From contig JAQICU010000309.1 of the NCBI GenBank assembly GCA_027858325.1, positions 1 through 26,949 on the forward strand: DNA of 26,949 nt, in the 5' to 3' direction. Positions within the stretch are counted from its first letter, which is position 1. The number at the start of each line of letters is the position of its first letter. Both the position numbers and the translations under genes were made by a program. Shown piece after piece: positions 1-26,949 of the stretch. Below the pieces are notes generated by a model. It saw nothing but the letters and a program-made list of their open reading frames with translations. It was not told the origin of the DNA and searched no databases. Source of the stretch: Candidatus Cloacimonadota bacterium (GTDB lineage: Bacteria > Cloacimonadota > Cloacimonadia > Cloacimonadales > TCS61).

Positions 1-78
1 TTCACATTAATTTGTAATTTATTATAGAAATTTTTATTTGACACAAAAACCCGATATTTTGTTGAGTCCATTTTGCGT

Positions 79-154
79 GGCGGGATAGCTCAGTTGGTAG
101 AGCAGAGGCCTGAAAAGCCTTGTGTCCCCAGTTCAAGTCTGGGTCCTGCCACCA
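79..154 (+). tRNA. tRNA-Phe (anticodon GAA)
   Basis: 76-nt cloverleaf: acceptor stem GGCGGGA/TCCTGCC, D-arm TAGCTCAGTTGGTAGAGC, anticodon arm GAGGC-CTGAAAA-GCCTT with GAA at 112-114 (position 34), T-loop TTCAAGT, encoded CCA at 152-154. Confidence 0.97.
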
Positions 155-248
155 TTGTTATTAAAGTTATTTCAATGTTTTTTAGCCTTAGGAAAATTGG
201 TTCTCTTCTTATTCTCAAATCTCCAATCGTATATCGCAAATCTGAAAT

Positions 249-560
249 CTAACCTTTCTTCTCTTCCCCGCCTTTATCGATTATCGTAACTTTCTTCGGT
301 ATAAGCAAGAAAATTACATAGGGTGGAATGAACGCAATAATGATTGCAATAAATGGAGATGTTATATAATTCTTAAGAATGAAAAATATTGAAAGAAATA
401 TAATCCCGAAAATTAGATTGTAAAGCATTATAATTGGATGCCATTTGATTATAGTTTTACAGTCTGAACAAGTATAAGTTTTAAAAGGCGTACTTAAATA
501 ATTCCAGAAAAAAGAAACTTTCTGTCCACAAACAGGACATTTTATACGTTTAAAACCCAT
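249..560 (-). CDS. Small membrane protein with N-terminal Cys4 zinc-ribbon-like motif (CPVC...CSDC) and two predicted TM helices
   Basis: 103-aa ORF; ATG preceded by GGAGG; two CxxC motifs followed by two hydrophobic stretches. Confidence 0.7.
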   Translation of the reverse strand: MGFKRIKCPVCGQKVSFFWNYLSTPFKTYTCSDCKTIIKWHPIIMLYNLIFGIIFLSIFFILKNYITSPFIAIIIAFIPPYVIFLLIPKKVTIIDKGGEEKKG

Positions 561-690
561 ATTACCTCCTATGAGATTTGATTTGTATATTTTATATTAT
601 AATATTTATTTATATAAAACCAAATTTTATCTAATCTGGTTATTTTTTGATTTGCTTGACAAATATTTAAGTCAGGAAGTTTAAATTATT

Positions 691-856
691 TCGAGTCGAA
701 AGGAACAGAGTAACATCGACTCGAGGTAAAAGTTTCAGATTGCCTCGGCTCATCGTACCTTACGAGTCACATATTTTCGAGTCGAAAGGAACAGAGTAAC
801 ATCGACTCGAGATAAAGGTTTCAGATTGCCTCGACTCGTCGTACCTTACGAGTCGA
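691..856. repeat. Two-copy tandem repeat (period 86 bp) built from alternating TCGAGTCGA/TCGACTCGA inverted motifs; REP/BIME-like
   Basis: 691-768 and 777-854 match at 74/78 nt. Each copy holds two stem-loops (stems up to 9 bp; 16-nt and 8-nt loops). Intergenic between divergent genes. Confidence 0.85.
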
Positions 857-875
857 AACTATGTTGGGAGGAAAT

Positions 876-2423
876 TTGTATTTAATTAGAAACATATTAG
901 TACCAATTGCAAAAGAGATCGATCTTCAAAAAGCTATCTCCAATAAACTAAAGATTTCATCAAAACACATTAGCAATATCAAAATGATCCGCCGCTCAAT
1001 CGATGCACGCAAGAAAAATTACCTCAAATACAATTTCACTATTATTGCTGATATAGATTTCAATATTAAACTTAATAATGAAGTTCTGGAATATATTGAA
1101 CCGGAACCTTACATCAAAAGTTCAATCAAATTAACTGATCCTCATCCATTTATTATTGGAGCCGGTCCTGCTGGGCTTTTCGCTGCACTCTCACTCGTTG
1201 AAAAAGGATTTCAACCTTACATCTTTGACCGGGGAGAGACAATAGATCTTAGAGCAATAAAAGTTGAGAAATTCTGGCAAAAAGGAGTTCTGGATGAGAA
1301 CAGCAATGTTCAATTCGGTGAAGGTGGTGCAGGTACATTCTCCGATGGTAAACTTACTTCCAGAAGCAGAGATTTTTATACGAATCAAATTGTGGAATAT
1401 CTAATTAAATTTGGTGCTGATGAATCAATAAGATATGATGCCCTTCCCCATTTAGGAACGGATGGACTGAGAAAGATCATAATTAATTTGAGGAATTTCC
1501 TTACTGAAAATGGATGTAAATTCTTTTGGAACAGTAAGCTGGAAAATATCATAATTGAAAATAATAATATCACTGAAGTAGTTATTAACAATGAAAAATA
1601 CTCCCCCGAAATCCTGATTCTGGCTATTGGAAATTCAGCACGTGATACTTTCACAATGCTAAAAGATAAAACTGCCATGGAAAATAAATCTTTTGCTGTA
1701 GGTTTTCGAATTGAGCATTCACAAGAATTCATTAATAGTGCTTTCTATGGTGAGAAAACTAACTTTCCGCTTACAGGTCCGGCAAATTATCGCCTTACGG
1801 CTAAGTATAAAGATAAAGGAATTTATAGTTTCTGTATGTGTCCGGGTGGGTTTATTGTAGCCGGATCTTCAGAACAGAACAGCCTTGTACTTAATGGTAT
1901 GAGTTTTAAGGATAGAAGCAATAAATTAGCAAATAGTGCTATTGTGACAACAGTTAACAAAATTGATTTCGGTGATGATATTCTCGCCGGAATGAAGTTC
2001 CAACAACAGATTGAAAAAAAATGTTTCAACCATTCCAAACCTTATTTTGCTCCAACTCAAAATGCTGATGATTTCATGAAGAATTCAATTTCTTCAACTC
2101 AAAATCAAACAAGTTTTCTGCATGGAACATATCAAGAAGATCTAAATGAAGTTTTCCCGCAGAATATTACAGAATCATTAAAATCCGGGTTAAACAAATT
2201 CAATAACAAAATTCCTGGATTTATTGATAATGGTTTATTATTAGCACCCGAAACAAGAACATCATCTCCCGTACGTTTGCTCAGAAAACGTGATACTTTC
2301 CAGGCAAATGGATTCACTAATCTCTTTCCAATTGGTGAAGGTTCCGGTTATGCAGGGGGGATAATGAGTAGTGCTGCAGATGGATTTAAATGTGGTAATT
2401 TATTTCTTTTAAAACAAAAATAA
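876..2423 (+). CDS. Uncharacterised FAD-dependent oxidoreductase (COG2509-like)
   Basis: GAGPAG Rossmann motif, GEGGAGTFSDGKL, FCMCPGG, ETRTSSP and GEGSGYAGGIMS motifs typical of the family. Start moved from ATG 861 to TTG 876, which follows GGAGG at 867-871. Confidence 0.85.
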   Translation: MYLIRNILVPIAKEIDLQKAISNKLKISSKHISNIKMIRRSIDARKKNYLKYNFTIIADIDFNIKLNNEVLEYIEPEPYIKSSIKLTDPHPFIIGAGPAGLFAALSLVEKGFQPYIFDRGETIDLRAIKVEKFWQKGVLDENSNVQFGEGGAGTFSDGKLTSRSRDFYTNQIVEYLIKFGADESIRYDALPHLGTDGLRKIIINLRNFLTENGCKFFWNSKLENIIIENNNITEVVINNEKYSPEILILAIGNSARDTFTMLKDKTAMENKSFAVGFRIEHSQEFINSAFYGEKTNFPLTGPANYRLTAKYKDKGIYSFCMCPGGFIVAGSSEQNSLVLNGMSFKDRSNKLANSAIVTTVNKIDFGDDILAGMKFQQQIEKKCFNHSKPYFAPTQNADDFMKNSISSTQNQTSFLHGTYQEDLNEVFPQNITESLKSGLNKFNNKIPGFIDNGLLLAPETRTSSPVRLLRKRDTFQANGFTNLFPIGEGSGYAGGIMSSAADGFKCGNLFLLKQK

Positions 2424-2552
2424 GATTAAGAACAAAATTCATAAAATATTTGACAAAATAACTTATTATATTCTGTTGTCCTGTAAGGTGCAACAAATAA
2501 TTGCGCCTTGAGTAAGTAATTAAAATAAATTACTAGGGAAAAGGAGAGAAGT

Positions 2553-4220
2553 ATGAAAAAGAAACTATTAGTTTTTGCCTTACTACTGCTTACTATATCT
2601 GTATTTGCAGTATGGAATGTTGGTGAGCCTATCACTGACGATTATTCATGGACAGACAGTAATGGAGAATATCATTCAATCCATGAACTAACTGAAGCAG
2701 GAAAAGCAATTGTAATTTTCTGGGGAGAAAGCTGGTGACCTGGGTGTACAGCGGCGGCGCCGTTTATGGAAGCTTGGTGGAACACACAAAATCCTGATGA
2801 AGTATATTACATTGCAACTTTTGATTGGTCTGTTAATGGTGTTTATATGCCATACGCAACAGAAGTTTATGGTTATTACTCTGATTTTGGCAATGGGTAT
2901 GTCCCTTTCTTTGGAGTATTTGGAGCATATAACAATTTCATGTATGGTGATAATGATTATCTGCCAGCTCAAAACATGGTTCCTAATGCAATTGAATCAT
3001 TCAATCATATAGGTTTAGCATTCCCTGTCGCCGATAGACAGATCAATTTCTGGGGATTCGATCATATTGATATTACCAACGAGTTTGGCACTCCAACCGG
3101 GAACCCAATTTCTTCTGTATCAATAACTGGCAACAGCAATCCTAATATTGCAAATGTAGAGCTTGTTGATAATGTTATCACTGTAATTGTTGGATCTGAA
3201 CTTGGTTCTACTGAGATCACTGTAACTGGAGATGATGGAACAGATGAAACTGTGGATGATGTATTTGTAATTACTGCTTTGAATCCTAATCTATTGAGTT
3301 ACGAATATCTTCTGGAAGATAGTCCGATTCAAGGATTATCTCCCAACAATCCAAATCCTTATTCAAACTCATATATCGATCTTGGCTGGACATCAATAGA
3401 TGTTACTGAAACGGATGAAATTGCAAATGTTTATTTCTCAGTAATGTGGGAAAGTGTTGATTATGTTAGTGAAGGAAGTTTCCGTGCTACATCTCCAAAC
3501 GGAACCGATGTTTTACTTTATAATCCTTCTGGCACAGATCCTGTACAATTAGAGATCAACGCTACAGAATTTAATGGTGAAGCAATGGATGGTGAATGGA
3601 TCATTTACATGTTAGATAGCTATGGTGACGGTGGACATCAGGTTACTGATGGTGTTGTAAACTTTATGTCCGATACAGATGAAATCGGTCAAGTCGCCGG
3701 TATTGTTTCAGATGCTGATGGCAATCCAATTCCAGAAGCAGTTATTTCTGTAAGTAATATTGCTACTATGGCAGATGATCTGGGTCAATTCTCATTTGAA
3801 ATTCTTAGTGGTGATTACACATTCACCTGTGAAGCTGAGGGTTACGAAGTAACTACTATAGACGATGAAGTGATTACAGATGAACTTACTTACCTTGATT
3901 TCCAATTGACAGCAATTACAGGGACTAATGATCTTCCAGTTCTTATAACAGAACTTCAAAGCAACTACCCAAATCCATTCAATCCAGTTACAAATATTTC
4001 TTATTCAGTTAAAGAAGCTGGAGATGTTACTCTTGAAGTTTACAATATAAAAGGACAACTCGTAACCACACTTGTTAACGAGGTAAAAGAAACAGGTAAT
4101 TATACAACAATCTGGAATGGTACAGACAATTCAAACAAATCTGTATCCAGTGGTGTTTACTTCTATAAAATGAAATCCGGCAACTACACTGCAACCAAGA
4201 AAATGATCTTAATGAAATAA
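2553..4220 (+). CDS. Secreted selenoprotein (555 aa, Sec62): signal peptide + UxxC thioredoxin-like domain + Ig-like + P-domain-like + carboxypeptidase-regulatory-like + FlgD-Ig/T9SS-like CTD
   Basis: ORFs 2553-2738 and 2766-4220 are in the same frame, separated only by TGA 2736-2738; readthrough gives FWGESW-U-PGC. SD AGGAG and signal peptide are on the upstream part only. SECIS-like hairpin follows. NYPNPFNP...KKMILMK terminus. Confidence 0.88.
2745..2768 (+). promoter_or_regulatory. Bacterial SECIS-like hairpin for TGA 2736-2738
   Basis: AGCGGC-[GGC]-GCCGTT upper stem, extendable with a bulged C2749; G-first loop starts 17 nt after the TGA. GC-rich GCG GCG GCG CCG codons in an AT-rich gene. 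Confidence 0.7.
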
Positions 4221-4229
4221 GAGAATTGA

Positions 4230-4255
4230 GCCTGACCACTTGCAAGTGGTCAGGC
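4230..4255 (+). terminator. Perfect 26-bp palindrome after the selenoprotein 1 stop; possible terminator or RNA-stabilising hairpin
   Basis: GCCTGACCACTTGCAAGTGGTCAGGC, 9 nt after the stop codon; the T-run (4264-4268) is not immediately adjacent. Confidence 0.55.
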
Positions 4256-4327
4256 AACTTATCTTTTTAATGAAATAGTGTAGCGATGTTACTATCGCTA
4301 CATAGTCACAACGTTCAACATTGCGAT

Positions 4328-4357
4328 AAAACGCCCTGAGAGATCGGGGTGTTTTTT
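4328..4357 (+). terminator. Intrinsic terminator
   Basis: AAAACGCCCTGA-GAGA-TCGGGGTGTTTT stem with GNRA loop, running into a T-tract (4352-4357). Confidence 0.8.
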
Positions 4358-4436
4358 GTTATTAATTATTTGACAATTCACATCAATTTGCTTTGTTGCC
4401 TCATGTGTTGCAACAATGATTTTTCATGGAGAAAAA

Positions 4437-5246
4437 ATGAATAAGTATTTAACTGAATTAATGGAAGTCGGACTTACAGAGAATGAGGCAAAAGTATATA
4501 GTTGCCTTTTGCGAAAACATACATTCACAGCAACTGAGATTTCACAATGTTGCACCGTAAACAGATCCCGGATCTATTCCGTTCTTGCAAGTTTAATAAA
4601 TAAAGGATTGTGTATAGAAAAACTGGGGAAAGTCAGAAGATTCCAAGCTGAAACTCCGGAAATTGCTTTTGAAAAACTCATTAACGAACAAAATGAAAAA
4701 TTAAAAACCCTTAACTCTCTACCCGAGCTTCTCTCTCCAATTTATAATTCTAATACCGACAACTCTTCTCCACTCAAATTCATCGAAGTTTATGGTACAC
4801 CTTCAAGTATTATAAAAAAACATCACACACTTGAACTTGAATCTAAAAAAGTTGTGCTCTCTTTCTGCAAATCTCCTTATGCAATGTCATATGACCTTAA
4901 TATTCATGAGGAACAAGAAGAAAGCATGAAAACAGGTGTCGTATACAAATCGATCTTTGAAATAGAGAAAGATGGTATTGAACTATTTGCCAGAAGAATG
5001 AAAAATTTTGAAGATCAGGGTGAAGAGATAAAAGTGGCATATCACCTTCCAATAAAATTGCATGTGTTTGATAACCACACTGTTATGTTCTCCATGATCA
5101 ACCAGGTAAATCCTGAACAAAACCTTACATATATGGTTATTGAGCATTCAGACCTAGCTGAAACACTCATTACTACATTCTACAAATATTGGGGTGAAGC
5201 ACTCACAGTTAGAGAGTTTCTAAAGAAGGAAAATATTAAACTTTAG
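4437..5246 (+). CDS. TrmB-family transcriptional regulator
   Basis: N-terminal GLTENEAKVYSCLL...RSRIYSVLASLINKGL winged HTH; C-terminal effector domain (LPIKLHVFD). Start placed at ATG 4437 after GGAGA. Confidence 0.85.
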   Translation: MNKYLTELMEVGLTENEAKVYSCLLRKHTFTATEISQCCTVNRSRIYSVLASLINKGLCIEKLGKVRRFQAETPEIAFEKLINEQNEKLKTLNSLPELLSPIYNSNTDNSSPLKFIEVYGTPSSIIKKHHTLELESKKVVLSFCKSPYAMSYDLNIHEEQEESMKTGVVYKSIFEIEKDGIELFARRMKNFEDQGEEIKVAYHLPIKLHVFDNHTVMFSMINQVNPEQNLTYMVIEHSDLAETLITTFYKYWGEALTVREFLKKENIKL

Positions 5247-5306
5247 GAATGCAAATTGCATTATTTGATAGTGTAAAATAATAATAATAATATATTCGGA
5301 GGATTA

Positions 5307-6911
5307 ATGAGGAAAATTTTGTGGATCACTTTTGCAATGCTGATACTATTTACTTCTCTTTTTGCACAATTACCTGACCCACAACATGTAGTTTCAGCAA
5401 AGATCGAAGAGAATCAAATAAAGGTAACATACATAATACCAAAAGGTTTTTATCAGACTTTATTAAAAGACATGTTATTCATCGATGTGGATGAAGTTCA
5501 TGGAATTACTTTCGAGCCAACTATCTATCCGGATGGTGAAAAATCCGAAGATGGTTATACTAAATATCATGGGAAGTTTTCATTAACTAAGCAGTTTACT
5601 ATTTCAGATAATTATAATGGGAATTCTTTTTTAAAAGTTTATGCTGGATATCAATTGTGTGATGAAGGCGGGACATGTTTTATGCCAGAAGAAGTTGAAT
5701 TCAGTTTAACTTTATCATCTGGCATAGAAGTAAAGGAAGAAGAAAGAACCGAAGACGCACATAAAGAAATTAAAAGCGTAGATGATATAGAAGGTCTGAT
5801 CGTTTTATTAGAAGACTTTGAGATCACTGGAAAAGAAGCTGGATATCAAAACAGTGAAGATTTCGTTACATTCCTGGAAAAAGCAAAAGAACCTGGTTCA
5901 TTAAGTACAAATAAATTTGCAAATATGAGTATCTGGCTTATTATCATCCTTATCTTACTCGGGGGAATTGCCTTAAATCTCACTCCCTGTGTCCTTCCTA
6001 TGATACCGATTACAATTGCTGTTTTAGGAGCCGGTACACAATCAGAATCAAAAGCTAAAGGATTTTTGATCGGTGGAATTTATGGTCTGGGAATGGCATT
6101 AGCTTATGGGTTGTTGGGTGTAATTGTGGTTCTCACCGGTTCTCAGTTCGGCACAATAAACTCATCTCCCTGGTTCAATATTATTATTGCCGCTATTTTT
6201 ATTGCATTAGCTTTAGCTATGTTCGATATCATTCCTATAGATTTCTCCAAATTTCAAAGTAATAAAGTCGGAAGTAAAAGCAGAAGTAAATTTATAACTG
6301 TATTTATTCTGGGAATCATTGCTGCTGTTTTGGCTGGAGCGTGTGTAGCTCCTGTTTTGATCTCAGTAATTTTGTATTCAACTTCACTATATACTGCTGG
6401 TAATCCTGCTGGATTGCTATTACCATTTTTATTAGGTGTTGGAATGGCAATTCCCTGGCCTTTTGCTGGAGCTGGTCTTTCCTTCCTTCCTAAACCTGGC
6501 AACTGGATGAAATGGGTAAAGATCATATTCGGGATTATTATCCTGATTATTGCGATATTCTATTTTTTCACAGGAATCAAAATTTTCAAGAGTAACAGAA
6601 CTGTAGAATATATTGCGGAATCGCATGAAACTTCTGAACTTCCATGGAAGCACTCTATAATTGAAGGTTTAAAATTAGCAAAAGAAGAGGATAAACCGGT
6701 TTTCATAGATTTTTGGGCAACCTGGTGTAAAAACTGTTTAGCTATGGATGCAACTACTTTCAAGGATGAAAAAGTGATAGAGGAATTCGAAAATTACATT
6801 TTGGTCAAATACAAAGCTGAAAACCTTAAAGTATCACCTACAAAAGAGATCTTAAATCACTTTGAAATAATCGGTTTGCCAACTTATATTACTTTGGTTC
6901 CGAAAAAATAG
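5307..6911 (+). CDS. dsbD: Protein-disulfide reductase DsbD
   Basis: Signal peptide, N-domain CDEGGTC, TM domain with LTPCVLP and GACVAP, C-terminal thioredoxin DFWATWCKNC. Confidence 0.92.
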   Translation: MRKILWITFAMLILFTSLFAQLPDPQHVVSAKIEENQIKVTYIIPKGFYQTLLKDMLFIDVDEVHGITFEPTIYPDGEKSEDGYTKYHGKFSLTKQFTISDNYNGNSFLKVYAGYQLCDEGGTCFMPEEVEFSLTLSSGIEVKEEERTEDAHKEIKSVDDIEGLIVLLEDFEITGKEAGYQNSEDFVTFLEKAKEPGSLSTNKFANMSIWLIIILILLGGIALNLTPCVLPMIPITIAVLGAGTQSESKAKGFLIGGIYGLGMALAYGLLGVIVVLTGSQFGTINSSPWFNIIIAAIFIALALAMFDIIPIDFSKFQSNKVGSKSRSKFITVFILGIIAAVLAGACVAPVLISVILYSTSLYTAGNPAGLLLPFLLGVGMAIPWPFAGAGLSFLPKPGNWMKWVKIIFGIIILIIAIFYFFTGIKIFKSNRTVEYIAESHETSELPWKHSIIEGLKLAKEEDKPVFIDFWATWCKNCLAMDATTFKDEKVIEEFENYILVKYKAENLKVSPTKEILNHFEIIGLPTYITLVPKK

Positions 6912-6916
6912 AAGGT

Positions 6917-8035
6917 ATGAAAATGAAGAAATTCCTGATCTTAATCAGCGTGGTTTTGATACTTTTTGCCTGTGATAGATTTGAACACAAATTTGAGCCG
7001 GAAATAAACAGTGAAAATTATATAATTGATTTTTTTAATACTTTTGCAGATTCAATTTCCACATTCCCGGAAAATATCCCTGGTATTATGTCTTTCTATA
7101 ATGATGACTATAATAATAATGGTGTCACAAAGTTGGATGTAGAAAATTTCTATATTGAACTTTCTCTTTTAACACCTGGTACTCTTGATCTTGAAGCAAT
7201 AATTATTGATACAACTGATAATTTCAATATTGAATGGAGATTGATAGCTACTGAACTCTCAACTTTTACATACTTGGATTCCATAATTACAGATGTTTTA
7301 TTGCCAACTGAAGATTCTTTCCAATTCTACGGAAACCAGGCAGACATGAGAAATGTTATTGTAGAACTTTTTACCGGACAATGGTGTCCAAACTGCCCAA
7401 ATGTTGAAGAAGCATTGCATAACCTCAGAATGCAATATGGAAGCAGATTCTCTTACGTTGAGTATCATATTGGCGATCAGCTTGCCGGTGATTTTTCAGA
7501 TATATTCAGTTATTATCCAAACAACGGAACACTGCCTTTCGGCATTGTAAACGGAAATGCACATATAGTTTATTCTGCTCAAAGTGTTGAGGAAGTTCAA
7601 GCAGAAATTGAAGCTGCAATTACACCACTTCTACAAGAACAACTTTTAGTATCTCTTTCTAACGTACAATCTAATCTTACAGATTCTCTGCTTACCGGAT
7701 CTGTCCAGATCGAGATTGATCCTTCCATTCCGACAGAAAACCTTACTTTGGTTGCTGTTTTGATGGAAGATTATAATGACGAGTATCTGAACAATCATGG
7801 AGATCCTCACTACAATATTGTGCTGAAAAGAACTACTTTCGATATTTCAGCTTTAAATTTAGATGATCCCATTGATTTTGAAATAACAGATCTGGATGTA
7901 CTTCCGCAATGGTATATGGACAATACAATCGGTTTACCCGAGGATCTTACTTTAGTGATCTGGGTTCAAACTTTAGAGATACCGTATAATCAAAATACAT
8001 GTGCTGTATATAATGTTATCGAAGTTTCTCTATAA
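6917..8035 (+). CDS. Lipoprotein with C-terminal Omp28-like thioredoxin-fold domain (CPNC)
   Basis: Lipobox LFA-C; VELFTGQWCPNCP motif resembling Omp28-family proteins. Confidence 0.75.
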   Translation: MKMKKFLILISVVLILFACDRFEHKFEPEINSENYIIDFFNTFADSISTFPENIPGIMSFYNDDYNNNGVTKLDVENFYIELSLLTPGTLDLEAIIIDTTDNFNIEWRLIATELSTFTYLDSIITDVLLPTEDSFQFYGNQADMRNVIVELFTGQWCPNCPNVEEALHNLRMQYGSRFSYVEYHIGDQLAGDFSDIFSYYPNNGTLPFGIVNGNAHIVYSAQSVEEVQAEIEAAITPLLQEQLLVSLSNVQSNLTDSLLTGSVQIEIDPSIPTENLTLVAVLMEDYNDEYLNNHGDPHYNIVLKRTTFDISALNLDDPIDFEITDLDVLPQWYMDNTIGLPEDLTLVIWVQTLEIPYNQNTCAVYNVIEVSL

Positions 8036-8056
8036 ATATTTAAGGAGTGATATAAC

Positions 8057-8596
8057 ATGAAAAATATTTTTATAACTATACTGATCATGATTCTGGCAAT
8101 TCAAATATTTGCTGCTGAAAAAGCCGGTGATTTTAAATTAGAAAACATTGAAGGTAAACAGGTTAAATTATCTGATTTTCAAAAAGAAGGTCTAGTAATA
8201 TTAGATTTCTGGGCGACCTGGTGTGTTCCCTGTAAAAACGGACTACCTAAAATAAATGAATTACATGAAAAATATGATAATGTTAATGTATTGACAATCA
8301 ACGTAGATAAACCTCGAAAAAAAGCCGCGGCCATTTCTACTGTCAAATCGAATCGTTTTACATTCCACACATTATTCGATTCCAAAAAAGTTGTTCAAAA
8401 ACAATATAACATTACAAATATTCCTCGCACATTGATCATAGATCAGGATGGAACAATAATTTATGATCATACAGGTTATCAGCGAGGTGATGAAAAACAT
8501 TATGAGGAAGTGATCGTTAAGTGGCTGGAAGAACAGGAGACCGGTGAACCCAAGGAAGATATATCCGAACCAGAAATCGAAGTACCGGAAGACTAA
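8057..8596 (+). CDS. TlpA-family thiol-disulfide reductase
   Basis: Signal peptide; DFKLENIEGKQVKLSDF, LDFWATWCVPC and cis-Pro NIPRT motifs. Confidence 0.9.
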   Translation: MKNIFITILIMILAIQIFAAEKAGDFKLENIEGKQVKLSDFQKEGLVILDFWATWCVPCKNGLPKINELHEKYDNVNVLTINVDKPRKKAAAISTVKSNRFTFHTLFDSKKVVQKQYNITNIPRTLIIDQDGTIIYDHTGYQRGDEKHYEEVIVKWLEEQETGEPKEDISEPEIEVPED

Positions 8597-8608
8597 TATG
8601 GTGAGAAA

Positions 8609-10087
8609 ATGAAAAAAACTTTCTTATTGATTATTTTGTTAAGCCTGACAGCAAATCTACTCTATTCAGAATTGAACCTCTCCGGAGTGGATGAAAGAGA
8701 ATTTATTAATGTTAACAGAATCATTGAAAATAGAAACTATTTTGTAAATAAACTACAGATTCAAGCACAATACAACCCGTTTCGCTTGGGACTTAAATTT
8801 GATTATTACAAACCTCATTTTGACAAATTTATGCTCATCAATGATGATATGAGTAATGAATTTATTGAGGATCAGTTGAATACAGAAAAAGATGAATACT
8901 ATTTCGATGAATACTACCTGCAATATGAATCTGATCATTGGTTTGCTCAGGCAGGAACTTTTGAAGCAGTTATCGGTTCCGGTATTGTTTTACACAATTT
9001 CTATGATGATGACTTTGAATCGGATTCCAGATTGATCGGTGGGTATGTAAATCCGGTTTATGATAGATGGCAAATGCAATTGTTTGGCGGAGTCATGGAA
9101 AGCATCGATCCTAATTTAGAAGATGAATACGATCAGGTAGGTGCTTTAGATGCAGCTGTAAGTTTTACAGAGAAACTTACTGTTGGTGGCAGCTATGTTC
9201 TACATAGAGAACTTATTAATGCAGACGAAGATGAATTCAATAACAGAACTGTTTATGCAGGGAAACTAAACTTCTCCTCTTCCCTATTTGATCTACACAC
9301 TGAATATGCAACCAGCAAAGATGATGAAGATGTAACAGGATCTGCAATCTATTCCAACATTGCATCTTATATAGGTAAATTCACACTTATTGGTGCTTAT
9401 AAAAATTACGAAAATTTTGATGTGAGAATATCCGATCTGCCGATGGTTAATCACTCAGGACAAATTTTGGAGCATAGTTGGGATGCTGGAAAAGATGAAG
9501 AAGGGCTAATGGGAGAGATACGTTTTCTTCCTAATTATGAAAATGAATTTATAGTAAATTATGCCGAAGGTTGGAACAGTAATTTCATGGTAAGGCTAGC
9601 TAATTTCTATTCCGAATTCAAACATGATTTTGAAGTCTGGTCATTCAAAGCTGAATTTGAATCATTGGAACAACTTAACAAAGAAGATACAAATAGATGG
9701 TATAAAGAGATCACTCCTACTCTTACTTTTGATTTTCTAGTGAAGGAAAGTCCTGTTCTAATTAAAGCTGAATATCAATATAAAGAAGAAGATAAAATAA
9801 TCGGTAATTATTCGCATTTTGAACCTCGTTTACAAACAGATATAGCAATTGGAAACTATTCTTTATCTGTCGCAGTTGAAAACCAGATCGGTGACTCTGA
9901 CTCACCTGAAGATGGAGATGATGGTGAATACTGGATCGGTGGAGAACTTGCAACAACAATATTCAATAATACTGATTTACGATTATTTTATGGTAAAGAA
10001 AAAGGCGGTATCGTTTGTCGAAATGGTGTTTGTAAAAATCAGGCAGAATTTGATGGGATCCGTCTGAGTGTAACAACAACGTTTTAA
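8609..10087 (+). CDS. Predicted outer-membrane beta-barrel (DUF6029-like) with C-terminal CxxxxC
   Basis: Signal peptide, alternating amphipathic strands, terminal Phe, GGIVCRNGVC near the C-terminus. The family name is from recall of similar TlpA/Omp28-linked proteins and is not verified. Confidence 0.65.
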   Translation: MKKTFLLIILLSLTANLLYSELNLSGVDEREFINVNRIIENRNYFVNKLQIQAQYNPFRLGLKFDYYKPHFDKFMLINDDMSNEFIEDQLNTEKDEYYFDEYYLQYESDHWFAQAGTFEAVIGSGIVLHNFYDDDFESDSRLIGGYVNPVYDRWQMQLFGGVMESIDPNLEDEYDQVGALDAAVSFTEKLTVGGSYVLHRELINADEDEFNNRTVYAGKLNFSSSLFDLHTEYATSKDDEDVTGSAIYSNIASYIGKFTLIGAYKNYENFDVRISDLPMVNHSGQILEHSWDAGKDEEGLMGEIRFLPNYENEFIVNYAEGWNSNFMVRLANFYSEFKHDFEVWSFKAEFESLEQLNKEDTNRWYKEITPTLTFDFLVKESPVLIKAEYQYKEEDKIIGNYSHFEPRLQTDIAIGNYSLSVAVENQIGDSDSPEDGDDGEYWIGGELATTIFNNTDLRLFYGKEKGGIVCRNGVCKNQAEFDGIRLSVTTTF

Positions 10088-10105
10088 TAATTAAGGAGAT
10101 ATAAA

Positions 10106-10831
10106 TTGAAAAAGTTAATTTTATTATTATTTTTAGTGATGAGCATGGGGTTAGTTCATGCTGAATTGGAAGTTGATATTCCATTTGATATGGATATCAT
10201 CGGTGACGATTTTTCAGTAGTTGGTCCCTATATTTATGAATCAGATTGGATCACGATCTCAAATGTTGGTTCAACAAATGAAACATATACTATAACATGT
10301 TCTTTCAGTGAAGTGCCGGCAGATTGGACAGCTAGCGTTTGTAATGAACTAGGATTATGTTACATTCCCAATATGCCTTCTAATATCGATATTAACGCTG
10401 GTGAATTTGTGCTTATTCATCTTTTACTGGGAGTAAATAGTACTGGTGGCTGTGGTGTGAACATTACACTGGATGACGGAGACCTTACAGAACCGATCAG
10501 TCTTGATTTCAGATTTGATACAGCTGACAATGTAAGCGCTGATGAGGAACTTATTCCAGCTCTCATACTTGGACAGAACTATCCAAATCCGTTTAATCCG
10601 AGTACAACAATTTCTTATAACCTATCTACTGAGGAATTGGCAAACGCAAGTATTTCCATTTATAATACAAAAGGACAATTAATTAGAACATTTAACGATC
10701 TTAATACTAACGGAAGTATTATATGGGATGGAAAAGATGATAACAATAATATCGTTAACTCAGGTGTTTATTTCTATAAATTAAATAGCATAAAATCTTC
10801 GAAAATAAGAAAAATGATCTTAATTAAATAA
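10106..10831 (+). CDS. Small secreted protein with FlgD-Ig/T9SS-like CTD and a 4-Cys N-terminal domain
   Basis: TTG start after AAGGAG; signal peptide; WTASVCNELGLCY motif; QNYPNPFNP...RKMILIK terminus. Confidence 0.8.
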   Translation: MKKLILLLFLVMSMGLVHAELEVDIPFDMDIIGDDFSVVGPYIYESDWITISNVGSTNETYTITCSFSEVPADWTASVCNELGLCYIPNMPSNIDINAGEFVLIHLLLGVNSTGGCGVNITLDDGDLTEPISLDFRFDTADNVSADEELIPALILGQNYPNPFNPSTTISYNLSTEELANASISIYNTKGQLIRTFNDLNTNGSIIWDGKDDNNNIVNSGVYFYKLNSIKSSKIRKMILIK

Positions 10832-10842
10832 AGGAGGGAAAA

Positions 10843-12807
10843 ATGAAAAAGAGCATTTTATTACTGGTTTTATTGGTTTTGACAATGTCATTGTTTGGCG
10901 TCTATAATGTCGGTGATATAGTAGATAACTATACTTGGACAGACAATACGGGAGCGGCACATGATATTTATGAGCTAACTGCTCAAGGTGTAGCAATCGT
11001 CTTCTTCTGGGGAGGTTATTCCTGACCTAGCTGTGTTGCGGCGGCGCCGCAATTTCAAGCTTTATGGGAACAACAACAACAGTATCCGGATGGTAATGTA
11101 TATATGATTACACAAACTGACTGGGGTGCAGGACATACTCATTTCACAGGGATAGGAGCATCAGGTGCATTTGGGAATGGATATATCCCCTTGTTTGCAG
11201 TTATAGGTGCAGACAATGAATGTTATTATAATAATAATTACTTTTCCAGTGTAACATCAGCTCTGAATCTAGCAATTGAATCATTTGGACTTAATGCAAA
11301 TATGACGGCAAATGTAACAAGTGGACCTGCGAATCTAGCAGTTCAATTTCAAAGCCTTTGCACACCAGCAAATGGTATCGAAAGCTGGGAATGGGATCTG
11401 GATGGTGATGGCGAGATCGACAGTACAGAAGAAGATCCTTATTTTCTTTATACTGAACAAGGTACTTATGATGTCACCTTAACAATAACTATGGACGGAG
11501 AGACATCTACACTCACAAATGAAGATTATATCACGGTTACCGACGGCTCGAATATCTCGGGATCTCTTTCCGGTAACTGGATTGCCGGTAATACATACAC
11601 TATAACTGGTGAGGTTGATATACCTGAAGGTAATGAACTAATAATTACTGAGGGAACTGAGATCAATATAGAAAATGACACTCAGTTGTTAGTAAATGGG
11701 CTTCTGGCAGCAGATGCATCATCTTCACGAGGAGAACCTATTATTTTCAAATCAGAATCTTCCTGGAGCGGTATAAGATTCTTTAATACTCAAGAAGATA
11801 ATATTCTTGCTAACTGTGAGATCTCCAATGCTAGTGTTTCCGCTATTTTGGTAGAAGGTGATTCAAAAGTTGATGTTATCGGATGTAAAATATTTGATAA
11901 TACGAGTACTTCACTTGGAGCAGCATTTGAAGTTATTGGATCTGATAATGTTCTGATCTCTCAAAACATAATTGCTAATAATTACAGTACAAATTCTGTA
12001 GGTGGTATCAAATGCATCAATTCAGCAATAGAGATCACTAATAATCTGATAGTTAACAATTCAGGATCATACAGTGCTATTATTCTTCAAAACGGTTCTG
12101 ATGTAGAGTTTACGAACAATACAATTGCCAACAATGAAGCAAATGGTGTAAACGCTTATACATTCTTTATCTTAAGCTCAGATCCTGTCATCAAGAATTG
12201 CATTATCAACGATAGCAATCCGATTTTCTTTGCTTCCGGTACTATAGATGTAACATATACCTGTATAAGTGGTGGATATGAGGGCACAGGCAACATCGAT
12301 GAAGATCCTCTCTTTGCTGCACCAACAGCCGGAGACGGAACAGGATATGATGGACTTGCTGCTGATTGGAGCTTACAAGCTGGTTCACTTTGTATAAATG
12401 CCGGTGATCCTGATGCAATGTACAACGATACAGATGGAACAAGAAACGATATGGGTGCTTATGGAGGACCAACACCGTACGAATTGGAACCAACAGATTC
12501 AGATGATAACACAGTTAATGTAGCTGCTATCAACTCAATCTCTGTTTACCCAAATCCATTCAACCCGACAGCTAACATTGCACTTTCCATTAATGAGAAT
12601 GATATTCAGCAGCCTGTATCTGTAGAGATCTTCAACATAAAAGGGCAATTAGTTAAAACAATTGTGAATAATGAGATTGTCCAAAATACAAACTTTGTGT
12701 GGAACGGAAAAGACAACAGTGGTAACTCAACTTCCAGCGGAATGTATTTTGTGAAGCTGAAAACAGCTACTTCTGAAGTTTCTAAAAAGATGCTGTTGAT
12801 TAAATAG
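10843..12807 (+). CDS. Secreted selenoprotein (654 aa, Sec61): signal peptide + UxxC thioredoxin-like domain + PKD + parallel beta-helix + FlgD-Ig/T9SS-like CTD
   Basis: ORFs 10843-11025 and 11104-12807 are in frame, separated only by TGA 11023-11025; readthrough gives FWGGYS-U-PSC. The N-terminus is paralogous to 2553-2738 and a SECIS-like hairpin follows. Confidence 0.88.
11035..11053 (+). promoter_or_regulatory. Bacterial SECIS-like hairpin for TGA 11023-11025
   Basis: TTGCGGC-[GGC]-GCCGCAA perfect 7-bp stem; loop starts 17 nt after the TGA; compensatory base change relative to the 2745-2768 hairpin. Confidence 0.75.
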
Positions 12808-12828
12808 TTAATTGAATATTTCTTATTG

Positions 12829-12859
12829 AAAAGGGAACTGCTTTTACAGTTCCCTTTTT
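12829..12859 (+). terminator. Intrinsic terminator (possibly bidirectional)
   Basis: AAAAGGGAACTG-CTTTTA-CAGTTCCCTTTTT, 21 nt after the stop. Confidence 0.85.
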
Positions 12860-12943
12860 CTTACTCAGATTAAAACTATTTACGTATATGGAATGAGATA
12901 TGCATTAATAAGATGAGTTAAAATTTTTAGAAAGGAGTATTAG

Positions 12944-15900
12944 ATGTTAATAATAAAAAAACTGATTCTTGTTTTGATCTTCACAATGATGCTAACCGGA
13001 CTTTTTGGTGCTTATCTCATAGATCAACCACAGATTCTCACTCAACCTGATGGGAAAATACTGCATTGTTTTGCCTCTGGAGATGAATTCCACAACTGGC
13101 TGCATGATGAAAACGGATATACAATAATTCAAGATCCTGACACGGGATATTTTGTGTATGCTGACCTGATAGGTGAGAAACTGGTTTCTACCAGCTATAC
13201 TGCAGGTCAAATAGATCCGGCAACTACAAGTTTAAAACCAGGGTTGAATGCAAAACCTGAAGGATTTGAACAAAGAGTTGAAGAGTTCAATCAAATACTG
13301 GCAGATAGAAGAAGCAGAGTTTCCACGATCGGTGATCTGAACAATCTTGTTGTATTTATCCGTTTTTCCGATCAAACAGAATTCACTGAAACTTTAACAC
13401 AATATAATAACTTGTTCAATGCTGTTGATGAAAGCTCGATGTATCAATATTTTGACGAAGTATCGAATGAACAACTCGATATAACTTCCCATTTCTATCC
13501 CGAACCAAACGGCAATCTTATCATTTCGTATCAAAGTCCAAATCCTCGTAATTATTACGAAGTTTATAATGCTGTGACTAATCCGAACGGTTACCAAACT
13601 GATCAACAACGTACTCAAAGGGAACATGCACTTTTACAAGCTGCAATCCAATTTGTAGAAGCTCAAATACCTCCAACTCTGGATCTGGATAATGATGATG
13701 ATGGCTTAGTGGACAATGTTTGTTTCATCATCAAGGGTAGTACTGGAGCATGGGCAGACCTGCTTTGGCCCCACATGTGGGTTTTATATTCACTTGATGT
13801 TTACATTCATGGTGTGCAGGTGTGGACTTATAATTTCCAATTGTCTCAAAGTTTAAACAGCAGCGGAGTAGGAGTTTTATGTCATGAGATGTTCCACTCT
13901 CTGGGCGCACCCGATCTTTATCATTATACAAACAATGGCATCTCTCCCACCGGTAGTTGGGATTTGATGTGCGCAAATACAAATCCACCCCAGCACATGA
14001 CCACCTGGATGAAATATAAATATGGGCTCTGGTTCGATGAAGTTCCTGAAATAAACACTACTGGAACTTATACATTGGAACCGGTCGTTGATTCCCCTTA
14101 TAGTTGTTACAAAATTCCTTCTCCAAATTCTAGTACAGAATTCTTTATGGTGGAATACCGTCGCAGAACCGGGTTATTTGAACCTAGCATCCCTGGAGAC
14201 GGCTTGATCATATATAGGATAGACCCGACCCTGAATGGGAATGCTTCCGGTCCTCCGGATGAAGTTTATCTCTTCCGTCCCGATGGAACCATGACCAACA
14301 ACGGTAACGTTAATCAAGCACATTTTTCGGCTGATGTTGGCAGAACTGAATTTAATGACAACACAAATCCTGCCGGATTCCTGCAATATGGTGCACCAGG
14401 CGGGATCTTTATTTCCGAAATTGGTTTTGTAGGTGATACAATCGAATTTACCTTAAATGCAGGACTCGTCCCAATGTTTGAAACCAATGTGCAAACTGGA
14501 CCTGCCTACCTGGGAGTACAATTCACTAACACTTCATTTCCTGTTACAGGTATTGATAGCTGGGAATGGGATTTTGATGGAGATGGCATTTTTGACAGCA
14601 CAGAAGAGAATCCGTTCCATCTCTATACTGAACCTGGTGTGTATGATGTAACTCTTAAGATCGAAGTTGATGGAGAATTCGCTGAGATCACTGTTGAAGA
14701 TTATATCACAGTTACAGATGGTTCTTCAGTTAGTGGAAATCTTTCAGGAGTATGGGTACCTGATTTCAGCCCATATATGATTTCCGAAGATATTGTTATT
14801 GCAGAAGGTGATGAACTAATAATTACTGAGGGAGTTGAGATTATTTTTGCCGGAAATGTACAATTTACTGTGAATGGACTTCTGGCAGCAGATGCTTCTT
14901 CGACAAGAGGAGAACCTATTATTTTCAAATCAGAATCTTCCTGGAACGGTATAAGATTCTTTGTTACTCAAGAAGATAATATTATTGCTAACTGCGAGAT
15001 TTCCGATGCAAGTGTTTCGGCTATCAAGATTGAAGGTGATTCAAAAGTTGATGTTATCGGCTGTAAGATATTTGATAATAATAGTACTTCACTTGCTGCA
15101 GCATTTGAGATTATAGGATCTGATAATGTTCTGATCTCACAAAACATTATTGCCAATAACATAAGCACAAGCAACGCTGGAAGTATTGGCTGCAATGCCT
15201 CTTCTCCTGGAATCACAAATAATATTATTGTGAATAACACTGGACAATGGGGTGCATTTTACTTATCGAATGATTCTAATCCAATCATGACTAATAATAC
15301 AATTGCGAATAATGAATCAACTAAAGAAATTGCCGGTACTCAAACTCCATACCTGTTCTTCCTTTTGAATTCAATTCCAATTATTACTAATTCGATCATC
15401 ATTGATAATGGTGAAATCCATTTTCCGCTGAGTACACCTGAAATTACCTATAGTTGCGTAACAGGTGGATTTACAGGTGAAGGAAATATTGATGAAGATC
15501 CGCTTTTTGTTGCACCAACAGCCGGAGACGGAACAGGATATGGCGGGCTTGCTGCTGATTGGAGCTTACAAGCTGGTTCACTTTGTATAAATGCTGGTGA
15601 TCCTGCTACTATGTACAACAATATAGATGGAACAAGAAACGATATGGGCGCTTATGGTGGTCCAACTCCTTTCGAAATGGAACCAACAGATTCTGATGAT
15701 AACACAGTTAATGTAGCTGCTATCAATTCAATCTCTGTATATCCTAATCCGTTCAATCCAACTGCCAATATAGCTCTTTCAATTAACGATAATGATATCC
15801 AGCAGCCTGTATCAGTTAAGATCTTCAACATTAAAGGTCAGCTTGTAAAAACAATTGTGAATAATGAAGTCGTCCAAAATACAAACTTTGTCTGGAATGG

Positions 15901-16000
15901 AAAAGACAATAAGGGCAATTCTACCGCAAGCGGAATGTATTTTGTGAAGCTAAAAACAGCTACTTCTGAAGTTTCTAAAAAGATGCTGTTGATTAAATAA
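12944..16000 (+). CDS. Secreted M6-family (immune inhibitor A-like) zinc metalloprotease + PKD + beta-helix + FlgD-Ig/T9SS-like CTD
   Basis: Signal peptide, propeptide-like QPDG...GDEFHNW region, GVLCHEMFHSLGAPDLY (HExxH), WDLM, EFFMVEYR motifs; C-terminal half paralogous to 11311-12807. Confidence 0.88.
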   Translation: MLIIKKLILVLIFTMMLTGLFGAYLIDQPQILTQPDGKILHCFASGDEFHNWLHDENGYTIIQDPDTGYFVYADLIGEKLVSTSYTAGQIDPATTSLKPGLNAKPEGFEQRVEEFNQILADRRSRVSTIGDLNNLVVFIRFSDQTEFTETLTQYNNLFNAVDESSMYQYFDEVSNEQLDITSHFYPEPNGNLIISYQSPNPRNYYEVYNAVTNPNGYQTDQQRTQREHALLQAAIQFVEAQIPPTLDLDNDDDGLVDNVCFIIKGSTGAWADLLWPHMWVLYSLDVYIHGVQVWTYNFQLSQSLNSSGVGVLCHEMFHSLGAPDLYHYTNNGISPTGSWDLMCANTNPPQHMTTWMKYKYGLWFDEVPEINTTGTYTLEPVVDSPYSCYKIPSPNSSTEFFMVEYRRRTGLFEPSIPGDGLIIYRIDPTLNGNASGPPDEVYLFRPDGTMTNNGNVNQAHFSADVGRTEFNDNTNPAGFLQYGAPGGIFISEIGFVGDTIEFTLNAGLVPMFETNVQTGPAYLGVQFTNTSFPVTGIDSWEWDFDGDGIFDSTEENPFHLYTEPGVYDVTLKIEVDGEFAEITVEDYITVTDGSSVSGNLSGVWVPDFSPYMISEDIVIAEGDELIITEGVEIIFAGNVQFTVNGLLAADASSTRGEPIIFKSESSWNGIRFFVTQEDNIIANCEISDASVSAIKIEGDSKVDVIGCKIFDNNSTSLAAAFEIIGSDNVLISQNIIANNISTSNAGSIGCNASSPGITNNIIVNNTGQWGAFYLSNDSNPIMTNNTIANNESTKEIAGTQTPYLFFLLNSIPIITNSIIIDNGEIHFPLSTPEITYSCVTGGFTGEGNIDEDPLFVAPTAGDGTGYGGLAADWSLQAGSLCINAGDPATMYNNIDGTRNDMGAYGGPTPFEMEPTDSDDNTVNVAAINSISVYPNPFNPTANIALSINDNDIQQPVSVKIFNIKGQLVKTIVNNEVVQNTNFVWNGKDNKGNSTASGMYFVKLKTATSEVSKKMLLIK

Positions 16001-16028
16001 TTACTTCAGAGTAACAAAAATACTTATT

Positions 16029-16053
16029 AACGCCCCGGCAACGGGGCGTTTTT
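16029..16053 (+). terminator. Intrinsic terminator
   Basis: AACGCCCCG-GCAA-CGGGGCGTT with GNRA loop followed by TTT. Confidence 0.85.
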
Positions 16054-16090
16054 ATTTGACATAATTATTCTAATAAATTCCCTCATCTTT

Positions 16091-16366
16091 ATGATTAATA
16101 TTAAATTTTATAGTTTACTCAGAATGTTCTTAAAGCAAAATGAAGTTGAGATAAATGCTGACAATATTTCCATTTTAAATCTCCTGAAAAATGTTGCCGA
16201 GATAACCAATAAAGATCTTTTAGCTGAACTTATTAAAGCTGGAAAACTTATCTCAGGAACTATCATTCTTTTGAATGGCAGAAATATCTACCATTTAGAA
16301 AAAATGGATACGATTGTAAGTAATGGTGATAAGATCGACATATTCCCGCCCGGAGGTGGTGGATAA
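16091..16366 (+). CDS. MoaD/ThiS-family ubiquitin-like sulfur carrier
   Basis: 91 aa; ILLNGRNI and GDKIDIFPPGGGG with C-terminal di-Gly. Confidence 0.88.
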   Translation: MINIKFYSLLRMFLKQNEVEINADNISILNLLKNVAEITNKDLLAELIKAGKLISGTIILLNGRNIYHLEKMDTIVSNGDKIDIFPPGGGG

Positions 16367-17046
16367 TGGATCTATTTTCAAGAAATATCAAATTTTGGGG
16401 AGAGGAAAAACAAGCTCTCTTAATGGAATCGTCCATTCTTATTGCAGGAATGGGTGGTTTGGGCTGCACAGTTGCTGAAAACCTGGTTCGAGCAGGTATT
16501 GGTAAACTTATTCTACTCGATCATGACATAATAACTGAAACAAACCTGAACCGGCAGATATTATTCGATCAAGAGGATATTGAAAAATCCAAAGTAATTA
16601 CTGCGCAGAAAAAGCTATCACGAATAAATAATGAAATTGAGATCATTGCCATAGATAGGAAAATTGAAAGTGTAAATAATATCACTGAAATTAAGAGTAA
16701 TTTTTGCGGAATTGCTGATTGCCTGGATAATTATGAAAGCAGATTCATATTGAGTGATGCTTTAAGAGATGATCAATTCCTGGTTCATGGTGGAGTCAAA
16801 AATGATTTTGGTCAAATTACAACTATCAAGAATGGAATAACTCAAAATCTAAAACAAATATTTGGAGATCAGAAAGATGAGATTGAACCTGCTGTAATTC
16901 CTCAAACAGTGATCACGATTGGTTCATTAATGGCTCAGGAAATTATTAATAATATCTTTGGGAAACCACAATTGATAAACAAATTATTGATTGTTGAACT
17001 GTCGGATTTTTCTATGTTTAAGGTGGAAATGAAGAAAGGAAAATGA
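16366..17046 (+). CDS. ThiF/MoeB/HesA-family adenylyltransferase (E1-like)
   Basis: IAGMGGLG, LDHDIITETNLNRQIL and DCLDN motifs; start overlaps the MoaD stop (TAATG). Confidence 0.88.
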   Translation: MDLFSRNIKFWGEEKQALLMESSILIAGMGGLGCTVAENLVRAGIGKLILLDHDIITETNLNRQILFDQEDIEKSKVITAQKKLSRINNEIEIIAIDRKIESVNNITEIKSNFCGIADCLDNYESRFILSDALRDDQFLVHGGVKNDFGQITTIKNGITQNLKQIFGDQKDEIEPAVIPQTVITIGSLMAQEIINNIFGKPQLINKLLIVELSDFSMFKVEMKKGK

Positions 17047-17088
17047 AACCTTAAGATAATTAATTAAATAAACGAAAAAGGAAATTAA

Positions 17089-17919
17089 ATGAAAAATAAG
17101 ATTTCATCATTTGAAGGAATACGATCATTCCTGAAAGAAGGAGCCTGATCTGCAGCATTGTTGAGAGTTCTCAACTAAAGCTTTGATAAGAGGAAGCAAC
17201 TGGAAGAGAAAGGTTCTGCGCTACTGGCAGGTGGAATTATGCAGCATGGTTATCAATGCGGCATGATCTGGGGAGCAGTTCTCGCAGCAGGAGCCCAAGC
17301 TTATGAAAGATTTGGGTCTGGAGCAGAAGCTGAAACCAGAGCAATAATGGCAGCACAAAAACTTGTAGATGCCTTTCAAACTTGTACTGGTGAGATAGAC
17401 TGTTTCGAAATAACAGATATCGACAAATCATCTTCAACTATGAAGATGATCTATGTTTTTCTGATAAAAGGTAAAACCCTTGGCTGCATGCGCCTGGCTG
17501 GAAAATATGCTCCAATAGCATTTAATGAGATAAATGCTGCGTTTGCAGAAGAACAAATCGAAATACCATCAGCTCCAGTAAGCTGTGCCGCGGAATTGGC
17601 AAGAAAAATGGGTGCTTCGGAAAAACATGTTGTTATGGCAGCTGGACTTGCCGGCGGCATCGGTTTATGTGGTGGTGCTTGTGGAGCATTGGGAGCTGCA
17701 ATTTGGTTCATGACTATGAATAAAGGTTTAGACAGCAAAATGGAATTTAAAGATCCCAAGGCTCTTGAATTAATTGAAACAGCATTTTTACCAAACTCCG
17801 ATTATGAATTCGAGTGTTCCGAAATAGTTGGTCGCAAGTTTAAAAATATAAAAGATCATGCCAGGTTTATTCGTGAGGGAGGATGTGCAAAGCTCATCGA
17901 AACATTGGCAGGGAAATAA
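17089..17919 (+). pseudogene. Tandem C_GCAxxG_C_C-family redox (seleno)protein, 276 codons, with Sec TGA at codon 20 and premature TAA at codon 30 (pseudogene status uncertain)
   Basis: ATG 17089 after AAGGA is in frame with 17239-17919. U-SAALLR aligns with the second internal repeat C-AAELAR. Both repeats have LAGGI..G..CG..GA. TAA at 17176-17178. Confidence 0.7.
17154..17182 (+). promoter_or_regulatory. Bacterial SECIS-like hairpin for TGA 17146-17148
   Basis: GTTGAG-[AGTT]-CTCAAC upper stem; loop starts 17 nt after the TGA; lower stem AGC..TT/AA..GCT with T17176 bulged. Confidence 0.65.
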
Positions 17920-17998
17920 TTGGCAGGTTTTTCGATGTTTAAAGTGGATATGGAAAAGTAAAAAATCAAACATAATCAAAAGATGAGAGGAGAAGACA

Positions 17999-18655
17999 AT
18001 GAGTAAAAACAAACTGGATGAAACCGAAATTATGACATCAGATGAAGAGATCGCGAATGCGGTTTTACATGGTATTGGTCTGGGTTTATCAATTGCTGTA
18101 CTTGTTGCTTTAGTCGTATTAGGCCGTATTCATGGGGATATTTTGTATATAGTGAGCTTTAGTGTTTACGGTTCTACTTTAATATTACTATATCTCTCAT
18201 CTACTTTATATCACAGTTTTCCTCATGGGAAAGTAAAAGATATTTTCGAAATATTTGATCATTCCGCTATTTATCTGCTTATTGCCGGGACATATACACC
18301 CATTTCCTTGATTGCAATAAAAGGTAGTTTTGGTTGGACAATGTTTGGCATAATCTGGGGTGTAGCAATATGCGGGATTCTATTTAAGGTATTTTGGATT
18401 AAAAAATTTGTGTTATTATCAACTGTCTTTTATATAATTATGGGGTGTTTTATAATAATAGCAATTAAGCCAATATTTGCTAACATGAATACAACAAGCA
18501 TTGTTTTTCTTTTTATTGGAGGAGCTTCATATATACTTGGAACAATATTTTATCTCTGGAGGAAAATCAAATATCATCATGCAATTTGGCATCTGTTTGT
18601 TCTGGGTGGAAGTACCTGCCATTTCTTTACCATGTTTTTTCTGATCTCAAAATAG
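17999..18655 (+). CDS. Hemolysin III / PAQR-family membrane protein
   Basis: EEIANAVLHG, DHSAIYLLIAGTYTP and HAIWHLFVLGG motifs; about 7 TM helices. Confidence 0.92.
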   Translation: MSKNKLDETEIMTSDEEIANAVLHGIGLGLSIAVLVALVVLGRIHGDILYIVSFSVYGSTLILLYLSSTLYHSFPHGKVKDIFEIFDHSAIYLLIAGTYTPISLIAIKGSFGWTMFGIIWGVAICGILFKVFWIKKFVLLSTVFYIIMGCFIIIAIKPIFANMNTTSIVFLFIGGASYILGTIFYLWRKIKYHHAIWHLFVLGGSTCHFFTMFFLISK

Positions 18656-18708
18656 GGTGCTGGAGATGGGATTAAGTGTAGATGGGGATAAATGATGTTT
18701 GATTCTAT

Positions 18709-19200
18709 CTAGATTCCAGTCCCAATTCTATCAATAACAAAATTATCATCAATTCTTTTTATAAAAACATATGCTGCTTTGCTATGAATCCAACTTTCAC
18801 CCTCATTGAAGTGGCCATTTCCAGCCAACCAATATATATTATTGGGATTTGAGGTAGGTTTAGAGGTAGGTTTAACTGAATAAGATACATGAATCACCAT
18901 TTCATAAAAGTCGAATAACTCTTCTTTAGTGATTTGTTTAGGAGATAAACCATTTTTAAAATTATTTACATCCCACAATTTAGGAGTATCAACAGATAAT
19001 ATCAAAAATTCAGAAAGCTTCATATTTGTATCTTCCGATGCCACATAGTATTCCAAATATTTCTGAAACAATTCTAATGCTATTTCACGAGGTGTGTTTT
19101 CTTGAAGCTCAGAGACAGGGATTTTAGGTCTGTAAATCTCACCGCTAGTACAAGTAGCAAATGTAATTATTATAATTAATAAAGTAAATTTCATTTTCAT
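18709..19200 (-). CDS. Hypothetical exported protein, probable lipoprotein
   Basis: 163 aa; basic then hydrophobic N-terminus ending in FAT-C; upstream GGGAGG SD. Confidence 0.6.
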   Translation of the reverse strand: MKMKFTLLIIIITFATCTSGEIYRPKIPVSELQENTPREIALELFQKYLEYYVASEDTNMKLSEFLILSVDTPKLWDVNNFKNGLSPKQITKEELFDFYEMVIHVSYSVKPTSKPTSNPNNIYWLAGNGHFNEGESWIHSKAAYVFIKRIDDNFVIDRIGTGI

Positions 19201-19448
19201 CTGAATCCTCCCAATTCTTTTTCAACCAAGTCCAAATTTGAAAATTTAACTTCTAAAAATAATGTCAAAGATTTTGTTCTAAGGTATTATTATTTAGAAT
19301 AATTTCATTTGCACTTAATCTTTAACAGCATCACTTTTTCAAAGTCCGCCAGGATCTTCTCGTCTTTTATTTCAAAAATGCACGGTTTAGATTTTCCAAA
19401 ATTTTTGGTAGTTTCGATCTTCTTATTTGTTTCTCAGCTTCTCTGCAT

Positions 19449-20990
19449 CTATACTTCTTTCCTCATTTTCTCAAACTGATCTTTTCCACCAGATAGTATA
19501 AAAGAATTTGGAGCAGCTTCTTTTGCCAGCTTCATCATTCTGCCTGCAGTTTCTTTGATGTCCCATTGAGCATGTTCATCTTCCCGTAAACGGGAGAAAT
19601 GATACAATTCACGTGGATTAGCAGAAACCAAAACTCTGCGTCTATGAGCATTGGTTAAGCAGTATTCTGCAGCTTTGCCATACTTTGGCACAAATTCAAA
19701 ATAGAGTTCTTCACTTCTACGGCAAATATCCAGCAGATCATTCTCGGCATTTATTGCTTTGATAGAAGTTGGAACAGTAATTCCCAGGCTGGGATCGTAA
19801 TCCTGAGTTAAAATCGTCATCAACCTGTGTCGTTTTAGTTGAGCAAAATTACTGGCACTCACCACCAATTCGTATTTCAATTCTCCGGTGAATTCAAATT
19901 CACGGGGCAATGGATCGAAAGCTGAAATATATTTAAGAATTTCTGAGAAGAAGTTTTTCCCTCTTTCCGTATCTGCCAGAATATAACAGGTGATCCGATA
20001 TGCATCTTCTATCGAAAGCTTGGAATTATGGTGAATGATCGCAGCGGCAATGTTCCGATCCACGTTTGATTCAAGGATCAGTTTTTCATGTTCTTCGGTT
20101 AATATTTCAGGAATTCCTTCGTGCTGTTTGCCGTAATATTTTTCTATCAGTTCTTTCACATATTTCTTTAAGTGTGAGTTTGTAAATTTAAAATGATCAT
20201 CCTGCAAATCTGTTTTAAATGCTTTTTTGAATTCTGTCGGATCACTGAGAATGATAAGCGATGGTGCAATTTCTTTAGTCACTTCAAATAATTTCTGAGC
20301 AAGTTCCCGACATTCCACCAACTCCGAATAACGCATGGTACGGATGGCATGTTCCAGTGTACGAGCATTGAATGACAAACCCAATTGTGCCTGAGTTGCT
20401 AAACTTAAAGCATATCTGGCATCTTCTTTAGCCCAGCCTTCCAGAGTGTTTTTAGCGCGATTCATTTTGTCGGAAGTGCCTTTCCCCATTGCGAGTTGGG
20501 CTTGTTTAGCCAAATCAGGATTGGAAGCAAACTGATGATCAGTTAGTTTTTGTAAATTTCGTAAATAGAAATCATTTTGGAATTCTACGAGTTCTCTAAA
20601 TTTCTTTGCATCTTCCTCACTGAATTCTTTTGGAATCACAAAATCACCTTGCAAAGTAATGTATCTTTGAGATTTTTATGTATAAGCAGCACCGATGCGG
20701 CGTGCTTCCAGTTCTTCCAGAGTTAGGCGTGAAATTTGCAGAATATCGAAATTGAAATAAGCATGTTCTGCCACAGAGTGATGGCTCATTCCAAAAACGA
20801 TAGCTTGATTGGAACGCCTTGCTTTCTTGACCTGTTCCCGTGCTTCGGCTCTAAGTTCGGGAACATCTCGAGGATCACGACTTATTCGTGCATAAGCTGC
20901 TGAGATTGTCTCCGGTGTTGCAATTGTGTCTTCCGGTAATTTATCTATCAAATTTTTATCGATGTTGAATCCGGCTAATATGATTTTCAT
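19449..20990 (-). pseudogene. thyX: Tandem-domain FAD-dependent thymidylate synthase (ThyX) interrupted by a single in-frame TAA (pseudogene status uncertain)
   Basis: 20676-20990 and 19449-20654 are in the same frame: ...IGAAYT-TAA-KSQRYITLQG. SVAEHA, SQRY, QLKRHR and LREDEHAQWDI motifs. Confidence 0.8.
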
Positions 20991-20998
20991 CTATCTCC

Positions 20999-22768
20999 TT
21001 ACAGTTCCAATTTTTGCAAAGTTTCTTCTGTGGGAATTCCATTCTTATCCCAACCACGGAGTTGATAATATCTATCCAGCATCTCATCAAGTTGTACAAC
21101 TCTGTTTCTGGATGCACCTTCAGCTAATTCTTCTTCCAGAAATCTGGGAGGCAGCATATCATCTTTACGTGTAAAACCGACCTCCGAATTATATTTCCTC
21201 TCCAGATTATAAATTCTTGTACCAACTCTTAGTAATTCATCTTCTGTAAAGTTCAATCCTGTAACAATATTTAGCATATCTTTAAATGTATCCACACTAA
21301 TGGCAAACTGCAAAAAGCGACAGAGTACAAGCGAATCAACAGCAGCAGAAATATCCTGGAACAAAGCAACTATCTCAGCTTTCCCTTCGATTGAATATCT
21401 ATCCATAAAAACGGGTGAGCCAAGAATTTCAGGTGAAATAAGATAACCTTGCATGTGGCATCCACCCCTGTTTGAAGTAGCAAAAGACAGGGCTTGCCCT
21501 TGTACTCCGCGAGGATCGTAAGCAGGAATTTCCATACCTTTAACCTGCATTGCAAGTTCGGGTTTTCCATACTTTTCAGCAAGTTTCTTAGAACCAAGTG
21601 CCAGATCTTTCCCAATACCTCTTTTGTAAGCAATATCTTCTACTAATTTCACCAGGTTGGAAGAATCTCCCCATACAAGCTTCTCAGGAAAAGCTCCTTT
21701 CTCGTAAAGTTCCATAGCACAACCGATTGTGCTTCCGGCTGTTATTGTATCCAGTCCTAATTCGTTACATGTATAATTTGCTTCAGTTATTATTTCCAGA
21801 TCATTAATACCTAACTGAGCACCAAATGCCCACACGGTTTCATATTCAGGACCTTCACCTTCCCGCTTACTGGTTTTAGTTTTTCTTCCACAGGCTATGG
21901 GACATTTGAAGCAGGCACTTCTACCCTGAAGGATTGTCTCGGCTATTTTCTCTCCACTTGTTCCTTCGGCATCATTAAAAACTCCACGCTGGAAATTCTC
22001 TGTTGGATACATTCCGTGTGCATTGATAACATTAACCAAAACTGAAGTTCCCAATAATTGTAGTGATTTCCCGGTAACAGGATTTTTATCAATAAGTGTA
22101 TTTATTGTTGAGATCATTTTTTTTAAGCCTTCAGGGTCACTGACTGGAATCTCTTTTTTTCCAAAAGCAGTAATAGCTTTTAAATTCTTGGAGCCCATAA
22201 CAGCACCAACTCCACCACGACCTGCAGCTCTATCTTTATCGTTCATAATGGCAGCAAATGGTACCAGATTTTCTCCAGCAGGTCCTATACATGCAATTGA
22301 AATATTTGAAGATGATTCTTCTTTAAGTATTCTCATAGTTTCATGCGTATCCTTCCCCCAGATATTCATCGCACTCTTGATTTCAATACAATCTTCTGTA
22401 ACTTCAAGGTAAACTGGCTTTTCAGATTTTCCGGTGATAACCAATCCATCAAATCCTGCTTTCTTCAAAGTTGCTCCAAAAAAACCTCCAGAACTTGAAT
22501 CAACAATTCCACCAGTAAGTGGAGAGCGAGTTGTAACTTGATAACGTCCAGCTGTTTGAATTATTCCCGTTAGTGGTCCAGTTGAAAATATAAGTGCATT
22601 TTTTTCATCGAATGCATCGATATCAGCAGAACACATATCGGTATAAATTTTCAATCCCAAACCTCTTCCACCGATAAATTTTCTTCTTACGATTTCATCT
22701 ATAATAATGGTTTTCTGTTTCCCGGTACTTAGGTTTATTTCAACTATTTTATTCATCCATCCATTCAT
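20999..22768 (-). CDS. aor: Tungsten-type aldehyde:ferredoxin oxidoreductase
   Basis: FIGGRGLG, AAGRGGVGAVMGSKNLKAI, CFKCPIAC, EGPEYET, GLDTI, YDPRG and NRGGCH motifs; 589 aa. Confidence 0.93.
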   Translation of the reverse strand: MNGWMNKIVEINLSTGKQKTIIIDEIVRRKFIGGRGLGLKIYTDMCSADIDAFDEKNALIFSTGPLTGIIQTAGRYQVTTRSPLTGGIVDSSSGGFFGATLKKAGFDGLVITGKSEKPVYLEVTEDCIEIKSAMNIWGKDTHETMRILKEESSSNISIACIGPAGENLVPFAAIMNDKDRAAGRGGVGAVMGSKNLKAITAFGKKEIPVSDPEGLKKMISTINTLIDKNPVTGKSLQLLGTSVLVNVINAHGMYPTENFQRGVFNDAEGTSGEKIAETILQGRSACFKCPIACGRKTKTSKREGEGPEYETVWAFGAQLGINDLEIITEANYTCNELGLDTITAGSTIGCAMELYEKGAFPEKLVWGDSSNLVKLVEDIAYKRGIGKDLALGSKKLAEKYGKPELAMQVKGMEIPAYDPRGVQGQALSFATSNRGGCHMQGYLISPEILGSPVFMDRYSIEGKAEIVALFQDISAAVDSLVLCRFLQFAISVDTFKDMLNIVTGLNFTEDELLRVGTRIYNLERKYNSEVGFTRKDDMLPPRFLEEELAEGASRNRVVQLDEMLDRYYQLRGWDKNGIPTEETLQKLEL

Positions 22769-22911
22769 TTTGTCCTCCTTTCTTTACCTTGAAAAGGATT
22801 AAAAGTAGTCTCTTCCTGCTAAACCTTTTCAATGGTTAATCTGTCCAACTTTCCAACTATTGCGAAGGTCGATATAAGAGAATCCCTCTGCTGGAAACCA
22901 TTCGCAAGGTT

Positions 22912-23748
22912 TTATTCATAGAACTTATTATATTTTTCGCGATGTTCACAATTCAGGCACATATTATTATAATATTGATATAATGCTTTAGGTAGTTTAG
23001 CCATACTTGCACTTCTGGCTGGGCATGTATGACACGGAATTTCCGGTTCAAGCCAGGCAGCAGGAGCAAATTTAAATAATTTAGCACCTTCAAGGATCAA
23101 TATTCCCGCACTGGTTCCCAATCTGGTTGCACCGGCATTTATCATTCTCATTGCATCTTTAAAGTTGGAAACACCACCGGACGCTTTCACTCCAATATCC
23201 GGTCCTACAGTTTCGCGCATAAGTTTAACATGATGTTCAAAAGCTCCAAAAGCACCGAAACCAGTAGATGTTTTCACAAAATGAGCTCCTGCTTCTACCG
23301 CAAGCTCACACGCTTTAACAATTTCTTTATCAGTGAGATAACATGTTTCTAAAATCACTTTTACGTGAGCCGGGACACTTGCCTGAACAACTTGTTTTAT
23401 ATCTTCACGAATATAGTCATGTTTACCATCTCGCATGGCACCTACATTGATTACCATATCAATCTCTGTAGCTCCCTGTTCAACAGCTTTTTTGGCTTCC
23501 AATGCTTTTATCTCAGTGGTGTTCATTCCTAAAGGGAAACCAACAACACTACAAACTAAAACATCACTACCTTCCAATTGCTTTTTCGCAAATTCTACAT
23601 TTGCCGGATTCACACAAACTGAAATGAATCCATACTGCTTGGCTTCCTCGCACAAATTATTAATCTTCTTCTCTCCTGAACTGGATTTCAATTCAGTATG
23701 ATCGATCATTCTGGCAAGTTTACTGATGTCAAAATTTATCATGTTCAC
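22912..23748 (-). CDS. deoC: Deoxyribose-phosphate aldolase with C-terminal Cys4 extension
   Basis: IDHTELK, VVGFPLG, GATEIDMVIN, FVKTSTGF, KASGGV and RLGTS motifs, then an extra CHTC...CLNC tail. Confidence 0.93.
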   Translation of the reverse strand: MNMINFDISKLARMIDHTELKSSSGEKKINNLCEEAKQYGFISVCVNPANVEFAKKQLEGSDVLVCSVVGFPLGMNTTEIKALEAKKAVEQGATEIDMVINVGAMRDGKHDYIREDIKQVVQASVPAHVKVILETCYLTDKEIVKACELAVEAGAHFVKTSTGFGAFGAFEHHVKLMRETVGPDIGVKASGGVSNFKDAMRMINAGATRLGTSAGILILEGAKLFKFAPAAWLEPEIPCHTCPARSASMAKLPKALYQYYNNMCLNCEHREKYNKFYE

Positions 23749-23755
23749 TCCTTAT

Positions 23756-24778
23756 TTAAATGTTCTTTGCCGCTAATTGTCCGCAGGCTGCACCAATATC
23801 AGCTCCTCTGCTTCTTCTATAAGTAACAGCAGAACTTAAGACATTCATCGAACTTATAAATTTATCGATCTCTCGGGTCGCAGGTGTTTCAAACGGGAGA
23901 TCATCAACTTCATTCCATTTTATCACGTTCAGTTTACAGGAAATATCACCTAGAAATTTTAGAAGTGCTTTCACATCTTCCTGCCCGATATTAAAATCTT
24001 TTATCATCACATACTCGAACGTAATGCGATAAGGTGTTTTTTTTCTGAAATCAAGCAAGTTTTTTTTTAGTTCGGATAAAGGATAAGTCTTACTAATCGG
24101 CATTAATATTTCTCTTTTGGATTGAATTGCCGAATTTAAGGAAACTGCTAACTTAAGCTTTAATCCGGTTTCTGCAAGTTTTGCAATTTGTGGTATTACA
24201 CCCGATGTTGAAATTGTGATTCTTCTCGGACTGAAATTAAAACAAAGATCATGCTGTAATATTCTTATTGCTTTAACTACATTTTCGAAATTATCCAACG
24301 GCTCGCCCATCCCCATAAAAACAATATTTGTAAGTTTATCTTCACCCATTTCTCTTATTGCAAGAAATACTTGTGAAGTGATCTCATGAGTTTCAAGATT
24401 GCGATTCAGTCCCAGTTTAGCAGTTGCACAGAAAGTGCATTCCCTGGCACAACCGACTTGTGAAGAAATGCAAAGAGTATTTTTCTTTCCATTAGGAATT
24501 ATGACCATTTCGATGTTACTTCTATCTTGCAGAGAAAGTAGATATTTTGTTGTGCCATCATTAGATACGGTTTTTGTGATGATTGTTGGAATTGAAATAC
24601 TCAGAATGCTCTGAAGCTTTATCCTGAGTGCTTCCGAGAGAGATGTCATCTCACTGAAATCTGTTGTATATTTATTGTAAATCCAATTCAGGATCTGCTT
24701 TGCTCTGTATTCCTTCTCTCCGAGATCTAATAAACACTTACTCAATTCATCGGGTAACAGATCAAGAATATTTATTAT
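23756..24778 (-). CDS. rlmN: 23S rRNA m2A2503 / tRNA m2A37 methyltransferase RlmN (radical SAM); start codon non-canonical or uncertain
   Basis: CISSQVGCARECTFCAT, FMGMGEPLDN, ITISTSG, EYVMI and GADIGAACGQL motifs. The INILDLLPDEL N-terminus lies upstream of the first TTG (24745). Confidence 0.9.
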   Translation of the reverse strand: MINILDLLPDELSKCLLDLGEKEYRAKQILNWIYNKYTTDFSEMTSLSEALRIKLQSILSISIPTIITKTVSNDGTTKYLLSLQDRSNIEMVIIPNGKKNTLCISSQVGCARECTFCATAKLGLNRNLETHEITSQVFLAIREMGEDKLTNIVFMGMGEPLDNFENVVKAIRILQHDLCFNFSPRRITISTSGVIPQIAKLAETGLKLKLAVSLNSAIQSKREILMPISKTYPLSELKKNLLDFRKKTPYRITFEYVMIKDFNIGQEDVKALLKFLGDISCKLNVIKWNEVDDLPFETPATREIDKFISSMNVLSSAVTYRRSRGADIGAACGQLAAKNI

Positions 24779-25599
24779 CCTTTTTTTTGTTGTTCTATTT
24801 TTCTAAATTCTTCCAAAGTAACAATAAAGCGATCATGATCTTCTGCTATGAGATTAATACGATTATTGTAATAATCATTCTTCTCCACGTACATTTTCTG
24901 ATCTTTAAATTTAACGACCTGCCCCAGTTCAGGAAATTCCTCTGATTTCTTTAGATAGAAATCTTCTTCATAATGTAGGCAACACTGCAACCTGCCACAT
25001 GGTCCGGATATTTTTGATAGGTTACTTAATAAATTCTGATCTTTTGCCATTTGAATTGTTACCTGATTGAATTTCCTTAAAAAACTTACGCAGCAGTATG
25101 TTTTCCCGCACATTCCCAATCCACCCAATCTTCGAGCATCTTCCCTGCCTGATGTTTGATGTAACTCGATCCTCGTTTTAAACTCGGATGCAAGCTCTCT
25201 CACAAAATCTCTGAAATCTATTCGTCCATCTGCTGAAAAGAAAAAAGTGAGTTTATTACCATCCAATTGATATATTGTCTGTAGAAGTTTCATTGTAAAT
25301 GGTTGTTTTTGTAACATTTCCAAGAATTTCTTTTCAGTTTCCAGCTCTTTCTTTTTAACAATTTCTAATTGTTTTAAATCAGCTTCTGTAGCTAACCGTT
25401 TGATCGAAGTTATGTCCTTCTCATCAATTTTATTGCAGATTTGTGCAGATTCCACAGCACAATTCACGATCCGTCCGATATCTTCACCTCGTTCAACACT
25501 GACAATAACATCCAGATCAGGTTCAATACAGTATTCTTTATTATTTAGATAGTAGCCTTCTCTTCCTGTTCTGAACTTTACTTTTATGTATTCTTGCAT
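24775..25599 (-). CDS. PSP1-domain protein (YaaT/RicT-like)
   Basis: VERGEDIG, FFFSADGRIDFRDFVRELA, RIELHQ, GMCGKTYCC and KISGPCGRLQCCLHYE motifs. Confidence 0.92.
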   Translation of the reverse strand: MQEYIKVKFRTGREGYYLNNKEYCIEPDLDVIVSVERGEDIGRIVNCAVESAQICNKIDEKDITSIKRLATEADLKQLEIVKKKELETEKKFLEMLQKQPFTMKLLQTIYQLDGNKLTFFFSADGRIDFRDFVRELASEFKTRIELHQTSGREDARRLGGLGMCGKTYCCVSFLRKFNQVTIQMAKDQNLLSNLSKISGPCGRLQCCLHYEEDFYLKKSEEFPELGQVVKFKDQKMYVEKNDYYNNRINLIAEDHDRFIVTLEEFRKIEQQKKG

Positions 25600-25640
25600 T
25601 ATAACTCCAATTAAATCAATCTATTTTATTAAGATATTGA

Positions 25641-26855
25641 TCAAAAAACTTGTTTATAGATCTTATTGTAAAGTTCTTTTTCTGATTCAGAAAACTTCAA
25701 ATCTCTTCGACTTTTCACAATATTTGCCGTCTCAATGAACTTATTTATTAGATATTTATTTGTTTCTGATCCTGTTCCAAAATGAAAGGAAGAGATGTGT
25801 TTCGTTATAATTCCTAATCCAAATAGATTGCATCCAACACCGATCACAGTTCCAGTATTGATTGTTGAGTTAATCCCTGTTTTTGTGTGATCTCCAATAA
25901 ATGTTCCAACAAATTGGCTTTGGGAATCTATCTCCTTCTTAGTAGGATAGAAATATACAGTAACAGTCTTGTAATTATTCTTCAGATCACTGTTATTTGT
26001 ATCTGCACCGAGGTTTACCCACTCACCAAGATAACTATGTCCCAGAAAACCATCATGCTGTTTATTTGAGAATCCCTGAAAAATCGTCTCTTCAACTTCA
26101 CCACCAACTTTACACATAGGTCCGATCGATGTTCCCTCATAAATCTTTGCACTTATCTTTATTGTTGAACCTTTGCCAATATAAGCAGGACCAATAATTA
26201 CTGCATTTGACATGATCGTTACATTCTCATCCAATACAACCGGTCCCTCAGTCGCATCAATAACAACACCGGGTTTCAATGTAGTTCCCTCACCTATCCA
26301 CACATTATACGGATTTATCACTGTTGTTCCCAACTCAGTTTCAAAATAATTATCTTTATCGTAGAATACTTCATTGAAATCACGTCTGATATATTCAGCA
26401 TTCTCCCCTACGAATTCCCATAAAAATTCCCAGCAATTTATTTCTGGATTCTCGATTCTTTTCAAATTGGGAAATAGGCTATTCAAATTTTCTGAAGTGA
26501 TTTTCTTTTTATCAGGTATACACCTTGCTGCGAGAATTGTTTCAGCTTTCACCAAACATTCATCTCTCTGTAAATTTAAAATTGCTTTCTTTGCTTTTGA
26601 ATCGATCTTGATCCGACTATTTATAAAGATAGTTTCATCTTTTGTGACTTCATTCACTTTCCAATTTTTGTGCCTTTCTTTGTAAATAGCTTCCAGATTA
26701 GATGATACTACAATATTAGTCTCAGTTATCTCAAAATAATTTGAAATTCTTTGTCGTAATTTTAGAATTCCAACCCGTAGATCACCTATAGCACGTGTTA
26801 AAGTGATAGGGAAGAAATTATTCCACTTCTCGTCATCAAAAGTAACAAAGTTCAT
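25641..26855 (-). CDS. GlmU-like putative sugar nucleotidyltransferase with hexapeptide-repeat acyltransferase domain
   Basis: FPITLTRAIGDLRVGIL, GPVVL, KVGGEV, NKQHDGFLGHSYLGEWVNLGADTNNSDLKNNY motifs; start at ATG 26855 after GGAGAG. Confidence 0.88.
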   Translation of the reverse strand: MNFVTFDDEKWNNFFPITLTRAIGDLRVGILKLRQRISNYFEITETNIVVSSNLEAIYKERHKNWKVNEVTKDETIFINSRIKIDSKAKKAILNLQRDECLVKAETILAARCIPDKKKITSENLNSLFPNLKRIENPEINCWEFLWEFVGENAEYIRRDFNEVFYDKDNYFETELGTTVINPYNVWIGEGTTLKPGVVIDATEGPVVLDENVTIMSNAVIIGPAYIGKGSTIKISAKIYEGTSIGPMCKVGGEVEETIFQGFSNKQHDGFLGHSYLGEWVNLGADTNNSDLKNNYKTVTVYFYPTKKEIDSQSQFVGTFIGDHTKTGINSTINTGTVIGVGCNLFGLGIITKHISSFHFGTGSETNKYLINKFIETANIVKSRRDLKFSESEKELYNKIYKQVF

Positions 26856-26949
26856 CTTCTCTCCCATTTATTTTTGAAGATCAATTATTTTTGGCTGCAT
26901 TTATTTGAACTTTGGGATTTTGATATCTAGATTTTTGTTTAGATTTGTT

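Follow-up and report, generated by a model that had tools for sequence, protein, structure and literature searches.

In the genome of a Candidatus Cloacimonadota bacterium (83% complete, 2.29 Mb), a DsbD-type electron transporter, an Omp28-like CxxC lipoprotein, a TlpA-type oxidoreductase, a DUF6029 beta-barrel and a small sorted Cys-pair protein are encoded side by side, and comparison of gene neighbourhoods indicates that together they form a unit conserved throughout the phylum. We interpret this cassette, with a probability of roughly 60%, as a thiol/selenol reductive module of the envelope with its anchor at the outer membrane, whose clients would be secreted proteins with thioredoxin-like heads. 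The cassette hints at a path, so far undescribed, by which reducing power would get to the outer membrane or the surface of the cell; a literature search found no paper describing it and, to our knowledge, the DsbD-fed reducing pathways known so far end in the periplasm.

Layout of the locus

The window (the whole stretch of DNA that was analysed, GCA_027858325.1 JAQICU010000309.1, 26,949 nt) carries nine ORFs in succession on the + strand at 2553-16000 (Table 1). The initial annotation had reported nine + strand genes with their redox motifs, a spacing of 5-21 nt and four sorting domains, all of which were found, the gaps from dsbD to selenoprotein 2 being 5, 21, 12, 18 and 11 nt according to the ORF coordinates. 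The terminator that it had placed at 12829-12859 was seen at 12828-12859 as a hairpin of 13 bp with a T run after it; it was found by folding and not picked up by a simple terminator scan. The regulator gene adjoins dsbD only in this genus according to the synteny comparison, and a reading of "TrmB" as the tRNA methyltransferase was ruled out, the Pfam match being to the TrmB family of HTH transcription regulators.

Table 1 Features of the locus, in coordinates of the window.
Feature	Position	Strand	Description
Selenoprotein 1 (predicted)	2553..4220	+	Signal peptide, TlpA/ResA-like thioredoxin head (U62-PGC), Ig-like, CarboxypepD_reg, T9SS type A sorting domain
Sec codon TGA 2736-2738 and SECIS-like hairpin ~2749-2765	2736..2765	+	GC core, GGC loop
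TrmB-family HTH transcription regulator	4416..5246	+	PF01978, 56.6 bits
DsbD-type inner-membrane thiol:disulfide electron transporter	5307..6911	+	N-terminal, membrane and C-terminal thioredoxin (CKNC) domains
Omp28-like lipoprotein	6917..8035	+	Thioredoxin-like domain, CPNC; weak NF033782 and NF045500 matches
TlpA/ResA-type periplasmic thiol:disulfide oxidoreductase	8057..8596	+	CVPC; PF00578, 85.5 bits
DUF6029 outer-membrane beta-barrel	8609..10087	+	~22-24 strands; CRNGVC hairpin encoded at 10016-10033
Small T9SS-sorted protein	10106..10831	+	Conserved Cys-pair loop; Omp28-like CxxC head on same domain in other families
Selenoprotein 2 (predicted)	10843..12807	+	Signal peptide, TlpA-like head (U61-PSC), PKD, right-handed beta-helix, T9SS sorting domain
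Sec codon TGA 11023-11025 and SECIS-like hairpin ~11036-11052	11023..11052	+	In selenoprotein 2
Intrinsic terminator-like hairpin	12828..12859	+	3' of selenoprotein 2; -18.3 kcal/mol, z = -4.9
M6-family metalloprotease	12944..16000	+	TIGR03296, 146.9 bits; PKD, beta-helix and sorting-domain tail

Selenoproteins with thioredoxin-like heads

Both UxxC genes are, as far as their sequences tell, genuine selenoproteins. In selenoprotein 1 the in-frame TGA links a 61-amino acid leader ORF with an ORF of 484 amino acids, giving W-U-PGC, and that of selenoprotein 2 links two ORFs likewise (S-U-PSC). The Sec machinery on which the Sec reading of the initial annotation depends is present in the host genome: selA, selB and selD score over their cut-offs in a profile search, selD itself having one TGA, and tRNA-Sec (selC) was detected with ARAGORN. 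Exactly one in-frame TGA occurs in 61 of the 63 head homologues, which come from 54 of 232 Cloacimonadota genomes, and the same holds for all strong head matches (21/21; 41 genomes searched). Cys-for-Sec orthologs, likewise anticipated, exist as CxxC homologues, with Cys aligned to Sec in P0209 (CGGC), P0221 (CGPC), P0224, P0227, P0246 and P0251; the variants among the head homologues are one CPFS and one SPSS. The loop of the SECIS-like hairpin lies 17 nt 3' of the UGA, and the 11-mer of its core is found in 24 of 26 homologues and only three times in the whole 2.29 Mb genome, being kept against codon bias (of the Ala codons, just 4.3% are GCG). Hairpin pairs 15-29 and 16-28 covary, with a covariation score exceeding all 500 shuffles; an Rfam search matched no family.

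The AF2 model of the selenoprotein 1 head (pLDDT 90.1) places U62 before a helix (63-76) and contains an invariant cis-Pro (P118), and its nearest PDB folds in Foldseek are ResA, CcmG and Etrx (TM 0.55-0.68), along with DipZ-C. The head has a TlpA/ResA-like thioredoxin fold with Sec at the helix N-terminus. Scores of 19.2 and 19.4 bits against Pfam AhpC-TSA/Redoxin, under the cut-off of 26, point to the two heads being remote members of these families. Neither window selenoprotein was matched by the NCBIfam selenoprotein models, where only weak ResA and StoA matches appeared (E ~1e-3). The UxxC head proteins represent a selenoprotein family that gene callers cut in two.

Core components of the cassette

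DsbD was recognised by PF02683 (139 bits), PF13899 (34 bits) and PF11412 (26.1 bits, cut-off 25), and scored 223.5 against NF001419, under the cut-off of 330. All 38 homologues of the lipoprotein keep the lipobox Cys19, C157-x-x-C160 and Pro207, and its match to NF033782 covers residues 141-193 only. The barrel matches PF19494 (DUF6029) with 68.1 bits (cut-off 27), over profile positions 60-286 only, and 171 of the 232 genomes carry its gene as a single copy. Its AF2 model (pLDDT 92.7) finds its nearest PDB folds, at TM ~0.5, in the usher, BtuB, MtrB and LptD barrels. Residues C470, R471, N472, G473 and C475 (CRNGxC) are invariant in 54 sequences, and judging by strand order in the model the Cys pair would sit in the last extracellular loop.

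TlpA::barrel fusions occur in several genera (examples are P0094 and P0099), and in another clade TlpA is fused to a TonB_C docking domain. Through the barrel fusions TlpA is physically tied to the barrel, and the proximity they show is for the periplasmic side only. A complex prediction of barrel, TlpA and lipoprotein gave 0.12 against a mark of 0.32, which speaks neither for nor against an assembly.

Conservation across Cloacimonadota and beyond

The initial annotation called for a conserved neighbourhood, and the core order is indeed kept across our synteny sample of 80 species loci, in which denominators differ by gene. TlpA lies directly 5' of the barrel in 72/72 loci, the Omp28-like lipoprotein is upstream of it in 62/64 and DsbD in 55/57, and the small sorted Cys-pair protein follows it in 63/71. 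Because the loci share ancestry, these counts overstate the independent support. TGA position, hairpin and gene order recur in many species, a pattern beyond chance. In Marinimicrobia the same module of TlpA, barrel and CxxC lipoprotein is found with a different gene order; barrel and lipoprotein are conserved reductase partners in two or more FCB-group phyla.

That the selenoproteins co-occur with the cluster, as initially expected, holds in part. Of 47 loci, 35 (20 Sec, 15 Cys only) have a thioredoxin-like head on a sorted protein encoded 3' of the barrel, and the selenoprotein 2 ortholog type lies 0.8-3.3 kb 3' of the barrel in many species; however, Sel1-type head genes often stand alone in relatives, unlinked to the cassette (e.g., G137, G142 and G024), and one large family (f4) keeps the cassette while heads of this UxxC type were found in 0 of its 98 genomes. 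The selenoproteins would thus be lineage-specific clients and not part of the core. The sorting-domain motif ends 46 of 50 complete head ORFs, and complete genomes have just 2-3 Omp28-like heads each, one of them directly 3' of the barrel in three of five. The module has secreted proteins of thioredoxin-like type as conserved neighbours, and many of these are hidden selenoproteins.

One could read the locus as co-location without coupling, in which an envelope oxidative-stress repair set (DsbD and TlpA) stands beside surface-protein genes and is inherited with them as a block; the descent that relates many loci and the stand-alone Sel1-type genes would fit. We regard this as very improbable, given that the order is kept at barrel identities of 28-36% although the flanking genes change, that gene fusions exist, that a second phylum has the module in another order, and that one position after the barrel is shared by Sec and Cys heads that come from two unrelated subtypes of thioredoxin.

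The barrel might also be a small-molecule channel that moves a polysaccharide or an oxidised compound of sulfur or selenium, with TlpA reducing the compound or gating via the Cys pair, and with the head genes as mere neighbours. Cross-strand Cys pairs can serve as redox switches, and the barrel is large with no plug domain of its own. The only paper that we found mentioning DUF6029 links it to Wzi-like polysaccharide barrels (PMC9603273). We nevertheless consider such a channel improbable: genes for transporters, for polysaccharide export or for the metabolism of sulfur or selenium do not recur among the cassette loci, and every recurring neighbour of the barrel is a protein with a Cys or Sec pair. 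With the reductive module as the preferred reading, the uncharacterised DUF6029 family gains a testable functional context.

Proposed electron route and its extent

Electron import from cytoplasmic thioredoxin is established chemistry of the DsbD family, and DsbD would here bring these electrons to the periplasm, where it would reduce the TlpA-type oxidoreductase and probably also the Omp28-like CxxC lipoprotein. TlpA would act where the DUF6029 barrel opens to the periplasm, and reducing equivalents would then go to the Cys/Sec active sites of proteins that carry a C-terminal domain (CTD) for T9SS-type sorting, i.e., the two UxxC selenoproteins here and Omp28-like Sec or Cys heads in other families. 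The analysis shows the genes and how they are conserved, the fusions, the recoding to Sec and the folds; we infer all electron-transfer steps beyond DsbD, as well as the substrate and the side of the outer membrane where transfer takes place.

The reductive module could work within the periplasm only, DsbD, TlpA and the lipoprotein keeping outer-membrane proteins and T9SS cargo in transit reduced at their Cys/Sec residues, with the barrel as client or scaffold and no electrons crossing the outer membrane. DsbD to TlpA is a standard periplasmic route, T9SS cargo is folded in the periplasm prior to export, an oxidative pathway by DsbB or VKOR was looked for in 26 relatives and detected in none, and the complex prediction lends no support to a barrel-lipoprotein assembly. 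Left unexplained are the fusion of TlpA to the barrel or with TonB_C, the invariant Cys pair in the predicted extracellular loop, and the constant presence of an Omp28-kind CxxC lipoprotein. We hold this sub-case of the main reading to be a tentative possibility, at somewhat under even odds, and slightly more likely than the version that crosses the membrane. In the latter, the barrel, the TlpA docked on or fused to it and the Omp28-like CxxC lipoprotein would form a trans-outer-membrane thiol/selenol-disulfide relay, a protein-thiol equivalent of the MtrCAB porin-cytochrome conduit, that re-reduces thioredoxin-like Sec/Cys enzymes on the surface, which we think rather unlikely; if true, disulfides outside the cell would come within reach of reducing power from the cytoplasm. 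Of the route first proposed, from DsbD via TlpA and lipoprotein through the barrel to surface selenoproteins, the conserved unit and the TlpA-barrel fusions have thus been borne out, but not the passage of electrons through the barrel.

Sorted proteins and their export

Four window proteins score over the cut-off for the T9SS type A sorting domain (TIGR04183/PF18962; TIGR04183 38-42 bits vs 23). As regards the T9SS core genes expected by the initial annotation, a SprA-type translocon is present (495 bits summed, over cut-off), but GldK/L/M/N (PorK/L/M/N) gave no match to four TIGRFAM models in the 83% complete genome, the control genomes being without T9SS. A PorU-like match reached 342.7 (cut-off 420) and PorV-like pieces 89 and 81 (cut-off 250). 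Surface export of the sorted proteins is therefore an assumption. The tails of selenoprotein 2 and the M6 protease are 73% identical over 504 amino acids, and this common display tail fits a surface enzyme; selenoprotein 2 may perhaps be a surface disulfide reductase that aids extracellular protein degradation by a protein-fermenting anaerobe. If reducing power does get to the surface, this would be new envelope redox biology with relevance to protein degradation in anoxic habitats.

Comparison with known systems

As in the DsbD/CcdA pathways (CcmG/ResA/TlpA; pneumococcal CcdA-Etrx-MsrAB2), the gene for a DsbD-type transporter stands beside TlpA/ResA-like WCxxC thioredoxins, and the folds nearest to the Sec head belong to these pathways, including the surface-exposed Etrx lipoproteins. 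In contrast, most relatives lack the genes for cytochrome c maturation, a role that was excluded here, the corresponding assembly family having been detected in only 3 of 26 relatives and not in the host genome. The cassette also adds a barrel (sometimes TlpA-fused), an Omp28-like CxxC lipoprotein and T9SS-sorted clients, none of which is known as part of a DsbD pathway described so far.

The arrangement of a large barrel with one redox protein in the periplasm and another, a lipoprotein, at the surface resembles MtrCAB (PDB 6r2q) in a works-like sense only, MtrB being among the structural neighbours of the barrel. Unlike MtrCAB, the cassette has no haems and would have to work by thiol/selenol-disulfide exchange. 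In MtrCAB the periplasmic and surface partners meet inside one barrel; the complex prediction, which stayed below its mark, gave no evidence of either partner entering the barrel here.

In PMC4674972 (citing PMC2907840), HBP35 of Porphyromonas gingivalis (PDB 5y1a) is described as a T9SS cargo with thioredoxin activity. It shares with the sorted heads an N-terminal thioredoxin-like CxxC domain and a T9SS C-terminal sorting domain; HBP35 carries Cys, whereas the two window heads are of the TlpA/ResA subtype and carry Sec. We know of no DsbD-TlpA-barrel cassette alongside HBP35 and of no electron supply for it, and a module of the kind proposed is a candidate answer to how such surface thioredoxin-like T9SS cargo obtains its electrons. 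The Omp28-like profile matches HBP35 over the CxxC region (E = 2.5e-4). The CxxC/UxxC region of NF045500 ("Omp28-related selenoprotein") and NF033782 ("Omp28 family outer membrane lipoprotein") is matched by the cassette lipoprotein and by the post-barrel heads of other species, at scores far under the curated cut-offs (38.5 vs 150 bits for the lipoprotein against NF033782; 76.8 vs 200). As a separate observation, the lipoprotein bears a structural likeness to PF11551 clusters in the Atlas, which we note as a lead only.

Gene content and conservation of the cassette

We read the genes around the DUF6029 barrel, with a probability of roughly 60%, as an outer-membrane-anchored reductive module serving proteins that pair an N-terminal redox head with a T9SS sorting domain. 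The nine forward-strand genes that the initial annotation had placed between 2553 and 16000 were all recovered as ORFs, together with every motif it had named, on contig C147 of a 2.29 Mb genome that is 83% complete. Between dsbD and selenoprotein 2 the genes are spaced by 5, 21, 12, 18 and 11 nt, as tightly as had been claimed, and the postulated terminator after selenoprotein 2 does fold as a strong hairpin followed by a T run, which a simple terminator scan overlooked and direct folding of the stretch revealed; the scan placed other terminator-like sites in the window 3' of selenoprotein 1 and 3' of the M6 protease. A tRNA methyltransferase function for TrmB was rejected, the family assignment being to the TrmB-family HTH regulators. 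The stretch is almost absent from three metatranscriptomes of the same saline-spring study; related sequencing runs are of saline-spring origin, and the hosts of homologues are named Candidatus Cloacimonadota and, for some, Candidatus Tenebribacter. The FAD-dependent oxidoreductase-like gene 5' of selenoprotein 1 and the ThiS-ThiF pair directly 3' of the M6 protease did not recur beside the cassette at any other locus read.

Features of the window discussed in the text
Feature	Position	Strand
tRNA (sole Rfam match)	79-151	
FAD-dependent oxidoreductase-like gene	861-2423	+
Selenoprotein 1	2553-4220	+
TrmB-family HTH regulator	4416-5246	+
DsbD	5307-6911	+
Omp28-like lipoprotein	6917-8035	+
TlpA	8057-8596	+
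DUF6029 barrel	8609-10087	+
Small sorted protein	10106-10831	+
Selenoprotein 2	10843-12807	+
Terminator hairpin and T run	12828-12859	
M6 metalloprotease	12944-16000	+
ThiS-ThiF pair	16091-17046	+
C_GCAxxG_C_C family gene (PF09719)	17089-17919	+

Of 232 Cloacimonadota genomes, 171 have DUF6029 as a single-copy gene (E ≤ 1e-10). A pattern-based scan covering 185,579 species genomes yielded 144 relatives, and the best 80 of these 144, used for the synteny counts, are all Cloacimonadota except two 'Armatimonadota' and two 'uncultured bacterium' contigs. The two contigs labelled Armatimonadota (L082 and L084) carry the full Cloacimonadota-type cassette at 52-53% barrel identity and are probably mis-binned or mislabelled. 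Across the phylum the cassette order recurs: among those of the 80 species loci with sufficient flanking sequence, TlpA lies directly 5' of the barrel in 72/72, the Omp28-like lipoprotein upstream of it in 62/64, DsbD upstream in 55/57, and the small sorted Cys-pair protein 3' of it in 63/71. This order persists at 28-36% barrel identity, and the neighbouring genes differ. Every cassette member has conserved cysteines, with an invariant lipobox Cys, CxxC and cis-Pro in the lipoprotein (n = 38 sequences), an invariant CxxC in TlpA, an invariant C-R-N-G-x-C in the barrel (n = 54 sequences) and a retained Cys-pair loop in the small sorted protein.

Two contigs from a second FCB phylum, Marinimicrobia (L149 and L150), have a redoxin directly 5' of a DUF6029 barrel, followed by a lipoprotein in which a CxxC segment is Omp28-like; the gene order differs and no DsbD is adjacent. 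The core is therefore TlpA, barrel and CxxC lipoprotein, which DsbD joins in Cloacimonadota. One of the two contigs also has a small sorted Cys-pair protein 5' of the redoxin, and its equivalence to that of the window is suggestive only, the BLAST similarity being confined to the sorting domain. In an Atlas search with the small sorted protein all scores were under 0.9, and no usable lead emerged.

Evidence for recoding of UGA as selenocysteine

As the initial annotation had proposed, both UGA-containing genes appear to encode genuine selenoproteins, judging from the Sec machinery, TGA conservation, a GC hairpin core and CxxC relatives. The genome holds selA, selB and selD, each above its curated cut-off, and a tRNA-Sec detected by ARAGORN; SelD is probably a selenoprotein too, because selD (G000:C290:1477-2403) has one in-frame TGA. 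A search of 41 related genomes with the 150-residue head found 21 strong matches, all of them with exactly one in-frame TGA; extended to all 232 genomes of the phylum, it found 63 matches, spread over 54 genomes, and 61 of the matches have exactly one TGA. The two exceptions, heads without Sec, have the motifs CPFS and SPSS (loci L060, on G191:C145, and L061, on G160:C160); the CPFS variant begins an open frame exceeding 2,200 aa, and the SPSS variant is presumably redox-inactive. Automated annotation does miss the Sec members, which appear in the predicted-protein library as 60-residue pieces that stop at the TGA and long pieces that begin just beyond it, the usual signature of unannotated selenoproteins. 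The same library contains full-length Cys-for-Sec relatives whose CxxC aligns with the UxxC.

An 11-nt GC core 3' of the TGA persists in 24 of 26 homologues and codes for Ala-Ala-Ala-Pro using GCG, a codon with a share of only 4.3% of Ala codons here. Only three copies of this 11-mer occur in the genome, two of them after the two TGAs; the third (G000:C361, near 11912, minus strand) has no TGA upstream at the usual distance. Two base pairs flanking the core covary, with a score above all 500 shuffles and every slid control. Rfam returned no SECIS family in the window, and none of the NCBIfam selenoprotein models matches its heads. An alternative genetic code was rejected: each gene has just one recoded TGA, and thiF (16366-17046) uses TGA as its stop codon. 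The head is modelled (pLDDT 90) as a TlpA/ResA-like thioredoxin fold with Sec at the start of helix 1 and an invariant cis-Pro, and among solved structures it lies closest to ResA, CcmG, DipZ-C and two surface thioredoxins of pneumococcus, Etrx1 and Etrx2.

Elsewhere in the window, the PF09719 gene has a TGA at codon 20, within a GA-U-SAA motif, followed by an in-frame TAA at codon 30, and may be a third selenoprotein gene, broken or mis-sequenced.

Redox-head cargo downstream of the barrel

Among 47 loci with at least 3.5 kb of sequence 3' of the barrel, 35 have there, on the same strand, a gene for a protein that carries a U/CxxC head at its N-terminus (20 with Sec, 15 with Cys only), and a sorting-domain motif ends 46 of 50 complete head ORFs. 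Three architectures recur. Proteins of 640-670 aa have the TlpA-like Sec head seen in the window; those of 715-750 aa, which match NF045500 weakly, combine the same PKD and beta-helix tail with an Omp28-like U/C-x-Y-C-P head; and in those of 440-470 aa the small sorted protein is fused to a CxxC head of Omp28-like type. The tails of selenoprotein 2 and the M6 protease are 73% identical, and thus one display scaffold bears either a protease or a redox head. Locus L044, from a lineage without the TlpA-like Sec head, encodes about 5.5 kb 3' of the barrel an Omp28-like selenoprotein (16914-19091, plus strand; T-G-U-G-Y-C) with the same PKD/beta-helix/sorting-domain tail, which the gene caller split into 34-aa and 657-aa pieces.

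Complete genomes have only two or three Omp28-like heads each, with one directly 3' of the barrel in 3/5 genomes. The link between heads and cassette is not universal: Sel1-type genes, like selenoprotein 1, are often solitary; in family f12 hundreds of kb separate the heads from the cassette, and in family f4 the cassette is present and no head of the window's UxxC type was found (0/98 genomes).

Proposed electron route, export and known relatives

The initial annotation proposed that reductant passes from DsbD through TlpA and the lipoprotein to the barrel and on to surface selenoproteins. Its first step, DsbD to TlpA, follows from the established chemistry of these families; all later steps we infer from gene order, fusions and conserved Cys/Sec pairs. 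TlpA has a physical tie to the barrel: the databases contain two TlpA::DUF6029 fusion proteins, seven genomes from four genera have open frames of about 650 aa at the barrel locus, and in another clade TlpA carries a TonB_C domain. The barrel model (pLDDT 92.7) lacks a plug domain and has about 22-24 strands; the structures nearest to it, at TM about 0.5, are ushers, BtuB, MtrB and LptD. The order of the strands, taken with a periplasmic end of the C-terminal strand, predicts that the hairpin with the Cys pair lies in the last extracellular loop. A predicted complex of barrel, TlpA and lipoprotein scored under the mark, which counts neither for nor against. Within the reductive-module reading, an electron relay across the outer membrane is unlikely, and periplasmic charging, itself tentative, is somewhat likelier.

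Other roles for the cassette's DsbD and TlpA were weighed. Cytochrome c maturation was rejected for most relatives, the assembly family occurring in 3/26 and not being found in the window's genome. Because DsbB and VKOR turned up in 0/26 genomes searched, an oxidative folding role is unlikely, as is a structural disulfide made by DsbA/DsbB. As for the T9SS core genes, a SprA-type translocon is present, GldK/L/M/N were not found in the genome, and PorU-like and PorV-like genes score under their cut-offs, so that export by a canonical T9SS would be plausible, not established.

In the literature we came across no publication on selenoproteins that are T9SS-sorted or of Omp28 type, and DUF6029 appeared in one paper only, which treats it as a Wzi-like barrel (PMC9603273). 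The P. gingivalis protein HBP35 is described in PMC4674972 as a sorted protein with thioredoxin activity, and the Omp28-like profile matches the HBP35 structure 5y1a.

Follow-up and report, generated by a model that had tools for sequence, protein, structure and literature searches.

Positions 2553-4220 of the Candidatus Cloacimonadota contig analysed here (the whole stretch of 26,949 nucleotides is referred to as the window) very probably constitute one gene, in which UGA is decoded as selenocysteine (Sec) and whose predicted product is a selenol/thiol-disulfide oxidoreductase exported by the type IX secretion system (T9SS). The selenoprotein reading itself is strongly supported. When TGA is translated as U, a single frame of 555 codons runs from the ATG at 2553 to the TAA ending at 4220, with the TGA at 2736-2738 as its sole interruption. 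The ORFs at 2553..2738 (61 aa) and 2766..4220 (484 aa) lie in this common frame with no other stop between them, as the preliminary description had proposed in joining them by readthrough, and translation gives the junction FWGESW-U-PGC that it had read. The features of the gene and its surroundings are listed in Table 1.

Table 1. Features of the selenoprotein 1 gene and of its neighbours in the window.
Feature	Position	Strand	Basis
Shine-Dalgarno-like AAGGAGA	2541..2547	+	6 nt 5′ of ATG 2553; read from the sequence
Complete selenoprotein gene, 555 codons, U62 = TGA, stop TAA 4218-4220	2553..4220	+	Translation; frame and TGA kept in orthologues
Signal peptide (predicted, Sec-type), residues 1-19, probably cleaved after VFA	2553..2609	+	Inspection; conserved in all orthologues
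TlpA/ResA-like thioredoxin-fold head, ~residues 20-150	2610..3002	+	AF2, Foldseek; weak AhpC-TSA/Redoxin/ResA sequence matches
UGA codon for Sec (U62), opening the U-P-G-C motif	2736..2738	+	Conserved TGA; Cys in uninterrupted homologues
Resolving Cys65 of UxxC	2745..2747	+	Nearly invariant column, alignment A1
bSECIS hairpin, stem 2750-2755 / 2759-2764, apical loop GGC 2756-2758	2750..2764	+	RNAalifold, covariation, shuffles
Pro118, cis-Pro position (GYVPFF)	2904..2906	+	Invariant in the 29-sequence alignment A1; directly before model strand 120-123
Ig-like beta-sandwich module, residues 185-239	3105..3269	+	Pfam T2SS-T3SS_pil_N, 1.5e-5; all-beta in AF2
P-domain-like beta-sandwich, ~residues 247-374	3291..3674	+	P_proprotein below cut-off; AF2 pLDDT 80-93
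CarboxypepD_reg (transthyretin-like), residues 380-453	3690..3911	+	Pfam, 2.9e-10; Foldseek 2nsm
T9SS type A C-terminal sorting domain, residues 472-555	3966..4217	+	PF18962, 3.3e-10; TIGR04183, 7e-11
Intrinsic-terminator-like hairpin 3′ of the gene	4230..4255	+	11-bp stem, 7 GC pairs
TrmB-family regulator, syntenic	4416..5246	+	Pfam TrmB, 2.4e-15
DsbD (DsbD_N, DsbD_TM and thioredoxin domain), candidate electron donor	5307..6911	+	Pfam matches; functional link putative
Paralogous selenoprotein 2, TGA 11023-11025, hairpin 11035-11053	10843..12807	+	tblastn, hairpin, Pfam

Conservation of the TGA codon and of the frame around it

The TGA at the U62 codon was kept in all 21 distinct relatives fetched. 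When 201 Cloacimonadota genomes were sampled, 51 of 55 matches, drawn from 45 genomes, had exactly one in-frame TGA. The close relatives in the collections searched came from Cloacimonadota-type genomes, and their sources include an Antarctic lake and marine sediment. In orthologues, conservation of the amino acid sequence continues through the TGA and on through the inter-ORF gap. The preliminary description had allowed that the two parts might occur as independent genes elsewhere; in the relatives and the phylum sample we found no such case, the parts being always adjacent and in frame. Both flanks of the TGA are under strong purifying selection, with a dN/dS of 0.015-0.17 (dS saturated) upstream. 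Downstream, dS is lower, as expected where RNA structure adds constraint.

Uninterrupted homologues were sought in a library of 1.8 billion proteins, where nearly all (about 35) carry WCxxC at the U62 column and one has Ser. In the homologue P0042, FWGEDWCGGC aligns to FWGESWUPGC with Cys opposite U62. The comparison suggested in the preliminary description, for homologues with Cys at residue 62, thus returned Cys and not Trp.

It is very improbable that the TGA is a true stop, yielding a 61-residue secreted peptide and a separate 484-residue protein starting at ATG 2766. Gene callers do annotate the locus in this manner, both here and in every public relative (as products of 482-487 aa or 456 aa plus a separate 61-aa ORF), and TGA ends two of the 22 long ORFs in the window. 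However, inspection of the sequence in front of ATG 2766 revealed no Shine-Dalgarno-like site comparable to that preceding ATG 2553, and the Met 72 start is not conserved, being absent from the PILYNWW clade, where gene callers then start at M99. Conservation through the TGA and the inter-ORF gap, together with the existence of uninterrupted Cys homologues, likewise argues against termination. Moreover, a 484-aa product would bear a sorting domain and no signal peptide, and so could not reach the periplasm despite its T9SS signal. Given that public databases truncate the gene wherever it is found, the family, present in about one fifth of the sampled Cloacimonadota genomes, appears there without its signal peptide and catalytic domain.

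Least probable of all is that the locus is a pseudogene or reflects an error of assembly or sequencing. The genome is a fragmented MAG (392 contigs, 83% complete), which would leave room for errors, but the same TGA recurs in 21 independent sequences, in 45 genomes and in a 46%-identical paralogue within the window, and strong purifying selection acts on both flanks of the codon.

SECIS hairpin and selenocysteine machinery

The preliminary description had proposed a bSECISearch-type prediction, and a SECIS-type hairpin was indeed found after the UGA. It begins 11 nt 3′ of the codon and consists of a 6-bp GC-rich stem with a GGC loop. RNAalifold finds it unaided, with compensatory changes in four of the six pairs; none of 500 shuffles reached either the observed pairing score or the observed covariation score, and slid registers scored lower. 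The hairpin is coded by GCG-GCG-GCG-CCG, in a window of 36% GC where GCG makes up 4.6% of Ala codons. In two Cys forms, the Ala-Ala-Pro stretch is retained with GCT, GCA and GCC codons, and the hairpin is missing. In the 2.29-Mb genome the core motif of the hairpin occurs three times, two of these being in the two TGA genes at an identical offset. The third copy (C361) was dismissed as a chance match, lying within a carboxyltransferase gene in a different frame and having no TGA.

The bSECIS model specifies a loop of 3-9 nt with G in its first two positions, a stem of 4-16 bp, a UGA-to-loop distance of 16-37 nt and a minimum free energy of -7.5 kcal/mol or lower (PMC13188914). The hairpin fits in its loop (GGC, 3 nt), stem (6 bp) and spacing (17 nt). 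Its energy alone (-6.9 kcal/mol) is short of -7.5 and comes within the limit only with the lower stem included (-13.0 over 60 nt). On single-sequence folding, the segment 2730-2810 (81 nt after UGA) was less stable than its shuffles (z = +1.49); a hairpin this small stands out only in cross-sequence comparison. An Rfam scan of 2500-3000 with E-values up to 10 gave noise only and no SECIS family. The SelD gene of the same genome served as a positive control: a single TGA interrupts its frame, and behind it a hairpin with a 7-bp stem places GGC at loop positions +21 to +23, as in the present gene. The SelD hairpin is equally weak (-6.4). The same loop and spacing make it the nearest likeness of the hairpin described here. 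GrdA, intended as a second positive control, was not found.

The SECIS of Escherichia coli fdhF, in its minimal upper stem-loop form, is likewise a small hairpin, set ~11 nt behind the UGA, and G residues open its apical loop. The present hairpin resembles it in that distance and in the Gs at the start of the loop, but differs in having GGC in place of GGUC, no evident bulged U, and a shorter, GC-rich stem.

The genome encodes tRNA-Sec (60 bits; identified by ARAGORN as SeC, anticodon tca), SelA, SelB and SelD. Of the 45 genomes that carry the TGA form, 43 also have SelA; in one Cloacimonadota family, neither SelA nor the TGA form was found in any of 88 genomes. These findings bear on the idea that TGA is read in another way, either by a reassigned code (as Trp or Gly) or by near-cognate read-through, which we regard as highly improbable. 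In its favour, codes 4 and 25 leave the frame open, and few of the long ORFs in the window end in TGA (2 of 22). Nevertheless, code 11 leaves the other long ORFs of the window unbroken, and in 21 sequences the in-frame TGA falls at one position only, the catalytic Cys column, where homologues have Cys and not Trp or Gly. The full Sec machinery, and a hairpin whose loop and spacing are as in SelD, also favour decoding as Sec.

The thioredoxin-fold head

In the AF2 model (mean pLDDT 88 for the head), the N-terminal domain folds like the TlpA/ResA/CcmG thiol-disulfide oxidoreductases, bearing out the thioredoxin fold expected in the preliminary description. The top Foldseek matches were 4nmu, 2ls5, 3kcm, ResA and CcmG (probability 1.00, TM 0.5-0.64), along with Etrx2, and Bcp and AhpE were also among the structural neighbours. 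U62 sits at the N-terminus of the modelled helix 63-76, in a region that is free of Lys and Arg over a long stretch. The cis-Pro-like GYVPFF that had been noted downstream is present, and among the 29 sequences of alignment A1 the only invariant columns are C/U62 and P118. The motif FWATWCVPC, with which the junction had been compared, is contained in the ordinary TlpA gene of the same window (8057-8596).

At the sequence level, the head scores below the cut-offs of the profiles it approaches (AhpC-TSA, 19.2 bits versus 26; Redoxin, 17.1 versus 26.6; ResA, 19 versus 170), and so appears to be a divergent relative that sequence alone does not file in those families. No curated NCBIfam selenoprotein model matches selenoprotein 1. 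One of these, NF041054, likewise describes a selenoprotein of the TlpA/ResA class, although its motif is WAxxUGC as opposed to the W-U-[PG]-[GS]-C seen here; P0001 gave no match to it, and the ordinary TlpA of the window reached 55 bits versus a 300-bit cut-off.

A genuine selenoprotein might also carry out another chemistry, acting as a Prx/GPx-like peroxidase, binding or carrying metal, selenium or polysulfide, or serving as a one-time periplasmic checkpoint for the folding and export of its own tail. We consider this unlikely as a group. It would agree with AhpC-TSA being the best Pfam match, with Bcp and AhpE among the structural neighbours, with a surface location that offers no obvious recycling partner, and with the same head occurring on unrelated tails, which is what a cargo-handling module would show. 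However, the peroxiredoxin signature PxxxTxxC(U) is absent, since the octet V-I-F-W-G-E-S-W in front of U62 has neither Pro at -7 nor Thr/Ser at -3. W-[C/U]-x-x-C with an invariant cis-Pro, closest structures of the TlpA/ResA/CcmG type, and neighbouring DsbD and TlpA genes all point instead to thiol-disulfide exchange.

Export signals and the modular tail

By eye, the signal peptide region shows clear n-, h- and c-regions (KKK, a hydrophobic core, and VFA followed by VW), and residues 1-19 are helical in the AF2 model. Behind the head, successive beta-sandwich modules lead to a terminal T9SS sorting domain, which scores above the cut-offs of both models (40.5 bits versus 27 for PF18962, 42 versus 23 for TIGR04183). 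The preliminary description had named P-domain-like, carboxypeptidase-regulatory-like and C-terminal sorting modules; the latter two stand above their Pfam cut-offs, and the P-domain is weak here (PF01483, 14.1 bits versus 21, E = 0.052), being matched in 5 of 28 relatives with a best E-value of 2.1e-6. Of 28 family members, 22 have the T2SS-T3SS_pil_N module, and the CarboxypepD_reg module superposes on 2nsm with an rmsd of 1.4 over 79 columns. A full-length model, in which the head was poorly modelled from a shallow alignment, matched only generic Ig-like and beta-sandwich chains in Foldseek. At least 50 proteins of the genome have a T9SS sorting domain, and the matches of its PorU-like genes reach 343 and 222+91 bits, under the 420-bit family cut-off.

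Proposed mechanism and relation to known systems

Decoding would follow the standard bacterial route, with the hairpin downstream of the UGA recruiting SelB and its Sec-tRNA(Sec). The product would comprise a signal peptide, a head with W-U62-P-G-C65 and the P118 cis-Pro loop, three beta-sandwich spacers and the sorting domain. It likely passes through the Sec translocon, folds in the periplasm and is then carried by the T9SS to the cell surface or the medium. Such a route to the surface would leave the selenol head as the part most distant from the anchor. As in extracytoplasmic thiol-disulfide reductases, the U62 selenolate would probably attack a substrate disulfide, and C65 would then resolve the intermediate to an intramolecular selenenylsulfide. 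Re-reduction may be provided by the neighbouring DsbD during the periplasmic stage, or by ambient reductants once the protein is outside.

ResA, CcmG/DsbE, TlpA and Etrx, Cys enzymes of solved structure, depend on an electron donor of the DsbD/CcdA type, to which the DsbD neighbour would correspond. The head shares with them the fold, the N-terminal beta-hairpin, an active site placed where helix 1 begins and the cis-Pro loop, but it is only 12-17% identical to them, has Sec for Cys, and continues into beta-sandwich spacers and a T9SS sorting domain. Pneumococcal Etrx is, likewise, surface-exposed. A reductase located at the surface would have no obvious electron donor.

Exported bacterial selenoproteins are already known. 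When the preliminary description called a large exported selenoprotein unusual, this was apt for the T9SS-cargo architecture and for the family, which are new, and less so for UxxC and exported selenoproteins in general. Our searches for literature on selenoproteins in Cloacimonas/Cloacimonadota, or with T9SS or sorting domains, returned nothing relevant. UxxC thioredoxin-fold selenoproteins, including TlpA-like and Prx-like classes, are established families (PMC13188914). As in these, Sec here replaces the first Cys of CxxC, Cys homologues exist, the SECIS lies directly downstream inside the coding region, and the proteins are extracytoplasmic redox proteins; unlike them, a 555-residue multidomain T9SS cargo stands in place of a small periplasmic or lipoprotein enzyme. 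The gene thus belongs to a new, unannotated family within the known UxxC thioredoxin-fold selenoproteins, with a conventional decoding mechanism. Corrected annotation would add one more family to the bacterial selenoproteome, and suggests extracellular redox chemistry dependent on selenium in organisms that abound in anaerobic digesters and in anoxic waters.

Neighbouring genes and a second selenoprotein

The TrmB gene also follows the selenoprotein gene at related loci (L009, L013, L014, L015, L093 and L107). Synteny with DsbD is kept in L009 and L013 and is confined to the closest clade; in the GYG-U-GGC clade, the gene adjoins an ABC transporter instead of DsbD.

Selenoprotein 2, further downstream in the window, has a head with 46% identity to that of selenoprotein 1, and the two stops are aligned by tblastn. 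Its hairpin is of 8 bp (-11 kcal/mol), and its tail consists of PKD, beta-helix and sorting domains, such that a common head is found on unrelated tails. The matching hairpins of SelD and of the two TGA genes offer a lineage rule for finding further Sec genes in the phylum, namely a UGA, a gap of 11 nt and a 6-8 bp stem whose loop, GGC, occupies +21 to +23.

More tentatively, Cloacimonadota may display a Sec "warhead" at the cell surface, in which a modular Sec-thioredoxin head is mounted on interchangeable T9SS stalks and performs extracellular chemistry without a cytoplasmic electron supply. The stalks would be the P-domain/CarboxypepD_reg tail, the PKD/beta-helix tail and others, and the targets could be disulfide, polysulfide or selenium; one example would be the opening of disulfide-rich proteins for co-encoded surface proteases. 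If true, this would represent a surface-anchored family of bacterial selenoenzymes, tied genetically to selA-selB in one lineage: in a sister family, a gene of the paralogue 2 type lies directly upstream of selA-selB.

A predicted selenocysteine codon within a probable T9SS cargo gene

We conclude with high confidence that the frame running from the ATG at position 2553 of the window to the TAA at 4218-4220 (forward strand, 555 codons) is a genuine selenoprotein gene read by standard decoding. Its sole in-frame stop is a TGA at 2736-2738 (U62), and ORF callers give two pieces (see table for feature coordinates). Translation across this codon yields FWGESW-U-PGC, the read-through junction claimed in the preliminary description, and the FWATWCVPC motif it had noted in the TlpA of the same window is indeed present. 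The 41 codons upstream of the TGA show a dN/dS of 0.015-0.17 (dS saturated), so the 61-aa ORF represents a conserved protein N-terminus. Conservation does not extend to the Met that starts the 484-aa ORF: in one clade, annotated as 456 aa from a Met further on, the sequence at this place is PILYNWW. A reassignment of TGA in the genetic code is an unlikely explanation for the interrupted frame, given that code 11 leaves every other long ORF in the window (36% GC content) unbroken and that two of these terminate at TGA.

Using the first 165 residues as a tblastn query against all fetched loci, we obtained 21 distinct sequences, two from the window and the others from Cloacimonadota-type genome bins and metagenome contigs. 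The TGA occurs at the aligned codon in all 21, with amino-acid conservation unbroken across it. Two contigs bearing close orthologues of the Cloacimonadota-type gene (L017 and L028) are deposited in Armatimonadota bins and are probably mis-binned. By profile search, the N-terminal (head) domain is present in 47 of 201 species-level Cloacimonadota genomes, and 51 of the 55 matches (45 genomes) contain exactly one in-frame TGA; read through, the frames span roughly 230 to 1070 residues.

We searched 1.84 billion representative proteins exhaustively with phmmer and obtained matches of two sorts, fragments (60-61-aa heads, and tails that start at query position 72 or 99) and full domains. Of the latter, nearly all carry WCxxC at the Sec column (Ser in one), and none has Trp. 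The uninterrupted Cys homologue P0042 (523 residues) has the same overall architecture (AhpC-TSA and a T9SS tail), its FWGEDWCGGC aligning with FWGESWUPGC of the window gene, and C/U62 and P118 are the sole invariant columns in an alignment of 29 sequences. Neither of the two observations named beforehand as counting against the selenoprotein reading, homologues with Trp or another non-Cys residue at this position and the two parts occurring as independent genes, is therefore borne out; the two parts always adjoin each other in one frame.

Locations of features; positions are in the window unless a genome (G) or fetched locus (L) is named (G000, genome holding the window)
Feature	Location	Details
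Ribosome-binding site	before ATG 2553	AAGGAGA
61-aa ORF	2553..2738	
484-aa ORF	2766..4220	
Terminator-like hairpin of gene under study	4230-4255	
372-aa protein	6917-8035	between DsbD and TlpA
TlpA	8057-8596	
Paralogue 2	10843-12807	TGA 11023-11025; FWGGYS-U-PSC; PKD + beta-helix + T9SS tail
M6-like peptidase (Pfam)	12944-16000	directly 3' of paralogue 2
Candidate third selenoprotein gene	17089-17919	TAA within hairpin
SelD gene	G000:C290:1477-2403 (L110)	single in-frame TGA at 1507; itself a selenoprotein
Paralogue-2-type gene + selA + selB	L121 3073-8001 (G056:C22)	inspected sister-family case
Same order by coordinates	G101, G103, G054, G063, G185, G200, G041, G082	

SECIS hairpin and selenocysteine machinery

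The sequence GCGGCGGCGCCG recurs in every TGA form at 13-24 nt downstream of the TGA and codes for Ala-Ala-Ala-Pro by GCG and CCG codons, GCG being rare in the window (22 of 480 Ala codons in long ORFs). Across 21 aligned sequences, RNAalifold predicted a GGC loop closed by a 6-bp stem (2750-2755 paired with 2759-2764); double changes preserve pairing at four of the six stem pairs, and the most divergent members of the alignment have A-U instead of C-G at two of the core pairs. For an 8-pair version of the hairpin, 0 of 500 column shuffles reached the level of the real alignment in either pairing percentage or covariation score, and every slid register scores below the actual one. The consensus bSECIS model considers loop size, stem length, a G in the first two loop positions, spacing, and energy (PMC13188914). 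The hairpin matches it in loop size, stem length, loop G, and spacing (UGA to loop, 17 nt), and in energy only with the lower stem included (-13.0 kcal/mol over 60 nt; the hairpin by itself has -6.9). Two Cys forms (L122 and L123) encode the same Ala-Ala-Pro via GCT/GCA/GCC codons and have no hairpin at the corresponding place. The core motif has three copies in the 2.29 Mb genome, two of which lie in the two TGA genes at identical offset; the third sits in a carboxyltransferase and is a chance match.

The same genome encodes a tRNA-Sec (60 bits; called SeC, anticodon tca, by ARAGORN) adjoined by the SelB gene, as well as SelA and a Sec-containing SelD, whose hairpin lies 13 nt past the TGA with a 7-bp stem and the same GGC loop at +21 to +23. 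Searches for Sec genes in this lineage could use the SelD-type SECIS as a rule. Of the 45 genomes in the phylum sample that have the TGA form, 43 contain SelA, and one large family lacks both (SelA, 0 of 88). The pattern is consistent, although the relatedness of the genomes inflates any statistic on it. In a sister family, a paralogue-2-type selenoprotein gene of about 640-645 aa with one TGA lies directly 5' of selA and selB in nine genomes by coordinates, one of which was inspected, which is a conserved genomic link of this cargo protein to the Sec machinery.

Predicted fold and function

AlphaFold2, with the 29-sequence alignment, modelled residues 1-170 at a mean pLDDT of 88 as a putative signal-peptide helix followed by a beta-hairpin and a thioredoxin fold, with U62 located at the N-terminal end of helix 63-76 and P118 directly before strand 120-123. 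The top Foldseek matches were extracytoplasmic thiol-disulfide oxidoreductases (Bacillus 4nmu, ResA, CcmG, pneumococcal Etrx2, and DipZ-C). Profile scores for the head were weak (AhpC-TSA, 19 bits; ResA and StoA, about 19 bits), and it lacks a peroxiredoxin signature. The tail is all-beta, comprising Ig-like, weakly P-domain-like sandwich, CarboxypepD_reg, and type A T9SS sorting modules; the same sorting domain is present in at least 50 proteins of the genome, which also has PorU-like genes. With moderate confidence, we consider that the gene yields a TlpA-like selenol/thiol-disulfide oxidoreductase that is exported and delivered through the T9SS. Its substrate and the direction of its redox reaction we infer, and it might be recycled by DsbD within the periplasm or, once outside, by ambient reductants.

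Selenoproteins with a thioredoxin fold and a UxxC motif are well established (PMC13188914). The present family is unannotated: at NCBI its pieces go by 'T9SS type A sorting domain-containing protein', and the protein matches none of the curated selenoprotein models; the literature searched gave no description of T9SS-cargo selenoproteins. The Sec head is joined to many tails (fn3, PKD, beta-helix, choice-of-anchor J, and others), the frames when read through having from ~230 to over 1000 residues, which suggests that one catalytic module has been shuffled among T9SS cargo proteins.

Gene neighbourhood

Downstream of the gene lie a TrmB-family regulator and a three-domain DsbD, which follow in this order in the closest orthologues as well; next come an Omp28-like protein, TlpA, a DUF6029 barrel, a small CTD protein, and paralogue 2, a second selenoprotein gene. 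The head of paralogue 2 is 46% identical to that of the gene under study, and its hairpin is stronger (8 bp, 11035-11053, -11 kcal/mol). The 372-aa protein weakly matches an Omp28 lipoprotein model (7e-10) and falls far under the cut-off of the 'Omp28-related selenoprotein' model (3e-4). The tail of the M6-like peptidase (PKD, beta-helix, and CTD) matches that of paralogue 2 in type, and a candidate third selenoprotein gene was proposed from sequence alone at the position tabulated.

Follow-up and report, generated by a model that had tools for sequence, protein, structure and literature searches.

Putative SECIS elements behind three in-frame UGA codons in a Candidatus Cloacimonadota genome

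The 26,949-nt stretch of DNA analysed here (the window), which belongs to a Candidatus Cloacimonadota MAG, contains three in-frame TGA codons, each followed at the same distance by a short hairpin. The locus raises the question of whether these hairpins are bacterial SECIS elements and whether, as an earlier note on this DNA had suggested, their common spacing defines the rule by which the SelB of this lineage recognizes its targets. According to our comparative sequence analysis, the three hairpins are very probably bacterial SECIS elements of the standard kind standing behind selenocysteine (Sec) codons, while in shape and in their 17-nt spacing they obey the rule published for bacteria and do not set this lineage apart.

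Host genes and hairpin structures

All three host genes lie on the forward strand. Gene 1 (positions 2553 to 4220) is predicted to encode a secreted thioredoxin/AhpC-like UxxC selenoprotein with the motif W-U-P-G-C and a T9SS C-terminal sorting domain; its readthrough ORF of 555 amino acids has Pfam matches to AhpC-TSA/Redoxin (weak), CarboxypepD_reg, and Por_Secre_tail, and its homologues carry an in-frame TGA. Gene 2 (positions 10843 to 12807), whose product shares 50% identity with the head of gene 1, is deemed a paralogue that likewise encodes a UxxC selenoprotein (motif S-U-P-S-C), with PKD and beta-helix regions and a T9SS tail, according to its readthrough ORF, Pfam matches, and paralogy. 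Gene 3 (positions 17089 to 17919) plausibly encodes a double-domain C_GCAxxG_C_C selenoprotein and is interrupted by a TAA in this assembly; the Pfam domain runs through this TAA, and the orthologues have one TGA and no TAA. The putative Sec codons are the TGAs at 2736 to 2738 and 11023 to 11025, both conserved among homologues, and at 17146 to 17148, which stands opposite Cys in a homologue that belongs to the same order but to a different family. Standard ORF calling breaks up each of the three genes, with a signal peptide only in the part upstream of the TGA, and the frame continues past the UGA for 493, 593, and 256 codons in genes 1 to 3, respectively, gene 3 being counted through its private TAA.

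Minihelix 1 has a 6-bp stem (2750 to 2764; AGCGGC/GCCGTT) closed by a GGC triloop at 2756 to 2758, minihelix 2 has an 8-bp stem (11035 to 11053; GTTGCGGC/GCCGCAAT) closed by a GGC triloop at 11043 to 11045, and minihelix 3 has a 6-bp stem (17160 to 17175; GTTGAG/CTCAAC) with an AGTT loop at 17166 to 17169. All three were delineated on the forward strand from geometry and orthologue comparison, and minihelix 2 also from folding. The coordinates given in the earlier note, with the loops 17 nt after the TGA, were confirmed at all three sites; the helices start 9 to 12 nt and the loop G lies 18 to 19 nt past the UGA, and the stems are continuous, without a bulge. Alignment of the first two sites likewise upheld the claim that both thioredoxin-like genes keep GCGGCGGCGCCG (Ala-Ala-Ala-Pro), while the flanking pairs differ (G-T versus G-C and A-T versus T-A). 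The minimum free energies over 50 nt (the UGA plus 47 nt) are −12.6, −18.0, and −10.2 kcal/mol for sites 1, 2, and 3, with single-sequence z values of +0.5, −1.7, and −0.4, which are unremarkable by themselves. Rfam, searched with the window at E values up to 10, returned no SECIS family match. A longer lower stem, in which the UGA region would pair with columns 32 to 40, is not conserved, its internal pairs from 4-39 to 10-33 being only about 25 to 75% paired, and the conserved part is the apical minihelix only.

The in-frame TAA of gene 3 (17176 to 17178, forward strand), ten codons past the UGA, is private to this assembly. The codon at its position is GAA or CAG in all seven orthologues, and base 17176 is G, giving the codon GAA, in contigs of four other metagenome runs from three studies, one of which equals the window except at this base. 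A recoding of TAA was considered and rejected, since TAA ends more genes than any other stop codon (738 of 1,311 long ORFs) and relatives and other metagenomes have GAA at 17176. Other in-frame TAAs lie in thyX and uvrB; like the one in gene 3, they may be either assembly errors or real nonsense alleles.

Conserved UGA codons and constraint on the hairpins

The genome possesses selA, selB, tRNA-Sec, and a Sec-type selD. The selB product (on C69) shows full-length similarity to E. coli SelB and contains the SelB winged-helix domain, the tRNA-Sec gene adjoins selB, and selD itself has an in-frame TGA. One in-frame TGA occurs in about 44 of the 49 thioredoxin-like matches (38 of 62 family genomes), and in the thioredoxin-like alignment it falls in the same column in 31 of 31 sequences; the non-Sec homologues L127 and L126 have CPFS and SPSS, respectively. 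For C_GCAxxG_C_C, two pooled searches gave eight full-length matches, of which seven, including all seven within the family, have one TGA, and the eighth, L125, which is the homologue from the different family mentioned above, carries Cys where the others have the UGA.

These data bear on an alternative, namely, that the TGAs are true stops ending split or decayed genes and that the hairpins are unrelated to them, for instance terminators. Although ORF calling does split the genes and gene 3 has an extra TAA in this assembly, we regard this as extremely improbable: the TGA stays in place at the active site (the U of UxxC, opposite Cys) in dozens of genomes, the frame remains open for about 480 to 590 codons past it with Pfam domains and T9SS tails, the signal peptide is confined to the upstream part, none of the hairpins at sites 1 to 3 is followed by a T-run on its 3′ side, and the TAA is missing in relatives and other metagenomes.

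How often such hairpins arise by chance was assessed with whole-genome scans for explicit patterns in place of a covariance model, since a model built on the TGA plus 42 coding nt is family specific. When the geometry was defined strictly (a loop of 3 to 4 nt at exactly 17 nt, a stem of at least 5 bp that includes two or more GC pairs, and a G as first or second loop base), it occurred in this genome downstream of 9 of 4,810 Cys codons and of just 1 of 345 true TGA stops, the control that the earlier note had proposed. A loose SECIS-like definition without an energy cut matched more than 50% of any sites, stops and Cys codons alike. Because of this, and because the z values are unremarkable, support for the SECIS reading comes from geometry and comparative data and not from folding energy.

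GCG makes up 6.85% of Ala codons genome-wide, and in the Ala-Ala-Ala-Pro stretch of the Sec forms it accounts for 83 of 84 Ala codons, followed by CCG in 28 of 31 sequences (pattern GCG GCG GCG CCG); of the three exceptions, which have CCT, two are paired with a compensating GAG. The thioredoxin-like helix is paired in 79% of cells, versus 25 to 62% in slid registers, with double changes at five of its eight pairs and a covariation score of 0.233, versus 0.109 when shuffled; none of 500 shuffles scored as high as the real alignment. At site 3, an orthologue with only 44% protein identity has exactly the same 18-nt hairpin, and 94% of cells are paired; pairs changed from U-A to C-G once, by a double change, and from A-U to G-U twice. 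The set for this site consists of only eight orthologues with little variation, and the shuffle test falls short of significance (59 of 500). The loop G is conserved in 29 of 31 thioredoxin-like and 8 of 8 C_GCAxxG_C_C orthologues.

It could be argued that the hairpins are a by-product of conserved protein sequence (Ala-Ala-Ala-Pro after UxxC; Leu-Leu-Arg-Val-Leu-Asn) with no function at the RNA level. The encoded residues are indeed conserved themselves, Gly/Pro-rich or Ala/Pro-rich stretches readily give G-C pairs, and Cys-type cyclophilin homologues also form chance hairpins. However, this explanation is highly improbable in light of the synonymous third positions, which are fixed to a rare codon, and of the pairing, which survives changes of residue (GAG with CCT, ACG with TTT, and TCG with ACT or GTA). 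Moreover, the non-Sec homologues encode Ala-Ala-Ala with common codons (gca gct gca or gca gcc gcg), and no hairpin is formed there. In the selD and CGGU families, some Cys-type homologues keep the hairpin, so that a hairpin by itself is not diagnostic.

The proposal of the earlier note that the hairpins fit the bacterial SECIS model is therefore borne out by the conserved TGA, the fixed synonymous codons, the covariation, the Sec machinery, and the lack of the hairpin in Cys or Ser homologues, which use ordinary Ala codons. In the SECIS reading, the element would be a GC-rich, bulge-free stem of 5 to 8 bp with an apical loop of 3 to 4 nt and G in first or second place. With the UGA in the A site, the helix would sit at the mRNA entrance. 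By the standard bacterial mechanism, the C-terminal winged-helix domain of SelB would bind the loop and deliver Sec-tRNA(Sec), and the UGA would then be read as selenocysteine. The predicted products are a pair of UxxC proteins of thioredoxin fold that are secreted by T9SS and a single C_GCAxxG_C_C redox protein.

Spacing and loops across selenoprotein families

We recorded loop, stem, and spacing in seven gene families; for six of these, the comparison drew on about 160 sequences. The idea that the SelB of Cloacimonadota needs the loop exactly 17 nt past the UGA, with a small GGC loop as its signature, is favoured by three unrelated families, the 17-nt spacing being found in 29 of 31 thioredoxin-like, 27 of 30 selD, and 7 of 8 C_GCAxxG_C_C sequences, with GGC triloops in thioredoxin-like genes and selD alike. 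Nevertheless, such a lineage rule is very unlikely and is contradicted by other families, which place the loop at 18 to 21 nt. Within the same GTDB family, the CGGU family, present in the same genomes, has a covarying hairpin with the loop at 20 to 21 nt (GGUC, AGUU, GUU, or GUG), the NCUG/WUGYC family has its loop at 18 to 21 nt, and in the cyclophilin family and in Rdx the distance is 21 nt. A search for further Rdx (SelW-like) homologues within the family found none outside this genome. The selD loops of the lineage themselves vary (GGC, GUC, GGA, and CGGGU, with GGC at 17 nt among them), and a Synergistota selD has GGC at 17 nt as well (PMC13326102). The two paralogues share the 17-nt spacing by inheritance, and the third gene has it by coincidence, within the 17- to 21-nt working range of the lineage. 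Nor does the GGC loop deserve to be called unusually small, as the earlier note had it, since it stands at the lower edge of the published 3- to 9-nt range (PMC13188914) and recurs in selD, both here and in Acetomicrobium mobile.

G(G/U)N triloops are common across the selenoprotein families of these genomes. We tentatively raise the possibility, which we hold to be rather less than even, that this Cloacimonadota family has a much-expanded, mostly T9SS-secreted selenoprotein set decoded by minimal SECIS elements without a bulge, with a G(G/U)N triloop or a tetraloop, a conserved core that can shrink to 13 nt (five base pairs and a 3-nt loop), and the loop G 18 to 22 nt past the UGA. If so, SelB recognition would be of a simpler mode than in E. 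coli, and the compact element would be useful for recoding. Since gene callers truncate at UGA, Cloacimonadota MAGs hide many selenoproteins, for which the combination of a G(G/U)N loop on a short stem rich in GC with a spacing of 17 to 21 nt provides a usable SECIS description in the phylum.

Comparison with known bacterial SECIS elements

The known selenoprotein inventory includes Prx-like and TlpA-like UxxC thiol:disulfide oxidoreductases and C-GCAxxG-C-C forms 1 and 2 (PMC13188914). The host genes belong to these fold families (PF00578-like UxxC; PF09719), the likeness being at the fold-family level, but the UxxC heads found here are fused to large T9SS-secreted tails. In E. coli fdhF, the SECIS is a 17-nt minihelix located 11 nt from the UGA, with a bulged U17 and the loop bases G23 and U24 (PMC8659212). 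The present elements resemble it as minihelices within the ORF that begin at a similar distance (about 9 to 12 nt), with the loop G 18 to 19 nt past the UGA versus 19 to 20 nt in fdhF by our own count. The loop of site 3 (AGUU) contains GU as in fdhF, whereas the GGC loops of the thioredoxin-like genes have no U after the G, and the bulged U is absent from all three stems. The selD SECIS of A. mobile (Synergistota), listed in Table 1 of BSepDB, has a GGC triloop with GUCC/GGAC closing, 17 nt past the UGA (PMC13326102). Its loop and spacing are those of the two thioredoxin-like genes and of the lineage's own selD, although gene and stem sequence differ from those of the thioredoxin-like genes; the likeness to selD is partly due to the conserved coding sequence (S/G)-P-A-D.

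The bacterial SECIS consensus (the bSECISearch model of Zhang and Gladyshev, 2005, summarised in PMC13188914) describes a loop of 3 to 9 nt on an upper stem of 4 to 16 bp, a G as first or second loop base that in most cases precedes a G or U, a UGA-to-loop distance of 16 to 37 nt, and a minimum free energy of −7.5 kcal/mol or lower. The loops of 3, 3, and 4 nt (GGC, GGC, and AGUU, each with the required G), the stems of 6, 8, and 6 bp, and the 17-nt distance at the three sites all agree with it, as do the energies of sites 1 to 3 over 50 nt, although the bSECISearch window may differ. The remaining features of the model, a UGA in a continuing ORF, the full SelA/SelB/tRNA-Sec/SelD set, and Cys homologues, are present too, and compensatory changes among orthologues are strong for the thioredoxin-like genes and modest for site 3 (eight sequences, one double change). 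Compared with the consensus, the three elements are at the small, close end of the ranges of loop size and spacing; the published consensus already covers them, and no new mechanism is implied.

Hairpins, host genes and Sec machinery

According to our analysis, reading TGA as Sec (U) merges split ORFs into three genes on the forward strand. Gene 1 (2553-4220, 555 aa) encodes a signal peptide, the motif FWGESW-U-PGC, weak AhpC/Redoxin similarity and a T9SS sorting domain; gene 2 (10843-12807, 654 aa), the head of which is 50% identical to that of gene 1, encodes S-U-PSC, PKD, a beta-helix and a T9SS tail; and gene 3 (17089-17919) encodes a double C_GCAxxG_C_C protein. Each carries a hairpin on the same strand with its loop 17 nt after the TGA, at the coordinates that the earlier note had reported: site 1 (TGA 2736-2738, loop GGC 2756-2758, stem AGCGGC/GCCGTT), site 2 (TGA 11023-11025, loop GGC 11043-11045, stem GTTGCGGC/GCCGCAAT) and site 3 (TGA 17146-17148, loop AGTT 17166-17169, stem GTTGAG/CTCAAC). 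Also as claimed there, GCGGCGGCGCCG is common to both GGC hairpins of the thioredoxin-like genes 1 and 2, and the flanking pairs differ between sites 1 and 2 (G-T versus G-C, A-T versus T-A).

Folding of 50 nt gave MFEs of -12.6, -18.0 and -10.2 kcal/mol for sites 1, 2 and 3, with unremarkable z-scores. The strict geometry, defined as a 3- to 4-nt loop at exactly 17 nt with a stem of at least 5 bp, at least two GC pairs and G at loop position 1 or 2, is rare in this genome, where it follows 9 of 4,810 Cys codons and, in the comparison with true TGA stops proposed earlier, only 1 of 345. Five looser control matches behind true stops were rejected as not being plausible genes. The genome, a Candidatus Cloacimonadota MAG of 36% G+C, has selB adjoining tRNA-Sec on contig C69, as well as selA and a selD with its own in-frame TGA; its SelB aligns end to end with that of E. 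coli, winged-helix domain included.

Conservation and covariation

Across 62 genomes of the host's GTDB family, about 44 of 49 thioredoxin-like matches contain one in-frame TGA, which is invariant in the alignment (n = 31). The Ala-Ala-Ala-Pro codons are nearly fixed (GCG in 22/23, 30/30 and 31/31; CCG in 28/31), GCG being only 6.85% of Ala codons in the host genome. Pairing survives residue changes: GAG is matched by CCT, which turns C-G into A-U, and ACG or TCG is matched by a T, A or G that follows. Paired cells make up 79% in the 8-bp helix versus 25 to 62% in slid registers, double changes occur at five pairs, and the covariation score is 0.233 versus 0.109 after shuffling, with none of 500 shuffles as high. 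RNAalifold retained the 5-bp core and the GGC loop; a lower stem reaching down to the UGA was not conserved in this alignment. In two non-Sec homologues, with CPFS and SPSS, these three alanines are spelled gca gcc gcg and gca gct gca, and the hairpin is absent in both.

The TGA of gene 3 is kept in seven full-length orthologues, and a homologue from another family of the same order has Cys at this position and no hairpin. All 18 nt of the site 3 hairpin are identical even in an orthologue at 44% protein identity; one orthologue shows a U-A to C-G double change, and another a one-base register shift giving a GUU triloop that leaves the G 19 nt downstream of the UGA. The statistics for this set of eight sequences are weak, as high a score being reached by 59 of 500 shuffles.

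Taken on sequence evidence, the reading of the hairpins as bacterial SECIS elements is well supported by conserved TGA, fixed GCG codons, covariation, Sec machinery and agreement with the consensus, and all three sites are very probably functional in this lineage.

Directly 3' of the site 3 hairpin lies an in-frame TAA (17176-17178). Since every orthologue has GAA or CAG here, and G stands at 17176 in contigs from three studies (four metagenome runs; in one contig it is the sole difference from the window), the TAA is either a mutation private to this MAG or an error of assembly. In-frame TAAs also occur in the housekeeping genes thyX and uvrB and probably in a uvrA-like gene, for which Pfam gives only an ABC-ATPase match; the positions in these conserved genes are 17176-17178 and 20676-20678 in the window and C333:7720 and C305:5343 elsewhere in the MAG. 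This pattern suggests assembly base errors to T or private nonsense alleles. TAA recoding was rejected, as neither the pattern nor the other metagenomes with G at 17176 suggest it.

Other selenoprotein families and SECIS spacing

Two large paralogous families with signal peptide, T9SS tail and conserved Sec are represented in the MAG at C251:4146-5780 (L044) and C162:4631-5638 (L045), with relatives L054-L083 and L167-L196. The CGGU family (W-C-x-x-U-G-(W)-T-P-P) has about 60 TGA-bearing matches in 48 of 62 genomes, and the NCUG/WUGYC family (N-C-U-G or W-U-G-Y-C) about 75 in 45 of 62, with up to 7 per genome; secreted proteins appear to dominate the selenoproteome of this Cloacimonadota family. 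A T9SS-secreted cyclophilin-type PPIase (C297:3253-4194, L049; relatives L136-L165) has an in-frame TGA in FMIQDG-U-P, a position occupied in 30 orthologues by TGA (13), Cys (12) or Asp (5). Neither "cyclophilin" nor "peptidyl-prolyl" occurs in the 2026 selenoprotein inventory (PMC13188914); these PPIases may form a selenoprotein family not yet catalogued. A SelW-like Rdx gene (CxxU; C150:4270-4506, L047), absent from the rest of the 62 family genomes, may have been acquired recently or may sit on a contaminating contig. Two further in-frame TGAs are flanked on either side by sequence of good coding potential (C325:1424-3130, L051; C68:28-1143, L050), one gene being SurA/PpiC-like with its TGA just after the signal peptide and the other encoding 371 aa with no Pfam match; both TGAs lack a Cys close by and a canonical hairpin, and they may represent Sec, error or pseudogene.

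SECIS regions were gathered from selD, the CGGU, NCUG/WUGYC and cyclophilin families and the Rdx gene in the same genomes, and spacing was counted as nucleotides between UGA and loop. In selD it is 17 in 27 of 30 sequences (loops GGC 21, GUC 5, GGA 3). It is 20 to 21 in the CGGU family (GGUC, AGUU, GUU, GUG), where covariation is clear (e.g., GATCC/GGATC to GAACC/GGTTC), 18 to 21 in the NCUG/WUGYC family (GGA, GUA, GGC, GUC, CGUGA), 21 in the cyclophilins (GGU in 8 of 13 Sec forms) and 21 in the Rdx gene (CGGGU). The lineage spacing is therefore 17 to 21 nt, and the proposal that a loop exactly 17 nt after the UGA defines SelB recognition in Cloacimonadota does not hold; the 17-nt spacing common to the two paralogues is inherited. 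Nor is the small GGC loop unusual, as had been thought: G(G/U)N triloops are the common type in these genomes and are not peculiar to the two thioredoxin-like genes.

Hairpins were also seen behind Cys codons. Three Cys-type selD homologues (L128-L130, from G034, G033 and G006; G-C-G-A-K) retain a hairpin of 7 bp whose CGUGU loop lies 16 nt downstream of the Cys codon; this may be a fossil SECIS left by Sec-to-Cys replacement. In the CGGU family, too, the Cys form (L082) retains a hairpin.

Comparison with known SECIS elements

The inventory already holds C-GCAxxG-C-C forms 1 and 2 and several UxxC Prx/TlpA-like families (PMC13188914). Sites 1 to 3 agree in every respect with the published bacterial consensus, i.e., a 3- to 9-nt loop, a 4- to 16-bp stem, 16- to 37-nt spacing, an MFE of -7.5 kcal/mol or lower and a G at loop position 1 or 2 with, in most cases, G or U after it (PMC13188914). 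The E. coli fdhF SECIS is a 17-nt minihelix 11 nt from the UGA with a bulged U17 and G23/U24 (PMC8659212); in contrast, all three sites are without the bulged U, and the thioredoxin-like loops are without U after G. In Acetomicrobium mobile selD, the example of a canonical SECIS printed by BSepDB, the GGC triloop begins, by our own count on the printed element, 17 nt after the UGA (PMC13326102).

Follow-up and report, generated by a model that had tools for sequence, protein, structure and literature searches.

A probable surface-displayed selenoprotein with a TlpA-like head in Cloacimonadota

The window analyzed here is a stretch of 26,949 nucleotides from a Candidatus Cloacimonadota bacterium, an uncultured organism represented solely by a metagenome-assembled genome. 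Between positions 10843 and 12807 it holds a single reading frame that runs from ATG 10843 to the TAG at 12805 to 12807 and is broken only by a TGA at 11023 to 11025 (codon 61). Gene calling with translation table 11 turns this frame into two ORFs of 60 aa (10843 to 11025) and 567 aa (11104 to 12807). Does the TGA end a short gene, mark a damaged one, or encode an amino acid? The initial annotation had proposed that its readthrough yields a protein of 654 aa, which holds, as the frame has no other stop. We consider it very likely that the segment is one gene for an exported 654-aa selenoprotein, along the lines set out below.

Results

Organization of the gene

The 654-aa product comprises, in order, a signal peptide, a TlpA/ResA-like head with the motif U61-P-S-C64, a PKD domain, a right-handed beta-helix and a type IX secretion system (T9SS) sorting domain. 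The features of the gene are as follows.

10832 to 10837, + strand: Shine-Dalgarno sequence AGGAGG, 5 nt 5′ of ATG 10843 (direct reading)
10843 to 10902, + strand: putative signal peptide of about 20 aa, with MKK, a hydrophobic core and LFG/VY (sequence features)
10903 to 11292, + strand: predicted TlpA/ResA-like thioredoxin-fold head, about aa 21 to 150 (AF2, Foldseek, profile against PDB, invariant columns)
11023 to 11025, + strand: predicted UGA selenocysteine codon, residue 61 (conservation; Cys, TGC, there in homologue P0076)
11036 to 11052, + strand: SECIS hairpin in the coding sequence, with a 7-bp stem pairing +14 to +20 with +24 to +30 (covariation, shared geometry)
11299 to 11538, + strand: PKD domain, about aa 153 to 232 (PF18911; Foldseek)
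11554 to 12402, + strand: right-handed parallel beta-helix, about aa 238 to 520 (PF13229; AF2 full-length model)
12544 to 12807, + strand: T9SS type A C-terminal sorting domain (CTD), aa 568 to 654, and TAG stop (PF18962, TIGR04183, Foldseek)
12830 to 12862, + strand: hairpin resembling an intrinsic terminator, AAAGGGAACTG / CAGTTCCCTTT, with a T-rich tail after it, at the end of the gene cluster (direct reading)

The stop codon of the preceding gene lies at 10829 to 10831. Residues 2 to 15, in the putative signal peptide, form a detached helix in the AF2 model, and what appear to be its n- and h-regions are kept in all orthologues. The terminator-like hairpin was absent from the results of a consensus scan for terminators.

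A paralogous head in the same window

The initial annotation had aligned the head with that of a second gene, and all the motifs that it quoted were found in both.

2553 to 4220, + strand: paralogous selenoprotein 1, with UPGC, TGA at 2736 to 2738, and a tail of CarboxypepD_reg and CTD (frame, Pfam, alignment)

The two heads align straight through both TGAs, with 46% identity over 140 aa (E 4e-29). Their tails have nothing in common but the C-terminal sorting domain; the tail of the paralogue matches CarboxypepD_reg and Por_Secre_tail above the Pfam gathering scores. A search for additional copies, as the initial annotation had recommended, found that the family numbers two in this genome, whose assembly is approximately 83% complete. 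Elsewhere, the same head is found on other surface-display tails, namely cleaved-adhesin, MAM, CarboxypepD_reg and dockerin. The head is a mobile module that has been fused to several unrelated surface-display tails in Cloacimonadota, and the family counts at least 59 genes in 53 species genomes.

The in-frame TGA very probably encodes selenocysteine

The TGA at 11023 to 11025 is very probably a genuine selenocysteine codon, and its conservation indicates that selenocysteine would be inserted there. Absence of the decoding machinery, named at the outset as an observation that would tell against this reading, is not the case: selA, selB, selD and tRNA-Sec are all present in the source genome, all four above curated cut-offs. 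Contig C69 carries the genes for SelB and tRNA-Sec side by side, C249 carries selA, and C290 carries selD, which has a TGA of its own.

Among 232 Cloacimonadota genomes scanned, all 59 strong head homologues, from 53 genomes, contain exactly one in-frame TGA, and in every homologue sequence inspected it occupies the first position of the FWGxxx-U-xx-C motif. A scan of 185,579 species genomes found U at the active site in 52 of the 52 heads in which the motif was located; at a 53rd locus the active-site motif was not found. The codon is kept in more than 50 species, down to approximately 30 to 40% head identity, counts that overstate independence because the compared genomes are related. In two relatives without TGA (G175:C145 and G134:C160), the motif search located no active site. 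A Cys homologue, P0076, has the motif CGGC with the Cys codon TGC at the selenocysteine position; it adjoins a selenocysteine paralogue in metagenome locus L063, where the two forms lie side by side. An RNA-library (metatranscriptome) contig of a 95%-identical relative spans the TGA unchanged, showing that the codon is retained, although transcription is not thereby proven. The argument made from the sequence at the start, that a TGA shared by two diverged paralogues is neither a nonsense mutation nor an error, is upheld by this contig and by the conservation in more than 50 species.

A pseudogene, or an assembly or sequencing error that turned TGC or TGT into TGA in an ordinary CxxC thioredoxin-fold gene, is already refuted for practical purposes: a Cys form does exist, and no contig from the two public DNA runs holding the organism covers TGA 11023-11025, but the codon is the sole stop in frames of 640 to 1070 aa, is TGA in all 59 strong homologues and all 52 located heads, is carried by both window copies at only 46% identity, and is linked to an RNA hairpin under purifying selection.

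In the output of ORF callers and in public databases, members of the family appear as though UGA were a real stop, that is, as a secreted peptide of 60 aa and a separately initiated, leaderless protein of 567 aa. The annotated start of every database relative is 3′ of the TGA, at one or another ATG or GTG codon, so that the catalytic head is missing; the entries bear the names “T9SS sorting domain,” “PKD repeat” or “beta-helix” protein. Such a pair of products is very improbable. The downstream ATG at 11104 lacks a Shine-Dalgarno sequence and is not conserved, being replaced by F, I or L codons in orthologues, whereas protein-level conservation is unbroken over the 26 codons that separate it from the TGA. 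The 567-aa product would have no signal peptide, yet a T9SS sorting domain needs prior export by the Sec pathway. Finally, the break would fall inside the predicted thioredoxin fold, after strand 3 and ahead of helix 1.

A minimal SECIS hairpin within the AAAP codons

The stem-loop downstream of the TGA has the properties expected of a SECIS element for SelB-dependent decoding, and SelB is predicted to bind it. The hairpin begins 13 nt after the TGA, and its GGC triloop (11043 to 11045, +21 to +23) is 17 nt from the UGA. Its core, CGGCGGCGCCG, consists of the codons for (A)AAP. All 31 of the 31 orthologues have the block CGGCGGCGCC(G) unchanged. The Ala codons at +5 to +7 are GCG in 83 of 83 cases, compared with 6.3% genome-wide, and CCG is found in 30 of 31, compared with 21% genome-wide. 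The U-P-x-C-x-AAAP motif described in the initial annotation is present, but AAAP is not a purely protein motif; since its codons form the SECIS stem-loop, its conservation is largely an RNA constraint.

Covariation was assessed in 47 sequences. Pairing was preserved in 83% of cells, with both-sided changes in five of the seven pairs, and the score of 0.181 was reached by none of 500 shuffles (0.078 in shuffles). The inner 4 bp are nearly always formed, and the outer 3 pair in approximately 50 to 65% of the sequences. Every slid register scored lower than the CGGC-GGC-GCCG register. At the position of the hairpin, three loci (L059, L077 and L139) have wholly different stems, and loop variants among homologues are GGU, AGC, GCU or GUUC. 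In the Cys homologue P0076 the hairpin is lost or degraded, the sequence reading ATG GCA GCG. A weak helix, GCUGU/GCGGC, returned by RNAalifold for the first 31 sequences was rejected because the compensatory changes, the slid-register controls and the comparison with selD all back CGGC-GGC-GCCG.

The same geometry recurs in the genome. Four in-frame TGAs, those of both heads, of selD and of a CxxU CMD-like gene, are followed by a stem of 6 bp or more whose GGC loop lies at exactly +20 (counting from 0), and no such structure was found at +20 after TAA or TAG in the source genome. Over the whole scanned range, +17 to +26, TGA gave six matches, TAA one (at +17) and TAG none. The hairpin itself is predicted by single-sequence folding, with an energy indistinguishable from that of shuffled sequences (z of −1.47 for this gene and +0.94 for the paralogue), so that thermodynamics alone does not show it. 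A permissive Rfam search of positions 10800 to 11300 returned only chance snoRNA matches and no SECIS family.

A SECIS of the E. coli fdhF type is a SelB-bound hairpin immediately 3′ of the UGA, with G in its apical loop. Like it, the element described here lies within the coding sequence, with 13 nt between the UGA and the stem and a G-rich loop approximately 17 to 20 nt away; unlike it, the element is very small, with a stem of 4 to 7 bp, a GGC triloop and no bulged U.

A variant code or a suppressor that inserted an ordinary residue (Trp, Gly or Cys) at the UGA would open the same frame by readthrough alone. This is about as improbable as the two-product reading. TGA terminates 83 of the 556 long ORFs (15%) in the source genome, which therefore uses the standard code; an alternative genetic code is ruled out by this stop-codon usage. 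Furthermore, each gene has exactly one TGA, placed where a CxxC motif has its nucleophile, in a genome with dedicated selenocysteine machinery and a SelB-type hairpin common to selD.

The head resembles TlpA-type reductases

In the AF2 model of the head (pLDDT 87.9), U61-P-S-C64 is placed at the start of helix 1 of a predicted thioredoxin fold in which cis-Pro116, in GNGYIP, is invariant. Foldseek matched the model to 4nmu, ResA, Etrx2 and CcmG with E values of 2e-7 to 1e-5, the TM scores against 4nmu, ResA and CcmG being 0.60 to 0.70; the Bcp and Tpx peroxidases were also among the matches. A profile of the head family matched 3hcz in the PDB (E 8.7e-6) with the CxxC motifs aligned. The head fell below the Pfam gathering scores for AhpC-TSA (19.4 versus 26 bits) and Redoxin (17.5 versus 26.6) and below the cut-off of the ResA model NF002854 (19 versus 170 bits), and no dedicated selenoprotein model of NCBIfam matched it.

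The head shares with TlpA, ResA and CcmG (DsbE) (cd02966; 4nmu, 1su9, 2b1k, 3hcz) a thioredoxin fold with an N-terminal beta-hairpin, xxC at the start of helix 1, the cis-Pro loop and a predicted extracytoplasmic location, and its gene adjoins those for DsbD and another TlpA. It differs from them by selenocysteine in place of the nucleophilic Cys, by similarity below the Pfam and NCBIfam cut-offs, and by its place at the head of a 654-aa PKD/beta-helix/T9SS protein, whereas those proteins are small and membrane-anchored or periplasmic. In Streptococcus pneumoniae, Etrx1 and Etrx2 are surface-exposed TlpA-like reductase lipoproteins supplied by a membrane electron carrier of the CcdA/DsbD type. 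They (4hqs, 4hqz) are among the top structural matches of the head, but they rely on Cys rather than selenocysteine and are anchored by lipid in a Gram-positive envelope, whereas the selenoprotein would sit outside the outer membrane, beyond the direct reach of DsbD.

UxxC selenoproteins of the thioredoxin superfamily are a known kind, predicted from in-frame TGA codons and Cys homologues (PMC13188914, Table 1). Compared by description, the protein shares the superfamily and the UxxC motif with those families and may belong to one of them. A true selenoprotein might also do another job: that of a Prx/Bcp peroxidase, of a periplasmic oxidase or isomerase for T9SS cargo, or of a protein that binds or reduces sulfur, selenium or metals. 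The weak AhpC-TSA matches, the structural matches to Bcp and Tpx, the Prx-like UxxC selenoprotein family described in PMC13188914 and the many CTD-bearing proteins encoded in the genome favor such a role, which we nevertheless regard as unlikely. The best sequence and structure matches are the TlpA, ResA, CcmG and Etrx reductases; the head lacks the Prx signature PxxxTxxC and has FWGGxxUxxC, with U where Prx has Thr; and the genomic partners, DsbD and TlpA, form a reducing pathway.

The tail predicts surface display

All three parts of the tail named in the initial annotation, PKD, beta-helix and CTD, matched Pfam models above the gathering scores. PF18911 (PKD_4) scored 38.1 bits against a cut-off of 27, with Foldseek matches of this region to the PKD domains of collagenase and PrtV; PF13229 (Beta_helix) scored 50.3 bits against 25.9, and the AF2 full-length model predicts regular short strands there (pLDDT of about 90). 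The sorting domain scored 37.6 bits against 27 for PF18962 (Por_Secre_tail) and 39.9 against 23 for TIGR04183, and Foldseek matched it to the T9SS substrate CTD in 8glk.

Like T9SS type A cargo (TIGR04183/PF18962), the protein combines a signal peptide, putative here, with a CTD above cut-offs, in a genome that has many cargo genes (50 or more ORFs with a CTD). PorU- and PorV-like genes, which it also has, score below the curated cut-offs (342.7 versus 420 bits for PorU; 89 and 81 bits in one 403-aa frame versus 250 for PorV) in an assembly estimated to be 83% complete. The selenoprotein is very probably displayed on the cell surface of this Cloacimonadota bacterium.

The tail had been described as completely different. 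This is correct relative to the paralogue, the sorting domain excepted, but the tail is not unique to the gene, as the adjacent protease gene shares it.

12944 to 16000, + strand: M6-like metalloprotease with a tail of PKD, beta-helix and CTD (Pfam, alignment)

The two tails are 72% identical, and their last 100 or so residues are nearly identical.

A redox gene cluster upstream

The selenoprotein gene is the last of a tightly packed cluster, the upstream part of which (5307 to 10831, + strand; gaps of 5 to 21 nt; ORFs, Pfam) comprises the following genes.

5307 to 6911, + strand: DsbD
6917 to 8035, + strand: CxxC protein
8057 to 8596, + strand: TlpA-like thioredoxin
8609 to 10087, + strand: DUF6029 barrel, with a C-terminal Cys pair
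10106 to 10831, + strand: CTD protein of 241 aa

The order is the same in three other genomes (G188, G228 and G157) and in L063, where an S8 peptidase bears the same stalk; in f17/g61, a family of the class, the gene does not adjoin dsbD.

Docking of the N-terminal domain of DsbD on the head of the Cys homologue gave a score of 0.48 compared with 0.00 for the best control, graded as weak support. Among solved complexes, 55 of 80 reach this mark, as do 3 of 110 mismatched pairs; at 0.60 or below, it was reached by only 7 of the 80 solved complexes and by all 5 passing mismatches. The predicted interface involves the CGGC motif, the cis-Pro loop and a Cys-rich segment of the DsbD domain. The score may reflect memory of the solved nDsbD-CcmG or nDsbD-DsbC structures.

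Discussion

In the mechanism that we propose, UGA-61 would be decoded as selenocysteine by SelB and Sec-tRNA(Sec), as its conservation suggests, and the insertion signal would be the small hairpin with a GC stem and a GGC triloop at +21 to +23 that the (V/T)AAAP codons can form. The signal peptide would direct passage over the inner membrane. The N-terminal 130 aa are modeled as a TlpA/ResA/CcmG-type thioredoxin domain and would act as such, with the selenol/thiol pair U-P-S-C beside the cis-Pro loop as the predicted redox center. The PKD domain and the beta-helix would form a stalk, and the type A CTD would take the folded protein through the T9SS to the surface. There, the selenolate would attack disulfides, or other oxidized sulfur or selenium species, of external substrates, and Cys64 would resolve the mixed intermediate. 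We infer external disulfides as the substrate and the DsbD pathway as the electron donor. The conserved co-location of the DsbD and TlpA genes suggests that the head may be charged with electrons by this pathway while still periplasmic, with which the docking is weakly consistent. As a surface protein is beyond the reach of DsbD, catalytic turnover would need a further reductant.

A more speculative extension, which we think rather unlikely, is that the cluster encodes an envelope-spanning thiol/selenol relay, from cytoplasmic thioredoxin to DsbD, to the periplasmic TlpA and CxxC proteins, and through or alongside the DUF6029 outer-membrane barrel to the T9SS-displayed selenoprotein heads. If true, it would provide an anaerobic protein fermenter with a renewable cell-surface disulfide reductase, opening disulfide-bonded external proteins for the proteases that carry the same stalk, M6-like here and S8 in L063.

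Three features look new: the fusion to T9SS cargo, the modular family spread over the phylum, and a SECIS so small that it fits within the AAAP codons. We found no paper on a selenoprotein as T9SS cargo, and nothing relevant in the literature on selenoproteins in connection with Cloacimonadota (Cloacimonetes) or type IX secretion. The review cited above (PMC13188914) makes no mention of Cloacimonadota, T9SS, sorting domains or extracellular display.

Recognition of the family corrects truncated database entries and enlarges the selenoproteome of Cloacimonadota. The arrangement common to these genes, selD and the CxxU gene, a UGA followed after 17 nt by a GGC triloop on a GC stem, provides a lineage-specific rule for finding selenoprotein genes, and the SECIS within the AAAP codons clearly exemplifies a protein motif fixed by an RNA signal. 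Most of the bacterial selenoproteins known are enzymes of the cytoplasm or periplasm, and Cloacimonadota are anaerobic fermenters. A selenol active site on interchangeable, T9SS-exported stalks suggests that these bacteria carry out selenium-dependent redox chemistry outside the cell.

Organization of the split gene

The selenoprotein gene (10843-12807, +) appears under table 11 as two same-frame ORFs, of 60 aa (10843-11025) and 567 aa (11104-12807), with a strong Shine-Dalgarno sequence upstream of the start (AGGAGG, 10832-10837). The initial annotation had proposed a 654-aa product by readthrough of TGA 11023-11025, and a single frame does join both ORFs when this codon is taken as a residue (U61). 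The N-terminus of the protein has the sequence features of a signal-peptide. ATG 11104 is not conserved, F, I or L being found in orthologues, and the 26 codons that separate it from the TGA show conservation at the protein level.

Selenoprotein 1 (2553-4220, TGA 2736-2738) is also split and gives 555 aa when read through. The heads of the two proteins, i.e., their N-terminal thioredoxin-like domains, are paralogous as had been claimed, with 46% identity over 140 aa (E 4e-29) and both TGAs inside the alignment. The claim of a different tail likewise held: only the last ~90 aa are common to both, and Pfam detected PKD_4, Beta_helix and Por_Secre_tail/FlgD_ig domains above gathering scores in the 654-aa protein. 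Matches of its head to AhpC-TSA and Redoxin were sub-threshold, and no NCBIfam model covers it. A search for further split head copies in the 83% complete assembly returned just these two, both in the window.

Two other window loci may hold interrupted genes. Upstream of a C_GCAxxG_C_C-type protein (17089-17919), and in frame with it, are an ATG, a TGA at codon 20 and a hairpin (GUUGAGA-GUU-CUCAAC), but codon 30 of this frame is a TAA; the locus may be a third selenoprotein gene, broken or oddly organized. On the reverse strand, adjacent same-strand ORFs of 104 and 401 aa with a short gap between them (19449-20990) may belong to one ThyX gene interrupted in frame by a TAA.

Conservation of the TGA and Sec machinery

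Using the 150-aa head as a query against 232 Cloacimonadota genomes, we counted 59 matches (E <= 2.6e-20) in 53 genomes, each with exactly one in-frame TGA in open frames of 226 to 1071 aa. The earlier argument that a shared TGA position speaks against a nonsense mutation or sequencing error is thus extended to the phylum. The FWGxxx-U-xx-C motif holds U in 31/31 loci first fetched and again in 17 further loci. A wider scan of 185,579 species genomes by pattern and tblastn gave 53 loci; the motif could be located in 52, all with U. Nearly all are labeled Candidatus Cloacimonadota; submitters assigned a few to Delongbacteria, Bacteroidales or Armatimonadota.

As TGA terminates 83 of the 556 long ORFs of the source genome, its genetic code is standard. 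A metatranscriptome library yielded a 182-nt contig of 95% identity that covers 10978-11157 with TGA and hairpin unchanged; its support is weak, as DNA may also be present in libraries of this type.

The source assembly (2.29 Mb, 392 contigs) holds the full Sec machinery, all components scoring above curated cut-offs.

Sec machinery of the source assembly
SelA, 555 bits
SelB, contig C69, adjoining tRNA-Sec, 327 bits
tRNA-Sec, contig C69, adjoining SelB, 60 bits
SelD, 352 bits, with one TGA of its own

The selD gene (contig C290, locus L010, about 1507-1540) is itself a selenoprotein gene (..KAAG-U-AGK..).

A selected hairpin downstream of the TGA

Counting from the T of the TGA, 31/31 orthologues share the block CGGCGGCGCC(G) unchanged at +17 to +27, while flanking synonymous sites vary. 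The Ala codons +5 to +7 are GCG in 83/83 cases, in a genome of 35.6% GC where GCG makes up 6.3% of Ala codons; the Pro codon of the block is CCG in 30/31, versus 21% genome-wide. At an Ala ten codons upstream, all four codons are in use. The block belongs to a SECIS hairpin that pairs +14 to +20 with +24 to +30 around a GGC triloop (11043-11045).

Among 47 distinct sequences, 83% of cells in the stem are paired, and both sides have changed in 5 of the 7 pairs. Covariation scored 0.181 versus 0.078 for shuffles; 0/500 shuffles reached the observed score, and all slid registers were worse. The four inner base pairs hardly vary, and only about one-half to two-thirds of sequences form the three outer ones. 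Divergent heads retain a hairpin in this position, built from other bases.

Hairpins of divergent heads
Locus L059, AGAGGAG-GCU-CUCCUCU, encoding EEEAP
Loci L077 and L121, AGGC-GGC-GCCU, a C:G to A:U double change
Locus L063 (Sec paralogue), GGU loop, encoding ATAVP
Locus L139, CGUCG-GUUC-CGACG

We conclude that the conserved AAAP sequence encoded by the block is largely a protein shadow of the SECIS. No Rfam model matched the hairpin. Independently, selD of the source genome carries AGUCC-GGC-GGACU, whose loop offset exactly equals that of the heads, and the GGC triloop at +21 to +23 therefore appears to be the standard SECIS design of the lineage. In a genome-wide scan for stop codons followed, within an open frame, by a GGC loop on a stem of at least 5 bp, TGA gave six cases, TAA one (offset +17) and TAG none. 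The loop offset is +20 in 4/6 TGA cases: the two heads, selD and a carboxymuconolactone-decarboxylase/AhpD-like gene on contig C371 (TGA about 4131, +). The latter, with the motif C-H-Y-U (CxxU) and the hairpin GGAGC-GGC-GCUCU at the same loop offset, is probably a further selenoprotein gene of this genome.

A cysteine counterpart

Database relatives are all truncated after the TGA. The database protein P0076 (650 aa) has the same architecture, with CGGC at the active site. At the hairpin position this Cys homologue reads ATG GCA GCG, and no hairpin is present in the SECIS register. In metagenome locus L063, its gene immediately precedes that of a Sec-containing paralogue.

On this JGI metagenome contig (8001-11945), the Cys form (CGGC, without hairpin) and the Sec form (UGAC, hairpin CGGC-GGU-GCCG) of the same 640- to 650-aa protein are in tandem, a natural Sec/Cys pair for comparison. 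Downstream are dsbD, a 360-aa gene, tlpA, DUF6029 and a CTD (T9SS sorting domain) protein.

Fold and modular architecture

The AF2 model of the head (pLDDT 87.9, 30-sequence alignment) is a thioredoxin fold, in which U61 starts helix 62-77 and the invariant Pro116 lies in the loop preceding strand 117-121. Its top Foldseek matches in the PDB are thiol-disulfide oxidoreductases (4nmu, 4ka0, ResA, pneumococcal Etrx2, CcmG and DsbE; E 2e-7 to 1e-5, TM 0.55 to 0.70), followed by the peroxidases Bcp and Tpx. The family profile matched PDB 3hcz, a "possible thiol-disulfide isomerase" (E 8.7e-6), with FW..CxxC....P aligned. In the full-length model (pLDDT 80.9), the head leads into a PKD domain and a long beta-helix, after which residues 543-564 form a disordered linker to the beta-sandwich CTD; Foldseek found matches to the CTD of a T9SS substrate and to the PKD domains of PrtV and of collagenases. 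The CTD passes TIGR04183. At least 50 ORFs of the source genome bear CTDs, and PorU-like and PorV-like genes are present with scores below curated cut-offs.

Comparison of 11293-12807 with 14440-16000 showed that the selenoprotein and the adjacent M6-like protease (12944-16000) have tails of 72% identity, rising to near identity in the final ~100 aa, which suggests gene conversion between the neighboring genes. About 30 genomes conserve the 640- to 660-aa architecture of the selenoprotein, which is therefore not a recent chimera. Within the phylum, the PKD, beta-helix and CTD tail is borne by many other heads, and the UxxC head occurs on Cleaved_Adhesin + fn3 + CTD, CarboxypepD_reg + CTD, MAM + CTD, CTD alone or dockerin. 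In the dockerin case (locus L080, G173:C32:19700-21200), the T9SS sorting domain is replaced by a type I dockerin, and the loop of the SECIS is AGC rather than GGC.

A conserved redox neighborhood

The selenoprotein gene is the last of a six-gene run with intergenic gaps of 5 to 21 nt.

Genes preceding the selenoprotein gene
5307-6911, dsbD
6917-8035, CxxC protein
8057-8596, TlpA-like thioredoxin
8609-10087, DUF6029
10106-10831, 241-aa CTD protein

A terminator-like hairpin (12830-12862) follows the selenoprotein gene; a consensus terminator scan did not flag it. The cluster order is kept in genomes of the same genus (G188), the same family (G157) and another family of the class (G228), and in L063; it is absent around the selenoprotein gene in genus g61. 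The DUF6029 gene is conserved within the cluster across genomes. Its barrel-like product, encoded directly after tlpA, ends in ..GIVCRNGVCKNQ.., whose Cys residues may be its only ones.

Docking of the L063 DsbD N-terminal domain with the head of the Cys homologue scored 0.48 (best control, 0.00), rated "weak support." The docking mark was reached by 55/80 solved complexes and 3/110 mismatched pairs; scores of 0.60 or below comprised only 7 of the 80 solved complexes, yet all 5 mismatches that passed. The predicted interface lies between DsbD-N residues 129-140 and, on the head, the cis-Pro loop plus W64-C72. This result may reflect solved nDsbD complexes.

Proposed role

Selenoproteins that combine a thioredoxin fold with UxxC are already established as predicted families: Table 1 of a review (PMC13188914) lists cd02966 "thiol-disulfide isomerase-like," PF00578 "Prx-like" and PF08534 "Redoxin" families. 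The review makes no mention of Cloacimonadota, T9SS or sorting domains. By their description, these families appear to be of the same kind as the head. Literature searches found no T9SS-cargo selenoprotein.

Our computations yielded a conserved UGA, a Cys counterpart, a selected hairpin, Sec machinery, a thioredoxin-like fold, a sorting domain and a conserved redox neighborhood. In the mechanism that we propose, UGA-61 would be read as Sec in a SelB-dependent manner, and the protein would be exported and then displayed at the surface by the T9SS. DsbD would charge the head in the periplasm, and U61 and C64 would perform disulfide-reductase chemistry. Because its stalk is shared with the neighboring proteases, a role of the selenoprotein in opening external disulfide-bonded proteins is suggested.
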